DNA of 64,000 nucleotides. Origin: Candidatus Bathyarchaeia archaeon. GTDB taxonomy: Archaea; Thermoproteota; Bathyarchaeia; 40CM-2-53-6. The notes beneath the pieces are model-generated. The model was not told where the DNA came from. It saw nothing but the letters and a program-made list of their open reading frames with translations, and searched no databases. The number at the start of each line of letters is the position of its first letter. Position 1 is the first letter of the stretch. Made by a program: the position numbers and the translations under genes. Shown in pieces: positions 1-64,000 of the stretch. The DNA is taken from assembly GCA_050013255.1 (NCBI GenBank), contig JBEKFP010000001.1:416001-480000 (forward strand). Direction: 5' to 3'.

Positions 1-2
1 GT

Positions 3-3000
3 AGGGTTTCTACTGGGTACGCTAGGCTTGATGAGGCGCTTCAAGGAGGCTTCCTAGCCGGTTCAGCCATCGTTCTGAGTGCACCCGTAAGCGACGAAGT
101 CCCAGTACTTCTACGCAGATTCCTTGAAGCTGACCCTACGAGTTTACTGATCTCTCGAAGCTTGTCTTCTGCGGAGCCGATTCTCGGCAACAAACCAGAT
201 GGCCTGAAGTGTTTGGTTTGCAGCGACAAACCCTTTCCCCCAGCCCAGAACACGCTGCCCGGCAAGGGCATCGAAAACCTAACGGAATTAAGCCTCACAA
301 TCACGGAAACCATCAACTCTCTCCAGCCGAGTCGGCTTGTCGTTCAGTTTCTATCCGACGTTCTGTTGCGGCATAAGGCGCTTCAGACTAGGAAATGGCT
401 CTCAGAGCTTCTCGACAAGTTCAGGGCCAAGAACATCACCGCGCTAGTCGTCCTCAACCCGTTCATGCATTCAAGTGAAGAGGTTCAAGCTATCGTTGAC
501 TTATTCAACGGCAACATCGAACTCATCGAGAAACAAGTCGAAGGCCAGTTGAGGAAAGCCCTCATAATCAAATGGATGCATGGGATCGAAACTGCCGAGA
601 AAGAGTTTCCACTAGAAGGGTTAACCTCCGAACCGCAAATCCGAACCGAACAGGTCCCGGTCGCGCCTCCTCCCCTTAAGGAGCCACGATGGCTAACCCC
701 ACTAATCAGTAGAACAACAGAAATGGATAAGCTGAAAACCGCCTTCGAGGATGCCCTGCATAGTAAGTCGTCGGTTATTGCGCTTCAAGGCGAGGCTGGT
801 ATCGGTAAGAGCCGCCTCATGCAGGAACTCGCAGCTTACGCAAACTCTCAGAACGCAGTCGCATTATCAGGACGCGCCTCGCAGGATGGACCACCCTATG
901 GGCCTTGGATTGAGATTGCGAGGCAGTATGTTGCTCAGTCGCCGGGGGAACTCCTCCGAAGGATGCTTGGCGCCAATGCGTCTCAGGTTGTGAAGCTGGT
1001 TCCCGACGTTGCCGTAAAGCTAGGGACTGTTCCTCCACCCCGGACGGGCGGGCAGCAGGATAAAACTCAGTTTTACGAAGCAGTAACGCAATTCTTCATC
1101 GCGATCTCCCGAGAAGCCCCGTTACTTCTACTCTTCGACGACATGGAATACGTCGACCAACCATCAGCCGAACTGTGGGAATACCTCGTCAGACGCACCA
1201 GCAACCTCCAAATTCTCACCGTATGCTCTACTCCGCCGGAGGCCGAAATCGAATCAAAAAGTCAACTTGAACAGGTCTTGATGAAATTCAACAAGGAAAG
1301 GCTTCTCGAAACCATTCCACTCAGAGGCTTAGGTAAGGACGAGACGACCACACTCGTCAGACAGACTTTTAGTGAAGAAACGATTTCCCCTGAGTTTGCT
1401 GACCTGATCTATCAGCACACAGCCGGTAACCCATTCTTCGTTGAAGAAGTGCTCCGCTCACTCGTCGCCGACGGCACAATCTTCAGAACCGAGAAGGGAT
1501 GGGACCGTAAGCCCATCCAAGACATCACCATACCGAAAACCGTTAAGACGGCGCTTAGGGTCCGTCTAGAGAAACTTGACCCTGAAGCCATATCCATGCT
1601 CCAATGGGCCGCCCTCATAGGCTCCAAGTTCGACTTCGAAGTCTTGAAAGAAGCCTCAGAGATTAGCGAGGAGGTGCTCCTCCAGAAACTTGAGACCACA
1701 AACAACCAAGGCCTGATCCTCGAAATCCCAAATGAACATGGTAGGCTGGGGTTCGTTGATGAAAGAATCAGGGACCTGATTATTGAGGACACAATGCAAC
1801 TCAAACAGCGAAGGTACCATCTGAAGATCGCTGAAGCATTGGAGAAAGTCTACGCGCAGAACCTGGATAGCAATTCTGAGATGATCGCCACCCACTTTGA
1901 GCTTTGTGGAGACAAGGAAAGAACCATCAAATACTCAATCATGGCTGGGAAATATGCTCAGTCCATTCATGCCTACGGTCAGGCGGCGGACAGCTACAAG
2001 CGTGCGTTGGATAAGGTCGACGTAAGCGAAACCAAGCAAAGAGCATCACTGCTAGAGAAGCTGGGCGACTGCTTTATGTCGGCCGGACAATTTGCGAACA
2101 GTGTTCAACGCTACCAGGAAGCACTCAACCTACTCGAGAAATCGCAAGATAACACGGGCTGCGCGCGAGTATCAGCTCAACTGACGGGGGGGCTACACGC
2201 AGTTAGGGGCCCTGAAGAGACCGTTCGCTTCTTGAAGGATGCGATGAAGTATGTTCAGGAAAGCCCCGAAAGCTCAGAAGCAGCCAGCCTGTACGTAAGG
2301 CTATCTGATTACCTAGGAATATTGGACCGGTATGATGACGCTAATAGTTGGAATGAGCGTGCTCTTGAGGCGGGGGAGAAGAGCGGAAACTACGCAGCCG
2401 TCTCAGAAGCACTGGCCTGTACGGCTTACATCCTACTTGACGCTGGTAGGATAGATGAGGGACTGCCCAAACTAGAGAAGAGTTTGCAGGTTGCCAAGCA
2501 GCATGATATGTATTTTCAGACCGGAATTGCCTATCTAAACTTAGCAGGCTATACGTATCCAAGGGACCTATCGGCGGCACGTGACTTGGCTTCTCAATTG
2601 CTTGTGCTTGCCAAACAAGAAAACAGGTTGTCCCACCAAGCGACCGCTTTGGCTTACCTCGCTGTTTTCGATTGGTTGCAGGGAAACTGGGCCGAAGCCT
2701 CGGAAGAGTTTGGTGAAGCCTTCGAGATTAAGAATCGACTCGGATTCAAATTCACGGGCATTAACGCTGAGGCTCAGAGAGCCGAATTCTTTCTCAGTGT
2801 CGGAGAATTAGAGAGAACGGAAGAATATTGCCGCTTAGCTTTAGAGAGGCATGACGAGCAGATTTCCCACATAGTTGCAACAAATTTGGCTGTGGGTAAG
2901 CTTCGGTTCGAGCAGGGTCGTGTTGAGGAGGCGAAGGCTCACTTCGAGGCGTGCGTGAATGCCTTCAAGGGCCATGAATTCACCACAGAGCCCCTATGGC

Positions 3001-3392
3001 ATATCGAGGCTCTCCTTCATTTAACGGGCATTTACATTAAGGTGGCTGAACCCGAGAAAGCTCGTATGAATGCTGATTGGGCTAAACGATTAGCAGAGAC
3101 GTTGAAGAGCAACGCAGGGCTGGCTATGGCCCGACAGGCCCAAGCAAACCTTCTACAGGCGTCGGGAGAGTCGAAAGCCGCTCAGGAAGCCTATCAGGAA
3201 TCCCTATCCCTATGGGAGAAGGCCGGTTGGCCCAACTATCAAGCTAAAGCCCTAGTCGAATACGCGGAAGCGATCGCGAAGACAGCTGCTGAGGAATCTC
3301 GGAAACGCCTCGGAGAGGCTGTTGAAATCTTCAAGAAGCTTGGAGCAAAGCGCGACCTGGAGATGGGCGAAGCTAAACTTTCCGCTAAGTAA
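3..3392 (+). CDS. Degenerate KaiC/RAD55-like domain fused to STAND (AAA_16/MalT-like) NTPase and TPR repeats; 5'-partial
   Basis: Frame is open from nt 3 (RVSTGYARLDEALQGGFLAGSAIVL, RAD55/KaiC N-terminus with Walker A lost). Then Walker A GEAGIGKS, Walker B LLLLFDD, GNPFF motif and a long helical TPR-like C-terminus. Confidence 0.8.
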   Translation, partial: RVSTGYARLDEALQGGFLAGSAIVLSAPVSDEVPVLLRRFLEADPTSLLISRSLSSAEPILGNKPDGLKCLVCSDKPFPPAQNTLPGKGIENLTELSLTITETINSLQPSRLVVQFLSDVLLRHKALQTRKWLSELLDKFRAKNITALVVLNPFMHSSEEVQAIVDLFNGNIELIEKQVEGQLRKALIIKWMHGIETAEKEFPLEGLTSEPQIRTEQVPVAPPPLKEPRWLTPLISRTTEMDKLKTAFEDALHSKSSVIALQGEAGIGKSRLMQELAAYANSQNAVALSGRASQDGPPYGPWIEIARQYVAQSPGELLRRMLGANASQVVKLVPDVAVKLGTVPPPRTGGQQDKTQFYEAVTQFFIAISREAPLLLLFDDMEYVDQPSAELWEYLVRRTSNLQILTVCSTPPEAEIESKSQLEQVLMKFNKERLLETIPLRGLGKDETTTLVRQTFSEETISPEFADLIYQHTAGNPFFVEEVLRSLVADGTIFRTEKGWDRKPIQDITIPKTVKTALRVRLEKLDPEAISMLQWAALIGSKFDFEVLKEASEISEEVLLQKLETTNNQGLILEIPNEHGRLGFVDERIRDLIIEDTMQLKQRRYHLKIAEALEKVYAQNLDSNSEMIATHFELCGDKERTIKYSIMAGKYAQSIHAYGQAADSYKRALDKVDVSETKQRASLLEKLGDCFMSAGQFANSVQRYQEALNLLEKSQDNTGCARVSAQLTGGLHAVRGPEETVRFLKDAMKYVQESPESSEAASLYVRLSDYLGILDRYDDANSWNERALEAGEKSGNYAAVSEALACTAYILLDAGRIDEGLPKLEKSLQVAKQHDMYFQTGIAYLNLAGYTYPRDLSAARDLASQLLVLAKQENRLSHQATALAYLAVFDWLQGNWAEASEEFGEAFEIKNRLGFKFTGINAEAQRAEFFLSVGELERTEEYCRLALERHDEQISHIVATNLAVGKLRFEQGRVEEAKAHFEACVNAFKGHEFTTEPLWHIEALLHLTGIYIKVAEPEKARMNADWAKRLAETLKSNAGLAMARQAQANLLQASGESKAAQEAYQESLSLWEKAGWPNYQAKALVEYAEAIAKTAAEESRKRLGEAVEIFKKLGAKRDLEMGEAKLSAK

Positions 3393-3480
3393 GAAACTGC
3401 ACAAGAACGCGATCGAACCACTGCTAGGTCTCTTCGAGGATCAACCGACGTCAAGACCGCTTGCGGTTATCCTTCATGCT

Positions 3481-3522
3481 TTTATATATCAGTCATACTA
3501 TAATATCATAGCATATATGCTA
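3481..3522 (+). promoter_or_regulatory. TATA box (TTTATATA) plus perfect 14-bp palindrome TAGCATATATGCTA, putative operator
   Basis: TATA at 3481-3488 and palindrome at 3509-3522 near the expected transcription start, upstream of the wHTH gene at 3548. Confidence 0.5.
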
Positions 3523-3547
3523 CAATAGAAAACTACAGGCAGTAGCG

Positions 3548-4612
3548 ATGGATGAGACCGCATTCAGGATATTGGACACGCTTTGGAAAGAGACTGGTAG
3601 ACCTGTTTCTATACGTGAATTGACTTCCAAGATAAGGGAGTCCCACGGCACCGCCTACTATGCTAACATCTACCAGAAAGTGCGCGCGCTAACAAGGGAG
3701 GGAACGATAACTCTCACGAAGGCTGGAAGGTCTTCGATTGTCGACCTCAATTTCACCAACTATCTGCTGATCGATCTCCTCACAGAGCTGGAGCTGAAGA
3801 GAAAACACAACCTGCTGATGAAATCGAAAGAACTGCAGATGCTCTTCAAGGACGTCGAAGAACGTTATGAGGACATCCGTTCCATAGAATCGATATCAGC
3901 GATAAGCGCAGAGCGGAACCTGAAACTGAACAGAGCGGAGCTCCTGATCCTACTGCATGATTCAAGAGACAACAATCTCCACCGCGAGATAATCAAAATA
4001 CATGCGATTACGCGGGATTTACAGGCACATCATAACACCAAGATCGACACTATCATATTGACCACCGGCGCGTTTCTCGACTTCTTGACATCGGATGAGA
4101 TTAATCCACTAAGAGAGATGCTGTCCAACAAGATAACTTTCCATTCGCCGCAGGATTTCTGGACACATACCGCCGCTGCGTTGACCAGAGGATACAGGAT
4201 TAAACTACTGAAAACAGATACGAATCCTTCGAAGATATCTGAGAAGGATCTCATATTCAATCTCGCAAGGTACGGCTACAAGGAGATTGGGTTTGAGATA
4301 CGGGAAGGAGAGAAGATCTGCATCGAGTACATTATAGCATCAATGCTGATGACGGAAGAGGCAAGACGCATTAACGCTATACCGATACTTCTGGCTAAGA
4401 ACAAGGCGAACTATAGTCTGCTGATCTTCCTGTCGCAGAAGTATAGGTTTTCGGCGAGACTGTTGGGGTTACTCAAAGCTTTGAGCAGGATCAAGCCCCT
4501 GAGTGAAAATGCGACAGGGATTGATATTCTCGAAAAGTTGGGCACGAAAGAAATCAAGGCTGATGAGAAGAGCATTGAACAGAAGATGAGGCTATACAAT
4601 GCAATTAGATAG
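3548..4612 (+). CDS. Winged-HTH protein with degenerate nucleotidyltransferase-like middle domain (possible antitoxin/regulator)
   Basis: N-terminal wHTH-like segment (SIRELTSKI...YANIYQKVRALTREGTITLTKAG); overlaps the downstream NTase ORF. Confidence 0.55.
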   Translation: MDETAFRILDTLWKETGRPVSIRELTSKIRESHGTAYYANIYQKVRALTREGTITLTKAGRSSIVDLNFTNYLLIDLLTELELKRKHNLLMKSKELQMLFKDVEERYEDIRSIESISAISAERNLKLNRAELLILLHDSRDNNLHREIIKIHAITRDLQAHHNTKIDTIILTTGAFLDFLTSDEINPLREMLSNKITFHSPQDFWTHTAAALTRGYRIKLLKTDTNPSKISEKDLIFNLARYGYKEIGFEIREGEKICIEYIIASMLMTEEARRINAIPILLAKNKANYSLLIFLSQKYRFSARLLGLLKALSRIKPLSENATGIDILEKLGTKEIKADEKSIEQKMRLYNAIR

Positions 4613-4844
4613 CAGTGCGCTAATCGAATTTCTTGAGGAAGTAGACAAGGAGCTCAATAGAACCATTACGCTCATAGCGGTCGGAGGGACAGCGATGACC
4701 CTCCTTCGCGTAAAGGCTTCTACGGTAGATGTCGACTTCACTCTGCCGGGCGAGGATTACGACGAATTTCAAAAAGCGCTCAAGAATACGCCGCACGGTT
4801 TCAAGGTAGATTACTGGAAGGACGGTATCGAGGTAGGGCTTTGA
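4599..4844 (+). pseudogene. Truncated DUF6036/AbiEii-like nucleotidyltransferase
   Basis: LIAVGGTAM...STVDVDF is the G-G...DxD NTase motif; only 81 aa, ends overlapping the next gene's TTG. Confidence 0.6.
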
Positions 4845-5698
4845 AGGCCAGCCAATATCAAAGGGAGAAGGCGGAGGAGTTTCGTTCACTTCACTATGCG
4901 AAAAAGATACTCGTTCTTCCAAATGCCTGGGACGTACCAAGCGCGAGGGTCTTCGAGGATGCTGGTTTTCCTGCGATCGCCACGTCCAGCGCAGCCCTAG
5001 CGATATCGGTCGGTTATCCTGACGGTGAGAAGATCCGCAAAGAGGAACTTTTCTCGGTTGTGAAGAAAATCGCAGGCGTCCTCAGTGTCCCACTCAGCGT
5101 GGACATAGAATCGGGTTTCGGAGCCAGCATAGATTCGTTAACGGATACTATCCGCCGCGTCATTGAGGCCGGGGCTGTGGGAATAAACATTGAAGACATT
5201 TCAGACTTCGAAAAGAAAACGCTTCTCCCCGTCGAGAAACAGGTTGAGAGAATTCGGGCGGTAAGAACGGCTTCAGATTCCCTAGGCATCCCTCTCCTGA
5301 TGAACGCGCGCACCGACGCTTACCGTTTTGGGACGGGGGATGAGAGGGCTAGGCTTGATGCGGCTATTAGAAGGGAGAGGGCGTATGAAGCCGCAGGGGC
5401 AGATTGCCTCTACCCCATAGGCTTGACGGACAGGGAATCGATCCTGACATTCGTCAAGGCCGTGAACAAGCCCATGAATATAATGGCACGCAAAGGCACA
5501 CCCACAATCACTGAGCTGCAAGAGATGGGTGTCAAACGACTAAGCCTTGGCCCAGGGCCAATGTATGCAACAATGGGTCTCTTGAGAAAAATCGCGCAGG
5601 AGTTGAAGGAGAAAGGAACATACGAAACCCTCCTAACCGGCGCGATTACCTTTGACGAGTTAAATGCACTCTCCCTGCCGAGAAAATTCGCGAAGTAA
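4841..5698 (+). CDS. Isocitrate lyase/PEP mutase family protein
   Basis: LPNAWDVPSAR, ATSSAA, VDIESGFG, GINIED and NARTD motifs. Confidence 0.9.
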   Translation: MKASQYQREKAEEFRSLHYAKKILVLPNAWDVPSARVFEDAGFPAIATSSAALAISVGYPDGEKIRKEELFSVVKKIAGVLSVPLSVDIESGFGASIDSLTDTIRRVIEAGAVGINIEDISDFEKKTLLPVEKQVERIRAVRTASDSLGIPLLMNARTDAYRFGTGDERARLDAAIRRERAYEAAGADCLYPIGLTDRESILTFVKAVNKPMNIMARKGTPTITELQEMGVKRLSLGPGPMYATMGLLRKIAQELKEKGTYETLLTGAITFDELNALSLPRKFAK

Positions 5699-5870
5699 GT
5701 TCAAGAAACACCACTGGGTCCGAATGATGTCTAGCATATGTTATACACACCTAGCGGGTGAAAATACTGGGATATCTCCCTAAACGGCTTGCTCTAAGCG
5801 TTTTCTCGCCGTTTCGTTCGTTAACAGAACCCACATTAGCAACGCCTGCAGGTAGATACTTCACTGATAG

Positions 5871-6344
5871 TTGTTGGCAGTTGATATTCGGCTTAAACGG
5901 GCTCCCGCATACAAAGTCGCCTCTATGATCCGAGTCGGATCGTACGATAGGAACATGCTCCGGTCTGAATTCAGCCAACTTCTAAAATGGGCAAACAAGA
6001 GAAAACTTCGAACAGGGAAATGGATGATGTACTTCATAGATGAGCCTGGTGGCCGTAGGCCAGCGAACAAGCTTCGGTCAGAAGCCTGCCTCCAAATCAA
6101 GGGTAAGGCGAAGAGTGAGGGGAAGATCAAGGTCAAGGAGCTCCCCGCACAAAAAGTTGCCAGTGTCACATTCAACCCAGAAAAAGTCTCACCCCGCCTA
6201 GTCTACTCGGGAATCTATGGATGGTTGAAATATGGAGGGTTCAAGGACACGGTCCTTGGCCGAGAATTATACATCGGAAACCCATGGCGCAACCCTCGTG
6301 CTTGGGCGAACGCGGAAGTTCAAGTTCCTCTGAAAAGAAGATAG
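5871..6344 (+). CDS. GyrI-like small-molecule-binding domain protein
   Basis: VKELPAQKVAS, YSGIYGWL, RELYIGNP...EVQVPL pattern. Confidence 0.75.
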   Translation: MLAVDIRLKRAPAYKVASMIRVGSYDRNMLRSEFSQLLKWANKRKLRTGKWMMYFIDEPGGRRPANKLRSEACLQIKGKAKSEGKIKVKELPAQKVASVTFNPEKVSPRLVYSGIYGWLKYGGFKDTVLGRELYIGNPWRNPRAWANAEVQVPLKRR

Positions 6345-6383
6345 AAACAATTTACCTGATTGACTGTAGATCGAATTCCAGGT

Positions 6384-6566
6384 TCACAATCTCATCTTAA
6401 TCTTTCTTACGAGTCTTCCTATTTTCACTCTGGCTTTTCCTTCAGCTTGCTCTACCTTACCTTTGAGCTGTGCAGTTTTGTTGTTCCTCAACTTACCTAT
6501 CTGTTCCCGAAGTTTACCTTTGATTTGTTTGCTTCTACCCCTGATTTCGGCAGCGCTAGTGGGCAT
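6384..6566 (-). CDS. CsbD-like general stress protein
   Basis: KQIKGKLREQIGKL...QLKGKVEQAEGKAR pattern, 60 aa. Confidence 0.75.
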   Translation of the reverse strand: MPTSAAEIRGRSKQIKGKLREQIGKLRNNKTAQLKGKVEQAEGKARVKIGRLVRKIKMRL

Positions 6567-6720
6567 TGGAACCTTAATCGTTTTCTTCGCATTTGCTAAC
6601 CTCTACTTCCTTGCTTGAGGACCGACACCAATTAGCTGTGTGTACACTTGGTGTAGATCAACATCGCCGCGTAGAAAAAGTGTAGATAAGACTATCTAGT
6701 AGCTCGTATGACAATCTCGA

Positions 6721-7047
6721 TTGAGAAACTTGGTTAAACAACACGGGTTGGCTAAGGCTGCCTATTACCTCGCCCTCATTGGCGGCATTCTATTGTTAGT
6801 CTTCGGCCTCCTGGCACTAGTCGGATATGCCATTTCACTGCCCTTCAACGTCCCATTGCGAGGAATGACATTTGGCTTCGCTTTCCTCCCCTTGATTCTG
6901 GGAGTTGTAGCAATTATCGGAGCCAAACGTGTCACTGAACTCCTGTGGGCCATTGTTCTGATCGTCGTTGGTTTTCTCGGCGGAGGCATTGGAGGTCTTT
7001 TGGTGCTGTTGGGCGGCTTGTTGGGGCTGATCCTTCACTTCATCTAG
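6721..7047 (+). CDS. Small multi-pass membrane protein
   Basis: Hydrophobic Gly-rich helices. Confidence 0.7.
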   Translation: MRNLVKQHGLAKAAYYLALIGGILLLVFGLLALVGYAISLPFNVPLRGMTFGFAFLPLILGVVAIIGAKRVTELLWAIVLIVVGFLGGGIGGLLVLLGGLLGLILHFI

Positions 7048-7103
7048 AAGTTTAAGTTCCTCTGAAAAGAAGAAAGAGATAGTTTACTCAACTCGGCGAT
7101 GGT

Positions 7104-7526
7104 ATGGTATACATTCTCGACGAGGGCAGCTTCTTCGACGCACCGATCGATAAGGTTTGGAAGTATCTTCCGTCAGATGAGCATCGGCACAACAGCATGA
7201 AACTCATAAGCAGGGAAATGGCGAGCAGCAATGCTGTCGTTATCACAGCTGAAAGGAACTTTATGGGGAAAACGGTGAGGACTAAGATAAAGAACACTTT
7301 GTATCCTCCGTTCGGATTTGTGCAGGAACACCTTGAAGGGCCCACCGCAGGCTCAAGGGCTTTCGTGTACTACATACCAAAAGGAAACAAAACAGGAATA
7401 ACTGTAGTGGGAGAGTTTGTTATCAGCGGAGTAGATGAGAAGGGAACGAGAGACGCGGCTATGGCTCAATTACAAGTGTCGTTCGATGAAGACAATGCGA
7501 ACCTGAAGAACACGAAGCAAACTTAG
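7104..7526 (+). CDS. SRPBCC/START-like protein
   Basis: FDAPIDKVWKYL N-terminal motif, EGPTAGS, C-terminal helix. Confidence 0.55.
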   Translation: MVYILDEGSFFDAPIDKVWKYLPSDEHRHNSMKLISREMASSNAVVITAERNFMGKTVRTKIKNTLYPPFGFVQEHLEGPTAGSRAFVYYIPKGNKTGITVVGEFVISGVDEKGTRDAAMAQLQVSFDEDNANLKNTKQT

Positions 7527-7680
7527 TTCACTTGGCTTGAACTGACAGCCAACGTATGAGAGGCACTATTATGGCAGCCTGACCTCAAGTAGATGCATTC
7601 ATGGTGCGCGCACACACTCAAACGACAGCGATAGGGAAGAGAAGAATTCATATTAGGACAACCTTTCCAGATGAAAGGAT

Positions 7681-8217
7681 ATGAAAAGCTGTTCCGCCAT
7701 TATCCTAACGGCTGATCAGTTCGAGGACATGGAGGTATTCTTCCCGTATTTCCGATTGCTCGAGGAAGGCGTGAAAGTGCACGTGGCAGCGCCCAGTAAA
7801 GAAACAATTCACGGGGAACATGGTTACGCATTGAATCCTGACAAGACTCTGGACGAAGTAGATCCTGACGATTATGACCTTCTCATAATTCCCGGCGGGT
7901 CCCCTGACGGGGCTCCGACTTCCGTGCGCAACCATCCAAAAGCCCTTTCAATTACAAAATCGTTCTTCACCAAGAACAAAAGTGTGGCATCAATTTGCCA
8001 TGGCCCCTACACTCTTGTTTCTGCCCACGTCATAAAGGGAAGGCGTCTAACATCATACTGGCACGATGGAGTGCCAGAAGAGATCAAAGCGGCAGGAGGA
8101 GTTTACGAGGACAAAGAGGTTGTCGTTGATGGCAATCTGATCACCTCACGATGGCCACCAGATCTTCCGGCCTTCATGCACGAAGTCATGAATGCGGTCC
8201 AGAAGATCAGGAAATGA
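7681..8217 (+). CDS. pfpI: PfpI/DJ-1 family protease/deglycase
   Basis: FEDME, IIPGG, ASICHGP nucleophile motif, VVVDGNLITSR. Confidence 0.92.
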   Translation: MKSCSAIILTADQFEDMEVFFPYFRLLEEGVKVHVAAPSKETIHGEHGYALNPDKTLDEVDPDDYDLLIIPGGSPDGAPTSVRNHPKALSITKSFFTKNKSVASICHGPYTLVSAHVIKGRRLTSYWHDGVPEEIKAAGGVYEDKEVVVDGNLITSRWPPDLPAFMHEVMNAVQKIRK

Positions 8218-8366
8218 TGGCGATTCCCAAACAGTCGACTTTAGTATCCACATTGACAATTGTTCCAGGTTCGGGAACCGGAGAGCTTAAAGGAATTGCG
8301 GGAGCAGGAACGTCCGTTGCGACGCCGAAAAGTTGTAACTGTGAACTAGATCATGAGCTCTCATAA
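8214..8366 (+). pseudogene. Remnant of DUF3224-like gene (C-terminal fragment)
   Basis: LTIVPGSGTGELKGIAGAG matches the DUF3224 C-terminal motif; the N-terminal part is absent. Confidence 0.45.
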
Positions 8367-8931
8367 CTCCAAGATCGATTCACAGCCTGACGCGTTGACG
8401 GTCATCTCCGACAGCCTTGAGTCATTGGAGAAGCCGGTTGTATTGGCACTGATAGATCCGATCCGCTATCAAGAAGCGGTCATAGGGCTGCTGCGCTACT
8501 TTATGGGTAAGGTGCCCCGCGGAATCTATGTGAGTTTGAATAAACCCTACGCGGTTCTTGCAAAGACCTTTGAGAAGTCTGGAATATCAGTGGACTCTTT
8601 GTTCTTTGTAGACGCAATCACCAACGTTCCAGCCCTTCAAGAGGAAACAGATCACTCATGCCTCGGGTCGACTGTTGACTTGAGCAGCCTCTGCATAGCG
8701 ACCTCAAAAGCCGTTAATCGTTTTGCGGAGGACAAGTTCCTCGTTCTTGATAGCCTCTCTACACTTCTCATATACAACGAGTCGAAGGCCGTAGCAAAAT
8801 TCGCACATTTGCTAACCGAGAAAATGAGGCGTTGGAATACATCAGGATCCCTGCTCACAGTTGAAATGAACGCCGAAAAGGACGTGGTGTCGCAGCTTGC
8901 TCCGTTCTGCGATAAGGTTGTGAGGATTTGA
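8353..8931 (+). CDS. Inactive KaiC/RecA-superfamily ATPase-like protein (COG0467-like, no Walker A)
   Basis: GIYVSLNKP, LFFVDAIT and FLVLDSLSTLLIYN motifs; no GxxxxGK[ST]. Confidence 0.75.
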   Translation: MSSHNSKIDSQPDALTVISDSLESLEKPVVLALIDPIRYQEAVIGLLRYFMGKVPRGIYVSLNKPYAVLAKTFEKSGISVDSLFFVDAITNVPALQEETDHSCLGSTVDLSSLCIATSKAVNRFAEDKFLVLDSLSTLLIYNESKAVAKFAHLLTEKMRRWNTSGSLLTVEMNAEKDVVSQLAPFCDKVVRI

Positions 8932-9962
8932 GTAGTATGTCAAAGGAGAGTGGGGTCCGGTTTGGGGTACTCGACCCTACATTGTACGGGGCCGCGAGGG
9001 TTTTTGATTATCTTGGGGTCCGCGGGCAGGATATGCTCGACAAGGTTGGTGAAGGAATCATCGAATACGGCCTCACCGAAGGCTACTTTGAACAATCAAG
9101 CAACCCACATGAATTTGTCGGCAACATTGTGAAGTTCTTTGCTCAAAACGGCTACGTGAATAACGTGAAGATTGACCAAACCGGCGAGACTATGAATATC
9201 ACGATGTGGAATTGGCGGTTTCTACCCATCATGAAGAAATTACGCAACCGCAACTCCTACCTGCTCACCTGTCCGATGTGCATAGCGAATAACGCGATCA
9301 CGAAATCAGCGGGAGTGATGGGAGAACGAATTTCGGAACAAGTTACCCCGGACGGAATGTACACGATGACGATTAAAATGGTCCCGGGCATTCGAAACAC
9401 AAGGCAAACTGTCATTCCACTCAAGCCCGCTGACCTTAGCAATACTCCACTGGCCAGCCAAATGAACGAGAGCCTAGGATTACCTGCCTTTGAAGCAGTT
9501 GCATACGGGTTAGCGCGCGCGTTCGACTACCTCGGGGCGCAAGCACAGCTCCTCCTCGATAAGGTTGGGGCCGGAGTAATTGAGTTCCTCCAGGAAGAGT
9601 TGCAAATCTCCCTACCCAATGAACCTTCGAAAGCAGTTGAGAATCTTGCTTTATTCTTCACAAAGAACCAATTGGCTGATGAGATCAGATCCCAGATCTC
9701 GCCATCTGAAGCAAAAATCTCCTTCACGAATTATAGGTATGCACGCGTACTCAGGAGACTCCTCAGCGAGGGCATCACCTTGGTCTCGTGTCCTTTCACG
9801 CTCACCGTTCGCACCTTGTTGCGTCAGAGGAATTTGGCGGCGGGCGATGTCAAATGGAAATTCGTCGGTGAGCGAGACGTCTCGCTCACCATGCCAATTG
9901 TTCGCATCGCAGACCAACAATTTGACGAAGAAAAGGTTGCCAGCTTAATGGAATCCCCGTAA
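8928..9962 (+). CDS. Tandem-duplicated V4R/MetOD1-like ligand-binding protein
   Basis: Internal repeat YGAARVFDYLGVRGQDMLDKVGEGII / YGLARAFDYLGAQAQLLLDKVGAGVI, each half with a CP motif; TTGA overlap with upstream gene. Confidence 0.55.
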   Translation: MSSMSKESGVRFGVLDPTLYGAARVFDYLGVRGQDMLDKVGEGIIEYGLTEGYFEQSSNPHEFVGNIVKFFAQNGYVNNVKIDQTGETMNITMWNWRFLPIMKKLRNRNSYLLTCPMCIANNAITKSAGVMGERISEQVTPDGMYTMTIKMVPGIRNTRQTVIPLKPADLSNTPLASQMNESLGLPAFEAVAYGLARAFDYLGAQAQLLLDKVGAGVIEFLQEELQISLPNEPSKAVENLALFFTKNQLADEIRSQISPSEAKISFTNYRYARVLRRLLSEGITLVSCPFTLTVRTLLRQRNLAAGDVKWKFVGERDVSLTMPIVRIADQQFDEEKVASLMESP

Positions 9963-10214
9963 GGACCTGGACGCTCGATGGACCTGGCTGAACGATAATG
10001 TGCAAGATTTGGGCCCTCCATACCCCAACATGATTCCATAATTCCCCACCCCGATTAGGGATGAGTAACATAGTTTGCTCCTAATCGCAAACGCAGCAAA
10101 GTAACATGTTCTCCCCACAAAACTACACCACCCACCCCCCTCTCGCCAAAAGCGTGCGCGCACACAACAACGTAATAATCCCAACCCCAAACCGAACAAT
10201 CCAACCGCTGGGAT

Positions 10215-10715
10215 GTGCTTATGCAATCATTCAGGGTCAACCGAGACTTGCCTGAAGGAAGGTACCGGCTTCGGGAAGTGTTCTCCGGCTTGGAAGAAGT
10301 GGAAGCTCTCAGCGTATACATTGGTAGCAGAACGCGGCTCCGGCGGATCCTTGAGCAAACCGAGGTCACCATCACGCAGGATTCCGGTTACATGTATGTG
10401 AACGACGGTGACGGCAGCCTCGTCGTGAGCTTAGGGTACCTGCAAACAGCCGACGCCCACTACCTCTACCTAGACGTCATCCACGAACTAGCCCACGTAA
10501 AACAATACTTAGACGGCCGGGAATTGTTCGACGAAAACTACAGCTACGTAGACCGCCCAACAGAAATCGAAGCATACCAATGCACAGTCAAAGAAGCAAG
10601 AAAAATCGGCATGGCCGACGACGCCATCGCCGAATACCTCTACGTAGAATGGATCACACGAACGGAACATACAAGGCTCCTGAAAACGCTGGGGATACTC
10701 GCTACCCCGCCGTAG
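10215..10715 (+). CDS. Putative zinc metallopeptidase (HEXXH)
   Basis: VIHELAHVKQY plus downstream PTEIEAY. Confidence 0.6.
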   Translation: MLMQSFRVNRDLPEGRYRLREVFSGLEEVEALSVYIGSRTRLRRILEQTEVTITQDSGYMYVNDGDGSLVVSLGYLQTADAHYLYLDVIHELAHVKQYLDGRELFDENYSYVDRPTEIEAYQCTVKEARKIGMADDAIAEYLYVEWITRTEHTRLLKTLGILATPP

Positions 10716-10717
10716 AA

Positions 10718-11167
10718 CTACTTCTTCTCCAAGTACTTGAGAACGAAGTTCCTCGTATACCCCTCTAAATCCAACTTCAAAGCTTCTTCAGGTTTAACCC
10801 AGACATAATCCTGCAGCTCCCGCCCATCCAACTTCACCTTAGAACTCTTCGCCTTCAGAACATAGTCCATGAAGATGTAGTGTTCGTGTTTGTGAAAGTC
10901 CTTCGGGTAAATTGCCTGCTGAACAATCAGCAGCTCAACCGGTTCAGCCTCCAAGCCTGTCTCCTCCTTCACCTCTCGCCTAATCGCGTCCTCCGCCCGT
11001 TCTCCAAGCTCGATGTGGCCGCCTGGGACCGTGTACTTGCTGCCCCACTTGTGCGAGCGAACAATGAGAACCTCGCCCTTCTCGTTCACGACGAGGGCGC
11101 CGACTGTGGCTTCAGGGTAAGTTTGAGTCAAAGTAACACTTTCTCGGAAGGAAACGGCCTGGGTCAC
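10718..11167 (-). CDS. NUDIX hydrolase
   Basis: PGGHIELGERAEDAIRREVKEETGL Nudix box. Confidence 0.92.
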   Translation of the reverse strand: MTQAVSFRESVTLTQTYPEATVGALVVNEKGEVLIVRSHKWGSKYTVPGGHIELGERAEDAIRREVKEETGLEAEPVELLIVQQAIYPKDFHKHEHYIFMDYVLKAKSSKVKLDGRELQDYVWVKPEEALKLDLEGYTRNFVLKYLEKK

Positions 11168-11182
11168 TCGAGTTGCGGGGCT

Positions 11183-11323
11183 CTAGCTCCTGCCCATCAT
11201 CGTACCGATAACTCCAACGACCGAGATCAGGCCGCCAATGACCAGTATGAGGGGCTCCTGTGTTCTTAGGTAGACTAGGCCCGTGAAGACGACCAGTGCC
11301 GTTAGGCCTGTGACGTTGACCAT
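11183..11323 (-). CDS. Small two-helix membrane protein
   Basis: Hydrophobic hairpin; co-oriented with the NUDIX gene; start uncertain (11323 or 11368). Confidence 0.45.
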   Translation of the reverse strand: MVNVTGLTALVVFTGLVYLRTQEPLILVIGGLISVVGVIGTMMGRS

Positions 11324-11451
11324 GGCTACTCTTGTTTGCGGCCTCAAACCCACGCACCAACCTGGCAATCAATCAAAAGCTCCCCATAGCCATCTATATT
11401 TCTATTCTTCCAAGGGAATCTAATAATCCCGCAAACCGCACTTAGCAAGCT

Positions 11452-12231
11452 TTGAGTGGCAAGGTCGTGGAAGAAGACTCTAAGAACCGGTTCTCAAATC
11501 GGGCAACCTACTACGCCAACTCTCGCCCCCGCTACCCCGAAGCCCTCCTCAACTTCATGGAAAACGAACTAAGCCTCACAAAGGCGTCGGTTGTTGCAGA
11601 TATTGGCTCGGGAACCGGTATTCTCTCGGGGCTCTTCCTCAAGCATGGCAATTCAGTCTTTGGTATTGAGCCGAACAGGGAGATGCGAAAGACCGCGGAA
11701 GAAATCCTCGCCGCATATCGAAATTTCAAAAGCAAAAATGGCACCGCCGAAGCCACGACTCTCCCAGCCGCCAGCGTAGACTTCATCACCGCCGCGCAAT
11801 CATTTCACTGGTTCGACCCCACCAAAGCCCGCGAAGAATTCTTGAGGATCATGAAACCCCAAGGCTGGGTTCTATTGATTTGGAATACCAGGAAGAATTC
11901 ACGCGGCTTCATGGAAGCGTATGAGCAACTAGTCAGCGAATATGCGGTCCGGCCGCGCTTTCGTCGGACTGCGAAAGACAAGGTTGGTGAGCAGGGCCTA
12001 ACCAATTTCCTCGGAAAGTACAAGACGAAAACATTCAGCAACAGTCAGGTCTTAGATTTTGAAGGCCTATCAGGCCGGTTGCTCTCATCCTCCTATGTAC
12101 CACTCCCCGGCGAATCTGGGTACAGTTCGATGCTGGATGGCTTGCGCAAACTTTTCGATTCCTACCAAGAAGGCGGCGCTGTTCACCTTGAGTACGACAT
12201 GGAAACATATTACGCTCAACTTACGCGCTGA
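11452..12231 (+). CDS. Class I SAM-dependent methyltransferase
   Basis: VADIGSGTG, AAQSFHWFD. Confidence 0.9.
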   Translation: MSGKVVEEDSKNRFSNRATYYANSRPRYPEALLNFMENELSLTKASVVADIGSGTGILSGLFLKHGNSVFGIEPNREMRKTAEEILAAYRNFKSKNGTAEATTLPAASVDFITAAQSFHWFDPTKAREEFLRIMKPQGWVLLIWNTRKNSRGFMEAYEQLVSEYAVRPRFRRTAKDKVGEQGLTNFLGKYKTKTFSNSQVLDFEGLSGRLLSSSYVPLPGESGYSSMLDGLRKLFDSYQEGGAVHLEYDMETYYAQLTR

Positions 12232-12279
12232 CCAAAGAGGATGAAGATTGTTGGGGGCTAAGCTACGCCAACACCTCCT

Positions 12280-13440
12280 TTGAGCTCTATCCTGAGCAGG
12301 TTCTCCGCGGACGTAGTCAAACTCACGGCGGAAGTGTACGGCAGCGAAACCCCCGCCGTCCTAGAGTCACTAACGAAACCCGTCGGAACATATTACGTCC
12401 GCTGCAACACCTCCAAGCTCTCAGCAGAAGAACTTCTGAACAGGCTTCAAGGGCGGGGGCTCAAGGTCTCCCAACATCCACTAGTCCCCGAAGCCCTAGG
12501 CATACAAGTAGAAGGCCCCTTCGAGATTCCAACCGCCGATCGAAGGGTTGTTGTGGATAAGCATACTGCTGAATCGGTGCTACAGGGCGCGAACGTTTAC
12601 GCCCCCGGGATTCTAAACTGCGAGGGCCTTAGGGTCGGGGAGGATGTTGCCGTCGTCTCTGAGCGGGGGGATGAGCTTGCAACTGGGACGGCGAACATGG
12701 GCGCGAACGACATCCTAACCTTCAGGAAGGGACTGGCGGTGCAAGTAAAACACAGGCGCTTCAAGGCCCCCCAGGTGAGGGATTTACCGGAATTCTCGGA
12801 AGGCCTGCTCTACCCGCAGTCGCTCGCGGCCATGGTAACAGCCCACGCACTCGACCCTCAAGAGGGTGAGACCGTCGTTGACATGAACTGCTCGCCCGGC
12901 GGAAAACTGTCCCACATCAGTCAGTTGATGCACAATTCTGGAAAAATTTTCGGCTTCGATAGAAACGTGGAGAAGGTAGGGCAGGCTCGCCAGACGCTGA
13001 CCCGTTTGGGCTGCACAAATGTTACACTTACGATTCGTGATACCAGATATTTGCACCTAGACTTGGCTAATTTGCAGTCCGACCGCACCTTGATCGACCC
13101 GCCATGCAGCGCTCTCGGCCTCAGGCCGAAAATATACGACTTCTCGACCCTAGACCGCGTGAATAACTTAGCAGATTATCAGAAGCAATTCATCAAGGCT
13201 GGAAGCAAGGTAACAAAACCGGGGGGAATTATCGTCTACAGCGTCTGCACTTACACAACACAGGAATGCGAACGGGCAGTCGAATTCGCCGAGCACGAAT
13301 GCGGGCTCAGCGTAGTGGAACAGAAGCTGTTCCTCGGTTCAAAAGGCCTCGTGGCGCTCACGCCATCCGCCAGCCGTTGTCAAAGATTCAATCCAACCGT
13401 TGATGAAATCGGATACTTCATCGCAAAACTCCAACGCTAA
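12280..13440 (+). CDS. RsmB/NOP m5C RNA methyltransferase with PUA domain (NSUN6-like)
   Basis: PUA segment (ESVLQGANVYAPGI), DMNCSPGGK, DPPCSALG, YSVCT. Confidence 0.88.
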   Translation: MSSILSRFSADVVKLTAEVYGSETPAVLESLTKPVGTYYVRCNTSKLSAEELLNRLQGRGLKVSQHPLVPEALGIQVEGPFEIPTADRRVVVDKHTAESVLQGANVYAPGILNCEGLRVGEDVAVVSERGDELATGTANMGANDILTFRKGLAVQVKHRRFKAPQVRDLPEFSEGLLYPQSLAAMVTAHALDPQEGETVVDMNCSPGGKLSHISQLMHNSGKIFGFDRNVEKVGQARQTLTRLGCTNVTLTIRDTRYLHLDLANLQSDRTLIDPPCSALGLRPKIYDFSTLDRVNNLADYQKQFIKAGSKVTKPGGIIVYSVCTYTTQECERAVEFAEHECGLSVVEQKLFLGSKGLVALTPSASRCQRFNPTVDEIGYFIAKLQR

Positions 13441-13490
13441 GCACGAAGCTTTAACGCCCAACCTGCCCGAATAATGGGCAGGGAGAATGG

Positions 13491-13781
13491 TTGGATTTAC
13501 CCGAGAACGTTCTGACCAAAGGGAAGGCTGGAAAACTTGAGGTTAGGGCCCTCGACTCACGCGGAAGTTATGTGATGTGCAAGTATCTCGACGCGAAGAC
13601 GCTGAAACCTACCGATAAGAAGCGCAAGCTCATGCTCAAGGATCAGAATGGGAATGTGCTCGAATACCTCATCATCCCGATAAAGGACCCCAAGCGCGCG
13701 CTACTCCTAACCGCAGGGTCTGAGGAGAAAGAACGCCAAGTCTGGAACGAAAGCCAAGGAAAAGCCGAAGATATCTGGTAA
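13491..13781 (+). CDS. Hypothetical protein
   Basis: 96-aa ORF with GGGAG SD-like sequence, fills the gap between genes. Confidence 0.6.
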   Translation: MDLPENVLTKGKAGKLEVRALDSRGSYVMCKYLDAKTLKPTDKKRKLMLKDQNGNVLEYLIIPIKDPKRALLLTAGSEEKERQVWNESQGKAEDIW

Positions 13782-13791
13782 CACAATCCGC

Positions 13792-14400
13792 CTAGGGCGC
13801 GACGGGCAAGATTTGAATCAACGACTTCAATGGGACGCCATCGATCTTCGTCTTCCCACTCTTATTGACCAAGACAAGAACGCCTACAGGCTTGGCCTTC
13901 GCCTTTCGCAACGTCTGAATCGCTGCCCTATGCGTCTCACCGGCACGTAGAACCGCGTCTACAATCAACACCTTCTTTCCGGCAACTTTGTGAAATGAGG
14001 GGTTGACCAAACCTGGCAGTTTCTTATATGCTACACGTGGGGGCCGAACAGCCGCGAATGGCTTGTCGAGTTCTTTGGCTATAGCCACGCTGAGAACCAT
14101 CCCGCTCCCTTCAACCGCAACAATCACGTCAGGTTCACCAAACTCCCTTGCACGAACCGATTCCCGAATCAAATCCGCTAACGCTGAAGCAACAGCAGTC
14201 ATTCGCTTTCCATGCGCGCCTATAGTGCTCCAGTCAACGAAAACGTCATGGGGCGGAGGTCTCGCAGCTCGCTCCTTACCTTTCAAAAGTAACCAAACGA
14301 CTGTGTCTGGCTGAACCTTCAACTCGTCGGCTATCTCATACGTTGACAGCCCTTTGGATTTTAGTTCCTGCGTCCGTTTGACCAATTCACGCGAGGCCAT
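13792..14400 (-). CDS. gfcR: HTH + PRTase-like transcriptional regulator (GfcR/orotate PRTase-like)
   Basis: GLSTYEIADELKVQPDTVVWLL HTH, DVFVDWSTIG, degenerate PRPP loop IVDAVLRAGET. Confidence 0.8.
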   Translation of the reverse strand: MASRELVKRTQELKSKGLSTYEIADELKVQPDTVVWLLLKGKERAARPPPHDVFVDWSTIGAHGKRMTAVASALADLIRESVRAREFGEPDVIVAVEGSGMVLSVAIAKELDKPFAAVRPPRVAYKKLPGLVNPSFHKVAGKKVLIVDAVLRAGETHRAAIQTLRKAKAKPVGVLVLVNKSGKTKIDGVPLKSLIQILPVAP

Positions 14401-14509
14401 TCAGTCGAACCCGCAACACGCTATCATTGACCGAGGTCTTATAAGAGGTAATGAGCCTCTCAACTTCACTCCTCGAAACCCCGCGCAGTCACCGAAGGAA
14501 AAGATCTCG

Positions 14510-15487
14510 TTGGCCGAAACTTCCCCCACAGCTAACACAACTCAGAAGGATTCCTTCGAAATTTCACATCAAGAAGTCCGCGGGCCAATGAATTTACAGG
14601 AAACGGTTCTGAGCGCCCAAACTTCAGAACCTGAATGGGTAAGGGAAGGCGCGTCCTTTGTTGACGTCGAAGAGTTGGATGGCACTCCTGTCAAGTACAC
14701 CCTAAGCCAGGTGGGAGGCGTAGATGATTTCAAACTCACAGTGAACGCAATTTCGCAAACGCACAATGAGCGAATAGGCGCTGGCCTCGGGTCGCATTTG
14801 AACCGTGTTCTCGGTTTGAGCGACGACTTGGAATCATTCTACGGTAAATTTACCCATGAAGCCGAGCCGCTGCAGTCAACTTTCGCGCACCTCAGGGGCC
14901 TTCGCCTCATGCGCGGAACCAACCTCTATGAAAGCCTGATCTGCTCCATCCTGTCACAGAATAACTCAGCACTACTCTGGAACAGAACCGCGAGGCTTCT
15001 CATGCGCCTCTATGGACCCAGAGTTAATTTCCCCGACGGGACCACATCGTTCCTATTTCCAAGGCCACAAGCTATGGCTGCCCTGAAACCAAGAGAACTT
15101 CGCTCGAAGACTTCCATGGGGTACAGGGCGAAGCCCGTCGTTCAAGTTTCCCGTTTGGTTGCCGCCGGAAAATTACAGCTCGATAACTTCCTTACGCGGC
15201 CTTACGACGAGGCTATGGAGGCACTCATTGACCTTCCCGGTGTAGGCCCTAAGGTTGCGGATTGCTTCCTACTATACGGCGCAGGTCGCCTCGAAACCGC
15301 CCCCGTCGACGTCTGGATTCACAGAGTTGTCAGAAAGCTGTACTTTAGGGGGAGAAGGGTCAGCAGGCTCAAGACCGCACGGTTTCTGCGCGACCGCTTC
15401 GGGGAATGGGCTGGGTACGCGCAATTGTACCTCTTCGACTTCGCACGCCGCGGCGGCATCGGTAAGGCAACTAAAGCCAGCAAGTAG
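14510..15487 (+). CDS. HhH-GPD DNA glycosylase (OGG1/AlkA family)
   Basis: LPGVGPKVADC HhH with Lys, PVDVW, YAQLYLF; start placed at TTG 14510. Confidence 0.85.
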   Translation: MAETSPTANTTQKDSFEISHQEVRGPMNLQETVLSAQTSEPEWVREGASFVDVEELDGTPVKYTLSQVGGVDDFKLTVNAISQTHNERIGAGLGSHLNRVLGLSDDLESFYGKFTHEAEPLQSTFAHLRGLRLMRGTNLYESLICSILSQNNSALLWNRTARLLMRLYGPRVNFPDGTTSFLFPRPQAMAALKPRELRSKTSMGYRAKPVVQVSRLVAAGKLQLDNFLTRPYDEAMEALIDLPGVGPKVADCFLLYGAGRLETAPVDVWIHRVVRKLYFRGRRVSRLKTARFLRDRFGEWAGYAQLYLFDFARRGGIGKATKASK

Positions 15488-15500
15488 GGGATGGCTGTCT

Positions 15501-16028
15501 CTAGGCGTGGCGCCCCTTTGCTGCCTGTTTCTTTACAGGTTTTCGTTTCAATTTTGTTCCGCAGACTATGCAGACCTGAGAGTCTGCTTGAGGGTACCGC
15601 CTATAGCAAGCGGGGCAGTAGTAAGTCCAACTGAACTTCTCTCGGATTCCTAACGTGGCCAAGGGCTGGTAGGCTATGCCAATCCCTTCCGCAACATTCT
15701 GCACAGCGTAATCGTCGCTTACAATGACAGGCGTCTTCCCCTCAGTGCGAAGTTCAAGTGCCAAGGCCAAGACGCCCGTATCCGCTTTCGAAAGCACCAC
15801 TCTATCCCCGAGTACCCTGGCCTTCTCAGCGACCGCTTCCAATGAAGCTGAAGTTGGACTCCGAATCCTAAGCTTCCCAGAAGACTTGGAAATCGCCAGC
15901 CTGTATGACGGGCCGGTTTGTTCTCGCAGTTCATCCGTAACCTCGGGCACCGAATAGCTCTCAATATCAAGCCCGAGAGGGTCGAGGCCCATGATTAGGG
16001 CTGAAGTGTCTAGAACTAGAACTTTCAG
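15501..16028 (-). CDS. nob1: Nob1 PIN endonuclease with Zn ribbon (probable CTG start)
   Basis: In-frame KVLVLDTSALI lies upstream of the first ATG; LSKAD, SDDYAVQNVA, CPAC...CIVCG. Confidence 0.88.
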   Translation of the reverse strand: MKVLVLDTSALIMGLDPLGLDIESYSVPEVTDELREQTGPSYRLAISKSSGKLRIRSPTSASLEAVAEKARVLGDRVVLSKADTGVLALALELRTEGKTPVIVSDDYAVQNVAEGIGIAYQPLATLGIREKFSWTYYCPACYRRYPQADSQVCIVCGTKLKRKPVKKQAAKGRHA

Positions 16029-16891
16029 AAACCTGCTCGCTCCATCTCGTGAAGGCGAGTTAGGCTTCCTAAGGGTGGGGCAGGGCGTAACCGCACGAAC
16101 ACGGAGTAATGCTTAGCCTTGCGAACCGCCAACTTGACATCCTGGGAAAGCTCCCTCTGAAACCGCCCATCAGCGACGACGAGAGCCCGTAATTTTGGAT
16201 TCGCCATTTGAATCGAAAGGGACCGTTCCATCGACAGAACCGTCGGCCTCAAGAATTCAAGAGGGCAGATGAAAGTGACCACGAACGCATCCACCGCTGA
16301 ATCAACCACAGGCCCACCCGCTGAAAGAGCGTAAGCTGTGGATCCCGTAGCGGTTGAGACGATGAGCCCGTCCCCCCTGAACTGCAGAAAAGGCACAGAA
16401 TCAACAGCAAGGCGCAGATCAAGCATCTTCGAGGGGCTTCCCGATGATACCACGAGCTCGTTGAGCGCGTCGACCACGTGTGTTCCGTTTAGGTCGACGG
16501 CGAGTTTCGCGCGCTTTTCCAGCCTGCATTTGCCCTTCGCGAAGAGTTCGATGGCTCGTTGAGCTTTAGCTGGTTCAACTTCAGTGAGGTAGCCGCGCCT
16601 TCCCATGTTCACCGCTAGAATTGGTGTTTCCGGTTCGGGGATGGACATTGTTGTTTTGAGGACTGTTCCGTCTCCTCCCACGGTTACTATGAGGTCTGCT
16701 TTGAGATCGGACAAGTCCTTACCGCCGCCTAGTCGGCCTCGTTTTGCCAATTCCAGTTCAGCTGTGACCGCTATACCCTTCTTCCTCAGCTGCTTAGCGA
16801 GGGTTGCCGCCACTTCAAGGGCCTGCGGTTCATCGAGCCTAGATACGAGGCCGACCTTCAAAGCCAATTTCGCTTCTCCGAGGGGAGACAC
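16025..16891 (-). CDS. nadK: NAD(+) kinase
   Basis: GGDGT, ALNE, GDGLIVSTATGSTAYALSAGGP. Confidence 0.93.
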   Translation of the reverse strand: MSPLGEAKLALKVGLVSRLDEPQALEVAATLAKQLRKKGIAVTAELELAKRGRLGGGKDLSDLKADLIVTVGGDGTVLKTTMSIPEPETPILAVNMGRRGYLTEVEPAKAQRAIELFAKGKCRLEKRAKLAVDLNGTHVVDALNELVVSSGSPSKMLDLRLAVDSVPFLQFRGDGLIVSTATGSTAYALSAGGPVVDSAVDAFVVTFICPLEFLRPTVLSMERSLSIQMANPKLRALVVADGRFQRELSQDVKLAVRKAKHYSVFVRLRPAPPLGSLTRLHEMERAGF

Positions 16892-17043
16892 TACCTGTCG
16901 TGAGGATAATTAAGTAATCCACTCAGGCCATGACTAGATTTGGTTTCGCGAAACCTTCCGCGAAAGGCTGAATGACCAGACAAGCTTTTTAGACGAAGAG
17001 GGGGCGTTAATTGCTTTCGAGCTTAGCTTAAGGGCGAAGAACA

Positions 17044-17439
17044 CTGAGTAAACCTGTAGACGTTGGGACTCTAAAGATCGGCCACTACGTAATTGTGGAT
17101 GGGGAGCCTTGCAAGATTGTTGAATACGAAAAATCAAAACCAGGCAAACACGGTGCCGCGAAGGCTAGAATTGTAGCCATCAGTGTTACAACTGGAACAA
17201 AAAAGAACGTAATCAGCCCTGTGGACGCACGCATTGAAGTTCCCATGATAGAGAAGAAAACGGGACAAGTACTCGCTTTCATGGGCAACAACGTTCAGAT
17301 CATGGACATGCAGTCCTACGAGACCTTCGAAACTCCTATGCCGGAAGAAGAGGAGATTAAAGCGAAAATGGCTCCAGGCGTCGAGGTCGAGTACTGGCAA
17401 ATGCTGGGACAGAATAAGATAATGCGAACGAAGGGCTAA
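17044..17439 (+). CDS. eif5a: Translation factor aIF-5A (probable CTG start)
   Basis: [25 protein letters not shown]; hypusine motif [11 protein letters not shown]. Confidence 0.95.
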
Positions 17440-17478
17440 TTCTCCCGTTTCCCACACGCGCCTTGGAAGGCTCACCCG

Positions 17479-18408
17479 ATGCCCTTCGTCTCGCACATCA
17501 AACTGACGAAACGCATGTCACTTTCCGACATTGCAAGGCAGATGGAAGCGGTTAAAGTCCTTGGGCCAGGACGGTTCGGGAAGGCAGTAACTATCCTCGG
17601 AGGCCTGTTTAGAGACGGCGAGTGCGTCAAGCTGATTTCTCTTGCTGGCCCAATTGTCCCCGGAGGCCTTAGAACAATCATCGCAGACCTGATTGATGAT
17701 GGTTTGCTAAATGGGGTCGTCACAACTGGCGCAAACGTAACGCATGACATACTCGAAGGCCTAGGACATCGGCACATTGCGGGAACGGAACTGGCGGATG
17801 ATAGCAAACTGAAACGCCAAGGGCTATCCAGAATCTACGACCTCCTAGTCACCCAGAAAGCAATCGAACACCTAGAGAAAGCAACTCACCGCATGCTCAA
17901 CCGCATCCCAGAAACAAGACGCCGCAACATAGCCAGCTACGAGTTACTATGGGAATTCGGCAAGCAGATCAGGGACAGACGCTCGATTCTTCACATCGCA
18001 CAGAAACGCAAAGTCCCCATCTTCTGCCCCGGCATTTTTGACTCAATGCTCGGGTTGAACCTATGGACCTACAGCCGACTCAAACCGCTCTTCATTAACC
18101 CGTTCAAGGATTTCTCAAGGCTTGTTGACTTGACTTACGAGAGAAAGAGAGTTGGGGCGATAATCCTTGGTGGCGGGATGCCGAAACACCATGTCCTAAT
18201 CGCAAACTCATACAGGGGCGGCGTGGATGCGGCGATTCAAATAACACTCGACCGCCCCGAAGGTGGCGGTGCAAGCGGTGCACCTCTGGAAGAGGCGATT
18301 AGCTGGGGCAAAATCAAGACTCCCAACAGACTAGTCACGATTGTTGGAGACGCTACGGTGATATTCCCTTTGCTTACTCTAGCGGCCCTAGAGAGGGCAG
18401 GTAAGTAG
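17479..18408 (+). CDS. dys: Deoxyhypusine synthase
   Basis: TTGANVTHD, LGGGMPKHH, SGAPLEEAISWGK; adjacent to aIF5A. Confidence 0.92.
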   Translation: MPFVSHIKLTKRMSLSDIARQMEAVKVLGPGRFGKAVTILGGLFRDGECVKLISLAGPIVPGGLRTIIADLIDDGLLNGVVTTGANVTHDILEGLGHRHIAGTELADDSKLKRQGLSRIYDLLVTQKAIEHLEKATHRMLNRIPETRRRNIASYELLWEFGKQIRDRRSILHIAQKRKVPIFCPGIFDSMLGLNLWTYSRLKPLFINPFKDFSRLVDLTYERKRVGAIILGGGMPKHHVLIANSYRGGVDAAIQITLDRPEGGGASGAPLEEAISWGKIKTPNRLVTIVGDATVIFPLLTLAALERAGK

Positions 18409-18413
18409 GCTCA

Positions 18414-18773
18414 TCACAGCCGTGGAATGTGGACTTCAAGGACGCCCCGTTTGAACTTCGTGCTAATTCTTTTCTCGTCAACGGAGACGGGCATGCGGAT
18501 TCTGGCACGGTAACATGTGAATTCCCCATGCCTGTGCTTGGCGCCGAGGTCCCTGAACGTGATCTTCTTGTTGGTCTCTGCATAAACTTCCAAGGAATCA
18601 TCCGTCGGGCAGCGCAGCTTAACCTGTTTGTGGTCCACGTATGGTAAATCGACGGTTAGAACGACCTCGTTGGCCGCCACGTACAGATTGTATAGAGGTT
18701 GGATGCATGCAGCGGCAGCGTTCCATCCTGACCCATGGGTGGAGAATTCGCCTTTCGGTTCAGGACTCACCAT
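18414..18773 (-). CDS. Hsp20/alpha-crystallin family protein
   Basis: VVLTVDLPYV, FKRGVLEVHIP. Confidence 0.75.
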   Translation of the reverse strand: MVSPEPKGEFSTHGSGWNAAAACIQPLYNLYVAANEVVLTVDLPYVDHKQVKLRCPTDDSLEVYAETNKKITFRDLGAKHRHGEFTCYRARIRMPVSVDEKRISTKFKRGVLEVHIPRL

Positions 18774-18776
18774 GGT

Positions 18777-19538
18777 TCACCCGTACATAGGCGGGAGATC
18801 GTATTCATGAGACTTGTCCATCTTGAGCATCTCTTCGTGGGTACGGTGCATCATATCCTTACTTTTCAAGCGTATTTCTTCCCCTCTCTTCAGAAGGTCG
18901 GAAACGTCAACATTCAGATCGAGTATCTTGTTGACCGCGCTTATCGCAACCGCGGCTGCTACAGGGTCGGGGTAGTTGTAGTAGGATTGGGTAAGCAACG
19001 TGATTGCGGGAACGGATGCTTCAGCACATTTCTGGAGGATTAGCCCGTAAACGCCAACTATGTAACCTTCCTCCAAGACTTCAGCCGCCCCGCGAAGCCT
19101 CGACTCCAATTCCTTACTTGAAAGCGCGGCAAACACTTTTGGGGCATCTATGTCCTGGCGGTTCGCAACAGCCATCCCACCCAAGGAGAGCATCAGCTTA
19201 GTATTCTTTGTTCGAGCCCAGTCAACGATATCCGCCGCAAGTGGCCTGATGAGTGGGACTGGGATCGTTGTCTCAGAGATTAGGACAACCAAAGAGTTGC
19301 CTGCGAATATGCGGATAGGTGCTTTCGGAAGGCCGCCGTGCAGAACGATCATTGGTGGAAGAAGGTCAGACTCGATAGCGCCCACCTCCTTCAATTTCAA
19401 TTCGCTAATGATATGAGAAGCCGCCAGCAACCCGACAAGCCCTACATCGGGAAGGCCGTTCACAATAACCGCCCCCTTAGGAATCGAAGCGGATTCCAAA
19501 ATGCGCAACCCATCTTTCCCAGACAGGCTATTGGACAT
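18777..19538 (-). CDS. Proteasome assembly chaperone PAC2 family (PbaA/PbaB-like)
   Basis: GLPDVGLVG, YPDPVAA, C-terminal HbYX-like MYG. Confidence 0.88.
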   Translation of the reverse strand: MSNSLSGKDGLRILESASIPKGAVIVNGLPDVGLVGLLAASHIISELKLKEVGAIESDLLPPMIVLHGGLPKAPIRIFAGNSLVVLISETTIPVPLIRPLAADIVDWARTKNTKLMLSLGGMAVANRQDIDAPKVFAALSSKELESRLRGAAEVLEEGYIVGVYGLILQKCAEASVPAITLLTQSYYNYPDPVAAAVAISAVNKILDLNVDVSDLLKRGEEIRLKSKDMMHRTHEEMLKMDKSHEYDLPPMYG

Positions 19539-19667
19539 ATCAACACCCTTCTACGAAAACTGTGAGCTGAAGCCAGAGCAAGATTACCGAGTAATTAAAC
19601 GGTTCGCAGAAGTTACAAGAACTTTTAGGATGCCTCAACCAACGCATCAAGCGTATCGTGAAAATGC

Positions 19668-21008
19668 ATGAGTGCACTCGAAGGCCTAGGCAAGTCGCTT
19701 AGCGACGCAATGAAAAAGCTGCTGCGAATGGCGGTTGTTGATGAAAAAGCAGTCAAGGAACTTGTCCGCGACCTTCAACGGGCCCTCCTTCAATCCGACG
19801 TTAACGTTAACCTAGTTATGCAGATTTCTCAGGCAGTCGAGAAGCGGTCACTCGAAGAAAAGCTGCCGCCTGGAATCTCCCGCCGCGAACACGTCGTTAA
19901 AGTTCTCTATGAGGAACTGACCCGATTCCTCGGTGAGGAACCGAGCAAACTCACTGTCGAACCTGGCACAACACAAGTTATCATGCTCGTTGGAATTCAG
20001 GGCACGGGGAAAACAACAGCCGCAGTGAAACTTTCACGCTTCTATCAAAAGCGCGGTCTGCGGCCTGCGATAATCTGCGCCGACACCTACCGGCCAGGCG
20101 CCTTCGACCAGTTGAAGCAACTTGCTGACAAAATTAGCGTACCCGTTTACGGTGAACCGAATTCTAGGGATACATTGAAAATAGTGAAAAAGGGCATGGA
20201 GCAATTCTCAAACCAAAAGTACAACCTGATCATCGTGGACACGGCAGGGCGTCACAAGGATGAAACAGAACTGATGTCCGAGATGCGTGACCTAGCCAAG
20301 CAGGTTCAGCCCAACGAAATAATCCTCGCGATCGACGCCTCAATCGGCCAAGCAGCAATGTCCCAGGCGGCCGCGTTCAATGAGAGCACAAAGATCGGTT
20401 CAATTCTAGTAACAAAACTTGACGGAACGGCCAAGGGAGGAGGCGCACTCTCAGCCGTTGCCGCAACCCACGCCAAGATCAAATTTGTAGGGACGGGAGA
20501 GAAGATCGATGACATTGAGCAGTTCATCCCCTCGAGTTTTGTGGGACGCCTCCTCGGAATGGGCGACATCAAAGCATTGGTCGACAGGGTTCGTGACGCA
20601 GAAATCGTCGTACCGCAGAAGAAAGCAAGGGCCTTCCTGGAGGGTAAGTTCACGTTGAAGGACATGTACGAGCAAATGGTCGCCGTTCGAAAAATGGGCC
20701 CCCTGAAGAAACTGGTTGGTATGATGCCTGGCGGAATGAACATACCCGACGACGCTATGGAGAACGCTGAGAAGAAACTGGACGCTTGGCGGGTTATCAT
20801 CCAATCTATGACGCGGGATGAGATTGAGGACCCGAAACTCGTCGATTCCTCACGGGCGAGGAGAATCGCACATGGCTCAGGTACATCCGACAAGGACGTG
20901 AAAGAAATGGTGAATCAATACTTCATGATGAAGAAGATGATGAAGAGCATGAAACGGCGCGGCGCCGCTTTCGGAAGGGGAAAAATGCCCTTCCCAACAC
21001 GGCCTTGA
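19668..21008 (+). CDS. srp54: Signal recognition particle 54 kDa protein
   Basis: GIQGTGKTT, DTAGRH, TKLDGTAKGGG, Met-rich M domain. Confidence 0.97.
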   Translation: MSALEGLGKSLSDAMKKLLRMAVVDEKAVKELVRDLQRALLQSDVNVNLVMQISQAVEKRSLEEKLPPGISRREHVVKVLYEELTRFLGEEPSKLTVEPGTTQVIMLVGIQGTGKTTAAVKLSRFYQKRGLRPAIICADTYRPGAFDQLKQLADKISVPVYGEPNSRDTLKIVKKGMEQFSNQKYNLIIVDTAGRHKDETELMSEMRDLAKQVQPNEIILAIDASIGQAAMSQAAAFNESTKIGSILVTKLDGTAKGGGALSAVAATHAKIKFVGTGEKIDDIEQFIPSSFVGRLLGMGDIKALVDRVRDAEIVVPQKKARAFLEGKFTLKDMYEQMVAVRKMGPLKKLVGMMPGGMNIPDDAMENAEKKLDAWRVIIQSMTRDEIEDPKLVDSSRARRIAHGSGTSDKDVKEMVNQYFMMKKMMKSMKRRGAAFGRGKMPFPTRP

Positions 21009-21081
21009 AGGACGCGGAAAATATTCCAAGAAAGTTAATTAGCGTCCCTTTAGTCTGCTAGCAAATTTCAGGTCATGTCTC

Positions 21082-21375
21082 ATGGTAAGGCGCTCAAAGG
21101 GCTACCGCTCGAGGACGCGAAGCCTACTCCGGAAGAGACCTCGCGAGCGAGGAAAAATCGGCCTCAGCCGCATCCTCCGAACCTATCGCCCAGGCGAGAA
21201 AGTCACCATCATGATAGAACCCTCCGTACACAAGGGCATGCCCCACAGACGCTATCATGGAAGGGTTGGAGTAATTCATGCCAGACGCGGAAAGTCATAC
21301 GTGGTTCATATCACGATGGGTAGTCAGACGAAACAAATTATCGCCCGACCTGAACACATCACCCCCGTACGTTGA
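21082..21375 (+). CDS. rpl21e: 50S ribosomal protein L21e
   Basis: SKGYRSRTR, PSVHKGMPHRRYHG. Confidence 0.96.
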   Translation: MVRRSKGYRSRTRSLLRKRPRERGKIGLSRILRTYRPGEKVTIMIEPSVHKGMPHRRYHGRVGVIHARRGKSYVVHITMGSQTKQIIARPEHITPVR

Positions 21376-21720
21376 GTGAACCACTTGCCTAGGAAAATCA
21401 TCGATTCTAAGCCCGCCACTACCTCCGAAGCAAAAAGAACTTTGGAACGCGCGAAGGAAGATGAGCTAGGAGAATTTCAGAGGCGCACACTTGACTACGC
21501 ATCCAAGTTCGCCAGGATCTCACCCGCTAAAGCTGAGAAGCTTGTACGGGAATTGGGGGAGAAGCATCAACTCGAGCGGAAGGATGCAATTCAGATTGCC
21601 AACACAATGCCACGGTATATCGAAGAATTACGAACCATTCTTACGGTCAAAGGGCGAATAATCTCGGGTACTCAATTGGAAGATATTCTGAAACTTCTCA
21701 ACAACTATCGAGAAGATTAG
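21376..21720 (+). CDS. rpo4: RNA polymerase subunit Rpo4 (RpoF)
   Basis: QRRTLDYASKF, IANTMP..IEELRTIL; conserved synteny. Confidence 0.9.
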   Translation: MNHLPRKIIDSKPATTSEAKRTLERAKEDELGEFQRRTLDYASKFARISPAKAEKLVRELGEKHQLERKDAIQIANTMPRYIEELRTILTVKGRIISGTQLEDILKLLNNYRED

Positions 21721-21919
21721 CCCACAAGTAATTCTCTCTCTTGATTCCTGGGCATAAGGCAGGAAAACCTTTTTTCCCTCCGAACCCACACCTCCTACTG
21801 GATATGCTGAACTTTGCCTGATTCCGGCGATTCCACATTTACCGTGATTGAAAAGGCACAGAGGCCAAGCACCTACTTCCTTTAACGCGAAATCTGCACC
21901 TACTTCTGGTGGAACAAAG

Positions 21920-22576
21920 ATGAGTATGAATACAAAGAGTTCAGATGAGAATCGGGGCACCAGTTCAGCTTACTCAGGGTTTAGGCCAACTACTGGAGGC
22001 GGTGGGGAGGGTGGCGTTCCACCGCGACTTTACGAGGAGTACGCATACGTGCTGGATTTCTTGCAATTCGGCCGACCTGGAACGGACAAGCCTAGGCACC
22101 TTGCCCTTCCAACGGTGCAGGTTATCGGTGAAACATACTTCACACTCCTTGAGGCCGAAATACGCGTAGGAACACAGGCAAACCTTCACGAGCGCGTTTA
22201 CATTGGAAAAGAGCGGCGAGAGAAAATTAACCGTATCATCGGAAGAATCAGCTACAACGACCTCACTGCGAATGCGAAGGCAGAGTTGCTTCCGGTGCTA
22301 GAAGACCTGATCGCTAACCAAGAGCAGAGGTTTGTTTCCTTTTTCAATAATTCCCAAGCCATAACACCCCGTATGCATGCACTGGAGCTGCTTCCGGGAA
22401 TCGGGAAAAAATCGATGTGGCAAATAATAAACGCCAGGGAGAAAAAACCCTTCATCAGCTTCAAGGACGTTCACGAGCGAACGAATGTAGGGGACCCCGT
22501 CAAGGTCGTTGCTAAACGGATCTTGGACGAATTGGCCGGGGAAGAAAAGTACCGGGTTTTTTCGAGAGCGCTATAG
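21920..22576 (+). CDS. DUF655 nucleic-acid-binding protein
   Basis: EEYAYVLDFL, RMHALELLPGIGKK; synteny after rpo4. Confidence 0.9.
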   Translation: MSMNTKSSDENRGTSSAYSGFRPTTGGGGEGGVPPRLYEEYAYVLDFLQFGRPGTDKPRHLALPTVQVIGETYFTLLEAEIRVGTQANLHERVYIGKERREKINRIIGRISYNDLTANAKAELLPVLEDLIANQEQRFVSFFNNSQAITPRMHALELLPGIGKKSMWQIINAREKKPFISFKDVHERTNVGDPVKVVAKRILDELAGEEKYRVFSRAL

Positions 22577-22608
22577 ACACGACGTATGAATACTGCGAGA
22601 GAACTGGT

Positions 22609-23709
22609 TTGCCCAACAGGGTAATCATGCACGTAGACCTCGACTACTTCTACGCCCAGTGTGAAGAGAACAAGAACCCGCATGTGCGGGGAACCCCCGT
22701 GGTGGTTTGCGTTTACTCCGGCAGGACCGAGGATAGTGGAGTAGTCAGCACCTCCAATTACCTTGCCCGGAAATATGGGGTAAAGGCCGGCATACCCATC
22801 GCCCGAGCGAAGAAGCTTCTTGAATCCTCGGGCGCGATTTTCTTTCCAATGAACCGTCCTCTATACGAACAAGTATCCGAGGGGGTAATGAAAATCCTGC
22901 GGGAGCGCGGTGACGCATTTGAAAAAGTGGGAATTGATGAGGCTTATCTAGAAGTTTCAACTAGAACGAATGGCAAATTCGATCAGGCCGAAAACATAGC
23001 GAATGAAATTAAGCGACAGATAATCACTGAAGAACAGATAACTTGCTCAATTGGAATCGCACCCAACAAACTCGTGGCCAAGATTGCATCCGACGAGAGA
23101 AAACCCGATGGACTCACCATGGTGAAGCCGGAAGAAGTCCACAGTTTCTTGTCGGAATTGCCAGCCTCGAGGATACCTGGTGTCGGGAAGAAAGTAGAGG
23201 ACAAACTGGGCCAAATGCAGGTCAAGACGATAGCTCAACTTTCTACGATTAGTCCCCCGATCCTGGTTGAAACCTTCGGAAAAAACTTAGGAGGTTATCT
23301 TTTTCAGGCCGCCCGAGGAGAGGATGACGAACCGGTAAAGGAAAGGGAACAACCAACACAGCTAAGCCGGATCGCTACCTTGAAACGAAATACTCGAGAC
23401 CTACCAGAAATGCTGCCCCTGCTAAGCGAACTTGCAAATTCAACAACCGCCAAATTGAAAGAAAGAAGTATGACGTGCAAGTCGGTAGCAATCATAGCTA
23501 TACTGAACGACCTCTCTATTCACACCAAATCGAAAACATTGGAACAACCAACCGCAGATGAAAAAATCATTGTGAGCACTGCACAGGAACTGATGAAAGA
23601 ATTCTTGGAATCAATGCCCAGTGCTACGGTCCGAAGGACAGGAGTCAAAGTCTCCACATTGTCGAAGCCAACCGGGCAGACAGATATCTCCAATTTCCTG
23701 AAGGCGTAG
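22609..23709 (+). CDS. dinB: DNA polymerase IV (Y family)
   Basis: HVDLDYFYAQCE, GIDEAY, KPDG, C-terminal PIP-like QTDISNFL. Confidence 0.95.
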   Translation: MPNRVIMHVDLDYFYAQCEENKNPHVRGTPVVVCVYSGRTEDSGVVSTSNYLARKYGVKAGIPIARAKKLLESSGAIFFPMNRPLYEQVSEGVMKILRERGDAFEKVGIDEAYLEVSTRTNGKFDQAENIANEIKRQIITEEQITCSIGIAPNKLVAKIASDERKPDGLTMVKPEEVHSFLSELPASRIPGVGKKVEDKLGQMQVKTIAQLSTISPPILVETFGKNLGGYLFQAARGEDDEPVKEREQPTQLSRIATLKRNTRDLPEMLPLLSELANSTTAKLKERSMTCKSVAIIAILNDLSIHTKSKTLEQPTADEKIIVSTAQELMKEFLESMPSATVRRTGVKVSTLSKPTGQTDISNFLKA

Positions 23710-23754
23710 CTCCAAGGAAAGTCCACCAGTCATCGCACCGTTGAGGAATCTGCC

Positions 23755-24579
23755 GTGGCCTGGGTTCGACGTGAACTTGACTCGATAGGCATACCTCCAC
23801 TCAAGAGGTTCGGACAACATTTTCTAATCGACAAGGGGGTACGCGAGCGCCTAGTCGAGCTGGCTGAACTAACAACCAATGATACAGTCCTCGAGGTGGG
23901 CCCTGGTCTCGGTTTCTTGACGGCAGCGTTGATAAGCAGAGCAGGACGGACAATAGCGATCGAGAAAGATCGGACACTCGCTGCATATCTGAAAGAAAAA
24001 TTCTCAAACCAACAGAACTTGACAGTTGTTCAAGCTGACGCGCTAACCATCCAGATCCCAGAAGGCTCGAAGGTCGTTTCCAGTCCCCCCTACAACATTT
24101 CGTCAAAGCTCATACTTCTAATCATGAACAGTCGATTTCGACTGGCGGCACTATTGATGCAAGAGGAATTTGTCCGAAGGTTAACAGCCTCCAGTGGGTC
24201 TCGCGACTACGGACGGCTCAGCGTGATGCTACAATCCAAGGCCACAGCCAAACTTGACATGAAAGTCCCGCGTGAGGCATTCTACCCGAAACCGAGAGTT
24301 GACTCCGCCCTCGTTACAATTAGGCCCAGCATCGAAAAGCTTCAGGTACAGAATGAGCAGTTATTCATCGACATGGTACGAGCGCTGTTCACCCAACGCC
24401 GCCGAAAGCTGAGAGGAGTCTTGGCGAGATACCTGAAAGCCCAATACCCAACGCTAAGTGACACGATAATTCAACAAATACCGCTAATTGAAAAACGAAT
24501 CTACGAACTCAACCCAAACGAGTTAGTCGTATTGTCAAACCAGATCGCTGAGGCAACCACGGAATCTGGGCGTGAATGA
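23755..24579 (+). CDS. rsmA: 16S rRNA dimethyladenosine transferase
   Basis: GQHFL, LEVGPGLG, SPPYNIS, FYPKPRVDSA. Confidence 0.94.
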   Translation: MAWVRRELDSIGIPPLKRFGQHFLIDKGVRERLVELAELTTNDTVLEVGPGLGFLTAALISRAGRTIAIEKDRTLAAYLKEKFSNQQNLTVVQADALTIQIPEGSKVVSSPPYNISSKLILLIMNSRFRLAALLMQEEFVRRLTASSGSRDYGRLSVMLQSKATAKLDMKVPREAFYPKPRVDSALVTIRPSIEKLQVQNEQLFIDMVRALFTQRRRKLRGVLARYLKAQYPTLSDTIIQQIPLIEKRIYELNPNELVVLSNQIAEATTESGRE

Positions 24580-25276
24580 ATCGCCGATTAGAGTAATTCT
24601 CCTAGAACCAGAGACAGGGGGAAACATTGGCTCCGTAGCTCGATCGATGAAGAACTTCCAGCTCAACGATCTCTGGTTAGTCAACCCGCAGACACCCATC
24701 AATGACGAGGCAAGGGCATTTGCAATGGGCGGCCTCGATGTTCTCAAATTGGCTAAGGTCGTTAGCACCTTCAGAAAAGCGCTAAAGGGAGTGGACTTGG
24801 TTGTAGGAACCAGTTCTGTGGCCGCAACAAGCACATCCAACCTTTCCAGAATATCAATCAAACCAGTCGAACTCGCTAAGAAAGTTCAGGCAGTCAAAGG
24901 GACTACTGCAATCGTCTTCGGAAGAGAGAGCTCCGGATTAAGCAACCGAGAGGTAGAAGGATGCGACTTCATGGTTACAATACCTGCAAGCCGCGAATAC
25001 AACGTACTTAACATAGCCACCGCCGCCTCAATCATCTTCTACGAAATCTTCCACCAAAGAATAAGAAGACGAAACTTTGAGTTGGCCTCAAGACCTGCCA
25101 TGGGAAGGCTCCTCCGGCAATTTGACGGCCTACTGAAACGAAGTCACATGGCGCCACATAGGCGTAAACTCGCCCATCGAGCCTTTCGCAACCTGATCTC
25201 ACGCGCTTTTGTTTCAAAGCGCGAAGCGTCGCTCCTCCTTGGACTATTTAGGAAGCTACAAGCAGAGCTGACGTGA
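24572..25276 (+). CDS. trmJ: tRNA 2'-O-methyltransferase TrmJ/LasT family
   Basis: GNIGSVARSMKNF, VFGRESSGLSN, LNIATA (SPOUT). Confidence 0.9.
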   Translation: MNESPIRVILLEPETGGNIGSVARSMKNFQLNDLWLVNPQTPINDEARAFAMGGLDVLKLAKVVSTFRKALKGVDLVVGTSSVAATSTSNLSRISIKPVELAKKVQAVKGTTAIVFGRESSGLSNREVEGCDFMVTIPASREYNVLNIATAASIIFYEIFHQRIRRRNFELASRPAMGRLLRQFDGLLKRSHMAPHRRKLAHRAFRNLISRAFVSKREASLLLGLFRKLQAELT

Positions 25277-25306
25277 GCCATTGTGGAGAGCAGGCAGTGA
25301 TAGACC

Positions 25307-25891
25307 ATGAGAATTCTAGCTCTCGCTATTCTTTTGATAATTCTTGTCTGCGTGTCACCAACTGCAGCCACAGGATCTGGAACTGGGTCGGTAATAGTCC
25401 AAATTCAAGGATATGGAACAGTTCACGGCCAATTACAGAACGCACTCATACAGTCAAACAATAACGTCACGATGTCAATGGTGGTGAACGATCAACTCCA
25501 GACCCCTCAGGGCTCTTTCCCCCTCCAGGCGACCGGCGACTGGAACGGAGCTCTGAACAATTCAACGCTATCGGGTACAATCGATAACGTTCAAGGAAAA
25601 ATCCACGTCTGCGTAATTTCCTCATGCAACGACGTCGACTTTAGCGGCCACGGGACTTGGACGGGGCAACTTCAAACCGCCTCATCTGGAAGTGGAAACT
25701 ACACCGGAACAATAACTATCACGAACTCTCAGTATCCGCAGATTCCACTAGGTCAAACAATTCCCATTTATGGCTCATGGGCCTCGAACTTCGCATCTGT
25801 CGTCCCTGAGTTCAATTACCACATCATTCTACTGCTCCTTGCTACCCTAATGGCCGCAACTATCCTGACGCATAGAAGACGGAGAACGTAG
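25307..25891 (+). CDS. Secreted protein with PEF-CTERM-like sorting signal
   Basis: Signal peptide; VVPEF + TM helix + RRRRT; several N-X-S/T sequons. Confidence 0.75.
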   Translation: MRILALAILLIILVCVSPTAATGSGTGSVIVQIQGYGTVHGQLQNALIQSNNNVTMSMVVNDQLQTPQGSFPLQATGDWNGALNNSTLSGTIDNVQGKIHVCVISSCNDVDFSGHGTWTGQLQTASSGSGNYTGTITITNSQYPQIPLGQTIPIYGSWASNFASVVPEFNYHIILLLLATLMAATILTHRRRRT

Positions 25892-26040
25892 ACCTGCCTG
25901 CTCCGACAAGATTGTGTGCGAGAAAGCATCAATCATGGAGGGCGGGACATCAGGGACCGCAGTCAAGAGCTTCGAAACGAAGGCATGTAAGCTTAAGTAA
26001 CACTCGATGCAATCTCGCTAAAATCCCTGGTGGATTAGAC

Positions 26041-26565
26041 ATGAAGGGTAGAAACTACAGGCAAATCAAAGGCCAGCCCTACACTAGGGGAAAATATATT
26101 CACGGTACTCCGCCGCCGAAAATATCAAAGTTCATGATGGGAGACACGAAGGCACATTTCGAATATCGAATATCTTTGGTAGCACAAAGCCCAGAGCAGA
26201 TCAGACATAATGCACTCGAAGCAGCACGCGTTGCAGCAAACAAGGTGTTGTTCGACGCGTTGGGCGAAACAGGCTACAAGATTCATCTTCGAGTTTATCC
26301 CCACATTATCCTTCGAGAGAATCGAATGATCGCAACCGCAGGCGCCGACAGGCTACAAGAGGGAATGCGAAGGGCCTTCGGTAAACCGAGCGGAAGAGCC
26401 GCTAGGGTTAAGACAGGACAGTCAATCCTCGACATTTACGTTAACAGAAATGCGGTCGACGCTGCGAAGAAGGCAATGCGGGTCGGGTCTACAAAACTTG
26501 CGGTCGCTTGCATTGTGACCCAAGAAACCTTGGCACCGCCTGCCGTCTCTGTCTTGGCAAAATAA
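26041..26565 (+). CDS. rpl10e: 50S ribosomal protein L10e/uL16
   Basis: QIRHNALEAARVAAN, GADRLQEGMRRAFGKP. Confidence 0.96.
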   Translation: MKGRNYRQIKGQPYTRGKYIHGTPPPKISKFMMGDTKAHFEYRISLVAQSPEQIRHNALEAARVAANKVLFDALGETGYKIHLRVYPHIILRENRMIATAGADRLQEGMRRAFGKPSGRAARVKTGQSILDIYVNRNAVDAAKKAMRVGSTKLAVACIVTQETLAPPAVSVLAK

Positions 26566-26581
26566 GGTTCCTTAGCGATCC

Positions 26582-27313
26582 TTACTTTTGACCACAAACT
26601 AACGCGACCACACCTAAGGTCATCTTTTCAGAAAGTGTACGCTGAAACCCAGCATCGAGAAGTGCATCCGAGGTTTCATTCGCCGTTGAGGATTTCAATA
26701 TCGTATTTGCAAGATAGACTAGGGTACGCTTCCAATAGCCAGAAACAAGTCCACCAATAGCTGGAAGGACGTGAAATATGTGGAAGTTGTAGAGCCGCCA
26801 CACGGTAACCTCTTCTGGCCTAACGAAGTCGACTGAGAGAAACCAACCAGAGCGAAGTAAAACCCTCAGCGAGTCCCGCAACATGGCCAATTTATCAGCA
26901 AAATTGCGCAACGCCAAACCAATCGTTACATACCTGAAAGTTGCGTCGCGAAATGGAAGATATTCTCCTACGGCCCTTACAAAATCGACCTTACATTCAC
27001 CCTGAAATATTTGCTTTTTTCGGTTGGCTATGCTCAGCATCGCAGGGCTCAGATCTAGACCAACAATCAAACCACCATCCCTAATCGCACGACTTAGCTC
27101 GAAAGTGACAAGCCCTGTCCCGCAGGCCAAATCCAACACCATAACCTCTCCAGAGAAATCCATTTTTGCGAACATGCGCCTCCTCCAAACCCAGTCGAAT
27201 GAAAGAGTCATCAGGTGCAGCAGGACGTCGTACTCTCTCTCAACATCTGTGAAGATGGTCCTAACGAATCTTGCTTTGTCAAGGAATCTTGTTGGGATTT
27301 CCATCTGAGTCAT
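26582..27313 (-). CDS. UbiE/MenG-family methyltransferase
   Basis: VLDLACGTG, GLALRN, YD.L..LM. Confidence 0.85.
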   Translation of the reverse strand: MTQMEIPTRFLDKARFVRTIFTDVEREYDVLLHLMTLSFDWVWRRRMFAKMDFSGEVMVLDLACGTGLVTFELSRAIRDGGLIVGLDLSPAMLSIANRKKQIFQGECKVDFVRAVGEYLPFRDATFRYVTIGLALRNFADKLAMLRDSLRVLLRSGWFLSVDFVRPEEVTVWRLYNFHIFHVLPAIGGLVSGYWKRTLVYLANTILKSSTANETSDALLDAGFQRTLSEKMTLGVVALVCGQK

Positions 27314-27383
27314 ATGCTTGAGTGCCTCTCACGCAAAGGAACGGTTAAGTTCTGCAGTAAGCCTGCTACACCGATGTCTGACC

Positions 27384-28394
27384 ATGTACCAACTAGAAGA
27401 AGATAGCATAATAGATGAGATAAGAAGGCGCGGTTCGAAGAGAATTCTCCTCCAAATGCCTGAAGGCCTGAAACCAACCGGATTTCGACTGGCAAAACTA
27501 CTTGAGAAGGAAACGAAAGCCGAAGTATTCGTCTCAGGTGACCCTTGCTACGGTGCCTGCGACCTTGCGCTCTACCCGAAGAAGCACATCGACGCGGACT
27601 TACTCGTTCACCTTGGGCACGCGGAGATTCCGGGCGAATTCGCCGACGAGAACGTTTTGTATGTTGAAGCACGGGCGGATGTGCCAATACTAGAACCAAT
27701 GGTTCAGGCCTTGAAAATGTTAGAGAGGGAGCAAGTGATCGGACTCGCTTCAAACATCCAGCATATTCACCAGATCGATAAAGCCAAAGAAATTCTGGAA
27801 GGACACGGAAAGAAGGTACTCATTGGTCGGCCATCGGGCTGGCTAAAGTATCCGGGGCAGGTTCTCGGATGTGACTACGGTAGCGTAAGAGCAATTGCAG
27901 AAAAAGTTGACGCCGTCATCATCTTGAGCGGAGGAGATTTCCACGCCCTCGGAATTCCGCTGGCAACAGGCAAACGGACCATCGTCGTCGACCCATTTCA
28001 ACAAACAGCGAAAGACATGACCGAAGTCTGTCGAAAACTCCTCCGTAAGAGGTGGATGAATATTGAAAAATTCAAACAAGCCAAAAGGATCGGAATCATC
28101 GTTGGCCTGAAGAGTAGTCAAATGAATATTTCTCTTGCGCGTCGGCTCAAGGAGCTCTTGGAAGAGAGGGAGTATTCGAGTATCTTAATTTGCGCAACCG
28201 AGGTGATTCCTGAGACCCTAGGCTCCTTCACAGACTTAGACGCCTACGTCGAAATCTCATGCCCACGAATAAGCACCGACGACCAAGAACGTTATCGCAA
28301 ACCCATCCTTAATCCGGAAGAGGTCATGATAGCATTAGGTAAGAAGAGCTGGGAAGATTACACCAAAGGAATGACGTTGGAAGAATGGCATTAG
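27384..28394 (+). CDS. dph2: Diphthamide biosynthesis enzyme Dph2
   Basis: QMPEGLK, DPCYGACD, GQVLGC, SCPRI. Confidence 0.95.
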   Translation: MYQLEEDSIIDEIRRRGSKRILLQMPEGLKPTGFRLAKLLEKETKAEVFVSGDPCYGACDLALYPKKHIDADLLVHLGHAEIPGEFADENVLYVEARADVPILEPMVQALKMLEREQVIGLASNIQHIHQIDKAKEILEGHGKKVLIGRPSGWLKYPGQVLGCDYGSVRAIAEKVDAVIILSGGDFHALGIPLATGKRTIVVDPFQQTAKDMTEVCRKLLRKRWMNIEKFKQAKRIGIIVGLKSSQMNISLARRLKELLEEREYSSILICATEVIPETLGSFTDLDAYVEISCPRISTDDQERYRKPILNPEEVMIALGKKSWEDYTKGMTLEEWH

Positions 28395-28407
28395 ACTCGA
28401 CCCAGAG

Positions 28408-29046
28408 TTGAAGGCTATTATCTTGCACTCCCGACCGGTCCTGATTCGCAAGCGCGATCTAACGATCAAACTGCAGCAAGTAATGTCTCACCCTGAACCC
28501 CAAGTTGCCCTCGAGCAGTACACTATCTCAGCCGACCTAGCGGCAGACATCCTCTTCGAAGCATGCTACGTATACGATGACATCGAAAATAAATCGGTGG
28601 CAGACCTCGGCACAGGAACGGGGAGACTCGCCCTAGGCGCTTCAATGCTCGGTGCGGGATACGTAGTCGGAATCGACCTAGACTCCACCAGCCTTTTTGT
28701 CGCCTCGAGGAACGCCAAACTGCTGGAGGTACATCCAGATTGGGTATGCGGTGTCGTAGAAGGCCTAAGGGGAAAGGTTGATACAGTTCTAATGAACCCG
28801 CCATTTGGCACCAGGCAACCACACGCCGATATTCACTTTCTTCAAATCGCCCTAGCCTTGGGGACAACAGTCTACAGTATCCACAAGTCTTCCACTCGCG
28901 AATTTCTCACTCGCTGGTTACAGGGACGAGCAAACAAGACCGAAAGAATTCTGAGTACAAGAATGGAAATTCCACATCAGTTCTCCTTCCACACAAAGCG
29001 AAGCCGCAAAGTCGAAGTCGACGTATTCAGAATTCAGTCGAGTTAG
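28408..29046 (+). CDS. METTL5-family N6-adenine methyltransferase
   Basis: LEQYT, DLGTGTG, MNPPFG. Confidence 0.9.
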   Translation: MKAIILHSRPVLIRKRDLTIKLQQVMSHPEPQVALEQYTISADLAADILFEACYVYDDIENKSVADLGTGTGRLALGASMLGAGYVVGIDLDSTSLFVASRNAKLLEVHPDWVCGVVEGLRGKVDTVLMNPPFGTRQPHADIHFLQIALALGTTVYSIHKSSTREFLTRWLQGRANKTERILSTRMEIPHQFSFHTKRSRKVEVDVFRIQSS

Positions 29047-29183
29047 TTCGATTTGTGCCTGCCCTTATATACAGGGCTGCAATCTAACGCCCACAAATCT
29101 GCGCAACTGTTGGAGAAATATCTTCGAGAGTCACCGAATCGGCGAAGAAATCCAAGGCTTGATTACAACTCTGGTGGTAAGAA

Positions 29184-29756
29184 TTGAGTAAGGCACCACG
29201 TGAAATGGTTCAATCCGTCCTTCCCGGAGACAAATTAGGAGTTGTGGAACAATTCCTTCCTGGCGTTGGCACCTACGAAAAGGAAGGGGCGATTTACGCA
29301 AATTTTACCGGGAACGCTAATATTGACCTGAAGAACAAGCGCGTGACCGTGGTTCCAACCACGAGGGTACCCAAACTTCCCAAGGAAGGAGCCACAGTTC
29401 TTGCATCGGTGATACATGCACAGGAGAAGATGGCGACTGTGAATATCTGGAAGATAGATGACAAGTTGCTGCACAACCCATTCACTGCAATCCTTCACAT
29501 CTCCTCATCGAGCCCCCGATATGAGAGAAATATGTCTGATGTATGCAAGTCAGGTGATATACTCCGCGCAAGAGTCATCGATATGACTAACAGAATTCCA
29601 CAACTGACAACAGCGGGTCGCGGTCTGGGAGTCGTTAAGGCCTTCTGTTCCAAGTGTGGAGCCGTATTGGAGTTTAAGGACAGAAGACTCCAGTGTCCGT
29701 CATGCGGAAACCTTGAGAATAGGAGGCTCGCAGAAGATTACGAGCAAGCTGCGTAA
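29184..29756 (+). CDS. csl4: Exosome RNA-binding subunit Csl4
   Basis: VLPGD, S1 domain, LGVVKAFCSKCG...CPSCG. Confidence 0.93.
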   Translation: MSKAPREMVQSVLPGDKLGVVEQFLPGVGTYEKEGAIYANFTGNANIDLKNKRVTVVPTTRVPKLPKEGATVLASVIHAQEKMATVNIWKIDDKLLHNPFTAILHISSSSPRYERNMSDVCKSGDILRARVIDMTNRIPQLTTAGRGLGVVKAFCSKCGAVLEFKDRRLQCPSCGNLENRRLAEDYEQAA

Positions 29757-29764
29757 AGGTGCGA

Positions 29765-30052
29765 ATGATGGAAGTCAAGGTTCTATCAAAGTCGAAGAAC
29801 GACCTTAGGCTCGAAATAGTTGGCGAGGACCATACCTTCTGCAACCTACTTCAGAGCCTCTTACTTGAGGACAAGAACGTAGAGATTGCGGGTTACGACC
29901 AACCCCACCCGCTAATCAGATCAAGCATCGTCTACCTGAGAACAAAACGTGAAGCTTCACCCGAAAAGGTGCTTCTGAACGCCCTGGCTGGCATTCAGGA
30001 ACTTAACAAGGAGTTTAACGAGAAATTCGCCAAGGCCGTCGGACCTTCCTAA
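29765..30052 (+). CDS. rpo11: RNA polymerase subunit Rpo11 (RpoL)
   Basis: GEDHTFCNLL, AGYDQPHPL. Confidence 0.93.
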   Translation: MMEVKVLSKSKNDLRLEIVGEDHTFCNLLQSLLLEDKNVEIAGYDQPHPLIRSSIVYLRTKREASPEKVLLNALAGIQELNKEFNEKFAKAVGPS

Positions 30053-30420
30053 TGAATAACGAAGAGACCCTTCGCCAAGTCATGCGGAGCAAGCAACTGG
30101 CCAGTTTGGGGGATGCGTTCGTAAATTTCGTCTATTCTTTGGCGCTAACTCAGGCTAACGGAAAACCTCAATCCGTGAAGGTTAGCGATAGAATTCTTGC
30201 AAATGCTTTCAAGCTTTCAGGCCTACGTAAGTATCTCGGAACTCGGATCTCAAAGAAAGACCTTGCAAATGCCTCAGAGTCTCTTTTGGTTGATGCATAC
30301 CAGAAAAAACTCATCACAATCGAAGAAAGCGTGAGAATCCTCAGTGAAGACCCTAATGGCCTACAAGTAGGGCTCTCACAACTGATGAAACTAACTGCAG
30401 AGCGAATAGCTCGCAGCTAG
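30052..30420 (+). CDS. Archaeal minimal RNase III-like protein
   Basis: LASLGDAFVNFVYSLA, ANASESL. Confidence 0.75.
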   Translation: MNNEETLRQVMRSKQLASLGDAFVNFVYSLALTQANGKPQSVKVSDRILANAFKLSGLRKYLGTRISKKDLANASESLLVDAYQKKLITIEESVRILSEDPNGLQVGLSQLMKLTAERIARS

Positions 30421-30434
30421 CTGGCGACTTTCTG

Positions 30435-30962
30435 TTGCTCAAGAAGGAAACTAGAATTTTAGGTCTAAGCGCAACACCACGTCTAAAAGGTGGGACTTTT
30501 TTCGTCGGCGTCATTTTCAGGGGTAGCTTTTGGCTGGACGGGATCCTGACATGCACCGTAAGGCCCAAGAGGGGTCTCGAAACGTTGAGGCTGTCAAGAG
30601 CGATAATGAAGTCTAGACAGTATTCGCAATTGCACGCCATCATCATTTCGAAAGATCAAAATGTCCTCCGACGAGATAATCACATCACAGAGTTAGCGCA
30701 CAGACTCAAATTGCCAGTTATATTACTACTCAAACGCGCGTCGGTAAAGAAACGTATACAACCGCCGGGAGTGAAGCAGTATGATCTCGACATTAACGGT
30801 GAACGACTTCATGTCTCCGCCAAAGGGATAAGCTTCACGAAGCTTCAAGAATTGTTCACCGTTGGCTGCGCTCCGGATTCTTACATTCCTGAAGCTGTGA
30901 GAGTTGCGGATCTGATGACAAAGCAAGTAACGCTTAAATGGAACTCTCTGAGATTGGCGTAG
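30435..30962 (+). CDS. DUF99/endonuclease dU-like protein, catalytically degenerate
   Basis: RILG...VGVIFRGSFWLDG...PEAVRVA; synteny between rpo11 and tfs. Confidence 0.7.
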   Translation: MLKKETRILGLSATPRLKGGTFFVGVIFRGSFWLDGILTCTVRPKRGLETLRLSRAIMKSRQYSQLHAIIISKDQNVLRRDNHITELAHRLKLPVILLLKRASVKKRIQPPGVKQYDLDINGERLHVSAKGISFTKLQELFTVGCAPDSYIPEAVRVADLMTKQVTLKWNSLRLA

Positions 30963-30978
30963 CCGGTCGTTACCAAAA

Positions 30979-31302
30979 GTGCAATTTTGTCCAAAGTGCG
31001 GTTTAGCTCTTCTGCCTACAAAGAAACAGAAATCCGTCGTCTTGAGTTGCCCGAAATGTGGCTACGAGACGAAGCGGTCAGACCGCACGGTGCAAAAGTT
31101 AGAGCAACAAAAAGAGAATGTGGTCGTCATCGGTAAAGAAGAACAGAAGATTCGTACACTGCCGAAGACGAAAGTTGATTGCCCCAAGTGTGGACACAAA
31201 GAGGCGTTCTATTGGCTTGTGCAAACGCGCGGAGCAGATGAGTCCTCAACACAGTTCTTCCGGTGCACAAGTTGTGGGGCAACTTGGCGTGAAAATTCCT
31301 AG
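30979..31302 (+). CDS. tfs: Transcription factor S
   Basis: Two Zn ribbons, QTRGADESSTQFFRC. Confidence 0.94.
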   Translation: MQFCPKCGLALLPTKKQKSVVLSCPKCGYETKRSDRTVQKLEQQKENVVVIGKEEQKIRTLPKTKVDCPKCGHKEAFYWLVQTRGADESSTQFFRCTSCGATWRENS

Positions 31303-31386
31303 GGTCCATGTCTCGACTCGCACCGCTCAATTAAAATGCGTAAGGTTCTCTCTCTAAGACACCATTCGATATCCGGTGACTGATGA

Positions 31387-32139
31387 ATGTTCAAAGCTAC
31401 GATCAGTGATGCGAGGCTTTGGAAGAACCTTCTCGCGGGGATATCTACACTCATTGAGGAAGCCGACTTCAACGCCGCCCCTGAAGGAATCAAACTAAGA
31501 TCGATGGATCCATCCCATGTGGCCATGGTTGACTTTGAATGGAACAAATCAGCATTTGAAGAATATACCTGCCTACAACCAACCAAGATTCGATTGAATG
31601 TAGCCGACATTGTCAAGAAACTACGCGGCGCTGGGCAAGAACCCCTCGAAATGTCATACGATGAAAATACTCGAAAGTTCAGCATGGTCATCAAAGGAAA
31701 ATGGAAGACCACGTTTACTCTCCCCACGCTGGACCCCGGAAATGAAGAAGTGCCGACGCCGAAAATTACTTTCAACACGAAAATTAAAATGATCAGCTCA
31801 AGCTTCAAAGACATAATTGATCAAATTCAAACAGTCAGCGATAACGTGAGGTTCGAGACTACCCCAGAGAAATTCACCGCGGAAGCAGTTACGGAACTCA
31901 GTGGAGCAAAGATTGAGTTAGAGAAGGGCAGCGACGTTTTGCTGGAGCTTGAGGTCAAGGAACCATGCAAAGCAACCTTCAACCTGAACTACTTAGCGGA
32001 AATCTCCAAGGCTGGCTCGATGGCTGCGGAGCTCGTTACACTGGAATTCTCGTCTAACATGCCCGTAAAACTAGAGTACGAAATGCCTCAACAAGGAAAG
32101 TTGCTCTATTTCCTGGCCCCGAGAATTGAGGCGGAGTAG
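31387..32139 (+). CDS. pcn: PCNA sliding clamp
   Basis: SMDPSHVAMVD, YFLAPRIE. Confidence 0.96.
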   Translation: MFKATISDARLWKNLLAGISTLIEEADFNAAPEGIKLRSMDPSHVAMVDFEWNKSAFEEYTCLQPTKIRLNVADIVKKLRGAGQEPLEMSYDENTRKFSMVIKGKWKTTFTLPTLDPGNEEVPTPKITFNTKIKMISSSFKDIIDQIQTVSDNVRFETTPEKFTAEAVTELSGAKIELEKGSDVLLELEVKEPCKATFNLNYLAEISKAGSMAAELVTLEFSSNMPVKLEYEMPQQGKLLYFLAPRIEAE

Positions 32140-32203
32140 AACTATTAACGCTAAGACGGCATAACCAGCTTCGCCTCTCCCTAACCATTTAGAGGCGGTC
32201 AGC

Positions 32204-33280
32204 ATGCAGGCGCTTCTTACCAAGTTGGACTTGGCAAAATTCCCGTTCACTATAGAAGCGTCTAACTACGTAAAGTCAAGAAACATTGATCCCCTAGAAC
32301 TTGTGAGGCCTGAACTAATTCCCATACTCGAACGCGCTATAGAACGAATCAGGCAAGGCGTCTTTACCGGGAGAATCTCAGCTGACCTGACCCAAGAAGA
32401 TGTGGACATACTCGCCTACCCCACAGCGCTGATGCTGATCAGCTCCATCGGCGACGACAGGACACGGCGCCGATATGCTCTCGCTGAGTCAAAGCGAGCC
32501 TACCAGCTGCTGAGAGAGGAAAGCCCAGACAAGCTCTTGCAGATAGCGACTGGCACGTTCGCTTGGGACGCGAAGCTTGTAGATCGAGATGTTGGCGACA
32601 CCCACTTTGAATTCGCGCTTTATTTCACATTCTATGTGAGCAATTCAGCCCGAATACACGACCTGAAATGGAAATTAGTCAATAGGGTCCTCGCTGAAGG
32701 CTATGTCTTGCTTCCGCGTGAAGATTTCGCGAGACTGCTGGAGGAGGAAGTTCAATCTAGAGTACTCGAGAAAACCGCCGACACAACGGTAGCGCTCCCC
32801 GCGGAATTGGACAAGCGCGTCGAACCGTTGCGTTCTACGCTAAAGGCTAGGTCACAATATTTAGCCACTGACGAAATGCCTCGAGCAGTGATGTCATCCG
32901 CAATGCCGCCATGCATGAGGAATTTGCTCGGCCTCCTGCAAACGAGTAAACACATCTCTCACATGGGAAGATTCGCGATGGCTGCCTTCCTACTGAACAT
33001 TGGAACGAACGAAGAGGACCTGCTTAAAATGTTCAAGTCTTTCACCGATTTCGATGAAAGGATCGCACGTTATCAAGTGGAACACATTGCTGGTAGACGC
33101 GGATCAAGAAGACAATACACTGCGCCAAACTGCAGTACTATGCGGACCCACGGCCTTTGCGTCAATCCTGATGAACTATGCGGCTCCATAAAACATCCAT
33201 TGTCCTACTATAGGAGAAAAGCAAGAAGCCTTCTCAGACAAGAAAGAGGAAAAGCCCCCCGTGTGAAAGCGCGCAGCTAG
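32204..33280 (+). CDS. priL: DNA primase large subunit
   Basis: MPPCM, YQVEHIAG, PNCSTMRTHGLC, HPLSYY. Confidence 0.93.
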   Translation: MQALLTKLDLAKFPFTIEASNYVKSRNIDPLELVRPELIPILERAIERIRQGVFTGRISADLTQEDVDILAYPTALMLISSIGDDRTRRRYALAESKRAYQLLREESPDKLLQIATGTFAWDAKLVDRDVGDTHFEFALYFTFYVSNSARIHDLKWKLVNRVLAEGYVLLPREDFARLLEEEVQSRVLEKTADTTVALPAELDKRVEPLRSTLKARSQYLATDEMPRAVMSSAMPPCMRNLLGLLQTSKHISHMGRFAMAAFLLNIGTNEEDLLKMFKSFTDFDERIARYQVEHIAGRRGSRRQYTAPNCSTMRTHGLCVNPDELCGSIKHPLSYYRRKARSLLRQERGKAPRVKARS

Positions 33281-33295
33281 AGATGTAATTCGCCC

Positions 33296-35668
33296 TTGAA
33301 GAAAAGATTGGCAGCTCTCTGCATACTTGCAATCTTAACGATTCTCTCCAGTTTAGTACCTCCTACTCAAACAGCTCACGCTGCTATTGTTTTTCGTGGG
33401 TCGCAGAATCCCAGTGGTCAAGTCTCGATTTTCGTTGAGAGTGACCATGATTTTGTCCCCGGCGAGGTTCAGTTGCTGAATGAGTACGGCACAGTCACGA
33501 CGACCGCAGGCCCCATTGCTGCCGTTCACACCCCAGTAGCCAACCTCCCCGAGATTGGAGGTTTGCCATTTGTCACACGGATTGAGAATTCACATTCCCT
33601 CAGCATTGATCTTGAGAGCGGCGTACCCGATACCGGGGCGCCACAAGTATGGAATCAAGTAAAGGATCCAAATGGCAACAATGTAACTGGCGCAGGAGTA
33701 ATCATTGGGTTCGTCGATACTGGGATTGATACGACACACCCAGATTTCACCTTCCCCAATGGAACCACCAAGATTCTCTACGTCTGGGACCAAACAACCC
33801 CCGGCCGCCCACCTACTGGTTTCGACTATGGCTACGAGTGCACGTCAGCTGACGTCCAAGCGAAGAGCTGTCCTGAAACCGATACATTCGGCCACGGGAC
33901 ACACGTAGCCGGAATAGCGGCAGGTTCCGGATTGGCTACAGGAAACTTTACAGGAGTAGCTCCGGGGGCGAGCATAATCTTCGTGAAGAGCGGGTATGGC
34001 GTATGCAACGGTGCTAGCTGGAATTTCGATACAACTCACATTTTAGATGGCGTAAGTTACATTGTGAAAAAAGCGGCCAAGCTTGGAATGCACGCTGTGA
34101 TAAGCCTCAGCTTAGGTGGAAACATTGGAGCCCACGATGGAACTGACCCGTTCGAACTCGCCCTGGACGCAATTGTGGAGGCGGGAACACCGGTCGTCGT
34201 TGCCGCCGGAAATCAGGCACGAGACAACGCCCACATTCGAGGCCAACTTTCACAGGGAAGCAACGCGACTTTCCAGGTGCAGGTTCAACAAACAACTGTG
34301 GACCTTCAGATCGATGTCTGGTATTCACCTCAGGATCAGATCGACGCGACGCTCACAACACCAGATGGGCAGCATTACCGTGCTCCGACAATTCCTGGAG
34401 GAGTTGTAAGCAACTTCGGCAACGTAACAACCACAACAAGTTCCTCGAACAACGGTGACGAATTGTACCTTGAAGTCAACTCGACTACAAACCTGCCACC
34501 CAATGGATGGAGCATAACTCTAAAGGCGACCCAAATTCAGTCTCAAGGCTTCTGGGACGCGTGGACCGATGCGGTAACTTGCTCCAATCCTGGACCCTTC
34601 TTTACACCCGGTATTGGATACGAGATCGACAGCCACGACACTGTGGGCATACCGGGTACAGCGAGACATGTTGTGACGGTGGGCGCTTACGTAACAAACG
34701 CATCATGGACGGGAATAAATGGTCAGGTCTACGGCCGTACTGACATAGCGCCCGGTGGAATTGCACCATTCAGCTCCTGGGGACCTACAAGGGATGGAAG
34801 AATCAAGCCGGATGTAGTAGCACCTGGGACCAGCATCACTTCCGCAAGATCGAATACGATACGCGAGCAAGGAGGTGACCCTGACGCGTTTCACAGAGTC
34901 CTATCGGGCACAAGCATGGCGACACCACACGTCGCTGGGGCAATTGCTCTAATGCTCCAATACGACCCGCACCTACAAGCGATCGATATCCCTGGAATAC
35001 TCACACGAACCGCACGTTTCGACGCAGACACTGGCGTGTTTACGAACGGCTCTCCGGTTTGGGGCTTCGGGAAATTAGACGCACGCACCGCTACCGGGTT
35101 CTTCCGGTTGATACTGGTAACCAGTGGTATTCCAAGCTCCATCACTGTTCCAGTTCAGGTGGACGGCAAGGACAATCTTGAGTCTTCAGGCGGTTCCTGG
35201 GTTGACCTATACTTCCTCAAAGGAGGAACGCATACGGTTTCGTTGGATACTCAGATTCAAGGTAAACTCGGCACCCGGTACGAACTCGAAGATGGCGGTT
35301 TTGCGGTGTCGGCGAATTCACTAAAGATGCTGGATTACACGGTTCAATATCTACTCGTTGCAAACTCGCGCTTCGGACCTACGTTGGGAGGAGGGTGGTA
35401 CAATGCCAATGCAACTGTGAAAGTTGGTGCTCCAGACCGCGTACCTGCTGGAGGAGCATTAGGTTACCTAGGTGTAGCATACACTTTGGCTTACTGGGTA
35501 GGAGAGAATGGTAGAGTTATGACAAACCCTGTTGTTATGAATACGCCAAGGAACGTAACCGCTGTTTATGCTCTGAGGTTTCCCGTAGAGACGTTTGTGG
35601 TCGCTATAGTAGTCCTAGTAGCAATTCTCGTGTCATTCGTTATTATTGCGAGGAAACGGATGAGTTAA
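33296..35668 (+). CDS. Membrane-anchored S8 subtilisin-like serine peptidase
   Basis: Signal peptide; VDTGID, HGTHVAGIAAG, SGTSMATPHVAG; C-terminal TM helix. Confidence 0.92.
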   Translation: MKKRLAALCILAILTILSSLVPPTQTAHAAIVFRGSQNPSGQVSIFVESDHDFVPGEVQLLNEYGTVTTTAGPIAAVHTPVANLPEIGGLPFVTRIENSHSLSIDLESGVPDTGAPQVWNQVKDPNGNNVTGAGVIIGFVDTGIDTTHPDFTFPNGTTKILYVWDQTTPGRPPTGFDYGYECTSADVQAKSCPETDTFGHGTHVAGIAAGSGLATGNFTGVAPGASIIFVKSGYGVCNGASWNFDTTHILDGVSYIVKKAAKLGMHAVISLSLGGNIGAHDGTDPFELALDAIVEAGTPVVVAAGNQARDNAHIRGQLSQGSNATFQVQVQQTTVDLQIDVWYSPQDQIDATLTTPDGQHYRAPTIPGGVVSNFGNVTTTTSSSNNGDELYLEVNSTTNLPPNGWSITLKATQIQSQGFWDAWTDAVTCSNPGPFFTPGIGYEIDSHDTVGIPGTARHVVTVGAYVTNASWTGINGQVYGRTDIAPGGIAPFSSWGPTRDGRIKPDVVAPGTSITSARSNTIREQGGDPDAFHRVLSGTSMATPHVAGAIALMLQYDPHLQAIDIPGILTRTARFDADTGVFTNGSPVWGFGKLDARTATGFFRLILVTSGIPSSITVPVQVDGKDNLESSGGSWVDLYFLKGGTHTVSLDTQIQGKLGTRYELEDGGFAVSANSLKMLDYTVQYLLVANSRFGPTLGGGWYNANATVKVGAPDRVPAGGALGYLGVAYTLAYWVGENGRVMTNPVVMNTPRNVTAVYALRFPVETFVVAIVVLVAILVSFVIIARKRMS

Positions 35669-35678
35669 CCTGGCCAGC

Positions 35679-35993
35679 TTATTTCCGCTTCATCATTACA
35701 TCGGAGCCTTCGACGCGAACATCAAATAGAATTTCGTCCTTAGTGGGTGGAGGCCCAACCACCTTCCCCGTTGTAACATCAAACTGTCCCCCATGCCATG
35801 GGCAGATGACATTATTTCCTTCAATTTCACCTTCATCAAGCGGACCTCCTCTGTGCGTACAGGTGTTCGCTATCGCATAGAGCTTTCCGCCAACATTTGC
35901 AACGAGAACACCTTCGCCGCCAAATACAACCTTCTTCAAAGAACCAACGGGGAATTCGACCGCTTGGCCGACCTTGACATACCCTTCGCTCAT
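35679..35993 (-). CDS. Rieske [2Fe-2S] ferredoxin
   Basis: CTHRGGPL...CPWHG; start at ATG 35993. Confidence 0.9.
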   Translation of the reverse strand: MSEGYVKVGQAVEFPVGSLKKVVFGGEGVLVANVGGKLYAIANTCTHRGGPLDEGEIEGNNVICPWHGGQFDVTTGKVVGPPPTKDEILFDVRVEGSDVMMKRK

Positions 35994-36104
35994 CCCGTAA
36001 AACCGCCTGGGACTATATTCGGCTAGGTTTATGAACTGAGTGCATATGGAAGGATGTATTCGCGCCAAGTACTCAACAATGAAAATATCTGAAGTTACTC
36101 TGAC

Positions 36105-37394
36105 ATGAACATGAGGAAGAGCAACCTGCCACCCAACACCCAAACGCAACGCTTCGAATTCCTAAAACAGAAATTCCAAGAGTACTATAAAGCAGCAAGT
36201 CCTTCCCTCAAACCCCCTCCCGCAATGACGGAACGCGAATTCGGGTTTCTGCTTTTCCCTCAGAAGATAATGGTAAGGCACAAGGCCTTCCAGAATCTCG
36301 AAACCTTCACTGATTCGCTCTTATCGCTGGCACCTTCAGATGTTTACTATTCTACCGCGTACTATGCACACCCCACTCTTGAAATGGACCAAAAAGGCTG
36401 GAAGGGCTCAGATGTTGTCTTCGATGTTGACGCTGATCACATTGACACCCCCTGCAAGGAAACACACGACATGTGGGCATGCACCAAATGCAAGGAGACG
36501 CGAAGAGGCAGGAAACCTGCAAAATGTCCCAAATGCGGAACCGAGAAAATAGATGAGAAACCTTGGCTTTGCGTTCGGTGTCTTATAGCTGCGAAGGAAG
36601 AAGTCCTAAAACTAATTGAGTTTCTCTCAGAAGACTTCGGAATTGAATCTAATCAGATGCACCTATTTTTTTCCGGTCACAGAGGATACCACCTCCACAT
36701 AATTTCCGACAAACTGAAGACTCTGGACGATCTGCAGAGGAAGGAGATCGTAGATTACGTCCTCGCCCTCGGGCTGGACCCAGCTGAGCAGGGACTTTAT
36801 CAGGACATTCTAGACAATAGGCATCCGGTTGTGGTCGGGCCTGATCTGACGGAGCCAGGTTGGCGCGGCAGGCTTGCTCGCGGAGTGTACCAAATCTTAA
36901 CGGAGTTGAATCAACAGCAGTTGGTTGAACTCGGATTTACACGAGGAGCTGCCGAGCAGATTCTGAACGACCGTGAAACAATCAAGAAGGAATGGTCGAG
37001 AAAGATGCTCTGGAGTTCTTTCCAGGACAAGTGGCGCATAAACGAGAAGATCTGGAGAAACATCGTTGATAAAGCAATGAGTCTCGTGGCTCTACCTGCA
37101 CAGATCGACACCGTCGTGACCACGGACATACACAGATTGATCCGGATGCCGGAAACATTGAATGGGAAGACAGGCCTCAAAGCCGCATCAGTCGAATTGG
37201 AGCGCCTTGAAGAATTCGATCCCTTCTATGAACCGGCAGTCTTCGAAGGGGCCCAGGTCGTTCAAGTAAGCGAAGCACCTGAAATCATGCTGCGCGACCA
37301 AAACTATGGACCGTTCACCAACGAAAAAATTGAATTACCGCTAGCCGTCGCAATCCTGCTGATAGCCAAGGGCGTCGCATACCCGGTGAAATAG
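36105..37394 (+). CDS. priS: DNA primase small subunit
   Basis: REFGF, DVVFDVDAD, FSGHRGYH, IDTVVTTDIHRLIR. Confidence 0.93.
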   Translation: MNMRKSNLPPNTQTQRFEFLKQKFQEYYKAASPSLKPPPAMTEREFGFLLFPQKIMVRHKAFQNLETFTDSLLSLAPSDVYYSTAYYAHPTLEMDQKGWKGSDVVFDVDADHIDTPCKETHDMWACTKCKETRRGRKPAKCPKCGTEKIDEKPWLCVRCLIAAKEEVLKLIEFLSEDFGIESNQMHLFFSGHRGYHLHIISDKLKTLDDLQRKEIVDYVLALGLDPAEQGLYQDILDNRHPVVVGPDLTEPGWRGRLARGVYQILTELNQQQLVELGFTRGAAEQILNDRETIKKEWSRKMLWSSFQDKWRINEKIWRNIVDKAMSLVALPAQIDTVVTTDIHRLIRMPETLNGKTGLKAASVELERLEEFDPFYEPAVFEGAQVVQVSEAPEIMLRDQNYGPFTNEKIELPLAVAILLIAKGVAYPVK

Positions 37395-37396
37395 AC

Positions 37397-37984
37397 ATGT
37401 ACAACGACCTCTACAAGGCTTGGAAGGCCGAAAAAACCTCCGAGAAACCGCAGCCGCTATCGAGCGACTTTTACCAACGGGCCACTGGCTACCTAAAGGG
37501 ATTAGAAGACGACTCCGTTGCTGACGACACACGTACAATCCAGGGCCGCCTACTCGTCGAAGAGAAGGATGTAGCAAAACGCCTGCTCGACGAAATTAAG
37601 CAAACAAGGCTGCATAAAATTGTTAACGCAGCAAGAGATGGCAGCGAAATTAGCACGAGTGACTTAACGGATGAAGAAAGAAGGCTCGTGGAACACTTCA
37701 ATGAATCCCTCTCAAACTACAAGGAACACGACACACCTAAGCAGGGTGGCTCCCTTCCCGAAGATCAACCGGAACTTTCAGTCGTAAGGTTCCTTGATAA
37801 TGTTCCCGAAATTGTTGGCGTTGACTTGAAAATATACGGCCCGTACAAGAAAGAAGACGTAGGTTCCCTTCCAAATCAAAACGCCCAGGCACTGATTAAA
37901 CAAGGCCTCGCTAAGGAAATTGATGTTAAGCGTGTCCATCATGCTTTGCCTGAAGAATTGACGAAACAACTCCATCAACAATAA
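37397..37984 (+). CDS. GINS subunit (Gins15/51)
   Basis: VPEIVGVDLKIYGPYKKEDV B-domain; synteny after priS. Confidence 0.85.
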   Translation: MYNDLYKAWKAEKTSEKPQPLSSDFYQRATGYLKGLEDDSVADDTRTIQGRLLVEEKDVAKRLLDEIKQTRLHKIVNAARDGSEISTSDLTDEERRLVEHFNESLSNYKEHDTPKQGGSLPEDQPELSVVRFLDNVPEIVGVDLKIYGPYKKEDVGSLPNQNAQALIKQGLAKEIDVKRVHHALPEELTKQLHQQ

Positions 37985-38026
37985 ATAGCGCACGCAAAGC
38001 TAGGTAACGAACTCAGGCTGATCAGT

Positions 38027-38302
38027 ATGAAAGCCCCAAAACAGATTCGAACCTACTGTCCAAAATGCAAATCACATACTGATCACCAGGTATCAATCTA
38101 CAAGAAGAGCAAGGAACGGGCGATGTCCGACGGAGCAAGAAGGCAAAACCGAAGGAAGCACGGATATGGCGGACAGAAATTCCCGGAACTGAAACGTACA
38201 GCAAAGACAACAAAGAAACAATTGCTGAGGCTCAGCTGCAAGACCTGCAGCTCTGAGGTCTACCGACTCGGAATTAGACTCCGAAAACTCGAAATCACCT
38301 AA
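38027..38302 (+). CDS. rpl44e: 50S ribosomal protein L44e
   Basis: YCPKCKSHT, GYGGQKFP, AKTTKK. Confidence 0.96.
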   Translation: MKAPKQIRTYCPKCKSHTDHQVSIYKKSKERAMSDGARRQNRRKHGYGGQKFPELKRTAKTTKKQLLRLSCKTCSSEVYRLGIRLRKLEIT

Positions 38303-38389
38303 ATTACCTTCGAGTGCGGAGAAACAAGCCATAACACTTATGTTAGTTGCACCCACTTTCTTCGGCCTCCACAAGAACAGTGAATCATT

Positions 38390-38584
38390 ATGGTTAAGGG
38401 CGAACTTATTCCAAAGCCAGAAAGCAGCTTCGTTAGAATCAAATGTCCCAAGTGCGGTAACGAGCAAGTGATATTTGACAGGCCATCAATTCCCCCGCGA
38501 TGCTCAGTCTGCGAAGAGATTTTAGCTGAACCGACCGGCGGAAAAGCAAGAATTAAGTCAGAAGTCGTGCAGGTTCTCGGATAG
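38390..38584 (+). CDS. rps27e: 30S ribosomal protein S27e
   Basis: KCPKCGNEQ, EPTGGKA. Confidence 0.95.
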   Translation: MVKGELIPKPESSFVRIKCPKCGNEQVIFDRPSIPPRCSVCEEILAEPTGGKARIKSEVVQVLG

Positions 38585-38593
38585 GCCAAGCGA

Positions 38594-39376
38594 ATGTCAG
38601 TAGCGCCGCGTTACCCAGAGGTCGGCGACCTTGTAGTAGCCTCTGTAACGCGGGTCGTGGATTACGGGGCATACGTCAAACTTGATGAATACGAAGGTGT
38701 GGAAGGTCTAATCCACATCTCAGAAATCGCAAGCACATACGTGAAAAACATCAGGGTTCACGTCAGAGAGGGCCAGAAGCTGGTCCTGAAAGTTCTGCGT
38801 GTTAGCTCCCAACGGGCTCAAGTCGACCTCTCGCTGCGCAGAGTCACGGGGCGAGAAAAATCCGAGAAAATGCTCGAATGGAAGAAAGTGAAGAAAGCTG
38901 ACTCAATCATCAAGGGCGCAGCTGAGAAATTGAAGACGACCGAAGATGATGTATCTAAGGTCAAGTCGATTATCTATGAAAAATTCGATAACCCATTCGA
39001 CGCATTCGAAGAAGCTACGGATGAGGGCGAAGAGATCTTTAGCAAACTTGGCATTAGCGAAGAATGGGCCAAGACACTCACGGAAGTTGCGCGGAGCAAG
39101 ATTAGGTTAGAAAAGGCGAAGGTCACGGGAACTGTAGAACTAACTTGCGCCAGGACAGAAGGGGTGGAAGCGATACGCCAAGCGCTCCGAGGAGCGAAGA
39201 AGGTTAAGAAGTCACGCGGAACAACCATCAAGATTTACACGGTAGGGTCCCCACGTTACAGGCTCGAAGTTAGGAGCAAAGAGATAACGGATGCCCAAGC
39301 GACATTGAACTTGGCGATTGACGAGGCACTAAACTCGATTAAGAGCCTGGGCGGCGAAGGGCGCAAACTAAGTTGA
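38594..39376 (+). CDS. eif2a: Translation initiation factor aIF-2 alpha
   Basis: YPEVGDLVV, GLIHISEI, VDLSLRRV, GSPRYR. Confidence 0.95.
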   Translation: MSVAPRYPEVGDLVVASVTRVVDYGAYVKLDEYEGVEGLIHISEIASTYVKNIRVHVREGQKLVLKVLRVSSQRAQVDLSLRRVTGREKSEKMLEWKKVKKADSIIKGAAEKLKTTEDDVSKVKSIIYEKFDNPFDAFEEATDEGEEIFSKLGISEEWAKTLTEVARSKIRLEKAKVTGTVELTCARTEGVEAIRQALRGAKKVKKSRGTTIKIYTVGSPRYRLEVRSKEITDAQATLNLAIDEALNSIKSLGGEGRKLS

Positions 39377-39525
39377 AATGGCTCCTAAGAAAATGCCCTA
39401 ACTGCAAAACCTACACACTGAAACAGAACTGCCCCAAGTGCGGAGAACCTACAGTTACACCCCATCCACCAAAGTTTTCCCCGCATGACAAATATGCTCG
39501 CCTGCGCCAGCCAAATGAGGAGTAA
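39373..39525 (+). CDS. nop10: H/ACA RNP protein Nop10 (not in ORF track)
   Basis: Manual translation MKWLLRKCPNCKTYTLKQNCPKCGEPTVTPHPPKFSPHDKYARLRQPNEE*; TTGA overlap with aIF2a. Confidence 0.93.
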   Translation: MKWLLRKCPNCKTYTLKQNCPKCGEPTVTPHPPKFSPHDKYARLRQPNEE

Positions 39526-39561
39526 GATTCAGGGCAATAGTAGTGGAACAGAGACGCATTA

Positions 39562-42336
39562 TCATGACTTGTTGAGCGTGATTTCCGCCAGTGCTCGGTC
39601 GTAGTTTTGGTTTCCTGGCCAGCTCGCGGCCAATGTAAAGCTCCCAGGTATGTTAACGAACCAAGTGAAGCTCATACTGGGGGAACTCATGATTACATTT
39701 TCGATCGGAACAAAGGTTTTGTTGTCAAAGGTATACGACACAGTTACGTTGGCTCCGCTCACGAACGGGGACATTTGAACCGTCACCGTAACGTTCTGGC
39801 CTACCGTCACTGAATGGGAGGATGTTGTGATACTCAAATTTACTCTTCCGGTTTGCACATTGAGGACTTGAGGCGTAGTCGAAGTATCTGCGTACGGGCC
39901 CACAGCACCTAGGTAGTGGGCTCGAATAATGTAATTGCCAGCGTCAGGCGTCCAGGTGTAGCTATACGTTCCGTTTGGAGAGACAGGCACACCCTGTATT
40001 GGCTGCCACGTTTGGCCACTGTCAGTAGACGCTTCCAATGTGACCGATGGGTTGCTGATGCTCAACGCGTTTCCAGCGGGATCACCAAGATTCCCGGCAA
40101 GGACCACTTGTTGTCCGTATGGGATTTGGTGTTTGATTGGATTGATTGATAAGTGAACTGCCTTTGGAATTCTCACTTGAAAGAGGAATACAAAGTTGTT
40201 CGATGAAGAGAAGACACGTGTGAAGTATTGAGAAGGCTGCTCATTGGCCGCATTTGTTGCCAAAGCCATCATGTAGCCTAACATCGTGTGGTCGTTGAGC
40301 TGGTTATTGCTCGCAATCGTATCGTTACTTACGAATTTTCCTTTCGAGTCTTGGAGCAATTGGGTATAGCTCGAACTGGTGCTACCAGTTTGAGTGGCGG
40401 TAACGGTTTCCGTGTAGATCACTTTATAGTTGTTCCACATCGTGTTATTTCCGATGCGTGCCATCCAATACCATTTCCCGTCCTCGCCGAACCCTTGGTA
40501 TCCTCCTTGACTGCCACCTGAAGGCGTGATAAAGATAGCCACGTACGATACGTTATATTTTTCGAGATTAGGGATTGCCATAGTGATGTTATCGAGGAAG
40601 GTTTGAGCTATCACGGCTATCTGCGTGGAGTTTTGGGTACCGTTATCCGCGAGCGTTCTCCGATCGCCGAGAGCAGTGATCCAATACCCATAGTCCCACC
40701 ACGCGAAAACAACCGAACCAGTAGGCGTGTTCTGTCGCATCCACGACAATGCCTCAAGCCAATCTGCATACTTCAATTCCTGCCCAGTTGCTGGAGCTGT
40801 GGGAATACTTGAAGTGACGATTGTTGCAGGTTGGTATGAGCCACGCACCGCCGTCCAGAAGGTCGGAATTATAATTATGAGGAGGATTAGAAAGATGGCG
40901 ACACCAAACTCTCGGCCAATTCTACTTATGACTCGAGTTTTATGTTTTGGATAGATAACCGCCTCGCGCACAATGTCGACTGCAGGTTTCCCTAGTTCCA
41001 CAGTCCCTATGGCAGCTAACAGGCAGAAAGCCGGAGCAAGGAGCAAGGTTAGACGGACGAAGGATGCCGCAAAATAGACAGCAGTGACTCCCCATAGAAG
41101 TAGGAAGATATCGTCGTTCCTAACCCTTTGCAGAATGAAAACGAAGCCGAACAGAATCAGGAAAATAAGGGCTCCAAATTCGTAGAAGAACGACCCCCAC
41201 GTTGCGGGTTGATGTTCCGCAACACTTTGGATGATTGGAACTTGACCGCGGACAAACGGGTCTATTACGGCATAGAATTTGCCATAGGGGAGAGAAACCG
41301 CGTGGAAATACGAAAGAACGGTAACAACTGCTATGGTTCCAAGTACCGTCGCCATTAGCGCGTAAATCTGGTGCTTCCGGTTGGTGACATACGTGGAGGC
41401 TTCGCGAGCAAGTAGGACTACCTCCCCAACCGGTATTACCAGCCAAGTGAAATCGCTAAGTCCACCAAAGCCAAGCTTCGGGACCAAAAATGGAGTAAAG
41501 AGCAAGAATATTCCCATAGTGACAGAATAGCTTAGGAAGAGTTTCTTCGAAGAACGACCCAATATGCCTAAGATAACTGCGTAGACAACCAATAGGTCAA
41601 GCGGGTAGTAGGCCGCTGCCCAAGACGCGGCCAGGTAGAAGAGCGAGAACCCGGTTAAGCCAGCGTATATCAGCGTCTTACGGGTTGAAGAGGTTGGCAC
41701 AGTCGACCTTCTGAAGAAGAGGAAGAGCAGTATCATCAGCAGAATGCCAAGCGGCTCATGGCGGAGAAAACCAAGTTGGGTTCGACCAATACTGCTTGGA
41801 TTCAAAGCCAAAAACAGGGCGGTAAACAATCCTGCGCCTTTTCCCCAGAAATCCTTTCCAAGGAAGTATGCTGCTAGAACGGTTAGGGTTCCGGCGACTA
41901 CTGGAAAGACAACTGCAACCACAAACACGGTTACATTTACGCCAACATAATGCAGTATCATCGTGATGGCCGCTATTACGAAGGCCGTACCGTAGAGGTT
42001 CCATGTGGGCATGTCCGCGCCGTATGGATACCAACTCATCGTGTCATGCCAGCTAAACCACGCCAAGAAACCGTGATCGACAACGTACTGTGCCATGCGC
42101 CATTGCAAGTACGGATCGAATTCGTTTAGGAAGAATCCCCAGCGGATAGGCATTATTCGGACGGCTAGTGCTACGAGAACAATCAAGCCAACTACAATTG
42201 CTTCTATGACCGTTCCTCGAGAGATTCCTGAAAGAACTTTGCGAGTTCCTTCAACACGACCGGCAAGTGTTTCGCGGTTTATGTACTTCCCTAAGAAGCC
42301 ACGCACCTTCCTCAGGGCTTGCCGGGTAGCTGACAT
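39562..42336 (-). CDS. aglB: Oligosaccharyltransferase AglB/STT3 with C-terminal Ig-like extension
   Basis: EFDPY, SVAEHQP, WWDYG, DNGTQNST, EDGKWYWM; many TM helices. Confidence 0.93.
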   Translation of the reverse strand: MSATRQALRKVRGFLGKYINRETLAGRVEGTRKVLSGISRGTVIEAIVVGLIVLVALAVRIMPIRWGFFLNEFDPYLQWRMAQYVVDHGFLAWFSWHDTMSWYPYGADMPTWNLYGTAFVIAAITMILHYVGVNVTVFVVAVVFPVVAGTLTVLAAYFLGKDFWGKGAGLFTALFLALNPSSIGRTQLGFLRHEPLGILLMILLFLFFRRSTVPTSSTRKTLIYAGLTGFSLFYLAASWAAAYYPLDLLVVYAVILGILGRSSKKLFLSYSVTMGIFLLFTPFLVPKLGFGGLSDFTWLVIPVGEVVLLAREASTYVTNRKHQIYALMATVLGTIAVVTVLSYFHAVSLPYGKFYAVIDPFVRGQVPIIQSVAEHQPATWGSFFYEFGALIFLILFGFVFILQRVRNDDIFLLLWGVTAVYFAASFVRLTLLLAPAFCLLAAIGTVELGKPAVDIVREAVIYPKHKTRVISRIGREFGVAIFLILLIIIIPTFWTAVRGSYQPATIVTSSIPTAPATGQELKYADWLEALSWMRQNTPTGSVVFAWWDYGYWITALGDRRTLADNGTQNSTQIAVIAQTFLDNITMAIPNLEKYNVSYVAIFITPSGGSQGGYQGFGEDGKWYWMARIGNNTMWNNYKVIYTETVTATQTGSTSSSYTQLLQDSKGKFVSNDTIASNNQLNDHTMLGYMMALATNAANEQPSQYFTRVFSSSNNFVFLFQVRIPKAVHLSINPIKHQIPYGQQVVLAGNLGDPAGNALSISNPSVTLEASTDSGQTWQPIQGVPVSPNGTYSYTWTPDAGNYIIRAHYLGAVGPYADTSTTPQVLNVQTGRVNLSITTSSHSVTVGQNVTVTVQMSPFVSGANVTVSYTFDNKTFVPIENVIMSSPSMSFTWFVNIPGSFTLAASWPGNQNYDRALAEITLNKS

Positions 42337-42454
42337 TTCTGCACCTAGGGATTTTTCAGGTTACACTTTCAGTGTGTTATAAAAGGTTGGTGAGTTATAA
42401 CTCAGTATCCAGTGTCAGGTTGGACCTAGATCGGTCCGCAAAACCATCTCGAAG

Positions 42455-43606
42455 TTAATCTACTTTGACTACCGCAAACTCACGATATCCCACCACAATA
42501 CGCCAATAGCCAACCAATTCGTTGTCCAATGGGACATCGCCAGTGTCAACATGTAATTTCCGTTCAGGAAGATTGGCCAATTTGCTTCTAGTACAAATCA
42601 CTATGATGTTTTCTTTTCCAATTGCGCGGATCACGATAGGGGTAATTTGCTGATTTCCTCTGCCTAGGATGTGGCCCTGCCCGCCGATCGGGGAGATAAC
42701 CAACTTCGTTGAACGCATTCGGACTAGTTCTTCCAATTCCCTGCCAGTTACATCTCTCGCGACCAACCTACCCCTAAAAATAACGTCAACTCCGAGCAAT
42801 GTCTTTTGCACATCCAGCAATTCGGCAACCTTACTGGTAGTTGAACCAGGGCCTAGGACGTATTGAAATTCCTTGTCCATATCTTCTACTACAAACTTGG
42901 CTAACGCTTCTTGCTCAATGTCCCCCTCTAATGAGAACGGAGCTGATTTTGCATTTTGCATGAAACGCCTTGAAGAGGGCACGCGCAGTATTCCACAGAT
43001 TCTCGTTTGAATTCTACCATTGCGCATCGAATCTTCATCAAAATCCAACACCTCGGAGTCAACCGTCGCATTCTTATTCTCCATGAACAACGCGACTGCT
43101 CCTCCAACGGCCTCGGGTGAAGACGCGAAAACTCCGGAATAGTTCTTTACGCCGCAAGGTATACCGAGCACGGGAATATTTGCGTCAACAGCTTCCGAAA
43201 TATCACGAGCGGTACCATCTCCACCAGCAAATAATAGCAGGCTTACCCTATGTTCGAGCTCTTTCGCAGCCCTTAGAGTGTCAACCGCAGTAGTTCTTTC
43301 CATCAGCTGAATTGGTATTACGTCACAGTGTACGGCGGCCGCGGCCGCCTCGTTCTCTCCCATTTCGCCAGGACAAGTGATTACGTTCACTCCCGGAAGG
43401 TTCCGTTTCACCGCCCTTAGCGCCCGAATAGAACGCTCGGGCGCGACTGGATGACCTCCGCGTCTCAAGGCTTCCTCTAAGATCTCGGGGCGATCCGTTC
43501 CCTTGAGTCCTACGGCACCACCGATTCCTGCGATTGGATTTACTATAAGGCCCACATTTGGAACCTCCTCGGGTGCCTCAGCATCTCGTGATCCGTCACG
43601 TGTCAA
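42455..43606 (-). CDS. ATP-NAD kinase (AcoX-like) family protein
   Basis: NPIAGIGGAVGLKGTD, GGDGTARD, ILGRGNQQ. Confidence 0.88.
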   Translation of the reverse strand: MTRDGSRDAEAPEEVPNVGLIVNPIAGIGGAVGLKGTDRPEILEEALRRGGHPVAPERSIRALRAVKRNLPGVNVITCPGEMGENEAAAAAVHCDVIPIQLMERTTAVDTLRAAKELEHRVSLLLFAGGDGTARDISEAVDANIPVLGIPCGVKNYSGVFASSPEAVGGAVALFMENKNATVDSEVLDFDEDSMRNGRIQTRICGILRVPSSRRFMQNAKSAPFSLEGDIEQEALAKFVVEDMDKEFQYVLGPGSTTSKVAELLDVQKTLLGVDVIFRGRLVARDVTGRELEELVRMRSTKLVISPIGGQGHILGRGNQQITPIVIRAIGKENIIVICTRSKLANLPERKLHVDTGDVPLDNELVGYWRIVVGYREFAVVKVD

Positions 43607-43683
43607 ACTAATTCATCCCGATCGAGAAACCAAAGTTCAACTACGAAAGACTTGTCTGGGGGTGTAGCGAACTTCCATAAATC

Positions 43684-44028
43684 GTGGCTGGTAGAATGTC
43701 AGGTACAATCGTAAGGTGCCCCTCTTGCAAGAGGGCGAACAAGCTGGATGCCAGATATTGCATTGATTGCGGATCAATACTGAAACCTATCTATTGTTCT
43801 TCTTGCGGAACAGCTAACCCCGAAGGCTTGGAGCAGTGTCTCGAATGTGGAAACCCACTGCCGACCCTAATGGGCATACGATGGAGCCCCATCGTCAATG
43901 TTCTAAAGCCCACTTCAGCGATGACCAATGAGGAAATCAGTGATTTGGGTGGGAAGCCCGAAGGGACCGCTGACGAATCCCTATATGGGAACTTAACGTC
44001 GCGACGTAATAAGAAAATTAGGCGTTAG
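43684..44028 (+). CDS. Double zinc ribbon protein
   Basis: Four CxxC pairs. Confidence 0.75.
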   Translation: MAGRMSGTIVRCPSCKRANKLDARYCIDCGSILKPIYCSSCGTANPEGLEQCLECGNPLPTLMGIRWSPIVNVLKPTSAMTNEEISDLGGKPEGTADESLYGNLTSRRNKKIRR

Positions 44029-45172
44029 CAACGTCTGATGAGGGTACCTGTCTCTTTCTTGAATAACCATACTTGCTCGGATCATAGAATGGCGGTCTGA
44101 CAATCTTCCCCTCCTCTAGACGACCTCTTACCTCGATTTCGATACCAATGCCTTCCCGTCCAACGTCAGGTCCAACGTATCCCATTGCGATGCCTTTGTT
44201 CAGAATCGGTGATAGAGTTCCGCTTGTGACTGTTCCGACATTTTTCGCAGAGTGAATTATGTTAAACCCATGCCTTGGGATAACACGTTTCGTTGTTACA
44301 AGGCCGATGCGCGTTCTCAGGGGTCCTTTTTCCTTAATTTCTTGCAATCTCTTCTTGCCGATGAACTCTTTGTCTAGTTTGACCACGAACCCCAGCTTCG
44401 CCTCGTACGGGTTTGTTTTCTCATCCATGTCCGTCCCGTATAGGCAAAGTCCAGCTTCCAAGCGCAGAACATCTCGAGCCCCCAACCCGCACGGTTCAAG
44501 CCCATAAGCTTCACCGGCCTGCAAGACTCGATCCCAGACCATTCGCGCCTTCTCAGGTTTAGCTACAGGAGAATCCCAAACGAACAATTCAAACCCGTCC
44601 TCCCCAGTATAGCCAGTCCTGGAAACCAAGGCCCTGGTCCCAGCAATCTGTGCCCAAGAGCACCCGAACCTAGGCATTGCATCGAGTTGAATACTAAACA
44701 GTGGTTGCATGATGGGGATTGTTTTCGGGCCTTGCACAGCGAACATCGCGACATCATCAGATACGTCTTGGATATCGACATTCAGGCCTCTAGCGTTGCT
44801 CAGAATCCAATCGTAGTCTTTAGATCGGTTCGCAGCGTTGTAGACGATTAAGTGCTCACCCTCTTGCAACCGGAAGACCAGCACATCATCTTTGATGCCC
44901 CCTTCAGGGTTGCACAGAAGGGAGTACTGGCCTTCGCCGTTCGCAAGGGAAGCAACATTATTCGTCGATAGATTATCCAGTAACTTCTGTGAATTGTTTC
45001 CCCGAATTATCGCGCGACCCATGTGGCTAACGTCGAAAATTCCTGCAGCGTTTCGAACAGCCATTGATTCGAGTATGATTCCTTTAAACCAGAGGGGGAG
45101 GTTGAAACCTGCGAATTCCGACAGATGCCCGTTTTCCTCATGAAAACTTTGAACCTGGACATCTTTGGGCAA
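44018..45172 (-). CDS. gcvT: Glycine cleavage system T protein
   Basis: GIFDVSHMG, SRTGYTGEDGFE, GLGARDVLRLEAG. Confidence 0.95.
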   Translation of the reverse strand: MPKDVQVQSFHEENGHLSEFAGFNLPLWFKGIILESMAVRNAAGIFDVSHMGRAIIRGNNSQKLLDNLSTNNVASLANGEGQYSLLCNPEGGIKDDVLVFRLQEGEHLIVYNAANRSKDYDWILSNARGLNVDIQDVSDDVAMFAVQGPKTIPIMQPLFSIQLDAMPRFGCSWAQIAGTRALVSRTGYTGEDGFELFVWDSPVAKPEKARMVWDRVLQAGEAYGLEPCGLGARDVLRLEAGLCLYGTDMDEKTNPYEAKLGFVVKLDKEFIGKKRLQEIKEKGPLRTRIGLVTTKRVIPRHGFNIIHSAKNVGTVTSGTLSPILNKGIAMGYVGPDVGREGIGIEIEVRGRLEEGKIVRPPFYDPSKYGYSRKRQVPSSDVANA

Positions 45173-45209
45173 GCTACTTCGCTCTTACCGCGCAGCTGTC
45201 TTTACCAGG

Positions 45210-45383
45210 TCAGGTCGTTTCTTCGTAGGGAACTATTTTGACTTTCTCAGTTGCGAAATCTAGTTTTTTCTTGCATTGTGGGCAGATACCGTTGTGTCGT
45301 TGAATGATTTCGGTTGGCGTTTCTAGCTCAAGCCCATGATATAGAATCGAGCCGCAGGCTTCGCATACGATCTTTTGTGGCAT
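45210..45383 (-). CDS. Small zinc-finger protein, 57 aa (not in ORF track)
   Basis: Manual translation MPQKIVCEACGSILYHGLELETPTEIIQRHNGICPQCKKKLDFATEKVKIVPYEETT*. Confidence 0.8.
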   Translation of the reverse strand: MPQKIVCEACGSILYHGLELETPTEIIQRHNGICPQCKKKLDFATEKVKIVPYEETT

Positions 45384-45467
45384 GCCTTAACCACGTTAGC
45401 CAAGCGGGGACAAGCATGGTAACATATTTTAGCCTCGTGGTCATTCCAGGTGCGAGTGTTGTAAAAT

Positions 45468-45926
45468 ATGTTCGAAGGGCTTCGAATCAAGCTTCGCAGG
45501 CTGCCATGGAGACTACAACGAGCTTTCACAAACGTCAGCTATTCCCTTAGAATTTTCAGGTCGCCCACTGCAAGAAGGATGAAACCCTCGACCACTGTAA
45601 TGATTGTGGCGGTGCTTGTCTTCGTCGGTTTCGTACTGGCTGGAGGAATATACGATATACTAGAACGCCCAATCTCGCTACTGCCCTCCCCTACTGGATA
45701 CTCAGTCGTCATTAAGGGAACCTTAGGGCAGCAGACACTGAACGAGAGCCTGATTGCGGCTTTCCTCTACATGCTCGGTCTGGGGGGGCTGTACATGCTT
45801 CTTCGGAGCACAAGGTTTGCTTACAGGCCACGCAACGCGTACCTCCTCCTCATACTAGGCACGCTTACGGTACTCATTGTCGTATTCTACTCGACTGCGC
45901 TCATTAATCAAAAGATCGGCGGATGA
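45468..45926 (+). CDS. OSTC/DC2 (OST3/OST6 family)-like membrane protein
   Basis: Three TM helices; GGIYDILERP, QTLNES, LGLGGLYML pattern resembles eukaryotic OSTC. Confidence 0.7.
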   Translation: MFEGLRIKLRRLPWRLQRAFTNVSYSLRIFRSPTARRMKPSTTVMIVAVLVFVGFVLAGGIYDILERPISLLPSPTGYSVVIKGTLGQQTLNESLIAAFLYMLGLGGLYMLLRSTRFAYRPRNAYLLLILGTLTVLIVVFYSTALINQKIGG

Positions 45927-45939
45927 TGATAGGGTTAAC

Positions 45940-46473
45940 TCACCAATAGTTCCTCTTAAGCCCGAGACAGTACGCGGCAACATTCGTGAGAAAGTGAATG
46001 GGTGGAGTCACAAAAAGTAATATTGCGATTGCTCCCAGACTTAACCTGTAAACCGAAGAAACAAACAGTAATGCACCTAATACAAAATCCAGTTGGTCTA
46101 TTCCGGGTAATGCGTCGCCCGGTTTGATTCTTAGTCTTCTCTTTAGAAAGGCCCCCCCCAAGTCGCCCAAAAGCGCGCCGACCGACGCCAAGACTGCGAT
46201 TAGGAACAGGTTCCTTGAGACCAAGTAGTAACCAAAAGCCCCTACTATTGCGCCAACCACCAGCCCACTAAGAATTCCGCGGACCGTCTTGTTGTCCCCG
46301 AGAATCCGGTTCCCATCGGAGAGAGATTTGCCTAAATCTATCGGAAGGCCTCCGCCAAAAATGACTGGCGCGCCGTTAGTGCAGTACGCTGGTATTATGA
46401 TGTAGAGGGCCGAAACCAAATCCTGTGTCGAAGGCCACAAACTGTTCACCAGCTGAAAGAAAGACGCTAGCAT
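45940..46473 (-). CDS. carS: CDP-archaeol synthase
   Basis: PAYCTNGAPV, GDNKTVRG, GDLGGAFLKRRL, DQLDF. Confidence 0.92.
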   Translation of the reverse strand: MLASFFQLVNSLWPSTQDLVSALYIIIPAYCTNGAPVIFGGGLPIDLGKSLSDGNRILGDNKTVRGILSGLVVGAIVGAFGYYLVSRNLFLIAVLASVGALLGDLGGAFLKRRLRIKPGDALPGIDQLDFVLGALLFVSSVYRLSLGAIAILLFVTPPIHFLTNVAAYCLGLKRNYW

Positions 46474-46493
46474 CCGGTTTATAGAAATAAGAG

Positions 46494-47198
46494 TTAGGTT
46501 GAGACATCCGACAGTCCGGTTTCACTGAGTGCAATGAGGCAACTAGTTCTCGCGACGTCTGAACCTCCGCTTCTCTCCAAAACGAACTCCTTGACATTCG
46601 TCTTGGGAGTATTTCTAAGCCTGAGGATCGTCTGCGGAAAATGGAACAACGCCCTACGTGCGACTGGTTCAATTTCAGCTGCGGGCGTGGTTAGGCGGGC
46701 GTGAACTTGGCTTGTTAGCATACAGGCAATTCTACGAGAAGCGGACAATTCTCCCAAGTACGCAACCTGTCTACTGAGGTCTCTGTTGAGGCTAAAAATG
46801 CTCTCCGAACCTGAAAATGCAGCACGATAGAGGGAACTCATAGAATCGATAATCACCAAACCAAGAGCTGGGGTGACATAGTTTTCGAGCGATTCAACGA
46901 TACTCCGTTGCTCTGAAAAAGTCTCGGGCAGGAAGAGCAGTATTAATTGGCTGATCTCCTCAGAGTTCACTCCAGCTATCTGATGAAACCTCTGTTGGGT
47001 GAACGAATGGTCGGAGTCCAAGTATAGTGTCTTGAGGCCTAACTTGGCTGCGGCAATTGCCGCCTGAATCACTGTAGTTGTTTTGCCGGTTGCAGCTTCA
47101 CCATAAACTAGTGCCACCTCTCCTCTTGCGAGGCCTCCGTTGAGCAGTTTATCCAAACCGCTGCAACCAATTGGAATTCTTTCCTGGCCTGCTCGCAA
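46494..47198 (-). CDS. radB: DNA repair protein RadB
   Basis: LDKLLNGG, YGEAATGKTT, IIDSMSSLYR, TSQV. Confidence 0.8.
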   Translation of the reverse strand: MRAGQERIPIGCSGLDKLLNGGLARGEVALVYGEAATGKTTTVIQAAIAAAKLGLKTLYLDSDHSFTQQRFHQIAGVNSEEISQLILLFLPETFSEQRSIVESLENYVTPALGLVIIDSMSSLYRAAFSGSESIFSLNRDLSRQVAYLGELSASRRIACMLTSQVHARLTTPAAEIEPVARRALFHFPQTILRLRNTPKTNVKEFVLERSGGSDVARTSCLIALSETGLSDVST

Positions 47199-47280
47199 CT
47201 AGATTATCCTCACAGGTCGCAGAGAAGCCGATTCCGGGAAGATTTCATCGCCGGAGTTCCCGGGTTCCGCGAGAAGTATC

Positions 47281-47697
47281 CTATTCCTGACTTGACATTA
47301 ATTCCTTTACAATTGCGCGAGGTCTAGCAGCATCAAGTAGTCGAGTGAACTGTTTGATCCATAATGGATAGAGGTGAAGTCTTCCATAGAAAAATTCTTC
47401 GAAAACCAGATTATCTAGCAAGCTCATGGCTCGGCGAACCCTCGAGTAGCCGTAGACCGTTGATAGCCGGTCGACATTATCGAGTGAAGGTAGGCTCATG
47501 AATTCTGAAGCTATAGTTTCGTACACTCCCATCTGCACTTGCCCTTCTTGCAATCTTCGTGCCTGTAACTTACGTAGAGCCAGTCGCTTAAACACCCGCG
47601 ACTGCTGCAGCCGCTCTTCGAGGGTGGAATTATTGGATGAATTCATGCGGGATTCATTCCCAGTATGCGTACGCGATGCATTTTTAAATTCATGCAT
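47281..47697 (-). CDS. Hypothetical protein
   Basis: 138-aa ORF co-oriented between gcvH and radB. Confidence 0.55.
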   Translation of the reverse strand: MHEFKNASRTHTGNESRMNSSNNSTLEERLQQSRVFKRLALRKLQARRLQEGQVQMGVYETIASEFMSLPSLDNVDRLSTVYGYSRVRRAMSLLDNLVFEEFFYGRLHLYPLWIKQFTRLLDAARPRAIVKELMSSQE

Positions 47698-47735
47698 GAA
47701 CGATGAAATAACCGTCCTCTCTTCCTGTCGAGTCT

Positions 47736-48128
47736 TTAGGTCTTCTTGGTAAGTTCCTCGAGAAAACTCCCGTAGCCTTCTGCCTTCAACAAGGCCTGCA
47801 GGTCAGTTGGCAGGCGCGAAGGCTTAACTATGACAATCCAACCGGCACCGTATGGGTCTTGGTTCACGAGTTCTGGAGACTCAACCAATTTCTCATTGCG
47901 CTCTGCAACTTCACCAGAAACTGGTGAATAAAGTTCGGAAACGGCTTTGACTGATTCAACTGTCCCGAAAGCAATGTTTTGAGTTAAGGCCTTACCCACG
48001 TTAGGCAGATCCACGTACACGACTTCGTGAAGCGCCTTCTGTGCATGATCTGTTATTCCGATGCGGCATTTTCCATTCTCAAGCTTCATCCACTCATGCT
48101 CTTTAGTGTAGTACAATCCTTCCGGCAC
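47736..48128 (-). CDS. gcvH: Glycine cleavage system H protein
   Basis: YYTKEHEW, VESVKAVSELYSPVSG (lipoyl Lys), NQDPYGAGW; start approximate. Confidence 0.94.
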   Translation of the reverse strand: MPEGLYYTKEHEWMKLENGKCRIGITDHAQKALHEVVYVDLPNVGKALTQNIAFGTVESVKAVSELYSPVSGEVAERNEKLVESPELVNQDPYGAGWIVIVKPSRLPTDLQALLKAEGYGSFLEELTKKT

Positions 48129-48268
48129 TTCAGAGTTGGCAACCCTCGTTAGTGAACCCTCCGAGCAATCACGGGATGAATCGATAGTGTATTTAGCAAT
48201 ATGCTCTGACTTCTTGGCTTGCAGAATGCAAAGTGAGTGATTCAACCTATCGAAGATGACTTCTGTCC

Positions 48269-49366
48269 ATGCGATACATCCTCGCACCCAACAACACACT
48301 AATGATCCGAGGTCCTGCATCTTGTAGACTGCTGAATGGGGAGGCTGAAGTTCTGGGCGCCCCATTAGACCGACAACGCAGATTGACGATAAACCGAGAC
48401 AAACAACTTCCAGTTGAAGCTAAAACTGAAGTCCACTTGGAAATTTTGATGGGTAAGTCTGCCGAGGTATTCGAGGTAGAAGGCAGCACGATACCCGCTT
48501 CTTGGACCGTGGCTGCAGATGCTTTAGTTGAGATGGAAAAAGGTAAGGTCATCCTGATCGGAATGACCGACGTCGGCAAAAGCACTCTCTCTACCTACAT
48601 GACAAACAAGTTGTTAGGGAAACAGTTGAGTCTCCACATAATTGACGGTGACATAGGACAAGCCGACATTGGGCCTCCAACAACCATAGGATATTCCATC
48701 CCAACAACTTCCATCTCTTCGCTCGTCGAACTCAGACCGGAATCTATCATTTTCATCGGCCACACAAGCGCAAGTCAGGTCGAAACGAAAATCATCGACG
48801 GGATACGGCGCCTCTCTAATCGCGCCCAAGATTCTCTTACAATCATAAACACCGACGGCTGGGTCCTCGACCCTGAAGCAATTTCATACAAAATCCGAAT
48901 GATAGCTGCAACTGAACCTGACCTTGTAATAGGGTTGGCTACCGGGGCGGAACTTCAGCCCGTACTATCTGGGTCACGGGCGCGCGCGTTGAATGTTGAT
49001 ACTGCAAAGGATGTGTTAGCGCGTTCCCGCAGCGACAGACGCGAGACTCGAATCACAGGTTACCGAAGATTCCTGGAAGGAGCAAGGACAAGAACTATCT
49101 CTTTACGAGCGGTCGATCTTTCAATCCCCGTTGGATTCCCCAAGGTTCATGGGCCAAAAGCATGGGAATTGAACAGCTTAATTGTTGGCCTCCTAGACGA
49201 TGAGGGGTACATGCTTGAGATAGGAGTTCTCATGGGTTTTGCAAATGATACGGTCAGAGTTTACTGCAGGTCGGTTGAGCGTGTTCACAAGATCGAAGTG
49301 GGCTACCTTAAATTGTCGAAGGACGGCACTGAACTTGGATATTTTGAACCACGGGAACCATTCTGA
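48269..49366 (+). CDS. Clp1/Grc3 polynucleotide 5'-kinase
   Basis: GMTDVGKST, DGDIGQADIGPP, INTDGW. Confidence 0.88.
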   Translation: MRYILAPNNTLMIRGPASCRLLNGEAEVLGAPLDRQRRLTINRDKQLPVEAKTEVHLEILMGKSAEVFEVEGSTIPASWTVAADALVEMEKGKVILIGMTDVGKSTLSTYMTNKLLGKQLSLHIIDGDIGQADIGPPTTIGYSIPTTSISSLVELRPESIIFIGHTSASQVETKIIDGIRRLSNRAQDSLTIINTDGWVLDPEAISYKIRMIAATEPDLVIGLATGAELQPVLSGSRARALNVDTAKDVLARSRSDRRETRITGYRRFLEGARTRTISLRAVDLSIPVGFPKVHGPKAWELNSLIVGLLDDEGYMLEIGVLMGFANDTVRVYCRSVERVHKIEVGYLKLSKDGTELGYFEPREPF

Positions 49367-49381
49367 AACGACTATCCTTTA

Positions 49382-50836
49382 ATGAAACAAATACCAACAA
49401 ACAGCGAAATTCTATCCGGAGTGTCATATGCATTGAGTACCCTTGAAGAATATAGGGCACAGATTCGAGAAACAGATAAACAACTTCTCTCCGTGATCAA
49501 AGAGCGATTAGTGCTTGGTGACCGGGTTGCCCACCTCAAAGAGAGAAAAGGCCTGCCGACCATAGACGCAGATGCTGAACAGGCCACTATGGTCAGCCTC
49601 GCGAATTTTGCTGGAAACTTGGGGATCGGCAAATCCTTCGCCAGAAGGTTAGGAGAATTACTGATCGAGGAAACCGTCAGCGTACAAGAACAAGCACGAC
49701 CTTCGAAGTCAAAGGATCAGCTTCTGAAGGAAATCTTTGAACTCACTCAGAAATTGATGGCTCAGGGCGAACGAATAACGAGATTCGAGATTGGAGAACC
49801 AAACTTCCCACCTTCACAGCAAGTAATTCGCGGCTTAAGCGATAGCTTCCGAAAGAAGAAAGTGATCGGCTACGGGCCAGCAGCCGGCTTGCTCGAATTG
49901 AGAAATGCTTTAGCAGATGAGATGAGTGAACAACACCGCACCAAGATTGACCCTGACCAGATATTAATCGTACCAGGTGGCAGATTCGCAATTTTCGCCA
50001 CAATTACCAGCTCTCTTTCCCCACTCGAACGCGCAATCATACCCCAACCCGCCTGGCCCGCGTACGAAGAGTGTGTGAACTTCGCTAGAGGTCGAGTAAT
50101 CACCGTGAATACGACTCTGGATAACGGATGGGAAATCGACATTGAACAGCTTGAGTTGGAACTACGAAAAGGGGTGCGTATCCTAGTTTTGAATAGTCCA
50201 AACAACCCGACGGGTAAGATAATCGGCAGAAAGAAGTTTGAAGAAATAGTTGACATGGCCCGCAAATACGAGACAATGATTCTTTCCGACGAAGTGTACG
50301 ACAGATACGCCCGAGCTTCACCCCCGAGCATACTTGAGACTCAATATGACAACGTAGTCTACATCAACAGCTTCTCCAAGCAGTTCAGTCTAACCGGGTG
50401 GAGAATTGCTTACTTAGTAACTACGAAAGAGAGGGCAATGCAGATCCGCCGCGTGATCCAAACTGCCGTAACCTGTGTCCCAGAATTCATCCAGCGGGCA
50501 GCACTCGTCGCGATCAAAAAAGGGCGCCATCATGCGAAGCGCAATATCGGAGCCATAATGAAGAAGGTTGACCTTACCTGCCGCGAACTAGAGAAAATAG
50601 ATGTTTCCTTCTACAAGCCCGAGGGGGCCTTCTACGTATTCCCCAAAGCGAACAAACCTAATTTCGACTCGTTAAGATTCGCTAAGCAACTTCTGGAGCA
50701 ACACAAGGTAAGTATTAGCCCGGGCCAATCATTTGGAGAGTATCCAGCGTTCTTCAGGCTTGCCATCTCACTGCCGGAGCGACAGATCCCAAGCGCCATA
50801 AGAGCGATTGGAGGGGCGATTGATTCATGGCCGTAG
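49382..50836 (+). CDS. Chorismate mutase (AroQ) fused to class I/II aminotransferase
   Basis: LEEYRAQIRETDKQLL...ER...VAHLK (AroQ); IGEPNF, NSPNNPTG, SDEVY, SFSKQFSLTGWR. Confidence 0.88.
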   Translation: MKQIPTNSEILSGVSYALSTLEEYRAQIRETDKQLLSVIKERLVLGDRVAHLKERKGLPTIDADAEQATMVSLANFAGNLGIGKSFARRLGELLIEETVSVQEQARPSKSKDQLLKEIFELTQKLMAQGERITRFEIGEPNFPPSQQVIRGLSDSFRKKKVIGYGPAAGLLELRNALADEMSEQHRTKIDPDQILIVPGGRFAIFATITSSLSPLERAIIPQPAWPAYEECVNFARGRVITVNTTLDNGWEIDIEQLELELRKGVRILVLNSPNNPTGKIIGRKKFEEIVDMARKYETMILSDEVYDRYARASPPSILETQYDNVVYINSFSKQFSLTGWRIAYLVTTKERAMQIRRVIQTAVTCVPEFIQRAALVAIKKGRHHAKRNIGAIMKKVDLTCRELEKIDVSFYKPEGAFYVFPKANKPNFDSLRFAKQLLEQHKVSISPGQSFGEYPAFFRLAISLPERQIPSAIRAIGGAIDSWP

Positions 50837-51708
50837 CAACAGTCATCGGCGGAGCAGGCAGAATGGGTGCTTGGTTTGCAGATTTCCTGAAGAAAAAAGG
50901 TTACCGAATTATCATCTCCGACAAGAACGATCGTCAAGGGAAGAATCTCGCCCGACAGAAAAGGTTCCGTTTCATCAAAGACTCTAGGCTTGCGGTTCAA
51001 CCCGCACAGTTAGTCGTTCTCGCTACCCCCACCGAGGCGACTAAGCACATTTTGTTGAAAATCGAACCTCATCTCTCTAGCAGCTGCCTCCTCGTTGAGA
51101 TATCATCAATCAAGGAACCTGTCAGAGCAATTCTTCAGAGCATGAAAAGGCGTGGAATTACTGTCCTTAGCATTCACCCAATGTTCGGCCCAGGAATCAA
51201 GAATCTCACAGGGAAAACAATTATTACAACTTTGCTTCCTCGCGGCAGAAGTGCCGCCGAATTTCTTTCACTCTTCCGGAAAGAGGGGGCGAGAATTATT
51301 CGCAGTGACTTTGATCAGCATGACAAGTTCGCATCCTTCACATTGGCCCTACCACACTTCATGAATGTCGCATTCGTCAATGTCCTGAAAACCTCCGGGC
51401 TTAGCCCGAACGAATTGAGGGCAGTAGCCGGGACAACATTCAAACTCCAGCTAATCATCGCCGAAATGGTTTACCGAGAAAGCTTTGGAAATGAAATTTC
51501 AATTTTGATGGACAGCAAGAACTTGCTGGAGACGCTGAAGGCCTTCGTGCGGTACAGCAATCGGACACTTTGGATGCTTGGCCGTGAGAAGAGGGGCGAT
51601 TTGCTTCAAGACCTCAGGAAAGGACAATGCTACCTTCAAAAGGATTTGATATTTCCCGGCGTGGATGGGCGCTTCAATGCGGCGGTTGAAGCTTCGAGCG
51701 CCCACTGA
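50827..51708 (+). CDS. tyrA: Prephenate/arogenate dehydrogenase
   Basis: IGGAGRMG, ISSIK, HPMFGP, HD...LPH. Confidence 0.9.
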   Translation: MAVATVIGGAGRMGAWFADFLKKKGYRIIISDKNDRQGKNLARQKRFRFIKDSRLAVQPAQLVVLATPTEATKHILLKIEPHLSSSCLLVEISSIKEPVRAILQSMKRRGITVLSIHPMFGPGIKNLTGKTIITTLLPRGRSAAEFLSLFRKEGARIIRSDFDQHDKFASFTLALPHFMNVAFVNVLKTSGLSPNELRAVAGTTFKLQLIIAEMVYRESFGNEISILMDSKNLLETLKAFVRYSNRTLWMLGREKRGDLLQDLRKGQCYLQKDLIFPGVDGRFNAAVEASSAH

Positions 51709-52825
51709 TGGGTTCATCGTGGTCCTTGCTGCCCAGAACGCGAGATATCACACCCGCCCGAAGGCAATGGTCAACTAGAACGATTGCAACTGCCGCCTCG
51801 ACCACTGGAACCGCTTTCGGAACTATGCACGGGTCGTGGCGGCCAGTTACCTGCACCATGGTATCGTGCATTTCCTTCAGATTGACCGTCTTTTGTTCCT
51901 TAGGAATTGACGAGGGCGGCTTGAACGCAACATGCACAATAATGGGCATGCCATTCGATAAACCGCCAAGTATACCGCCTGCATTATTGGTAAGGGTCTC
52001 AACCTTGCCCTCCCGCACTGTATAGGAATCGTTATTCTGGGACCCCTTCACAGCTGACGATTGAAACCCTAGACCAACCTCAAACCCCTTAACGGCTGGA
52101 ATGCTGAAAGCAATTTTCGCAAGGTCTGCGTCCAGGCTGTCAAAGAAAGGTTCCCCAACTCCGGGCGGCACTCCTGTGGCAATGCATTCCACAATCCCGC
52201 CGAGGCTGTCCCCCTCGCTTCGAGTTTTCATTATTATTTCCTTCATGTTGTCGGCTGTTTCTGGGTCCGCGCATCGTACTGAGTTCGAGTAAGCGTTCCG
52301 TTTTATGGCTTCATACGACAATTGTCGGTCCAACTTAATCGTGTGAATTTGGATAGCATGTGCGAAGACATCGATACCGACAGCGTGCAATAGTTTCTTC
52401 GCGATCGTCCCTGCCATTGTGATTGGGACGGTCAACCTGCCGCTAGCGCGGCCGCCCCCTCGGAGGTCGTTGAAGCCTCCGTATTTGATTCTCGTGGGGT
52501 AGTCGGCGTGTCCTGGCCTAGCTATGAACTTCAACTTGTCATAATCTTGTGACTTCACATCCTTATTCCAAGTGAGCATGGCAACTGGGGCTCCAGTGGT
52601 GTAACCCTCGTATACTCCTGAGAGAAACTGAACGTCATCCTTCTCACGGCGAGCTGAAGTCAGACCGGGGTCAGGTGGCATTCTGCGGTCAAGTTCGGCC
52701 CGCACATCGTCCACACTTAGCTCAAGCCCAGCAGGGCATCCGTCCACAACAACCGCTACTGCAGGACCGTGACTCTCACCAAATACGGTCACGCAGAACT
52801 GCTTTCCGAAGGAACTATCGGTCAA
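51674..52825 (-). CDS. aroC: Chorismate synthase
   Basis: FGESHG, RPGHAD, GGGRASGR, GRHDPC. Confidence 0.96.
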   Translation of the reverse strand: MTDSSFGKQFCVTVFGESHGPAVAVVVDGCPAGLELSVDDVRAELDRRMPPDPGLTSARREKDDVQFLSGVYEGYTTGAPVAMLTWNKDVKSQDYDKLKFIARPGHADYPTRIKYGGFNDLRGGGRASGRLTVPITMAGTIAKKLLHAVGIDVFAHAIQIHTIKLDRQLSYEAIKRNAYSNSVRCADPETADNMKEIIMKTRSEGDSLGGIVECIATGVPPGVGEPFFDSLDADLAKIAFSIPAVKGFEVGLGFQSSAVKGSQNNDSYTVREGKVETLTNNAGGILGGLSNGMPIIVHVAFKPPSSIPKEQKTVNLKEMHDTMVQVTGRHDPCIVPKAVPVVEAAVAIVLVDHCLRAGVISRVLGSKDHDEPISGRSKLQPPH

Positions 52826-54086
52826 CTATTTCAACTCCAAGTGATCGCAGATCATTGAAGAATGTGGGATATGATTTGCTTACGCATTCGGCATGCTTAA
52901 TGACAACTTGATCCCTTGCCCTTATCGCTGCTATAGAGAGTGCCATTGCAATCCTATGATCACCATGTGAGTCCACAATACCTGCCTCTAGAGAACATGG
53001 CCCAAACATAATCAGACCGTCTTCGGTCTCTTCGATATCAGCTCCAAGTGCCCCAAGCTCGGTAGCAATTGTCTCTAGCCTGTTTGATTCTTTGTAGCGC
53101 AACCTGCCCGCTCCGGTAATCTGCGTCTTTCCTTTGGCGTAGCAACCGAGAACAGCCACTATAGGGCCTAGGTCAGGGCAATCACGCAGGTCAACGTTGA
53201 TGCCCTTTAGTCTGGCACCTTCCACGAGTAGGCCCTCGGGGAGAGAACGCGCCTCAACCCCCATCTTGGAGAGGATTTCAACCATGACTGAATCAGGCTC
53301 AAGGCTATCCCTCGAAAGACCACGAATCAGTAACTTTGAGTCAGTTATGGCCGCTGCGGACATAGCAAACGCAGCGGAGGAAAAATCGCCCGAGACTCTG
53401 TGGGTAGCAGGCTTGTACGATTGCATTGGTGGTACAGTGAACGTTGACTTCTTGCCGTTTGAGCTAACATCAACCCCATGTTTCTTCATGACATCGATAG
53501 TCAGCGAAACGTAACGGTGTGATTCCAGCGGTGAGGTCAGCTCTAATTTCAACTCTTCTTCCATCAGCGGTGCAGCGAGAAGTAGGCCTGAGATGAATTG
53601 GGAGCTAATATCTCCTGGAATGCTAACCTTGCCACCTTTTGGTGGCCCTCCTTCGACGACAACGCAGTTCCGACTTGCTTCCACATCGACTCCGAGTTGC
53701 TTCATGGCTTCAACTAGTGGTTCGATCGGTCTCCCCATCAAACCCTCTTGACCCGCAAGCCTGATTTTCTCCCCTGTCAGCGAAGCGACGGGTATGGTGA
53801 AACGCAAGGTAACTCCGGATTGACCGCATTGAACTTCCTTTCTGGGCGCTGTGGGGCGTCCGTTACTTTGAATGGCCCAAGCGTTTGGCCCACGTTCGAG
53901 TTTTGCTCCGAGGGACGAAATAGCAGCCGTAGTTGCCTCCGTGTCATCGCACGAGAGCGGATTCATAATCTTCGTAACACCCCGGGACAAAAGTCCTGCA
54001 AAGAGCGCCCTATGGGTGTGGGCTTTGGAAGGTGGTGCCCATATCTCGCCGATTAGAACGCTTTTCGGGGTTACGGTAACGTTCAA
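52815..54086 (-). CDS. aroA: EPSP synthase
   Basis: PPSKAHTHR, SSQFISGLL, LRYKESNR, DHRIAM; TTG start overlaps aroK stop. Confidence 0.95.
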   Translation of the reverse strand: MNVTVTPKSVLIGEIWAPPSKAHTHRALFAGLLSRGVTKIMNPLSCDDTEATTAAISSLGAKLERGPNAWAIQSNGRPTAPRKEVQCGQSGVTLRFTIPVASLTGEKIRLAGQEGLMGRPIEPLVEAMKQLGVDVEASRNCVVVEGGPPKGGKVSIPGDISSQFISGLLLAAPLMEEELKLELTSPLESHRYVSLTIDVMKKHGVDVSSNGKKSTFTVPPMQSYKPATHRVSGDFSSAAFAMSAAAITDSKLLIRGLSRDSLEPDSVMVEILSKMGVEARSLPEGLLVEGARLKGINVDLRDCPDLGPIVAVLGCYAKGKTQITGAGRLRYKESNRLETIATELGALGADIEETEDGLIMFGPCSLEAGIVDSHGDHRIAMALSIAAIRARDQVVIKHAECVSKSYPTFFNDLRSLGVEIVDR

Positions 54087-54964
54087 CTTTTCACCCTCGA
54101 GGATTGAGCTTTCTGGAAGTTGAATGATGTTTCGATGATTCTGCCCGGGAGCAAGTTCCATGCGGAAAGAACACCCTTCACCTTAGTCCTTGGGACGATA
54201 GCAGCAACCGCAGGCCCCTTTCCTGTCAGGCCGGCAGCGATAGCCCCTTCGTGAAGAGCCTCTCTAATCGATTTTGTATCGTACCCAAAGGCTTTGCAAT
54301 AAACCAAACCATTCAACGTCATCGAGTTCCAATAGTTTCCGCTCAAGGCCTCTCGGTGTGCAACTTGGACGAATGGCCTGAATTTTCTCAAAGATGCTCG
54401 ATCAACTTCGCTGGTGTACTTTTTGCGGTTTGGAACATGAATGAACACCCGAAAATGATCCTTCGGCTTGAAACGTTTCAGAATCCGCCTGTGCACATTG
54501 TCCGTTACTACGAGCCCGCCGAAGTAGCACGCGCACGCGTCGTCATAGGCTCCGGTCAGCGTCACTCCTGCCCGGAAGCTGGCCTCAACACCCAGTTTCA
54601 CGGTCTGAATATCGTTTACTTTCCTACCCAGAACTTTCAGGCTGGCGATTGCAACGGCGTTGCTTGCAGCGCTGCTGCTTTTCAAGCCGACTGCAATAGG
54701 AATATTGGAATTCGTTTCAATGAGCGCCCCGAAACGTTTGTCTTTTCTGAATCGTTGAAACACATGGCGAGCTGTTGTTTCAATTAGGTTCGGGTCTTCC
54801 TTCGGGTCAGTCAAATTACGCCCAACAAACTGGTGTGGTCGGTTTGTAAGCGTCACTTTCGCTCGCGTCCAAAGCCTAACGCCGAGTGCTGCGCCTCTGC
54901 CGGTGGCCATGGCGTTCACTATGGTTACGGCTCCATGGCTCACTGCCTCAGCTACTTTTCGCAT
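54083..54964 (-). CDS. aroK: Archaeal (GHMP) shikimate kinase
   Basis: GAVTIVNAMATG, GLKSSSA, TGAYDDA, TGKGP. Confidence 0.93.
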   Translation of the reverse strand: MRKVAEAVSHGAVTIVNAMATGRGAALGVRLWTRAKVTLTNRPHQFVGRNLTDPKEDPNLIETTARHVFQRFRKDKRFGALIETNSNIPIAVGLKSSSAASNAVAIASLKVLGRKVNDIQTVKLGVEASFRAGVTLTGAYDDACACYFGGLVVTDNVHRRILKRFKPKDHFRVFIHVPNRKKYTSEVDRASLRKFRPFVQVAHREALSGNYWNSMTLNGLVYCKAFGYDTKSIREALHEGAIAAGLTGKGPAVAAIVPRTKVKGVLSAWNLLPGRIIETSFNFQKAQSSRVKS

Positions 54965-55835
54965 GCTCCATCGCCAGTATGGTCTGGCTCATTGCACGAC
55001 GCATCTCGATAATTGGAGCGCGCCTTCCTGTCCACAGCTCGAACGCGCATGCGCCTTGGTTGACTAACATGTCTAGGCCGTTGACGCTCTTTGCACCTGC
55101 CAAGTTGGCAAGTTCGAGCAGTTTAGTATGAGGCGGCTTGTAAACAATATCGAAAACGCACTGATCGTGGCTCAACCATTCTGCTGCGATCGGAGGAATG
55201 GACACGCCATCCATCCCCATGGAGGACGCGTTAACCACAATGTTCGCCTGCTGGACGAAATCCTTGAGCATCCTATCCGAGATAGAGGCATATTCGACCT
55301 CAATGTGGAGCTTCCTTCTTATCCTTAGTACGAGCTGCTTAGACTTTGCAACGGTTCTGTTCACGAGTCGAATTGAGGAAGCACGTTGAGCCAGCGTGTA
55401 TGCAATAGCTCGGCTTGCGCCACCAGCCCCGAAAATAAGAACCGACTTTCCGTCAGGCGATACGCCAACCTCCTTTAACGCCCTGAGAGCACCTACCCCA
55501 TCGGTGTTGTAACCTCGGAGTTTTCCATTTTCATTGATTACAGTGTTGACGGAGCCGATCGCGTCAGCTGAGGGTTCAATCATGTCAAGATAGGGCTGGA
55601 CAGTCACCTTGTGAGGCGCAGTAACATTGAAACCCTTCACACCCGAGGCTCGCAAGCCTTTGACAGCGTCCCTCAGATTCCGCCGCGTTACATGGAGAGG
55701 CACGTAGACGGCATTTATTTCGGTTGAGCGAAAGGCAACGTTTTGGATTTTGGGGCTCAAGGAGTGGTCAATGGGGTCCCCTATCAAAGCATAGACCGCT
55801 GTGCTTCCAGAAATTCTTCCGCTACTAAACTCCAA
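54948..55835 (-). CDS. aroE: Shikimate dehydrogenase
   Basis: GDPIDHSLSP, NVTAPHK, NTDG, GAGGA; start approximate. Confidence 0.95.
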   Translation of the reverse strand: MEFSSGRISGSTAVYALIGDPIDHSLSPKIQNVAFRSTEINAVYVPLHVTRRNLRDAVKGLRASGVKGFNVTAPHKVTVQPYLDMIEPSADAIGSVNTVINENGKLRGYNTDGVGALRALKEVGVSPDGKSVLIFGAGGASRAIAYTLAQRASSIRLVNRTVAKSKQLVLRIRRKLHIEVEYASISDRMLKDFVQQANIVVNASSMGMDGVSIPPIAAEWLSHDQCVFDIVYKPPHTKLLELANLAGAKSVNGLDMLVNQGACAFELWTGRRAPIIEMRRAMSQTILAMEHAKSS

Positions 55836-56484
55836 GTAGTTGCCACGCACTTCGAAGGTTATCAATGGTCAATTGGCCGTCTGCCGTCTTGGAGGCCTCA
55901 GTGAGTGAGGCAAAAGTAAATTCCGCGCCGAAAAGGGGCGAGAGAATTCTTGAGGCGATACCGTGATGTCCCATCGCAAATGACACTAGCCTAGTTTTCG
56001 ATGATTCCTCTTCGAGGAAGCGTAATATGCTCAGGTTGTCGCGTGGACAGAGTGCGGTTGTAACGACCTTGCAGACATCGCTCCCTGCCTTGATTTCGGA
56101 GTCCAAGACCTCACCCAATTCATTTCGTGAAGGAGTTTTTGAAAAGTCGTGGAACGACACAATCACTCCCGATCCCATGGACTTCACCTGACGGACATCA
56201 GACCGTACATGTGGAGAAGCAAGATCTAAATCGATGAATTCAAAACCTGAGGATGCGGCTGTCATGAGGCGCTTTCTTGTCGTGGCTGCGTCTCGATTGG
56301 ACTTGTCGGCAGCTATCGCCGGGAATGTTTTCTTGTGAGCAATATCCTCAAGCGCTGCAAAATTACTCAGGTTGTCGAGTCGAAACTCCACTAAATCTGG
56401 TTTCTTTTGTGATAGCAGGCCCATCAGTTGGTCGAGGTTTTCGCTGCCGTCTACCATGACCGAGAGGCAGATTCGGCAGGTCAA
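55825..56484 (-). CDS. aroD: Type I 3-dehydroquinate dehydratase
   Basis: VEFRLD, VSFHDF, CKVV, FAMG, TADGQ. Confidence 0.9.
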   Translation of the reverse strand: MTCRICLSVMVDGSENLDQLMGLLSQKKPDLVEFRLDNLSNFAALEDIAHKKTFPAIAADKSNRDAATTRKRLMTAASSGFEFIDLDLASPHVRSDVRQVKSMGSGVIVSFHDFSKTPSRNELGEVLDSEIKAGSDVCKVVTTALCPRDNLSILRFLEEESSKTRLVSFAMGHHGIASRILSPLFGAEFTFASLTEASKTADGQLTIDNLRSAWQLLGV

Positions 56485-57539
56485 CGCTCTATCGCCATTT
56501 CATCGGCCACGAGCGTTCCGAAATGCCGTCCGCCATCTTCAATCCTGACTAAGACTTCATCGCCCGATTTGAGTTCCGAAACTGACTTCGAAGCCCCGTC
56601 GGAGACTAGGCGCACTGTTTCTGCGTTCTGGACTATGAATGCGAACAAACGTCCATTAACTTCTGTTTCAACCAGAACCATCGGTCGCCTTTCGATTTTC
56701 ACTCGCCCAATGTGCCCCGTTCTCGCACGACCCGACCTGTTCACGATTAGGACCTCGTCCCCTGTTTTCAGTTCTGAAAGGTAACGGGTCTTGTGGTCCG
56801 GGGTTAGGACATAGGATGAAACGGGTCCTGCGTTGACCCTGAAAGGTCGCGGTTCAACATGTGGATTCTTGTGGACCTCAGCTTCCACCAAGAACAAACC
56901 CGATGACTGGGACCCTACTAGCATACCTTCCCCTGGATCCATCAGTTCGCACGTGTCGACGCAGACACGAGCACCCATTCCTATTGGCCTGACCAACGTA
57001 ACGCTCCCTCTAAGTAAAGCGACCTTTTGTTGCATCTGCTTCAGAAATCGTTCCATTTCTTCGATGTCGTTCGGGGAATTTGGTGTAATGACTACTCCAT
57101 CAACCCCAAGTTCTAAGGTTTGCAACGCAACCTTAGCATCACTGACGTTTGCAACATCGGCTAAGAGGACGGCCTTGTTCCTTGTGCGAGCGATGAGGTT
57201 TTCAAGAGGGATAATTTTCCAGTTGGGGCATCGGACTAGGATGTAGCGAATGCCTAACGCAGCCAGCCGAACAACTTTCTGCTCATCTGAATTGTCTTTT
57301 ACTATAACCTCAAGGGCTGAGTTACCTGAAACGCTCTCGCCCACGTCGTGATGGCCTGACAGAAGTTTGATTTCGGAACGTTCATCAGTTGAAGCCGTCT
57401 TTAGTTTCAAGCCACTGGCAAGTGACAGGTCAGCGGGTTGTAGCAATGCAACGTCGCAACGACCTTCAGCGGTTTTGAGTAGCTCCGCTTTGTGGGTTGA
57501 AGTGGTGTTAGGATCGATTCTAATCCAGAGCTGCTTCAC
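56481..57539 (-). CDS. aroB': 3-dehydroquinate synthase II
   Basis: WKIIPLENLIA, RVCVDT, RPFRVNAG, QNAETVRL, GRHFG. Confidence 0.95.
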   Translation of the reverse strand: MKQLWIRIDPNTTSTHKAELLKTAEGRCDVALLQPADLSLASGLKLKTASTDERSEIKLLSGHHDVGESVSGNSALEVIVKDNSDEQKVVRLAALGIRYILVRCPNWKIIPLENLIARTRNKAVLLADVANVSDAKVALQTLELGVDGVVITPNSPNDIEEMERFLKQMQQKVALLRGSVTLVRPIGMGARVCVDTCELMDPGEGMLVGSQSSGLFLVEAEVHKNPHVEPRPFRVNAGPVSSYVLTPDHKTRYLSELKTGDEVLIVNRSGRARTGHIGRVKIERRPMVLVETEVNGRLFAFIVQNAETVRLVSDGASKSVSELKSGDEVLVRIEDGGRHFGTLVADEMAIER

Positions 57540-58327
57540 TAAGATGACCCCAGCAACTTCATGGAGCTTTGTGCGCTAGCACCTCCATGAACAATCGCGG
57601 ACAAGGCCTTGCACATAGCCTCTGGTTTTTCGTGTTGGAACACGTTTCGACCAAAGGAGAGGCCTGCGGCGCCAGATTTGATGGAGTTTTCCGCGAGTTC
57701 GAGAACTTCCAAATCGGTTTTCGTCCTAGGGCCGCCAGCCACTACCACTGGAACCGGACAACCGTTGACAACTTTTCTGAAGCTTTCCTGGTCACCGGTG
57801 TAGACTGTCTTAACAATGTCTGCTCCGAGTTCTGCTCCAATTCTAGCTGCGTGGGAAACAACTTCGAATTCATTTTCGCTCTTTATGTTCGGCCCCCTCG
57901 GATACATCATTGCAAGGAGCGGTATCCCGAAAGAATCACACTGCTCAGATAGGTTCCCTAGAAACTCAAGCATCTCATGCTCTTCATCAGCCCCGATGTT
58001 TATGTGGGCCGAAACCGCATCTGCGCCAAGCCTGACCGCTTCCTCAACCGTGCATACGCCGACTTTGAGGTTTGGTTTACTTCCAAGAGTGGTTGAGGCG
58101 GAGACATGGATAATGAGCCCGTGGTTGTGAGTGTCCACGTGTTTTGCAATGCCCTTGTGTACTAAGACCGCGTCTGCTCCACCATTGAAAACAGCCCTTA
58201 TGATTGCTTGCATATTCTCCAACCCTCGTACAGGGCCGAGTGTGACGCCATGATCCATCGCGATCATGAAGGTCTTCGAATCATCCCGCATGATCCGCCG
58301 CATCCTCCTCGTCTTTCCCGATTCCAT
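57539..58327 (-). CDS. aroA': 2-amino-3,7-dideoxy-D-threo-hept-6-ulosonate synthase
   Basis: MDHGVTLGP, MMYPRG, GADIVKT (Schiff-base Lys), GRNVFQ; adjacent to DHQS II. Confidence 0.92.
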   Translation of the reverse strand: MESGKTRRMRRIMRDDSKTFMIAMDHGVTLGPVRGLENMQAIIRAVFNGGADAVLVHKGIAKHVDTHNHGLIIHVSASTTLGSKPNLKVGVCTVEEAVRLGADAVSAHINIGADEEHEMLEFLGNLSEQCDSFGIPLLAMMYPRGPNIKSENEFEVVSHAARIGAELGADIVKTVYTGDQESFRKVVNGCPVPVVVAGGPRTKTDLEVLELAENSIKSGAAGLSFGRNVFQHEKPEAMCKALSAIVHGGASAQSSMKLLGSS

Positions 58328-58340
58328 TTCAATATCACCG

Positions 58341-59384
58341 TCAAATGTAGCCTTGAGATTTCATCGACTCGGCTATGAGAACAGCACAACCCGCAGCACC
58401 ACGAACTGTGTTATGGCCGAGGGCAACATACTTCACGCCATCAAACACAGGATCCTTCCTCACCCGCCCCACAACAACAGACATACCACGCCCTTCATTT
58501 CTATCGAAACGCGGTTGCGGCCGGTCCTGTTCTGACCGCACAATGATCGGTCGTTCTGGGGCCGAAGGTAGTTTCAGCTCTTGTGGTTCTGCGGCAAACG
58601 CAGCCATGCAATCGACGACCTGTTCGGGCGTCGATGGCTTCACGGTTTGGACGAAGACGGCTTCTGTGTGCCCGTCGATTACTGGCACGCGGTGGCAGCT
58701 AGCCGATAAATTGAACTCCGCTGAATGCCCAACATTGCCCAGAATTTTCTGAGTTTCCCGTTGAACTTTTTCCTCTTCATCCTTTATGAATGGGATCACA
58801 TTGTCGATTATGTCCAGCGACGCAACGCCTGGGTAGCCAGCGCCGGATACTGCTTGCATTGAAGACATGACGACATTCTTCAGGCCGAATTTGTCAAAAA
58901 TAGGTTTCAATGAAAGGCTGAGGACAGCCGTCGTACAGTTAGGGTTGGTTACTAGCGCACCGTCCCATCTCCGTTTGTGCCTTTGCTCGTCGATAAGTTT
59001 CAGATGATTGAAGTTCGCTTCGGGGTTCAACAGCGGGACATCGGCCTCCATCCTGTATGCTGAAGCGTTACTTACTACAGCATAGCCAGCCCTTGCGAAA
59101 GCCTCCTCAGTTCCAACCGCTTGATCAGCCGGGAGGGCCGAGAAGACAACCTCCGCATCAACTTCCTTGGGATTAGAAGGCTGGATGGTCAGTTCAGCGA
59201 TTCTTTCCTTCAGTCGAGTTTCCATTTTCCAATTAGCCGCTTCGCCATACCGTAGTCCAGCGCTCCTTTCAGACCCCGTTAGAGTTGTAATCTCGAACCA
59301 TGGGTGATCGTTCAATAGCTGTACGAACCGTTGGCCGACAAGGCCGGTTGCCCCTAGGATTGCCGCTTTCACCCTACAACTCAC
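58341..59384 (-). CDS. asd: Aspartate-semialdehyde dehydrogenase
   Basis: GATGLVGQ, TNPNCTT, QAVSGAG, HNTVRGAAG. Confidence 0.96.
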   Translation of the reverse strand: MSCRVKAAILGATGLVGQRFVQLLNDHPWFEITTLTGSERSAGLRYGEAANWKMETRLKERIAELTIQPSNPKEVDAEVVFSALPADQAVGTEEAFARAGYAVVSNASAYRMEADVPLLNPEANFNHLKLIDEQRHKRRWDGALVTNPNCTTAVLSLSLKPIFDKFGLKNVVMSSMQAVSGAGYPGVASLDIIDNVIPFIKDEEEKVQRETQKILGNVGHSAEFNLSASCHRVPVIDGHTEAVFVQTVKPSTPEQVVDCMAAFAAEPQELKLPSAPERPIIVRSEQDRPQPRFDRNEGRGMSVVVGRVRKDPVFDGVKYVALGHNTVRGAAGCAVLIAESMKSQGYI

Positions 59385-60726
59385 CCCTCACAACTTGCCT
59401 CATGAGATTCAGAGCCGTCTCCCTCTCGTCCCATGAGACGAAAACAAGAATGCTCGAGGCCAACGTCAGCATTCCGAAAATGTTGATTCCCTTTTCGCGC
59501 AGGCGCTGCGATATTCTACCTATGATCCCGGGAGTGTCCTCCAGGCCAACCCCTTTGACTTTCAGGAAAGCCAAGTTTGCTTGGACTGCCATCGCGAGGG
59601 TTTCGCTGCAACTAGTGACCAAGTCATGGACGCTTGTGAGTGGAAAAGTCTCAGGAGTCTGGGGGACATAGAATATGACGGAGTCGAAGTTGGCTGAGAG
59701 ACCATCGAGCGCCGAATGTTGTCTTATCTCACGCACTACGTTAGCTAGTATCTCCGGGTTTTCGGAAATGGCTTTGCCGGTTATTGTGATCGCCATCGCG
59801 GGGGTCCTGCTGGCAAAAGTAACCTCGATTTCGCCTGATATTCCGCCTGTGATGATTGTTCCGTCAGCTTCTAGGTCGTCTTTATTGTGATTAATCACTT
59901 TGACTGGTATATCGGGATCTTTGTATTTCAGAGCCTTCCTGTGGATGAATTTGGTTCCTGAACCTGCTAACCCCACGAGGGTTCCAACTTCTATCTGCGC
60001 GAGTTTACGTGCGTTTGGAATGATTTTGGGGTCAGCTGTGAGGATTCCATCAGCGTCAGTTACCAAGACGACCTCGTCAGCTCCGATAGCTTTTGCTATG
60101 ATGAAAGCGGTTGTGTCGCTTCCGCCTCGCCCTATGGTGCTTATCTTGCCCCCAGTTGAGCGGCCTACGAATCCAGCGATTACTGGCACCGTCCCCCAGT
60201 CGAGTAGTGGGACGACGTGCTCACGGACTTTCTGCAAGCACAACTCAAGTATTGGGTTCGCGTTGGAGAAGTCATCATCAGTAATGATCGGCCAATCGGC
60301 GTCGGTCGGATCGAAGTATCTCGCTTCGAGACCTTCGGCTTTAAGCGCGGTGGCAAAGATACGTACGCTGGTTCTTTCGCCCATCGCTAGAACGTCATCT
60401 AGATCCGTCTTATCCGGCGCCTTAGTAGAGTCATGATTGACAAGGCCGATAAGCTGGTCAGTCATCTTCCCCATGGCTGAAACTACTACAACGAGTCGAG
60501 TGCCCTTCGCCGTCTCTCTGGATACTAGCCGGGCAGCTTTCGCAATGCGGTCTTTGTCCGCTAGGCTTGAACCGCCGAACTTGACAACAATTCTGCGTGT
60601 CTTTTGTTTAGATGAAGTACCGGGACTTGCTGTGATTACCGTTTGAAGTGTTCTCGGCGCAGAAATCTTACTTGACAGAGTTTGGGGCGTGGTAGAGCCA
60701 GTAGCCCTCACCGTAAATGTAATCAC
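59374..60726 (-). CDS. lysC: Aspartate kinase
   Basis: VVKFGGSS, GRGGSDTTA, TDADGILTADP, ACT domain; start uncertain. Confidence 0.92.
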   Translation of the reverse strand: MITFTVRATGSTTPQTLSSKISAPRTLQTVITASPGTSSKQKTRRIVVKFGGSSLADKDRIAKAARLVSRETAKGTRLVVVVSAMGKMTDQLIGLVNHDSTKAPDKTDLDDVLAMGERTSVRIFATALKAEGLEARYFDPTDADWPIITDDDFSNANPILELCLQKVREHVVPLLDWGTVPVIAGFVGRSTGGKISTIGRGGSDTTAFIIAKAIGADEVVLVTDADGILTADPKIIPNARKLAQIEVGTLVGLAGSGTKFIHRKALKYKDPDIPVKVINHNKDDLEADGTIITGGISGEIEVTFASRTPAMAITITGKAISENPEILANVVREIRQHSALDGLSANFDSVIFYVPQTPETFPLTSVHDLVTSCSETLAMAVQANLAFLKVKGVGLEDTPGIIGRISQRLREKGINIFGMLTLASSILVFVSWDERETALNLMRQVVRGEL

Positions 60727-60844
60727 CGTGCATTGTACCAGCCATTTGTTTCATACTACGCCCCTCGGTAGCTGAACGCACCACTTGAATGTGACTTAAA
60801 AGAATTCCTCAGCCAATCAACATAATCTTGCGTCGAAAGACAAT

Positions 60845-61537
60845 TCACATTCCTATGTACAGGCGCTCAGCCAAGAATTTCGGTAGTCCGGCTTGAACAA
60901 TTTTGTCTGCGACGGGGTCAACGTCATATTCGACTCGTATGACATCGAAGGATGCTTGCCCTTCGGAGATCGTAAGGGTTGCGAAGCTTGCTCGAGGGTC
61001 GCTATCTCGCGGCTGGCCCACACTGCCTGGATTACCTACTATGCTTCCTCCAAACGAATACGCCATAGGCACGTGCGTATGCCCGAGCAGCACTATCTCT
61101 GCCCCACTTCGTGCGACCAATTTCCGTGCGGCCGAATCAGTTAAGCTTGGCAAAACGTATTCTGTCAGCGGATTACTTGGGCTGCCGTGAAAGAGGCCTA
61201 AGAGTTTACCACCCTTTTCCAAACTTGCTGAGGGCTGTAAGGTGGCCAGGTATTCATGGTACTGATGTGCGATTTTCTTCCTAGTCCATTCTACAGCTTC
61301 AGCTGCATGGAATGAGAACCCTCCAGTGTCGCCCGTTACAACCGCGTAATCATGGTTTCCCATTAGCACTGCGCTTGGCCTAAGCTGTCTAAGTCTTTCC
61401 ACTACTTCGTTTGGTTGGGGCCCGTAACCCACCAAGTCTCCCAAGCAGAATAGTTCATCATAGTTAGGTAACTTGGCGATGACTGCTTCAAAGGCGTCGA
61501 GGTTCGAGTGAATGTCAGAAATGACAACGATTTTCAA
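60845..61537 (-). CDS. Metallophosphoesterase (YfcE-like)
   Basis: SDIHSN, GDLVGYG, GNHD, GHTH, NPGSVGQPRD. Confidence 0.92.
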   Translation of the reverse strand: MKIVVISDIHSNLDAFEAVIAKLPNYDELFCLGDLVGYGPQPNEVVERLRQLRPSAVLMGNHDYAVVTGDTGGFSFHAAEAVEWTRKKIAHQYHEYLATLQPSASLEKGGKLLGLFHGSPSNPLTEYVLPSLTDSAARKLVARSGAEIVLLGHTHVPMAYSFGGSIVGNPGSVGQPRDSDPRASFATLTISEGQASFDVIRVEYDVDPVADKIVQAGLPKFLAERLYIGM

Positions 61538-61593
61538 CGGAAGCGCCGTGGAATGAGCGACCTCGCCTGAGAAATGGTTAGCGGTTTGTTCTG

Positions 61594-62196
61594 TTAAAGT
61601 TCCAAGTCAATCTGCTCGACGTAGGAGAGATCCTCGCCACAGTATGGACAGAGTTTGAACGTTCTATCAACTTTCTTCCCGCATTCAGGACATTCGACCT
61701 TGAATGGGTACCTGCAGAAGGGACAGAGTGCAAAGTCAGCTGCAACTCTGCGCCCGCATTTCTTACACAGTTGTTCACCGCTACTATCTGCAACATGTGT
61801 TGGGTGCTCCGGACCTTGAATGATGACTGGTAAGGGCTGTCCGGAACCGGAACTCGAGTCTCGAACGATATTTTCACGAAGAATACGGTGAAGTTGGAAT
61901 GCGTCAGGTTTTGCCAGGTTACCAACCTTGATGCTTTGTACTCCTGACCGCATTAGAATTTCGATGCTGGCCCTGCGGACTCCTCGGTCAAGTTTGATGT
62001 TGACCATGTTAGAATAAGGATAATCAACGAAGCTTTTCTTCAGCCCCAATCCGCCTGTTTTGCGAATTATGATACGCTGGTCGCTGACGACCACCGTCTC
62101 GCTGCCGCGTAGGACCCAGATGACTTTCTCATCATAGTTGATGAGGTGTTTCATGTCCTCCGGTACTGGTAGCGTTCCCAAATGATGGAGCCTCAT
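61594..62196 (-). CDS. Bacterial-type PH domain + double zinc ribbon protein
   Basis: VSDQRIII...DYPYSNM PH-like region; four C-terminal CxxC; start at ATG 62196. Confidence 0.75.
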   Translation of the reverse strand: MRLHHLGTLPVPEDMKHLINYDEKVIWVLRGSETVVVSDQRIIIRKTGGLGLKKSFVDYPYSNMVNIKLDRGVRRASIEILMRSGVQSIKVGNLAKPDAFQLHRILRENIVRDSSSGSGQPLPVIIQGPEHPTHVADSSGEQLCKKCGRRVAADFALCPFCRYPFKVECPECGKKVDRTFKLCPYCGEDLSYVEQIDLEL

Positions 62197-62362
62197 GTAA
62201 CAGCGAACCGTTGAGCGCCTTTTGATGATAAGATGTATTGCACTACAGTACAAAAAAACCTGGTAAATATAGGAAAGAAAACGACCCAGACAATGCAATT
62301 TCACACGCCATCACCAAGTTGAGTTAAGTATGTTCAACTTGCCTAGTTGGTGGTAGATTGCT

Positions 62363-62749
62363 ATGGAAATGAATGAGGCGACAATGGAGGTAAACTCCAG
62401 AACTTTCAGAGTGAACTATTCGGGGCTTGAGAACGCTGTTATAGCCTTCTTCTTTGAAGATCGGATGCGCTTAGGAACACTCGCCATCGCTATGCCTGGG
62501 ATGGATGAGGTCGCTGTTGGCCGCTCTTCTGTCCTTGTCGGTGGAAAATATCTCATGACGAGTCGAGCCTTGGCGGAGAGGCTCGCCGGAAAGAGTGGAA
62601 GGATCGCGCTCGTATCACTATTCACGGAGCTTGATGAGGCGGAAGCGTTTCGGATATACGCAAAACTTCTTGAAAAGGTACAATTGGGAACTCAAAGCGC
62701 AGAGAAGTCTTTGCGGCCTAACAGATCAATACGACAAAACATTGGATAG
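62363..62749 (+). CDS. Proteasome assembly chaperone 4 (PSMG4)-like protein
   Basis: LGTLAIAMP...SSVLVG...SRALAERLAGKSGRIALVS pattern; GGTGG SD-like sequence upstream. Confidence 0.6.
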   Translation: MEMNEATMEVNSRTFRVNYSGLENAVIAFFFEDRMRLGTLAIAMPGMDEVAVGRSSVLVGGKYLMTSRALAERLAGKSGRIALVSLFTELDEAEAFRIYAKLLEKVQLGTQSAEKSLRPNRSIRQNIG

Positions 62750-64000
62750 TGGCGATTCTCCCAGAACCTTAATCGCGGCCTCAGTTACTCGTTCCCTGTA
62801 TTCTTCTTTAGTGTATACGCGAATTATGTTCATGAACACTCGAAGGTCATCCACGACCTTCGAGAGCTCGGTTATCTTCTGTGGTACCTTTTCACCCAAA
62901 CGGTTCCTTGAGAAAATTGGTATGTCGATTGGGCCGATGTCCATAGCGTAATGATATGGTACGGACGGAAGGGAGGGAACGTCAATTCCGACATCTGACA
63001 AGGGGACCTTTGCTTTGGCGGCGATATCCTCCTCGAGTTTCAGCCGCACGTTTTCGTTGGTGAATACGCTTGAGACGAGTTCATCCTTAGCAAAGAAGGT
63101 TCTCTCGTAAGCGCATTTCAGAAGTCTCCTTTCGGATAGCTCCCGTATGATTTGTCGGGATCTTGGATTCAATAACAGTTTCGACCAAACTGTGTAATCA
63201 TCCCATTCCATGTACTCGTCTGGAGTTTTCACCTTGAGAATTTCAAGATCTTCTTTAGCCGCGTCCAAGGCTTTGAGCATCATCATTTGAACTGCTCTGC
63301 AGGCACGGTGGAAGTAGATAGCCCTGAATGACTCGAGCCGAGCCAAGATGAGGCTCTCAAGGGTAGGGAGTGCGGTTATGTCAACTGCTAAGTTGCCGTC
63401 CAAGATGTCCATCGTGTATATCAGCCGAAAAACATCGACCGATCCATAACCTGCCCCAGTATGGTAGGAGTCTCTAACGACAAAATCCATCTTGTCGACG
63501 TCGAATGAACTGCTGATTATTTGGCCAAGGAATCGCTTCCCGGGCTTGGAATGTTTGCCGACAGCAAGGTTGCTTAATTCCTTAGCATCAAATCCTTGTT
63601 CCTCGATCACTTCACTCAAGCTTGAGTTGGCGATGATCCAAGTCGACATGTCCTCGTGGTTCCGCCCAAGATATTTGAGGAGGAAGGGTTCGAAGAGGTG
63701 TGAAAAGGGAGCGTGCCCAACGTCGTGCAATAAAGCAGCCAGACGCACTTTCTGTTTTTCGTCGGCTGAAAGCTCCGTCGGAATATTCTCAGCGACTACA
63801 CCTGCAAGGTACATAGCCCCTAGAACGTGTTCGAACCGAGTGTGGTTTGCAGCTGGGTAGACATACTCTGCCCCCGCGAGTTGCCTAATCCTTCGTAGCC
63901 TCTGAACAGCGAGGGTATCGATGACGTTACGTTCAATCTCGGTTAAGCGAATGTAACCGTAAACGGGATCCTTGATGAAACCCCAATATTTCTCTTGGTT
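62726..64000 (-). CDS. HD-domain phosphohydrolase (SAMHD1/dNTPase-like); 5'-partial
   Basis: Frame open to the window edge: KDPVYG, QRLRRIRQL, HTRFEHVLG, LLHDVGHAPFSH, DVDKMDF.RD. Confidence 0.92.
   Translation of the reverse strand, partial: NQEKYWGFIKDPVYGYIRLTEIERNVIDTLAVQRLRRIRQLAGAEYVYPAANHTRFEHVLGAMYLAGVVAENIPTELSADEKQKVRLAALLHDVGHAPFSHLFEPFLLKYLGRNHEDMSTWIIANSSLSEVIEEQGFDAKELSNLAVGKHSKPGKRFLGQIISSSFDVDKMDFVVRDSYHTGAGYGSVDVFRLIYTMDILDGNLAVDITALPTLESLILARLESFRAIYFHRACRAVQMMMLKALDAAKEDLEILKVKTPDEYMEWDDYTVWSKLLLNPRSRQIIRELSERRLLKCAYERTFFAKDELVSSVFTNENVRLKLEEDIAAKAKVPLSDVGIDVPSLPSVPYHYAMDIGPIDIPIFSRNRLGEKVPQKITELSKVVDDLRVFMNIIRVYTKEEYRERVTEAAIKVLGESPLSNVLSY

Follow-up and report, generated by a model that had tools for sequence, protein, structure and literature searches.

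A PAC4-like protein of Bathyarchaeia, related to LpdD and linked in relatives to the decarboxylase of the archaeal mevalonate pathway, as a candidate prFMN chaperone

The archaeal mevalonate pathway is characterised by the steps of PMDh and of anhydromevalonate phosphate decarboxylase (AMPD), which depends on prenylated FMN (prFMN). LpdD is, to our knowledge, the sole prFMNH2-binding chaperone described so far. In Lactobacillus plantarum, LpdD forms a dimer of the Pba3/4 fold (PDB 8po5) that binds prFMNH2 and activates apo-UbiD in experiments; it is genetically associated with UbiD/UbiX systems and, according to its authors, seldom lies beside UbiD (PMC10865409). Metal binding is not essential in LpdD, and the metal has been proposed to contact the cofactor phosphate (PMC10865409). 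Another pair of accessory proteins, PhdC/YclD, raises the yield of active holo-UbiD enzymes and has the fold of the HpaC-like flavin reductase family (PMC13040415). In M. mazei, the genes for PMDh and AMPD adjoin (MM_1524-1526; PMC12547664).

In this study, we analysed a stretch of 64,000 nucleotides (the window) from the genome of a Candidatus Bathyarchaeia archaeon, in which an earlier reading made from the sequence alone (the sequence-only reading) had pointed out a protein resembling the human proteasome assembly chaperone PAC4/PSMG4. Our preferred explanation, to which we give a probability of roughly 0.6, is that this protein is an LpdD-like prFMN chaperone or accessory protein for AMPD. 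The features of the window that bear on the question are:

62363..62749, + strand: PAC4-like gene (ORF, family alignment, Pfam, AlphaFold2 model and fold matches)
62726..64000, - strand, running past the window: HD + HD_assoc_2 phosphohydrolase-like gene (Pfam)
18777-19538, - strand: PAC2-family gene, PbaA/PbaB-like (PF09754, E 1.5e-42)

A conserved archaeal protein related to PAC4 and LpdD

The ATG-started ORF at 62363-62749 encodes 128 amino acids and contains the peptides quoted in the sequence-only reading. It is a genuine conserved gene. In a collection of 5.8 billion proteins, 493 match its product at E<=1e-3, many of them at 70-99% identity and equal length and, where a source is named, from Candidatus Bathyarchaeia; searched exhaustively, 1.84 billion cluster representatives yielded 79 clusters, and the start methionine coincides with the start of the homologues in the family alignment. 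In this alignment of 52 diverse members, N24, G38, and G60 are invariant, A25, T39, S55, A71, E72, and S85 are kept in at least 90%, and a basic residue is kept at R/K36, R/K62, and R/K68; the window's protein contains no histidine at all. The family profile finds a single copy in the genome. With the 128-aa protein alone, neither NCBIfam nor a phmmer search of the PDB gave any match. One cluster member carries the label Chitinophagaceae, and a Bathyarchaeia-type member lies on a 1.5-kb contig (L164, JAUZRP010000108.1) inside a MAG labelled Desulfonauticus sp.; neither is likely to be a bacterial homologue, and contamination during binning is the probable cause of both.

The resemblance to PAC4 was confirmed, and the protein is a distant relative of human PAC4 whose similarity goes beyond chance. 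Pfam PAC4 (PF16093) matches the single window protein at E 7.9e-4 with 19.8 bits, which is below the gathering score of 31 bits, and it matches 42 of the 52 family members at E<=0.01 (best E 2.2e-8); a Nitrosarchaeum orthologue scores 33.7 bits, and Nitrosopumilaceae members lie above the cut-off. Searched against the PDB, the family profile found chains of human PAC4 (E 2.2e-7 and 3.5e-7) and nothing else at E<=10, LpdD not being among the matches. The human PSMG4 motifs that the sequence-only reading had cited agree with the PDB sequence 5wtq_A in the HMMER alignment (...HLRNLAVAMSSRYDSIPVSTSLLGDTSDTTSTGLAQRLARKTNKQVFVS...). In the Pfam searches that it had suggested, the window's protein matched PAC4 below the cut-off, and the genome gave only a chance-level match to PAC3.

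Structural comparison gave a broader answer. The AlphaFold2 model (pLDDT 89.9) shows that residues 4-103 form the PAC3/PAC4/LpdD fold of six beta strands and two helices; the C-terminal tail that follows (residues 105-128) is lineage-specific and predicted poorly. The best Foldseek match is human PAC4, chain M of the human 20S assembly intermediate 8qyj (TM 0.65/0.73, 22% identity), and PAC3 and LpdD rank after it. An independent structural aligner placed the model on PAC3 (2z5e, Z 12.9) and on one chain of Pba3-Pba4 from yeast (2z5b, Z 12.7), and the comparison with LpdD (8po5_A) gave Z 11.9 and an rmsd of 2.6 A over 107 aligned residues (Foldseek E 6.8e-5). The Z scores of PAC3, Pba3-Pba4, and LpdD, at about 12-13, are well above those of all other structural matches. 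The protein therefore has the PAC3/PAC4/LpdD fold and is by sequence closest to PAC4, but the fold by itself cannot decide between involvement with the proteasome and a function like that of LpdD. The sequence-only reading had named a best match to LpdD-like proteins only as a result that would speak against it; the fold in fact matches PAC4, PAC3, and LpdD, and it is the linkage to UbiD/AMPD genes, described below, that points to the LpdD-like side.

By sequence, the connection to LpdD runs through other archaeal proteins. The Pfam family PF21758, named PAC_bac in the copy that we searched and LpdD_chaperone in Pfam 38.1, does not match the window's protein at E<=10, and it matches five of the 52 family members (best E 7e-8). 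When the profile of the PAC4-like family was compared with archaeal PF21758 proteins by hhalign, the probability was 96% (E 2.9e-9), and these archaeal proteins, used as a profile, found LpdD of L. plantarum (6e-16) and human PAC4 (0.02). By these comparisons, LpdD, the archaeal PAC4-like family, and PAC4 make up one superfamily in which the archaeal PAC4-like family is the bridge. The PF21758 model also matches Methanosarcina acetivorans, which served as a control genome, and archaeal LpdD homologues seem to be absent from the discussion in PMC10865409.

In the one sampled lineage that carries LpdD, the two families do not overlap in distribution. In a six-frame search, PF21758 was found above its cut-off in 30 of the 32 genomes of one family of the phylum (f22) and the PAC4-like family in none of the 32, so that LpdD-family genes stand in place of PAC4-like genes in this lineage. 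The same search gave no PF21758 match in Nitrosopumilaceae or in the window's genome and only sub-threshold matches in Bathyarchaeia, at least three of which fall on the PAC4-like gene itself. The archaeal PF21758 proteins retain the PHIG and HKD motifs with both histidines. In the PAC4-like protein, the His35-His61-Asp63 metal site of LpdD aligns by hhalign to R36, K62, and L64; across the family, the two histidine positions hold R/K36 in 43/52 and R/K62 in 50/52 members, and the position of the aspartate is hydrophobic and variable.

Gene order around the PAC4-like family

The genome has a single UbiD gene. It lies outside the window, 268 kb from the PAC4-like gene, in an operon on contig C1 whose genes overlap or almost abut over C1:745804-749275:

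C1:745804-746385: ubiX
C1:746373-747674: UbiD (AMPD), between ubiX and PMDhL
C1:747690-748880: AcnX-type PMDh large subunit (PMDhL)
C1:748871-749275: PMDh small subunit (PMDhS)

Since the UbiD gene sits in a ubiX-UbiD-PMDhL-PMDhS operon, its product is AMPD, an assignment based on this conserved context together with established knowledge of the pathway. The order of the genes agrees with that of the PMDh and AMPD genes MM_1524-1526 in M. mazei (PMC12547664). A second AcnX copy is present at C3:182029-183210.

Gene order is the decisive evidence on the function of the PAC4-like protein, and it shows that the recurrent co-directional partner of the gene is this UbiD-family decarboxylase of the mevalonate pathway. 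We examined 89 loci across the phylum (23 from Nitrososphaeria and 66 others) and a second sample of 80 Bathyarchaeia loci, 74 of them assessable, that was picked by a sequence motif and is biased to one subclade. A same-strand UbiD gene lies immediately downstream of the PAC4-like gene in 46 of the 89 phylum-wide loci, usually with a 4-nt stop/start overlap at the junction. The arrangement is found in all 23 Nitrososphaeria loci (22 Nitrosopumilaceae and Nitrosocosmicus) and in 23 of the other 66, mainly Bathyarchaeia, where 20 of the pairs abut; in the second, subclade-biased sample it is found in about 49 of the 74 loci. Depending on the sample, about one third to two thirds of the Bathyarchaeia loci lack the adjacency. 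The UbiD so paired is the orthologue of the genome's only UbiD (34-44% identity); a second UbiD copy of Nitrosopumilaceae is 25% identical to it. Some loci hold more of the pathway, in the order PAC4-like>AMPD>PMDhL>PMDhS (L064 and L066) or PAC4-like>ubiX>AMPD>PMDhL>PMDhS followed by an HD gene (L109). The homologous LpdD-type genes of archaea have a link of their own: in 12 of the 14 loci examined (L202-L215; 11 from f22 and three from other families), the PF21758 gene stands tail-to-tail with ubiX. Searches with the single protein and with the family alignment found no fused PAC4-like/UbiD protein, which counts weakly against the preferred explanation.

These data also bear on the possibility that the gene encodes some general small beta-sandwich dimer whose role is a different one and whose linkage to AMPD is inherited synteny. 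The neighbours of the gene in the window are unrelated housekeeping genes, and weak homologues from Hermodarchaeota (P0185 and P0216) lie between the genes for rpS30 and a peptidase M50 and do not adjoin UbiD, as might be expected of such a protein. Nevertheless, the stop/start-overlapping adjacency is kept across Bathyarchaeia and Nitrososphaeria while all other neighbours change from locus to locus (HhH-GPD glycosylase, Clp1-type kinase, Sua5, XPD helicase, NAC, and PUA proteins), and an independent homologous family, that of LpdD, is linked to ubiX. We therefore regard this possibility as very unlikely. A scan of the genome contigs with the Hermodarchaeota protein P0216 found no relatives.

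In the Nitrosopumilaceae loci L077-L098, a conserved ORF of ~80-200 aa precedes the PAC4-like gene by about 17 nt and is co-directional with PAC4-like>AMPD. It has an invariant CGYRLRTKPRNLKYKAKLRARVEAD segment and lysine-rich repeats and no Pfam match; as a candidate PAC3-like partner (149 aa), it was rejected because the hhalign probability was below 1%.

The distribution of the family was determined among 401 genomes of the phylum, of which the family profile matches 126. It is present in about 54 of the 60 genomes of the window's class, in all 56 of Nitrosopumilaceae (f16, which includes Nitrosarchaeum koreense, Nitrosopumilus sp. K4, and Nitrosotenuis) and in 8/8 and 4/4 genomes of two further families (f23 and f28), whereas no match was found in eight other well-sampled families; an f60 genome is that of Nitrosocosmicus. 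Co-occurrence with UbiD is uninformative, because UbiD was found in 369 of the 401 genomes. Many Thermoproteota families have AMPD and neither a PAC4-like nor an LpdD-family gene, and the function must therefore be dispensable or replaceable. In the lineages that have neither of the small families, the region upstream of AMPD yielded no divergent homologue (best HMM E 0.66).

In the window itself, the PAC4-like gene is separated from AMPD. Its 3' end overlaps by 24 nt that of the convergent HD gene, which in full spans G000:C1:478726-480015 and encodes 429 aa. In five other sampled genomes of the same order, AMPD likewise lies elsewhere, and four of the five retain the PAC4-like/HD pair; overall, 23 of the 89 loci have an HD gene next to the PAC4-like gene. 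The HD gene closes the L109 cluster and follows AMPD>PMDhL>PMDhS in lineages that have no PAC4-like gene (L194, L195, L197, and L198), and for this reason the pair looks like the two ends of an old cluster from which AMPD and PMDh moved to ubiX. The HD protein could be a phosphohydrolase tied to the archaeal mevalonate pathway, a role that is predicted from these positions. The divergent upstream neighbour (61594-62304, - strand) codes for a bacterial-PH-domain protein that carries a double zinc ribbon at its C-terminus; no such gene was seen in the related neighbourhoods.

PAC2, PAC4 and the proteasome

The sequence-only reading had proposed that two chaperone classes may assist 20S assembly in this archaeon, the PAC4-like protein acting alongside a PAC2-family protein. 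It was right about the PAC2-family gene at 18777-19538, whose product ends in ...PPMYG, an HbYX-like Met-Tyr-Gly C-terminus. C-termini of the HbYX type are used for docking on proteasome alpha rings. The gene is 43 kb from the PAC4-like gene and unrelated to it in context; a 119-aa ORF (18414-18773, - strand) adjoins it.

The presence of this gene in the window, the significant sequence similarity to PAC4, and the top Foldseek match to human PAC4 in an assembly intermediate would all be consistent with a PAC4-type 20S assembly chaperone that acts on alpha-ring formation. So would the names in public databases: RefSeq calls relatives such as the Nitrosarchaeum orthologues "proteasome assembly chaperone 4", and the premise that archaea scarcely have PAC4 is outdated at the database level. 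The count of alpha paralogues that the sequence-only reading had suggested gave a different picture, since a single alpha gene and two beta genes are present, and one alpha gene leaves no subunit order to enforce. The genome also has no PAC3-like partner and no paralogue of the PAC4-like gene, Pfam PAC3 giving nothing better than a chance-level match to a 48-aa frame (E 0.43). No proteasome gene was found in the about 170 neighbourhoods of PAC4-like genes examined, whereas AMPD is adjacent in roughly half of them. Furthermore, human PAC4 does not keep the G38, T39, and R/K62 of the archaeal family in the HMMER alignment, and the family was not found in most of the other Thermoproteota families of the sample, even though proteasomes occur throughout the archaea (PMC13022661). 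Taken together, these results make a role in 20S assembly highly improbable, and the proposed cooperation of both chaperone classes does not hold for this genome. The name "proteasome assembly chaperone 4" is probably a functional misnomer in archaea.

A candidate cofactor chaperone and its known relatives

On our preferred explanation, the PAC4-like protein would take the reduced prFMN made by UbiX and either deliver it to AMPD or stabilise it for AMPD. It may work as a homodimer, and it may stay bound to AMPD. The basic residues R/K36 and R/K62, which stand in place of the two metal-binding histidines of LpdD, might contact the cofactor phosphate directly. Several findings count against a chaperone role of this kind: the window's protein lacks the H35/H61/D63 site of LpdD, the sequence of the family resembles PAC4 more closely than LpdD, and the gene is not next to AMPD here or in the five other sampled genomes of the order. 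The Bathyarchaeia loci that lack the adjacency and the many Thermoproteota families that have AMPD alone count against it as well. Since the protein lacks tested features of both Pfam families, we file it as a variant of the LpdD kind and as a member of neither. A literature search in an incomplete library found no paper that ties PAC4-like or LpdD-like proteins to archaeal AMPD.

Some bacterial UbiD enzymes have small D subunits, and the PAC4-like protein might by comparison be a stoichiometric small subunit of AMPD or a factor for its oligomer assembly, with the PAC3/4-type beta-sandwich as a scaffold and no cofactor binding of its own. The operon evidence serves this explanation equally well, PAC3 and PAC4 are themselves protein-assembly scaffolds, and the metal site of LpdD has been lost in the family. 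Translational coupling, as is usual among the subunits of a complex, is suggested by the 4-nt overlap, and such an overlap would fit a chaperone no less than a stoichiometric subunit. However, AMPD orthologues (41-44% identity) occur in other Thermoproteota without the partner, and the AMPD of M. mazei is functional in E. coli when only UbiX is supplied (PMC12547664). The nearest characterised prokaryotic relative binds the cofactor (PMC10865409), and in the lineage that carries LpdD, the gene of this family is linked to ubiX, which encodes the cofactor synthase, and not to AMPD. We consider a subunit role unlikely for these reasons and a prFMN chaperone or accessory protein the better explanation.

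The PAC4-like family, as a sister family of LpdD, is near-universal in Bathyarchaeia and Nitrosopumilaceae and, by the overlapping junctions, appears to be translationally coupled to AMPD. If the preferred explanation is true, cofactor hand-over would be a regular part of archaeal lipid-precursor synthesis, and the PAC4-like protein is a candidate addition to bacterial reconstructions of the ATP-saving archaeal mevalonate pathway. The archaeal family bridges LpdD and PAC4 by sequence, which opens the origin of PAC3/PAC4 in eukaryotes to testing. A wider proposal is that the archaeal "proteasome assembly chaperone 4" proteins are metal-site-free cofactor chaperones of the mevalonate pathway and that PAC3/PAC4 were recruited from an ancestral archaeal prFMN/UbiD maturation factor; we put it forward as tentative, and the two parts together are rather doubtful.

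Of the known systems, LpdD is like the PAC4-like protein in fold and similar in size, and the two are homologous at the profile level through the archaeal LpdD-family proteins. Both are genetically linked to UbiX/UbiD, which for the PAC4-like protein is true of the family and not of the window's genome, and their distributions do not overlap, f22 having LpdD only and Bathyarchaeia and Nitrosopumilaceae the PAC4-like family only. They differ in that the His-His-Asp metal site of LpdD is Arg/Lys, Arg/Lys, and a hydrophobic residue in the PAC4-like family, in that the partner is AMPD rather than an aromatic-acid decarboxylase, and in that the PAC4-like gene usually lies directly upstream of UbiD rather than beside ubiX. 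The PhdC/YclD prFMN maturases are likewise accessory proteins encoded in UbiD/UbiX operons, but their fold is unrelated, and they act by catalytic oxidative maturation and not by binding of the reduced cofactor. PAC4/PSMG4 (PF16093; 5wtq and 8qyj chain M) is the nearest family by sequence and has the same fold, and human PAC4 and the archaeal family have in common the motif pattern LA-A-(M/L) ... S-LLG ... LA-RLA-K...VS. Compared with PAC4/PSMG4, PAC3/PSMG3, and yeast Pba3-Pba4, however, the archaeal protein belongs to a genome that has no PAC3 partner and a single proteasome alpha gene, its gene has no genomic tie to the proteasome, and the operon partner is a metabolic enzyme.
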